Virus record (IMG/VR): IMGVR_UViG_3300024265_000607
Span: 1 to 6,699 of that record
Reading direction: 5' to 3' (one strand)
DNA: 6,699 bases
Within the stretch, counting starts at the first letter, position 1, and the number at the start of each line of letters is the position of its first letter. A program made the translations under genes and the position numbers. The notes under the pieces were generated by a model. The model searched no databases and had not been told where the DNA came from. It saw nothing but the letters and a program-made list of their open reading frames with translations. This document shows, one piece after another, positions 1 through 6,699 of the stretch.

Positions 1-6
1 AAATTC

Positions 7-144
7 TTATATAAGATTAATTTTATTTATAATATTTACATTATCATCTATATCTGTTAATCTTGATAATATCATAATTGGAATGAAAATAAATATAAAT
101 ATAATTTCAAATATAAATAATATAATTTCAGTAATTTTTCTCAT
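7..144 (-). CDS. Small single-pass membrane protein, 45 aa (not in ORF track)
   Basis: Manual translation from ATG 144 to TAA 9-7: MRKITEIILFIFEIIFIFIFIPIMILSRLTDIDDNVNIINKINLI. It starts 2 nt after the stop of 147-272 and has a basic N-terminus followed by a hydrophobic stretch of about 20 aa. Confidence 0.6.
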   Translation of the reverse strand: MRKITEIILFIFEIIFIFIFIPIMILSRLTDIDDNVNIINKINLI

Positions 145-146
145 AA

Positions 147-272
147 TTAACTATTTTTCTTATATTTATTTTTCAATTCTTTACATTGAATACATTTTCT
201 TACATCATTAGTTTGATTAACACATAAATCTATTCCTTTAATCCAACAATACTTTAATTTATTTTTTGACAT
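147..272 (-). CDS. Small basic Cys-rich protein, putative zinc-binding, 41 aa (not in ORF track)
   Basis: Manual translation: MSKNKLKYCWIKGIDLCVNQTNDVRKCIQCKELKNKYKKNS, with Cys at 9, 17, 27 and 30. The ATG overlaps the upstream stop (TAATG at 274-270) and AAGGA lies just upstream. Confidence 0.65.
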   Translation of the reverse strand: MSKNKLKYCWIKGIDLCVNQTNDVRKCIQCKELKNKYKKNS

Positions 273-457
273 TACTTATCCTTAATTATGTCAATTACAA
301 ATTTAAATAAATTTACTTGATGATTATTTAATTTAATTATCTGTCTTTTTCTTTTTTTATTTCCATTACTTCTATTGTAATTTATTAATATCTTTAAACC
401 ATTTTTATTATATTGCTGAAGTTTAATTTCCTTAGATATTTTAATCGTTGTTAGCAT
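272..457 (-). CDS. Small basic hypothetical protein, 61 aa, possibly nucleic-acid binding
   Basis: ORF track. Lys/Arg-rich (KKRKR). It overlaps the ATPase 3' end by 17 nt, has an AAGGT SD-like motif upstream, and its stop is coupled to the next ATG. Confidence 0.65.
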   Translation of the reverse strand: MLTTIKISKEIKLQQYNKNGLKILINYNRSNGNKKRKRQIIKLNNHQVNLFKFVIDIIKDK

Positions 458-1151
458 TTTTATTACCTTTTAGTCTTATATAAATATATTTTTCATAAGC
501 TAAATCAATACCATTCATTAATAACTTATCCTTAACTAAATCGTGAGTTATTTTACCGTTTAATTCTGATTTTATCATTTCGGTTAATTCAATAATATAA
601 TCTCTTAATCTTATAGGGTATCTTTTTAATAAACCAAATTCTAATCTGTTCTTTCTTGTTGATTCTACTTTTTCTAAAGTATTATACATTTTAAAATATT
701 GTTTAGCATCAGAATAAAGAAGTGTAATATCTGAATATGATTTATTTTCCTTATCATAAAAAACAAAATGAAAATCATCAACTTCAAAATTTTCTCTATG
801 TTCGCAAAGTATTATAAAATTAACTAATTTCCTAAATCTTTTATCGATTGTAGAAAAATCTGGTGTAGTAATATATATATCTGTAAAAGTTTTCCTTGAA
901 TGATATAAAATACTTGATAAATAAGCATTTAAATAATCTTGACTTGCTCTTGATTCTAACCAACTATATCCTTCATCCATTAAGAGATTTATATTATCTG
1001 GTAAATTAAATAAATCAACAACTTCTAATTCTCTATAATTTACAGAATCAATAAAATAATTGCTCCAAATTTGTTTATTATTAAAATAAGTGAGTAATGT
1101 CATAATTAGAGTTTTACCACTCCCTAAATTACCAAGAATAATAACTAACAT
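441..1151 (-). CDS. Zot/pI-like (FtsK-HerA-related) P-loop ATPase, putative virion morphogenesis ATPase
   Basis: Walker A GNLGSGKT (aa 7-14) at the extreme N-terminus, WSN (aa 29-31), Walker B LLMDE (aa 56-60), SRK (aa 85-87) and ITTPxxxxIDKRFR (aa 94-107). This order matches the Zot/pI family. No TM segment. TAATG coupling with the upstream gene. Confidence 0.85.
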   Translation of the reverse strand: MLVIILGNLGSGKTLIMTLLTYFNNKQIWSNYFIDSVNYRELEVVDLFNLPDNINLLMDEGYSWLESRASQDYLNAYLSSILYHSRKTFTDIYITTPDFSTIDKRFRKLVNFIILCEHRENFEVDDFHFVFYDKENKSYSDITLLYSDAKQYFKMYNTLEKVESTRKNRLEFGLLKRYPIRLRDYIIELTEMIKSELNGKITHDLVKDKLLMNGIDLAYEKYIYIRLKGNKNANND

Positions 1152-1501
1152 TAATCTAATTTTGATGTAAAAGCATTCTCATTATATTCTTTTGAATTAG
1201 AAAATGTAAATGCTTTTATAATTTCAGTTCTACTTTTTCTTTTATAACTTACCATATATTTTAGATAAGTTTCAATATAATTATTTATACATTTACTTGA
1301 ATGTTTTAAACCAATATTTTCTAAATAAATTGCTATTGTTTTTAAACCTGCTAAAGCTTTAGGTTTAAATATATGTGTTTTTAATTCTAAATTTTCTTTA
1401 GCATCAAGTAAATTATTTAATATTTGTTGTAATGTTATTTTATTATCTTTTGATAATACTTTTAAAGGATTATCAAAAATAGGAATATCATCAAGAGACA
1501 T
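1151..1501 (-). CDS. Soluble hypothetical protein, 116 aa, translationally coupled to the ATPase
   Basis: ORF track. AGGGGG SD-like motif upstream (about 1510-1515), 0-nt gap to the upstream gene and 1-nt overlap with the ATPase. Basic motif VSYKRKSRTE near the C-terminus. Confidence 0.8.
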   Translation of the reverse strand: MSLDDIPIFDNPLKVLSKDNKITLQQILNNLLDAKENLELKTHIFKPKALAGLKTIAIYLENIGLKHSSKCINNYIETYLKYMVSYKRKSRTEIIKAFTFSNSKEYNENAFTSKLD

Positions 1502-1903
1502 TTATATTGCCCCCTTAGCAATCCAACCAATTAAACCTCCAACAATACCTCCAATAATTATATACATAAGTAAACTTTTATAATCTGTATTTCCTAATTC
1601 AGAAGTTAATTGTTTAATTATTTTTTTTCTTATAATCATATCTATTATACCTGTATCTACTTTTGAAGTTTTTCTTTTTATTTCAGAAAATAGTAATTGG
1701 TCTTTTGTATTTTTATCTATATAATAAATCTGATTTAATCCTTTACTAAAAGTTCTTTCAGAAGTATCAATAATATATGAATTACCTTTATAACTAATCC
1801 CGTTTTCTGAAACATTGGAAGGATTAAATAATTTTTTTCCTATAATTGTATAAGAATCTAATTCTTTTATTAAAAATACAGCTATATATCTTTTTTTAAA
1901 CAT
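1502..1903 (-). CDS. Tail-anchored membrane protein, 133 aa
   Basis: Basic soluble N-terminal domain and one C-terminal TM helix, LLMYIIIGGIVGGLIGWIA, with stacked GxxxG motifs. Confidence 0.8.
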   Translation of the reverse strand: MFKKRYIAVFLIKELDSYTIIGKKLFNPSNVSENGISYKGNSYIIDTSERTFSKGLNQIYYIDKNTKDQLLFSEIKRKTSKVDTGIIDMIIRKKIIKQLTSELGNTDYKSLLMYIIIGGIVGGLIGWIAKGAI

Positions 1904-1919
1904 TATTATAATCTCATTT

Positions 1920-2219
1920 TTATTTTTTATGATAATAATCTACAGAAGCAATAATCATTAAGGTTGATTGAAATACAAGAAAGAATATTTCAAATATAGG
2001 AGTAAAGGGTTCATGACCGTGAGCAATACTATTCATACCAATTATTAATGAAAAACCATATATTACTATAATTGGTAAAATATCTTTTATAGCTCTATAA
2101 CAATATAACATTAAAATTATTAAAGAAATTATTGTAATAAAATGAAATGTTAATTGACCAATTTCAAAAAATACCTCTATTTCTGTATCTGGAGGGAAAG
2201 GGGGTTGTTGTATATTCAT
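1920..2219 (-). CDS. Three-TM membrane protein, probably 99 aa (start revised from GTG 2237 to ATG 2219)
   Basis: Three hydrophobic segments. GGAGGT at 2235-2230 lies 10 nt upstream of ATG 2219, which follows the upstream stop (2226-2224) by 4 nt. The track's GTG start overlaps that SD motif. Confidence 0.75.
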   Translation of the reverse strand: MNIQQPPFPPDTEIEVFFEIGQLTFHFITIISLIILMLYCYRAIKDILPIIVIYGFSLIIGMNSIAHGHEPFTPIFEIFFLVFQSTLMIIASVDYYHKK

Positions 2220-2223
2220 ATCT

Positions 2224-2670
2224 TTAATTACCTCCACTTATTTTTTTTACTACTCCAATAGAATATGCTACAGTTAACATTATATAAATTAAAGTACCAA
2301 ATAATTCAATACTTACTATTAAATTAAAAGCAAGAAAAGAAAGAACAGCCCATACTCCAGCAAAACCAGTAAGTAAAATAACAATTTTAGCAGATTCAGC
2401 GTTTAATCCACTTCCTACAACTTGAATTCCTGTAAGTAATGCCACTCCTAATACAGTTATAAGTAAGGCTATTCCTGCTAATTCTAAAGCTGAAGTATCT
2501 ATATAAAATAAAACATCTTGAGCTTCTACTACAAAAGTAGTAGTAGAACCGTTTACTATAGCTGTATTATCTACAGCTACAGAAACAACTTGACCAAATA
2601 AATTACCACCTAAAACTAATGAAAATAAACCAATTACAGATAAAATTAATAATGTAGCAGAAATTAACAT
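2224..2670 (-). CDS. Multi-pass membrane protein, 148 aa, putative minor virion protein
   Basis: N-terminal hydrophobic helix, a beta-rich loop with an NGS sequon, then three further hydrophobic helices around a GIQVVGSGL linker. GAGGT at 2685-2681. Confidence 0.8.
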   Translation of the reverse strand: MLISATLLILSVIGLFSLVLGGNLFGQVVSVAVDNTAIVNGSTTTFVVEAQDVLFYIDTSALELAGIALLITVLGVALLTGIQVVGSGLNAESAKIVILLTGFAGVWAVLSFLAFNLIVSIELFGTLIYIMLTVAYSIGVVKKISGGN

Positions 2671-2671
2671 T

Positions 2672-2902
2672 TCAAGACATACCTCTTTTATAAGCTTTAT
2701 TGATTATAATTAAAGTTAAAATAACTAAACACATTATTAAAATCCATAATTCTACTAATCCAGACCAAACAACAAAACCACTAAATATTGTTAGAAATAC
2801 AAAAAAAGTTTCAAAATCTTTAAAAGTAATATATGTCATAAAAAGAGCTAAAAGAAACATAATACTAATACCAAGAATCCAATTTGTATCTGAAATTGCC
2901 AA
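2672..2902 (-). CDS. Three-TM membrane protein, 76 aa
   Basis: TTG start immediately after the TAA of the 994-aa gene, with GAGGT at 2914-2910 (7-nt spacing). Almost wholly hydrophobic with a basic C-terminus. TGA stop. Confidence 0.8.
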   Translation of the reverse strand: MAISDTNWILGISIMFLLALFMTYITFKDFETFFVFLTIFSGFVVWSGLVELWILIMCLVILTLIIINKAYKRGMS

Positions 2903-5887
2903 TTATACAACCTCATTCTTTTTTCTTAATATAAATATACTTGAACTAATAGCAATAACAAAAAATAACCAAATTGGTATAATTTCTGTTATAGCACATA
3001 ATAAAGACATTAGTAAAAATAAAGGCATTATAGATTCTTTTCCTAATCTTAAACCAATTAACATAGTAGGTAATAGTATAATAAGTAAAGGTACTAACAT
3101 TAAAAGTAATGATAATGTAGCTACAGTAATATTAAAATTTACTCCAAAACCAAAAACAATATTAGATATATATCCAGTTGTTATTCCTACTAAACTGTTA
3201 ATATCGTCATCTGTTATAGTAATTATTATTTGATTTACTATTTTTTCTTGAGTTAAAACTGCTGAAGTAGTACTAAAAAATGAAGGTAATTCTAATATAT
3301 TACTCGTATCATCATTGAATCCTACTTGAAAAAATCCTTTTGCTATATTATTTTTATTAGATTGAAAAATAATTGTTCTGTCATTTGTATTAATAGGAGC
3401 AAAAAGAATGAACGATATTTGAATGAATTCTACATTAGTATCATCAGCTTCATGAATAAAAGCAAGTCTATTATTTGAATCAACATAAAAGAAACTTGTT
3501 TCTGAATCTACACCACTATTAATAAAAGTTGGTATTAAAGTAGCTTCACTTTGTATTGCTCTTACACCAGTATTCTTAAATGATGTATATTGAAATGTAT
3601 TATTAAAATTTAACCTAAAAGATACAAGAGAAGTAAAAAAATAATCTTTTTCACGAGTATTAAAAGTAGTAATATCAGAATAGATTTTTATACTTCTTAG
3701 AATTAAATGAGAAGTATCATCTAATATAGTAAAAGTAATATTACCAATTCCATTAAAAGTAAATAAAGGATGTAGAAAAGAAAAATATGTTTTATTAGTA
3801 AAAAATTCAAAATAACCAAATTCATTATTATTACTAACAGAACTAATTAATGAATTTCCATTAATATATACTCCAAGATTATCTAACCAATATACAATAA
3901 CTAATCCTGGTGGTTGTACACTTGTAATAAATTTTACTTTTCCTAATGTATGACTTGTAGAATTTAAAATTGGTATATATATTGAACCAATAAAAGTGGT
4001 GTTAGTACTGAATCTAAATATTGAAATATTATCATTAAAATTAATATATAAATTACAGACATAATCTATATTTGTACCTAAACCACTAAATAAAGTAATT
4101 TGATTACTTCTTACGTTTGGAGCTTTAAATTCAATATCAGTAATTAAATTTCCATCATTATTAAATAAAAGAACTGAAGCATTTTTTGCTCCTACATCAA
4201 AATGATTAAATTCAATATTCCAACTTAGATTAATAATATCTGCTTGTTTATTAAAAACTTTTTCTATTCCAAAAAATTCTTGAGATAATCCCGGACTTGC
4301 TATACCAACACGTCTATTAGAATCTAAAGGATAACCATACTGTATATCAACAAAAGTATCTGTAGTATCTAATATTGTCCAATTACTTATATCTTTGCTA
4401 TCTATATCTCTTAATGTAATTAAATCATCTTTAAAATCAAATTTAAATTTATCCACTTCTTTTATAGATTGAGAAATATCAAGATAAGGAATTAAATTAG
4501 AACCTATAATATATTGTCCTGAAGAACGGAAAACATCATAATATCTAATAGAATCAATATCCCAAACAACACCAACCTCAAAAGTATCTGTAGCAATACT
4601 AAAATATCTTATATATGAAGTTAAAGGATTTAAATCAAAATAATGACCAATTAAATTTGAATCTACATATATAGATACTTTCATAGTAATAAAATTAATA
4701 GTAAAAGAAATATTATACCATACATCAACAGAAATATCATAAATAGGAATAAGAGAACCATTAAAAAAATTTAATTTATTGTTATGAATAATAAGTTGTA
4801 GAGCTATATTTACTCCATCAGAAAATTGAATTTGACATAATTTATCAGCATTAGAAATTCTTGAATAAAAATCAATTAAGGTTTTATGAATAGCAGAAAA
4901 ATTATTTTCAATAGCTACATTTTTATTATTAGGGTCTATTAAACTAATATATTTTCCATCAATAGAATCTGTATTTTCTATATTTGCTATTACTCCAGCA
5001 CCAGATTTTAAATAAGTCATATTTTCATATAAAGGAAATAAACTATTATCAAATTCAGTACCTATGGTAAATTCTTGAAAAGTGAACCCTACTTGACTTG
5101 ATTCAAATAATTTTAAATCCCAACTAAAACCAATAGCATCAATATATACTTTATAATTAGTATCAACTGTATGTGTCTCTACTTTCATTTGAAAAAAAGC
5201 TTCTGATACAAATCTAAAGTCATAAACTCCTAAATTTATGTTATTTAAATAAAATCTATATTCATTAGAACCTAATCCTAAATATCCACCTCCACCAGTT
5301 TCAAAATCAATTCTATAATGATACCATTGATTATCTAATGGAATTGGAGCATTTGGTATAAGTTGATAAGTAATTCCATCATATTGATAAAAATTATCTA
5401 AACTAATAAAAATTAATACACCACCTCCTAAATTATCATCGCTAATAGCTACAAAAGATAAATCTGTGGTATCTGTAGTTAATATCCACATTTCTATAGT
5501 ACCAAAATCTTGTAATTCAAATTCATTAAGAGTAGAAACAACTTCGGTGTTTGATGTATCATCCAGTTCTAATATTTTATCATGATTTAAAAAAGAAGGA
5601 AAAATATTAACAGTCCCACCAGTTTCAATAACCGACCAACCTATAGGATTATTGCCTATAATATCATTTGTAAAAGTATAAGTGGCATTATAAGTATTAG
5701 TATAAATAGATTTACTCCTAAAATTATAACTATTTGTAAAATTAAAAGAATTATCTTGATAATTAGTTATCTCATCAAAAGTAATTGAAATATCAGATTC
5801 TTGAGCTAAATTAATTCTTGGAAGTAAATTAAATAAAATAGAAATAAGAATTAACAAACCAATTATTTTTTTATTTGTTTTATTCAT
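2903..5887 (-). CDS. Large secreted, membrane-anchored beta-rich protein with LamG/concanavalin A-like repeats; putative receptor-binding adhesin or terminal fibre, 994 aa
   Basis: Signal-peptide-like N-terminus (KK plus hydrophobic aa 8-22). LamG-like motifs DNQWYHYRIDF...FYLN and DVWYNISFTIN...IYVD, and repeated domain-end motifs YIDAI, DIDSI and WLDNL. Three TM helices at about aa 921-987, followed by RKK. Confidence 0.8.
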   Translation of the reverse strand: MNKTNKKIIGLLILISILFNLLPRINLAQESDISITFDEITNYQDNSFNFTNSYNFRSKSIYTNTYNATYTFTNDIIGNNPIGWSVIETGGTVNIFPSFLNHDKILELDDTSNTEVVSTLNEFELQDFGTIEMWILTTDTTDLSFVAISDDNLGGGVLIFISLDNFYQYDGITYQLIPNAPIPLDNQWYHYRIDFETGGGGYLGLGSNEYRFYLNNINLGVYDFRFVSEAFFQMKVETHTVDTNYKVYIDAIGFSWDLKLFESSQVGFTFQEFTIGTEFDNSLFPLYENMTYLKSGAGVIANIENTDSIDGKYISLIDPNNKNVAIENNFSAIHKTLIDFYSRISNADKLCQIQFSDGVNIALQLIIHNNKLNFFNGSLIPIYDISVDVWYNISFTINFITMKVSIYVDSNLIGHYFDLNPLTSYIRYFSIATDTFEVGVVWDIDSIRYYDVFRSSGQYIIGSNLIPYLDISQSIKEVDKFKFDFKDDLITLRDIDSKDISNWTILDTTDTFVDIQYGYPLDSNRRVGIASPGLSQEFFGIEKVFNKQADIINLSWNIEFNHFDVGAKNASVLLFNNDGNLITDIEFKAPNVRSNQITLFSGLGTNIDYVCNLYINFNDNISIFRFSTNTTFIGSIYIPILNSTSHTLGKVKFITSVQPPGLVIVYWLDNLGVYINGNSLISSVSNNNEFGYFEFFTNKTYFSFLHPLFTFNGIGNITFTILDDTSHLILRSIKIYSDITTFNTREKDYFFTSLVSFRLNFNNTFQYTSFKNTGVRAIQSEATLIPTFINSGVDSETSFFYVDSNNRLAFIHEADDTNVEFIQISFILFAPINTNDRTIIFQSNKNNIAKGFFQVGFNDDTSNILELPSFFSTTSAVLTQEKIVNQIIITITDDDINSLVGITTGYISNIVFGFGVNFNITVATLSLLLMLVPLLIILLPTMLIGLRLGKESIMPLFLLMSLLCAITEIIPIWLFFVIAISSSIFILRKKNEVV

Positions 5888-5891
5888 AATA

Positions 5892-6044
5892 TTAAAATAT
5901 TCTAATAATAATTAATATAAATGTTAAAATTAAAAATGAATATAATGTAGCTTTAACAATAAGAATAATATCTCTTTTAACTAAATTAGCTTCTATATTT
6001 CCCTTTTCTCTAAGTTTATCTATTTCTAATTCTTTTTCTGTCAT
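5892..6044 (-). CDS. Small C-terminally anchored membrane protein, 50 aa (not in ORF track)
   Basis: Manual translation: MTEKELEIDKLREKGNIEANLVKRDIILIVKATLYSFLILTFILIIIRIF. It fills the gap between the capsid-like gene and the adhesin, with its stop 4 nt before ATG 5887. Confidence 0.7.
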   Translation of the reverse strand: MTEKELEIDKLREKGNIEANLVKRDIILIVKATLYSFLILTFILIIIRIF

Positions 6045-6048
6045 GATT

Positions 6049-6062
6049 AAAAAAATAAAAAA
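6049..6062 (-). terminator. Putative archaeal oligo-T intrinsic terminator after the capsid-like gene
   Basis: The minus strand reads TTTTTTATTTTTTT (T6-A-T7) about 20 nt after a tandem TAA TAA stop, with no GC-rich hairpin in front. Confidence 0.55.
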
Positions 6063-6081
6063 TAGTAATTAATTTTCCTTA

Positions 6082-6321
6082 TTAACTTGAAGTTCTTGGT
6101 AGGAAAATTATTACTACGGCAATAATGGCTATAATAGGTAAGAGAACAGTGAGCAAGGTTAAAACAGATGGGTCTATTACCGCATCTAATCTTTCACCAG
6201 AAGTGGCATTCACTACAACATTTCCCGCATTACCAATTAAACCTAAAGCAATAGGATAAATTACAGCTACAACCATTAATCCTACAGCTAACATTACAAG
6301 AGTACGGATATTATCTCCCAA
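6082..6321 (-). CDS. Putative major capsid protein of spindle-shaped virus type (hydrophobic alpha-helical hairpin), 79 aa
   Basis: Two long hydrophobic helices (about aa 8-29 and 53-74), each with an internal Pro (IYPIA, LLPII), joined by a polar loop containing an NAT sequon (aa 38-40). First gene after the promoter and followed by a terminator. TTG start. The architecture resembles fusellovirus VP1/VP3 and the His1 capsid protein. Confidence 0.7.
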   Translation of the reverse strand: MGDNIRTLVMLAVGLMVVAVIYPIALGLIGNAGNVVVNATSGERLDAVIDPSVLTLLTVLLPIIAIIAVVIIFLPRTSS

Positions 6322-6386
6322 AATTACATCAACTTTTAGAAATGAAAAATTTTTAGTTAAAGTTAATTAAAAGTAAGATACGTTCA

Positions 6387-6402
6387 CTTTTAAACTTTTT
6401 TG
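6387..6402 (-). promoter_or_regulatory. Putative archaeal promoter (BRE + TATA box) for the structural operon
   Basis: Minus strand CAAAAAAG-TTTAAAAG: a purine run directly followed by a TTTAWA box at 6394-6387, in the only sizeable intergenic region and about 65 nt upstream of the capsid-like start. The AT-rich background lowers specificity. Confidence 0.5.
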
Positions 6403-6467
6403 TTAAAAATCCAAATTAAATAAAAATTTTGACCTGATAAAAATTAATTGACATTTTTGTTAAAAAT
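6397..6467. repeat. 14-bp exact direct repeat TTTTTGTTAAAAAT (6397-6410 and 6454-6467)
   Basis: Read directly from the sequence. The unit is quasi-palindromic, and the first copy overlaps the putative BRE. Confidence 0.6.
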
Positions 6468-6698
6468 TTTATTATATTTAATACTACAATCTTTTTCTAT
6501 TAACATTTTTGGAAATAATATTCTAATAGGGCAAATTCTACAACCAGAATGAATAATATTTAAATCATATTCTCTTAATTTATTTTCAAATAATTTGTCA
6601 TAATAATTTCTTGAAAATTTTCTATTTCCTTTTAATAAATCTCGATATGGATAACCTTTAATAATATTTTGGCTTTTATGAAATCTTATATAAGTATT
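6444..6698 (-). CDS. 3' end of a gene truncated by the window edge; possible PAPS reductase (CysH)/DndC-like protein
   Basis: 84 stop-free codons ending at TAA 6446-6444: NTYIRFHKSQNIIKGYPYRDLLKGNRKFSRNYYDKLFENKLREYDLNIIHSGCRICPIRILFPKMLIEKDCSIKYNKIFNKNVN. YPxxD followed by SGCxxCP resembles the C-terminal part of the PAPS reductase family. The PP-loop would lie outside the window. Confidence 0.6.
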   Translation of the reverse strand, partial: NTYIRFHKSQNIIKGYPYRDLLKGNRKFSRNYYDKLFENKLREYDLNIIHSGCRICPIRILFPKMLIEKDCSIKYNKIFNKNVN

Positions 6699-6699
6699 T

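What the first reader, a model, noticed from the sequence alone, without database searches (positions are those of the whole stretch)
441..6402. Apparently complete morphogenesis operon of a spindle-shaped archaeal virus, likely a wyrdvirus-like virus of Asgard archaea
Seen: promoter, hairpin hydrophobic 79-aa protein, terminator, 50-aa TM protein, 994-aa anchored lectin-like protein, four membrane proteins, 116-aa protein and P-loop ATPase, all co-oriented. Established: fuselloviruses, His1 and the Asgard-associated wyrdviruses use a two-helix hydrophobic capsid protein, and wyrdviruses pair it with an ATPase related to filamentous-phage pI and a large adhesin. Inference: this is a probably uncharacterised member of that assemblage that exits by membrane extrusion or budding, since no terminase, portal, HK97 capsid or lysis gene is in the window. 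An Asgard host is suggested by gene content and low GC but is not shown.
Basis: partly seen in the sequence, partly recalled or inferred. Interest (0 to 1): 0.85.

Follow-up and report, generated by a model that had tools for sequence, protein, structure and literature searches.

The report
Wyrdvirus virion-assembly gene block

Summary
Nine co-oriented, tightly packed genes lie on the minus strand. They encode a 79-aa two-helix hydrophobic protein, a 50-aa tail-anchored protein, a 994-aa adhesin with a signal peptide and a membrane anchor, four membrane proteins, a soluble 116-aa protein and a 236-aa P-loop ATPase.

Eight of the nine have collinear BLASTP homologues in Lokiarchaeota virus WyrdV1 (ATPase 42% identity, capsid protein about 40%, adhesin 25% over its full length). 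The ninth has a positional equivalent.

- **Capsid protein:** the family profile finds the His1 capsid protein VP21.
- **ATPase:** its profile matches M13 assembly protein pI (hhalign 97%) but not SSV1 B251, and it has no membrane segment.
- **Adhesin:** a confident AlphaFold model (pLDDT 86) shows four beta-sandwich domains of the LamG/concanavalin-A lectin type and three C-terminal membrane helices.

The window is 100% identical to part of a 14,404-bp contig (Ga0114923_10001865). That contig adds a protein-primed DNA polymerase and imperfect terminal inverted repeats, so it is a near-complete linear genome. It comes from the same Sumatra subseafloor sediment that yielded WyrdV3, V6 and V7, but the preprint read here does not name it.

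An Asgard host is plausible by kinship but not shown. The virus's 22% GC lies about 10 points below the Asgard genomes of the founding study.

Verdict: a new member of a known kind, of modest interest.

The parts
6387..6402 (-). Putative archaeal promoter: a TATA-like box (6387-6394) preceded by an A-rich BRE-like stretch.
   Evidence: The TTTA(A/T)A-type box is aligned and conserved upstream of the capsid gene in six related viruses, including WyrdV1. It lies in the only large intergenic gap of the window, 124 nt. Function is inferred.
6082..6321 (-). Major capsid protein, 79 aa, His1-like two-helix hydrophobic hairpin. It has a TTG start and one NxT sequon in the loop.
   Evidence: 37-65% identical to the capsid proteins of relatives and about 40% to both WyrdV1 capsid proteins. 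A family HMM built without His1 hits His1 ORF21 (VP21) at E 2.9e-4. Two hydrophobic segments. The TTG aligns with the ATG of L015.
6049..6062 (-). Oligo-T tract (T6 plus T7) just after the capsid gene, resembling an archaeal terminator or attenuator.
   Evidence: T6-T11 runs occur at the same place in all six relatives. It lies in the 37-nt gap, the only gap between the module's genes longer than 16 nt. Function is inferred.
5892..6044 (-). 50-aa tail-anchored membrane protein with a charged N-terminal half and a C-terminal membrane segment.
   Evidence: Hydropathy. Positional equivalents of 53-62 aa with the same layout occur in all relatives, and there is a BLASTP match to L015.
2903..5887 (-). 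Adhesin or receptor-binding protein, 994 aa. It has a signal-like helix, four beta-sandwich lectin-type domains (about 31-258, 266-452, 457-680 and 690-914) and three C-terminal membrane helices (918-992).
   Evidence: 25% identity to the WyrdV1 adhesin over its full length, E 1e-51. AlphaFold2 pLDDT 86.1. Foldseek matches reelin repeats, laminin G and neurexin LNS domains, sialidase lectin domains, CBM22, and LamG/ConA-like phage tail proteins. The N-terminal domain matches a region of P0054 that Pfam calls a sialidase-like CBM.
2672..2902 (-). Conserved membrane protein, 76 aa, two membrane segments.
   Evidence: 52% identical to WyrdV1 gene 22 and conserved in seven of the other fetched contigs (L002, L003, L015-L018 and WyrdV1). 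Hydropathy.
2224..2670 (-). Conserved membrane protein, 148 aa, about four membrane segments, acidic. It is the most widely conserved membrane component.
   Evidence: 44% identical to WyrdV1 gene 23. Homologues also occur in Muninn virus, L014, L019, L023 and L024. Hydropathy.
1920..2237 (-). Conserved membrane protein, 105 aa from the GTG start (99 aa from the ATG at 2219), three membrane segments.
   Evidence: Matches WyrdV1 gene 24 and seven relatives. Gene callers disagree on the start. Hydropathy.
1502..1903 (-). Conserved 133-aa protein with a soluble basic N-terminal domain and a glycine-rich C-terminal membrane anchor.
   Evidence: 35% identical to WyrdV1 gene 25 and aligned across 13 sequences. 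Its similarity to SSV1 B277 is limited to the membrane segment (hhalign probability 39%).
1151..1501 (-). Conserved soluble 116-aa protein, all-helical and basic. Its stop codon overlaps the ATPase start codon. Function unknown; proposed partner of the ATPase.
   Evidence: 47% identical to WyrdV1 gene 26. Invariant S85, R88, R91 and E93 motif. 131 homologues in the large protein database. It stays next to the ATPase gene even in distant relatives. AlphaFold pLDDT is only 67 and Foldseek gives no hit.
441..1151 (-). Morphogenesis ATPase, 236 aa, Zot/pI family, with no membrane segment.
   Evidence: Pfam PF05707, 26.5 bits against a cut-off of 20.3. 41.7% identical to the WyrdV1 ATPase. hhalign against M13 pI gives probability 97%, E 8e-11; against SSV1 B251, 8%. 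Best solved structure is 2R2A. Walker A and B are invariant.
7..457 (-). Three further co-oriented small ORFs: 61 aa (basic), 41 aa (Cys-rich, zinc-finger-like) and 45 aa (hydrophobic).
   Evidence: ORFs. The 61-aa and 41-aa ORFs have homologues after the ATPase gene in L003, L015 and L017. Many small Zn-finger proteins are typical of wyrdviruses.
6446..6699 (-). 3' end of a 242-aa gene that runs off the window and lies between the polymerase gene and the capsid promoter in the full genome.
   Evidence: The full ORF is seen in L006 at 3980-4708. It has a weak PP-loop-like match to MnmA, E 0.029, and no Pfam or NCBIfam hit.

Best explanation
The window holds the complete virion-morphogenesis module of a wyrdvirus. 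Wyrdviruses are dsDNA archaeal viruses related to the spindle-shaped His1 and fusellovirus assemblage. This one has a linear genome of about 14.4 kb replicated by its own protein-primed DNA polymerase.

Proposed mechanism:
1. A TATA-box promoter drives high expression of the 79-aa capsid protein. An oligo-T tract after that gene lowers read-through into the downstream genes.
2. The capsid protein inserts into the host membrane as a two-helix hairpin.
3. The 994-aa adhesin is exported through its signal peptide and held by three C-terminal helices. Its four lectin-type domains bind host surface glycans at one tip of the virion.
4. The small membrane proteins (50, 76, 148, 105 and 133 aa) form the membrane assembly platform or minor virion parts.
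5. The cytoplasmic pI-like ATPase has no membrane segment of its own. It probably docks to that platform, together with the 116-aa protein encoded just upstream, and powers assembly and release of particles through the membrane without lysis.

Shown here: homology, synteny, folds, membrane topology and genome type. Inferred: spindle shape, extrusion or budding, the roles of the five conserved proteins, and the Asgard host.
For: - **Synteny:** eight of nine genes are collinear homologues of WyrdV1 genes 18/19 and 21-27. The same order holds in six other low-GC contigs, and partly in Muninn virus.
- **Capsid protein:** the family HMM hits His1 VP21, and the family alignment shows a conserved hairpin.
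- **ATPase:** Pfam Zot; hhalign 97% to M13 pI against 8% to SSV1 B251; the HMM hits M13 pI at E 2e-10; best PDB match is 2R2A. The tree places it with WyrdV1-like sequences.
- **Adhesin:** confident model and lectin/LamG fold matches, including phage tail and receptor-binding proteins.
- **Genome type:** the window is 100% identical to nucleotides 6255-12953 of the 14,404-bp contig Ga0114923_10001865. That contig carries a PF03175 polymerase and terminal inverted repeats. The same repeat test detects the known repeats of His1 and Muninn virus.
- **Independent assembly:** the same virus was assembled at 99.2-100% identity in five datasets.
- **Literature:** the published description of wyrdviruses matches point by point. 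Spindle virions and a His1-like capsid plus pI-like ATPase genome have since been tied to an Asgard enrichment culture.
Against: - No particle, host or activity has been observed for this virus.
- Host evidence is indirect. WyrdV1 has one Lokiarchaeial spacer match. Relatives of the 116-aa protein sit in genomes labelled Promethearchaeota and Lokiarchaeota, but also Thermoplasmatota.
- The virus's GC of 22% is far below the Asgard genomes of the founding study, 32.8 +/- 4.0%.
- The link to fusellovirus capsid proteins is not significant here, and no solved capsid structure was matched by sequence.
- The five conserved proteins have no detectable relatives of known function, so their roles are guesses.
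- The promoter and terminator rest on conservation only.
Confidence: 0.88

Rival explanations
1. It is a filamentous phage-like element (Tubulavirales) of a low-GC bacterium. On this reading the 79-aa protein is a pVIII-like coat, the 994-aa protein is pIII-like, a small membrane protein is pVI-like and the ATPase is pI. This matches the inovirus gene order coat - adsorption protein - membrane protein - pI.
For: The gene order resembles M13 genes VIII-III-VI-I. The ATPase belongs to the Zot/pI family. The adhesin has a signal peptide and a C-terminal anchor like pIII.
Against: The capsid profile shows no similarity to M13 pVIII (probability 0.06%) but hits His1 VP21. The ATPase has no membrane segment and M13 pI is a distant outgroup. 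The full genome is linear, with terminal inverted repeats and a protein-primed polymerase, not a circular ssDNA replicon with a rolling-circle initiator. Eight genes match an archaeal virus. No pIV secretin is present.
Confidence: 0.02
2. It is a pleolipovirus-like membrane-vesicle virus: small membrane protein, large spike and NTPase, with a His2-type polymerase. It would form pleomorphic enveloped particles, not spindles.
For: The layout is similar: membrane protein, anchored spike, membrane proteins, ATPase. The linear genome with a protein-primed polymerase is as in His2, and the polymerase is 24% identical to that of His2.
Against: None of the eight family HMMs hits any His2 ORF. The ATPase profile against the His2 AAA ATPase gives probability 1.9%. 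The capsid protein is homologous to that of the spindle virus His1.
Confidence: 0.04
3. It is a wyrdvirus-type virus, but its host is not an Asgard archaeon. The host would be another very AT-rich archaeon of subseafloor sediment, for example a Thermoplasmatota or DPANN lineage.
For: The GC of 22% (21.6-24% for the whole sister clade) is about 10 points below Asgard genomes. The only hit among 185,579 species genomes is a contig binned with a Thermoplasmatota genome. No spacer match exists for this clade.
Against: The nearest virus with a host link, WyrdV1, is targeted by a Lokiarchaeial spacer and came from a Loki genome bin. Two of the three named relatives of the 116-aa protein are from Promethearchaeota or Lokiarchaeota genomes. 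The Thermoplasmatota contig is a free viral contig at only 34% ATPase identity, so its binning is weak evidence. Viruses are often more AT-rich than their hosts (general knowledge).
Confidence: 0.3
4. It is not a virus but a conserved cellular surface or secretion locus, or a plasmid.
For: There is no classical capsid, portal or terminase gene. The adhesin N-terminal domain also occurs in giant cell-surface-type proteins.
Against: The block is found only on contigs of about 7-17 kb that have viral replication modules and terminal repeats. Only one hit turned up in 185,579 genomes, on a virus-like contig. The capsid protein is homologous to a proven virion protein of His1.
Confidence: 0.02

Closest known systems
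Wyrdviruses (Lokiarchaeota virus WyrdV1, MZ666939; WyrdV2-V7 of Medvedeva et al., preprint 10.1101/2021.07.29.453957)
   Same: The morphogenesis module is the same and in the same order: His1-like capsid protein, small membrane protein, adhesin of about 1000 aa, five conserved genes, then a pI-like ATPase without a membrane segment. Eight of nine genes match by BLASTP. The polymerase plus terminal inverted repeats match the WyrdV2/V3 type. It comes from the same Sumatra sediment sample as WyrdV3, V6 and V7.
   Different: It is only 25-52% identical to WyrdV1 proteins. It has one capsid gene where WyrdV1 has two. Its GC is 22% against 28%. It belongs to a separate, strongly supported ATPase clade of 15 sequences. 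The genome is not among the contigs named in the preprint.
His1 virus (Halspiviridae, AF191796)
   Same: The two-helix capsid protein is homologous. The genome is linear with imperfect terminal inverted repeats and a protein-primed polymerase. There is a large structural protein with a signal peptide and an anchor.
   Different: No other module gene is detectably shared. The ATPase profile found no relative among His1 ORFs. His1 infects a haloarchaeon and has a different composition.
Muninn virus of Candidatus Odinarchaeum (OM716000)
   Same: It shares the capsid protein, an adhesin-like protein, the 148-aa, 133-aa and 116-aa families, and the ATPase (29% identity). It also has the polymerase and terminal repeats.
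   Different: It is much more distant, has a shorter adhesin (597 aa) and lacks detectable 76-aa and 105-aa homologues. Its host is thermophilic.
Filamentous phage assembly ATPase pI (M13 gene I; Zot family PF05707)
   Same: The P-loop ATPase domain is homologous. Its likely role is membrane-associated, non-lytic virion assembly and export.
   Different: It lacks the membrane and periplasmic part of pI. There is no pIV secretin and no pVIII-type coat. The genome is dsDNA and linear.
Fuselloviruses (SSV1, X07234)
   Same: The concept is the same: a small hydrophobic capsid protein, a large terminal adhesin (VP4/C792) and non-lytic release.
   Different: Capsid similarity is not significant here. 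The ATPase is not B251-like. The B277 link is limited to a membrane segment. There is no integrase, and the genome is not circular.

Membership tests
Wyrdviruses | His1-like major capsid protein of about 80 aa with two hydrophobic helices | tested here: met
   About 40% identical to both WyrdV1 capsid proteins. The family HMM hits His1 VP21 at E 2.9e-4. Two hydrophobic segments.
Wyrdviruses | Large receptor-binding adhesin downstream of the capsid gene | tested here: met
   Full-length match to the WyrdV1 adhesin, E 1e-51. Lectin-type fold.
Wyrdviruses | Block of five conserved genes between the adhesin and ATPase genes | tested here: met
   The 76, 148, 105, 133 and 116-aa proteins match WyrdV1 genes 22-26 in order. 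The feature is defined.
Wyrdviruses | pI-like ATPase without a membrane segment | tested here: met
   41.7% identical to the WyrdV1 ATPase.
Wyrdviruses | Small dsDNA genome (20 kb or less) with a variable replication module, either polymerase plus terminal inverted repeats or a rolling-circle endonuclease | tested here: met
   14,404-bp contig with a PF03175 polymerase and imperfect terminal inverted repeats.
Wyrdviruses | Asgard archaeal host (CRISPR spacer match) | not testable with these tools
   No spacer collection is available here. The only evidence is kinship and genome-bin labels of relatives.
Wyrdviruses | Spindle-shaped virion released without lysis | not testable with these tools
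   This is an inference in the literature as well. Spindle particles have been seen on an Asgard culture carrying a related genome type.
Tubulavirales (filamentous phages) | pVIII-type coat protein (single helix, with or without a signal peptide) | tested here: not met
   hhalign against M13 pVIII gives probability 0.06%. Both hydrophobic segments are conserved and of membrane-spanning length.
Tubulavirales (filamentous phages) | Circular ssDNA genome with a rolling-circle initiator | tested here: not met
   Linear contig with terminal inverted repeats and a protein-primed polymerase.
Tubulavirales (filamentous phages) | pI ATPase with its own membrane segment | tested here: not met
   The ATPase domain is homologous, but the protein ends at residue 236 with no membrane segment.
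Fuselloviridae | VP1/VP3-type capsid protein, B251 ATPase, integrase and circular genome | tested here: not met
   VP1 probability 6.5%, VP3 2.6%, B251 8.4%. No integrase is present and the genome is linear. GenBank nevertheless files WyrdV1 under Fuselloviridae.
Halspiviridae | His1-type capsid protein plus polymerase and terminal inverted repeats | tested here: met
   However, no other genes are shared, so this is kinship at a higher rank, not family membership.
Pleolipoviridae | Pleolipovirus spike, membrane protein and NTPase core | tested here: not met
   No HMM hit in His2. ATPase probability 1.9%.

The most novel reading that the evidence does not exclude
The 21.6-24% GC clade to which this virus belongs has at least 15 ATPase lineages and well over a hundred 50%-identity adhesin clusters. 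It may be a separate wyrdvirus lineage whose host is not a typical Lokiarchaeon of about 33% GC.

Its export motor may also be a 'split pI'. In that reading a soluble ATPase works with the adjacent 116-aa protein and the tail-anchored 133-aa protein, and these two replace the membrane part of filamentous-phage pI.
Probability: 0.25. Interest if true: 0.55.

Novelty: new member of a known kind. Interest (0 to 1): 0.3.

Why it matters
[quoted passage not shown] No wyrdvirus isolate is reported in the papers read here.

This work adds a near-complete 14.4-kb genome with its polymerase and terminal repeats, assembled independently in five datasets. It also shows that the adhesin and 116-aa families are far more diverse in metagenomes than the nine published genomes suggest: 807 adhesin-related clusters and 131 relatives of the 116-aa protein. 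A confident structural model of the adhesin is now available.

It also flags that host assignment for the very AT-rich clade is still open. None of this changes the current picture of the group.

Tried and rejected
- **Capsid protein against the phage collection (tblastn):** only a chance hit, because the low-complexity filter masks the protein.
- **Capsid profile against PDB sequences:** no match, so 7XDI and 7ROB were not reached by sequence.
- **Capsid profile against SSV1 VP1 and VP3:** not significant.
- **The GenBank note that WyrdV1 gene 25 is 'B277-like':** hhalign aligns only the glycine-rich membrane segment.
- **The 116-aa protein:** no Pfam or NCBIfam hit. AlphaFold pLDDT is 67 and no Foldseek hit falls below E = 1.
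- **Family HMMs for the seven non-capsid module families against His1 and SSV1:** no hits, including no B251 or His1 hit for the ATPase. The capsid HMM found only His1 VP21.
- **Pleolipovirus reading:** rejected.
- **Inovirus reading:** rejected.
- **Cellular-locus reading:** rejected.
- **NCBI-sourced ATPase relatives:** they proved to be unbinned metagenome contigs with no organism label.
- **Rfam and tRNA scans:** nothing found.
- **The 242-aa upstream ORF:** only a weak PP-loop hint.

Full report
**1. What is in the window**

The 6,699-bp window has 22.7% GC. It is the whole IMG/VR contig IMGVR_UViG_3300024265_000607. All genes lie on the minus strand.

Reading 5' to 3' on that strand, the genes are:
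- the last 84 codons of a gene that runs off the window end;
- a 124-nt gap;
- a 79-aa ORF (6082-6321), followed by a 37-nt gap;
- ORFs of 50, 994, 76, 148, 105, 133, 116 and 236 aa, packed with gaps of -17 to +16 nt;
- three more small ORFs of 61, 41 and 45 aa.

- 79-aa protein: two hydrophobic segments.
- 50-aa protein: one C-terminal segment.
- 994-aa protein: an N-terminal signal-like segment and C-terminal segments.
- 76, 148 and 105-aa proteins: two to four segments each.
- 133-aa protein: a C-terminal anchor.
- 116-aa protein and the ATPase: none.

The ATPase passes the Pfam Zot (PF05707) cut-off and matches PHROG families for M13 protein I-type morphogenesis proteins. No terminase, portal, HK97 capsid or lysis family was found. 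No Rfam family or tRNA gene was found.

**2. What it is**

A tblastn search of the ATPase against 50,697 phage and archaeal virus records gave three hits:
- Lokiarchaeota virus WyrdV1: 41.7% identity, E 2e-49.
- Muninn virus of Odinarchaeum: 30%.
- A Moorella phage: 25%.

BLASTP of all window proteins against the 39 annotated WyrdV1 proteins showed that eight of the nine module genes have homologues in the same order. These are the capsid protein (genes 18/19, about 40%), the adhesin (gene 21, 25% over the full length, E 1e-51), genes 22-26 (35-52%) and the ATPase (gene 27). The 50-aa protein has no BLASTP match in WyrdV1. Every relative nevertheless has a 53-62-aa protein with the same charged head and C-terminal membrane segment at that position.

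The founding description of wyrdviruses lists exactly these features: a His1-like capsid protein of about 80 aa with two hydrophobic segments, an adhesin, a block of five conserved genes, and an ATPase most similar to filamentous-phage pI but lacking a membrane segment.

**3. Relatives and the full genome**

The same module occurs on other contigs from the same metagenome and elsewhere: L002, L003 and L015-L018, with GC of 21.6-24%.

The exact ATPase sequence is also encoded on a 14,404-bp JGI contig, Ga0114923_10001865. The window is 100% identical to its nucleotides 6255-12953.

That contig adds several features:
- A TrmB-like regulator and many small ORFs.
- Imperfect terminal inverted repeats. 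Left 48-71 matches the last 24 nt at 96%, and left 222-304 matches the right end at 85.5%. His1 and Muninn virus give comparable signals in the same test.

It is therefore a near-complete linear genome of the WyrdV2/V3 type.

The same virus was assembled at 99.2-100% identity from five datasets.

Metagenome 3300024265 is Ga0209976. According to the preprint, Ga0209976 and Ga0114923 are Sumatra forearc subseafloor sediments and are the source of WyrdV3, V6 and V7. The preprint kept only contigs longer than 10 kb, and it does not name Ga0114923_10001865.

**4. Tests of the individual claims**

*Capsid protein.* An HMM built from wyrdvirus-type sequences alone finds His1 ORF21 (VP21) at E 2.9e-4, and finds nothing in SSV1. 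hhalign gives 6.5% against SSV1 VP1 and 0.06% against M13 pVIII. The alignment shows a conserved proline in helix 1, an LLP motif in helix 2, and usually an NxS/T sequon in the loop.

*ATPase.*
- Walker A (GxxGSGKT) and Walker B (DE) are invariant in 26 sequences.
- hhalign against M13 pI gives probability 97%, E 8e-11, over 122 columns. Against SSV1 B251 it gives 8%, and against the His2 ATPase 1.9%.
- The best solved structure is 2R2A, E 3e-4. I recall 2R2A as the N-terminal domain of a Zot-like protein of Neisseria; the PDB table lists it only as an uncharacterized protein.
- In a maximum-likelihood tree the window groups with P0002 (85% identity) inside a 15-sequence clade (SH-aLRT 100). 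That clade joins WyrdV1 in a 24-sequence group (SH-aLRT 94). M13 pI and the Moorella protein are long outgroups.

*Adhesin.*
- A search of 1.8 billion representative proteins found 807 clusters at E <= 1e-3 and 239 at E <= 1e-30. These fall into forms of about 1000 aa and about 800 aa.
- With an 84-sequence alignment, AlphaFold2 gave pLDDT 86.1 and pTM 0.66. The model has a signal helix, four all-beta domains and three C-terminal helices.
- Foldseek matched reelin repeats, laminin G and neurexin LNS domains, sialidase lectin domains and CBM22 in the PDB.
- Among viral models it matched LamG/ConA-like proteins, tail fibres and tip attachment proteins.
- The N-terminal domain is also repeated in giant proteins of 2,000-4,900 aa. 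In one of these, Pfam calls the matching region a sialidase-like carbohydrate-binding module.
- 'Lectin-like' is therefore supported at fold level. The ligand is unknown.

*Promoter and terminator.* A TATA-like box (6387-6394) with an A-rich stretch before it is conserved in six viruses. All six have T6-T11 runs right after the capsid gene. T runs are common in this AT-rich DNA (14 on the coding strand), so it is the conserved position that carries the argument.

**5. Mechanism**

The best-supported reading follows the literature:
- The hairpin capsid protein accumulates in the membrane.
- The adhesin is exported and anchored.
- The pI-like ATPase drives non-lytic assembly and release.

I add one hypothesis, marked as inference. 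The ATPase has lost, or never had, the membrane part of pI. The 116-aa gene overlaps the ATPase start codon and stays next to it even in distant relatives. The 133-aa protein is tail-anchored. These two may therefore tether the motor to the membrane platform. Nothing tested here confirms this, and the 116-aa model is of low confidence with no fold match.

**6. Host**

An archaeal virus is well supported. An Asgard host is plausible but not shown.

In favour:
- WyrdV1 has a Lokiarchaeial spacer match and came from a Loki genome bin.
- Relatives of the 116-aa protein are labelled Promethearchaeota and Lokiarchaeota.
- A later study tied a spindle virus with the same capsid and ATPase pair to an Asgard enrichment culture.
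- A cold-seep relative was assigned to Asgard archaea by spacer matching.

Against, or open:
- The virus's GC of 22% is far below the 32.8 +/- 4.0% of Asgard genomes in the founding study.
- The only hit in 185,579 species genomes is a free viral contig binned with a Thermoplasmatota genome.

**7. Verdict**

The object is a new member of a known kind: an unnamed, near-complete wyrdvirus genome from a sample that already yielded published wyrdviruses.

Noticed in passing
L005 (Muninn virus OM716000) 8031-8720, minus strand: Muninn virus has an unannotated ORF of about 216-230 aa homologous to the wyrdvirus ATPase (29-30% identity, E 6e-19). It lies in the unannotated gap after the polymerase gene, and its 3' part overlaps the polymerase 3' end on the opposite strand. 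Muninn virus also has homologues of the 148, 133 and 116-aa proteins that are annotated only as hypothetical.
   Followed up: partly
window 6446-6699 (-); full ORF at L006:3980-4708: The gene cut by the window end encodes a 242-aa protein with an SGGxxS PP-loop-like motif and a C-terminal Cys pair. It weakly resembles tRNA 2-thiouridylase MnmA (E 0.029). It has no Pfam or NCBIfam hit.
   Followed up: partly
Ga0114923_10001865 ends (L010 and L006 termini): The terminal stretches of about 100 nt of the 14.4-kb genome look visibly G+C-rich against a 22% GC genome; this was judged by eye and not measured. The inverted repeats are imperfect and offset by about 47 nt, so the right end is probably incomplete.
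   Followed up: partly
L014 (JAWOGM010000025, Thermoplasmatota genome bin), whole 14,113-bp contig: This is a distant relative: capsid protein, a 740-aa adhesin-like protein, the 148, 133 and 116-aa families, ATPase at 34% identity, and its own protein-primed polymerase. It has a rearranged gene order and 35% GC. It shows no cellular genes or tRNA genes, so it is either a mis-binned viral contig or a hint that this assemblage extends beyond Asgard archaea.
   Followed up: partly
L031 (Moorella phage MCACPph1, OR602863) 5989-6627: A bacterial (Moorella) 20-kb 'phage' encodes a 212-aa pI-like ATPase that the wyrdvirus ATPase HMM hits at E 3e-25. It is shorter than M13 pI (348 aa), and a 115-aa ORF abuts its start. 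None of the other wyrdvirus families was found there.
   Followed up: partly
window 2903-5887 (adhesin residues about 60-260); P0040, P0054 and others: The adhesin N-terminal lectin-type domain is shared, at 28-37% identity over the matched stretches, with giant proteins of 2,000-4,900 aa. These carry PKD domains, beta-propeller repeats and a sialidase-like CBM, which suggests domain exchange between viral adhesins and cell-surface proteins. An adhesin form of about 800 aa lacks the second domain.
   Followed up: partly
L003 1-496: A sister contig from the same sample carries two tandem capsid paralogues, whereas the window virus has one. This matches the 'one or two capsid paralogues' noted for wyrdviruses.
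   Followed up: no
window 6394-6410 and 6451-6467: A 17-nt direct repeat (94% identical, copies 57 nt apart) lies upstream of the capsid gene, and one copy overlaps the start of the TATA-like box and the A-rich stretch before it. It could be a regulator-binding site or a duplicated promoter element.
   Followed up: no
L007, L008, L012, L013 against Ga0114923_10001865: Independent assemblies of this virus break at recurring positions, about 1838, 6100-6500 and 13,060. This suggests local repeats or strain variation at those points.
   Followed up: no
L004 (MZ666939) record header: GenBank files WyrdV1 under Fuselloviridae. The tests here find no significant similarity to the SSV1 capsid protein or B251, and the only link to B277 is a shared membrane segment.
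   Followed up: yes

What the first reader, a model, noticed from the sequence alone, without database searches (positions are those of the whole stretch)
3857..5692. Adhesin built from at least three diverged tandem LamG/ConA-like modules of about 190-200 aa
Modules at about aa 66-257, 266-451 and 478-677 share ordered motifs: YTFTNDIIG / FTFQEFTIG / FKFDFKDD; KILELDD / KYISLID; LNEF / ENNF / EKVF; QWYHYRIDF / VWYNISFTI; FYLNNINLG / IYVDSNLIG; YIDAIGF / DIDSIRY / WLDNLGV. No obvious DNA-level repeat remains, so the duplications are old or the modules were acquired separately. From unverified recollection, module 1 (YNATYTF..D..G..P.GW ... DAIGFSWD) resembles a domain in Lokiarchaeia surface proteins. 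If so, the virus may have captured a host glycan-binding domain, and module swapping could set host range.
Basis: partly seen in the sequence, partly recalled or inferred. Interest (0 to 1): 0.6.

Follow-up and report, generated by a model that had tools for sequence, protein, structure and literature searches.

The report
Wyrdvirus adhesin with tandem lectin-like modules
The gene encodes the cell-attachment protein of a spindle-shaped virus of Asgard archaea; it is built from three related lectin-like domains, and the outermost one belongs to a domain family that Asgard cells use in their own giant surface proteins.

Summary

- **Homology:** pairwise BLASTP sees nothing, but profile-profile comparison does. 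M1-M2 gives E 8e-31, M1-M3 4.7e-8 and M2-M3 3.7e-6; reversed controls are no better than E 0.03.
- **Rest of the protein:** a fourth all-beta domain (aa 683-892) of unassigned fold, then a C-terminal membrane anchor.
- **Identity:** the window is an internal piece of a 14.4 kb linear genome with terminal inverted repeats. Its structural genes match Lokiarchaeota virus WyrdV1 gene by gene, and the WyrdV1 homologue is already annotated "adhesin, carbohydrate-binding protein".
- **Variation:** among 151 relatives, M3-M4-anchor is the usual core and the number of N-terminal modules varies from 0 to 3. One origin of the second modules is rejected (AU p 9e-5).
- **Host link:** M1 belongs to a family found mostly in Asgard genomes, in 1-8 tandem copies.

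The direction of transfer between virus and host is unresolved. This is a new member of a known kind.

The parts
2903..5887 (-). Adhesin gene, 994 aa (P0001). Layout: signal peptide, M1, M2, M3, M4, C-terminal membrane anchor.
   Evidence: ORF list and translation. Full-length BLASTP match to the WyrdV1 adhesin, 25% identity, E 1e-53. The GenBank note on that protein reads 'Adhesin, carbohydrate-binding protein'.
5804..5887 (-). N-terminal signal peptide or anchor (aa 1-28; hydrophobic stretch aa 7-28).
   Evidence: Hydropathy scan. An N-terminal hydrophobic stretch is conserved in the alignment of relatives.
5117..5686 (-). Module 1 (aa 68-257): ConA/LamG-like beta-sandwich of the Asgard-associated 'YNATYxF...NxWYH...DAIGYSWD' family.
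4523..5101 (-). Module 2 (aa 263-455): a second ConA/LamG-like beta-sandwich. It is optional in the family and homologous to module 1.
4460..4513 (-). Conserved start of the core (aa 459-476; Y459, N464 and P467 nearly invariant). It joins the variable N-terminal modules to M3.
   Evidence: Alignments A1 to A3 and the conservation table.
3854..4459 (-). Module 3 (aa 477-678): a third ConA/LamG-like beta-sandwich, part of the conserved core.
3212..3841 (-). Module 4 (aa 683-892): a confidently modelled all-beta domain of unassigned fold, part of the conserved core. It shows no detectable relation to M1-M3.
   Evidence: pLDDT above 90 and about 17 strands. hhalign to M1-M3 gives E >= 0.16. No Pfam hit. 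The fold-search lists were filled by M3. Only weak leads to CBM_4_9 or discoidin-like domains.
2924..3148 (-). C-terminal membrane anchor (aa 914-988; two to three hydrophobic helices).
   Evidence: Hydropathy segments 914-949 and 952-988. Strongly conserved among relatives.
6082..6321 (-). Context: His1-like major capsid protein (79 aa, two hydrophobic segments).
   Evidence: 38% identity to both WyrdV1 MCPs, E 8e-17 and 3e-14; their annotation is.
1151..2902 (-). [quoted passage not shown]
   Evidence: Each gene matches its WyrdV1 counterpart in the same order, 35-51% identity. The paper describes this five-gene block as conserved in wyrdviruses.
441..1151 (-). Context: pI/Zot-like P-loop morphogenesis ATPase without a transmembrane domain.
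   Evidence: Pfam Zot 5.3e-6 and PHROG morphogenesis families. 42% identity to the WyrdV1 AAA+ ATPase, E 6e-60.

Best explanation
The ORF is the receptor-binding adhesin of a wyrdvirus, a spindle-shaped virus of Asgard (Lokiarchaeia-type) archaea related to His1.

**Layout.** After a signal peptide, the ectodomain is a string of four beta-rich domains. M1, M2 and M3 are ConA/LamG-like sandwiches descended from one domain type. M4 is an all-beta domain of unassigned fold. Two to three C-terminal helices follow.

**Proposed mechanism (inferred).** The C-terminal helices anchor the protein at the pointed end of the virion. M3-M4 form the usual stalk. The N-terminal M1-type modules are the distal, exchangeable part that contacts the host surface, most likely a glycan. 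Their number varies from 0 to 3 in relatives; this virus has two.

**Shared domain family.** M1 belongs to a family that Asgard cells use in tandem arrays in giant surface proteins. A putative fibre protein of a tailed virus carries it too. The virus may therefore bind the same surface ligand that the host's own proteins recognise.

**Shown:** domain borders, homology among M1-M3, the folds, the synteny with WyrdV1, the variation in module number, and the Asgard distribution of M1.

**Inferred:** position in the virion, glycan specificity, and any role in host range.
For: - **Virus identity:** the window equals bases 6255-12953 of a 14,404-bp contig. That contig has terminal inverted repeats and a protein-primed DNA polymerase. 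Nine window genes, eight of them with a BLASTP match (the 50-aa ORF has none), lie in the same order as in WyrdV1 MZ666939: MCP, small ORF, adhesin, five genes, pI-like ATPase. The wyrdvirus paper names this gene the receptor-binding adhesin.
- **Module homology:** hhalign E 8e-31, 4.7e-8 and 3.7e-6, with clean reversed controls. In 15 relatives the second module scores better with the M1 HMM than with the M2 HMM, down to E 3e-39.
- **Pfam:** Laminin_G_3 or Sialidase-like_CBM hits in the relatives' modules.
- **Architecture across relatives:** 151 core-containing representatives carry 0 (16), 1 (91), 2 (42) or 3 (2) N-terminal modules. Five module-less proteins have intact signal peptides.
- **Module reshuffling:** a single clade of position-2 modules is rejected (p-AU 8.7e-5). 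Position-1/position-2 sister pairs have 96-98% support.
- **Host family:** 134 relatives of M1 in genomes, mostly Promethearchaeota, in ORFs of 279-3532 aa with 1-8 copies. One lies next to ESCRT genes. 62 of 301 sampled genomes of that phylum carry the module.
- **Tailed virus:** P0013 lies directly after a baseplate wedge gene.
Against: - P0001 itself hits no Pfam lectin family. Glycan binding rests on fold and on relatives only.
- ConA-like folds also occur in enzymes and in protein-binding LNS domains.
- The modules were not superposed on each other directly. Each was superposed on the same PDB domains instead.
- The M1-M3 link is weaker than M1-M2. It could reflect shared superfamily membership rather than a duplication inside this gene.
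- No CRISPR spacer links this genome to a host, and its 22% G+C is low.
- The host assignment rests on homology to WyrdV1 and on the distribution of M1.
Confidence: 0.75

Rival explanations
1. The modules are enzymes, not lectins. In this reading the protein is a virion-borne depolymerase (GH16 glucanase-like or PL7 lyase-like) that cuts host surface polysaccharide.
Against: - No ExDx(x)E motif of the GH16 type occurs anywhere in the protein.
- Pfam hits in relatives are Laminin_G_3 and Sialidase-like_CBM, not enzyme families.
Confidence: 0.06
2. The modules bind a host surface protein rather than a glycan, as neurexin or laminin LNS/LG domains can. One possible target is the host's own M1-array proteins.
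For: Laminin LG4-5 pairs and neurexin LNS domains are among the Foldseek matches to the M1-M2 model. The same module family decorates giant Asgard surface proteins, which would allow like-with-like contacts.
Against: The closest structural neighbours are carbohydrate-binding domains. Nothing tested here separates glycan ligands from protein ligands.
Confidence: 0.2
3. M3 is not a duplicate of M1 or M2. It is a separately acquired ConA-like domain that is simply part of the old core. Only M1 and M2 are paralogues.
For: - M3 occurs only together with M4 and is present in nearly every relative, whereas M1-type modules are optional.
- The M1-M3 score (54.7) is far below the M1-M2 score (191).
- No cellular protein with M3 was seen, apart from one misbinned viral contig.
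Against: - M1-M3 and M2-M3 alignments are full-length and collinear, at E 4.7e-8 and 3.7e-6, against controls at E 0.03 or worse.
- The M3 HMM weakly detects both N-terminal modules of WyrdV1, at 1.4e-3 and 0.04.
Confidence: 0.3
4. The virus captured module 1 from its host recently and repeatedly.
For: Viral and cellular modules look interleaved in a FastTree tree of 391 modules, which needs 25 label changes. The M1 clade of P0001 sits next to five Promethearchaeota modules with 87% SH-aLRT support.
Against: - Under the mixture model, a tree with all 45 viral modules held together has a log-likelihood 49.65 higher than the free search (p-AU 0.81).
- Highest identity of P0001's M1 to any of the 86 other modules sampled for the tree, viral or cellular, is 47% (P0003, a viral module); its best tblastn segment against the 77 genomic loci is 29-38% identical.
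- The tree is unrooted, so direction cannot be read.
Confidence: 0.15

Closest known systems
Adhesin of Lokiarchaeota virus WyrdV1 (GenBank MZ666939, protein QYW08118, 973 aa; Medvedeva et al., bioRxiv 10.1101/2021.07.29.453957)
   Same: - Homologous over the full length (25% identity, E 1e-53).
- Same domain string: M1, M1-like, M3, M4, C-terminal anchor.
- Same place in a collinear structural gene block.
   Different: - Only 25% identical.
- The second module of P0001 is of the more diverged 'M2' type.
- This genome is linear with terminal inverted repeats and a protein-primed polymerase, like WyrdV2/3 and His1.
- Neither the papers held in the library nor the record's note describes the modular anatomy.
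Tip adhesins of other spindle-shaped archaeal viruses (Fuselloviridae, Halspiviridae), as cited in the wyrdvirus paper
   Same: A large virion protein encoded next to the hydrophobic His1/SSV-type capsid protein gene. The paper says it sits at one pointed end and binds the receptor.
   Different: No sequence relative other than WyrdV1 was found in the 50,697-record phage collection. Homology to the SSV or His1 proteins was not shown here.
Carbohydrate-binding (ConA-like) domains of bacterial sialidases: BT_1020 (PDB 5mqr), Akkermansia Am1547 (8hls, 8axs), Vibrio cholerae sialidase lectin domain (2w68); Pfam Sialidase-like_CBM and Laminin_G_3
   Different: Sequence identity is 8-14%. There is no attached catalytic domain. 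The ligand is unknown.
Giant multi-module surface proteins of Asgard archaea (for example the 2606-aa ORF in L015 with 8 copies; ORFs up to 20,619 aa)
   Same: They carry the same M1 domain family, with the motifs Y(N/P)ATYxF, H-x-KV, GTIE-x-W, N-x-WYH and DA(I/V)GYSW.
   Different: These are cellular genes; one lies beside ESCRT genes. Copies are about 295 aa apart. Extra parts include Big_13 Ig-like domains, Zn ribbons or an esterase domain. They have no M3-M4 core.
Receptor-binding proteins of tailed viruses with lectin-like tips (here P0013, encoded after a baseplate wedge gene)
   Same: Tandem M1-family modules plus Laminin_G_3 domains in a protein placed where tail fibres are encoded.
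   Different: A different virus type (baseplate genes). There is no M3-M4 core and no C-terminal anchor of the wyrdvirus type.

Membership tests
ConA-like lectin/glucanase (LamG) superfamily | Beta-sandwich of about 180-200 aa that superposes on solved ConA-like domains | tested here: met
ConA-like lectin/glucanase (LamG) superfamily | The query itself reaches a Pfam family model of the clan (Laminin_G_3 and the like) | tested here: not met
   P0001 has no Pfam hit to the clan at E <= 1. This is a matter of sensitivity: 36 of the 113 relatives' N-terminal regions (modules 1 and 2) reach Laminin_G_3 (best 1.2e-10) and 23 reach Sialidase-like_CBM.
ConA-like lectin/glucanase (LamG) superfamily | Carbohydrate or Ca2+ binding site on the concave face or rim | not testable with these tools
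Only conserved residues are listed: in M1, H102, E132, W134, W188, H190, N215 and D250.
Three homologous tandem modules (internal repeat) | Significant collinear profile-profile similarity between the modules, above controls | tested here: met
   E 8e-31, 4.7e-8 and 3.7e-6 over 160-174 columns, against reversed controls at E >= 0.03. Pairwise BLASTP alone fails.
Wyrdvirus adhesin | Full-length homology to the WyrdV1 adhesin | tested here: met
   BLASTP 25% identity over aa 18-990, E 1e-53. All four module HMMs hit WyrdV1 in order.
Wyrdvirus adhesin | Gene order: His1-like MCP, small ORF, adhesin, five conserved genes, pI-like ATPase without a TM domain | tested here: met
   Matches of 35-51% identity for eight of the nine genes, in the same order; the small 50-aa ORF has no BLASTP match. 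The layout is as described in the paper.
Wyrdvirus adhesin | Located at the virion tip and mediates adsorption | not testable with these tools
   Needs virions. No cultured host or virus is available for this sequence.
GH16 / PL7 enzymes of the same fold | Catalytic ExDx(x)E motif (GH16) | tested here: not met
   A regular-expression search of P0001 finds no such motif.
Asgard cellular M1-array surface proteins | Chromosomal gene with tandem M1 modules about 295 aa apart and no viral core | tested here: not met
   P0001 carries the viral M3-M4-anchor core and lies in a viral genome. It shares only the module.

The most novel reading that the evidence does not exclude
The distal M1-type modules of wyrdvirus adhesins are viral counterparts of the modules that make up giant Asgard cell-surface proteins. 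They would bind the same surface ligand as the host's own proteins. Gain, loss and exchange of these modules (0 to 3 per adhesin, also shared with a tailed virus) would then set which Asgard lineages a virus can attach to. If so, the module family would serve as a sequence handle for pairing uncultured Asgard viruses with hosts, and for finding a receptor on the Asgard cell surface.
Probability: 0.3. Interest if true: 0.6.

Novelty: new member of a known kind. Interest (0 to 1): 0.42.

Why it matters
Very few Asgard archaea and almost none of their viruses are in culture, so how these viruses recognise cells is unknown. This analysis turns an "adhesin" label into a concrete anatomy. There is a usual M3-M4-anchor stalk, with 0 to 3 exchangeable lectin-like modules on top. 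Those modules belong to a family found mostly in Asgard genomes, where it also builds the cells' own giant surface proteins. That gives testable constructs (M1, M1-M2) for binding studies on cultured Lokiarchaeia. It also gives a marker domain shared by unrelated Asgard viruses. It does not change the picture of the virus family, whose adhesin was already annotated as carbohydrate-binding.

Tried and rejected
- **Pairwise BLASTP between modules:** nothing significant. Only profiles and structures reveal the repeat.
- **Pfam and PHROGs on P0001:** no useful hit.
- **Word search restricted to the core region:** only 3 proteins. The exhaustive profile search was needed.
- **Genome scan with the broad M1 alignment:** A narrower alignment worked.
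- **Fold of M4:** pdb_via, pdb_via_wide, the atlas fold search and the protein atlas were all dominated by M3 or gave only weak leads. Pfam found nothing.
- **BFVD search:** many uncharacterised virion proteins, no specific relative.
- **CRISPR-spacer link to a host:** a DNA search of 400 genomes of the phylum gave mostly short AT-rich matches. Six candidate sites of 27-36 nt at 94-100% identity were fetched, and none lies in a repeat array. No host link was obtained this way.
- **Repeated virus/host exchange:** the FastTree picture was rejected as unreliable after the AU test.
- **Not used:** Complex prediction and the reads tools, because no claim here rests on them.
Full report
**What is in the window.** The 6699-bp window has 22% G+C and all its long ORFs lie on the minus strand. 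The finding sits in ORF 2903-5887, which encodes 994 aa (P0001). Coordinates 3857-5692 correspond to aa 66-677. The protein starts with a hydrophobic signal-like stretch (aa 7-28). It ends with two to three hydrophobic helices (aa 914-988). Pfam and PHROGs give no hit for it.

**Is the repeat real?** BLASTP between the three proposed modules finds nothing (E > 1). A word-based search found 15 relatives, and they define the modules independently. In seven of the eleven closest, the sequence runs straight from aa 258 to aa 459 of P0001, so module 2 is an optional cassette with borders at 258/259 and 458/459. Module 1 recurs two to five times in tandem in longer proteins of a different kind.

Profile-profile comparison with these few sequences already gave M1-M2 at E 1.7e-17 and M1-M3 at E 1.8e-5. 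An exhaustive profile search with the core (aa 459-892) then gave 256 representatives. With the deeper alignments (42-134 rows), hhalign gave these results:
- M1-M2: prob 99.9, E 8e-31, 174 columns.
- M1-M3: prob 94.9, E 4.7e-8, 163 columns.
- M2-M3: prob 87.4, E 3.7e-6, 160 columns.
- Twelve reversed-profile controls: E >= 0.03.
- M4 (aa 691-892): no relation to the other three.

No DNA-level repeat survives.

**Fold.** AlphaFold2 models were built on alignments of 113 and 134 relatives. The aa 55-460 model has pLDDT 89.4 and the aa 459-892 model has pLDDT 93.5; both are all-beta. Foldseek matches are ConA-like proteins throughout, including tandem pairs such as laminin LG4-5 and tandem-repeat galectins. 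VIA-align gives the ranges:

|---|---|---|---|---|
| M1 | aa 68-257 | 16.2 | 2.7 A / 164 | 8axs_A 387-594 |
| M2 | aa 263-455 | 22.1 | 2.4 A / 177 | 5mqr 413-616 |
| M3 | aa 477-678 | 19.2 | 2.7 A / 176 | 5mqr 414-614 |

All three therefore land on the same carbohydrate-binding domains of bacterial sialidases. Of the relatives' N-terminal regions, 36 of 113 reach Pfam Laminin_G_3 and 23 reach Sialidase-like_CBM.

M4 (aa 683-892) is confidently modelled and all-beta, but its fold stays unassigned.

**What virus and what gene.** The window is identical to bases 6255-12953 of a 14,404-bp JGI contig. [quoted passage not shown] The only relative in the phage collection is Lokiarchaeota virus WyrdV1 (MZ666939).

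Gene by gene, the window matches WyrdV1 in the same order:
- His1-like capsid protein: 38% identity.
- A small ORF.
- Adhesin: 25% identity over the full length, E 1e-53.
- Five small genes: 35-51% identity.
- pI/Zot-like ATPase: 42% identity.

This is the structural gene block described for wyrdviruses. In that description the large gene is called the receptor-binding adhesin, and its counterparts in fuselloviruses and halspiviruses sit at a pointed end of the virion. My module HMMs parse the WyrdV1 adhesin as M1 (61-238), M1-like (238-433), M3 (437-665), M4 (666-866) and anchor. The papers held in the library do not describe this anatomy.

**Variation among relatives.** There are 151 core-containing representatives, clustered at 50% identity. 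Of these, 91 have one N-terminal M1-type module, 42 have two and 2 have three (P0134 probably also has three). Sixteen have none, and five of those have an intact signal peptide followed directly by the core. In 15 two-module proteins the second module scores better with the M1 HMM than with the M2 HMM, down to E 3e-39. So M3-M4-anchor is the usual part and the M1-type modules are add-ons.

In an IQ-TREE mixture-model tree of 87 modules, position-1 and position-2 modules pair up with 96-98% support. Forcing the 15 position-2 modules into one clade is rejected, with a log-likelihood 120.8 lower and p-AU 8.7e-5. Second modules therefore arose or moved more than once.

**The Asgard connection.** A motif-seeded scan of one genome per prokaryotic species found 134 relatives of M1. 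The best 80 lie in 77 loci, labelled as follows:
- 58 Promethearchaeota.
- 2 Hodarchaeota, 1 Hermodarchaeota, 1 Odinarchaeota.
- 10 unclassified archaea.
- 4 DPANN-labelled bins.
- 1 Bacillota-labelled bin.

This scan used one strict motif, so it measures enrichment rather than exclusivity. The ORFs are 279-3532 aa long and carry 1-8 tandem copies about 295 aa apart. Only one short contig (L072) carries the viral core.

One such gene lies beside EAP30, ESCRT-II and Vps4 genes on a 3.34 Mb chromosome. Another lies beside a Ras/Roc GTPase gene in an Odinarchaeota bin. These are cellular genes. They also carry Big_13 Ig-like domains, Zn ribbons or an esterase domain. In a sample of 301 genomes of that phylum, 62 carry the family, in open frames of up to 20,619 aa. 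P0013, with several M1-family modules plus Laminin_G_3 domains, is encoded directly after a baseplate wedge gene on a 46 kb contig. That makes it a putative tail fibre of a tailed virus.

**Direction of transfer.** A FastTree tree of 391 modules looks interleaved, needing 25 virus/cell changes, but this is not robust. With all 45 viral modules held on one side of a branch, the tree scores 49.65 log-likelihood units higher than the free quick search (p-AU 0.81). The data fit a single old split between viral and cellular modules, followed by duplication and shuffling within viruses. Without a root, capture from the host cannot be told from the reverse.

**Mechanism.** The domains, their homology, the C-terminal anchor, the synteny and the variable distal modules are shown. 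The rest is inferred. In that model the anchor fixes the protein at the virion tip, M3-M4 form a stalk, and M1/M2 bind a host surface ligand, most likely a glycan. The virus would then exploit the same recognition module as the host's own surface proteins. An enzymatic role is unlikely: the best matches are non-catalytic domains and there is no GH16-type motif. Binding to a protein instead of a glycan is not excluded.

**Host link.** A search for CRISPR spacers against the 14.4 kb genome in 400 genomes of the phylum gave no site inside a repeat array. Two related wyrdvirus-like contigs are binned with Asgard genomes. The host assignment rests on these bins, on homology to WyrdV1 and on the distribution of M1.

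**Verdict.** Module swapping is plausible. Host capture is unproven. The protein is a new member of a known kind, the wyrdvirus adhesin. The modular anatomy and the shared Asgard domain family are the added value.

Noticed in passing
window 1-6699 = L004 6255-12953 (reverse): IMG/VR classes the record as a 'provirus'. It is in fact an internal piece of a 14,404-bp linear contig with imperfect terminal inverted repeats (arms 48-304 and 14108-14404) and a protein-primed DNA polymerase. That is a free His1-like genome, not an integrated element.
   Followed up: partly
L007 8133-13717: On a 46 kb contig, a 1238-aa protein with M1-family and Laminin_G_3 modules follows a baseplate wedge gene (phrog_6, 1.6e-40). 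Sulfotransferase, glycosyltransferase and radical SAM genes lie downstream. This looks like a tailed virus that shares the adhesin module with wyrdviruses.
   Followed up: partly
G210:C13, G281:C47, G269:C48, G245:C95, G171:C163, G248:C35 (genome handles): Asgard genomes hold open frames of 11,000-20,600 aa that contain M1-family modules. These are giant putative surface proteins.
   Followed up: no
P0065, P0088, P0145, P0148, P0154: Wyrdvirus-type adhesins of 607-656 aa go from a signal peptide straight into the M3-M4 core, with no N-terminal lectin-like module. What contacts the host in these viruses is open.
   Followed up: no
P0040, P0081, P0129, P0139: These adhesins have one M1 module followed by about 120 extra residues before the core (core starts at aa 361-389). 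The extra stretch matches none of the four module profiles, so it may be a different inserted domain.
   Followed up: no
L009 1721-6536: P0012 (1525 aa; one M1 module plus a weak CBM96 hit) follows a 77-aa gene on a 13.8 kb contig of mostly unknown genes, one of them an Rce1-like protease. It may be another mobile element that uses the module. The 77-aa protein has no PHROG hit.
   Followed up: partly
G192:C743 (L089) and G074:C100 (L090): Contigs binned in two genomes of the Asgard phylum share 71% and 64% nucleotide identity with the polymerase region of the 14.4 kb genome. G074:C100 also matches near the ATPase gene. These are probably related wyrdviruses in host bins.
   Followed up: no
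L072 (Aenigmatarchaeota-labelled bin, 2951 bp) and L051 (Bacillaceae-labelled bin): L072 carries a wyrdvirus-type adhesin (M1 plus M4). L051 carries a three-module M1 protein. Both labels look like binning errors rather than a true host range.
   Followed up: no
window 2700-3233 (+): A 177-aa ORF runs antisense to the end of the adhesin gene and the next gene. Its lysine/isoleucine-rich translation looks like a by-product of the AT-rich sequence, not a gene.
   Followed up: no
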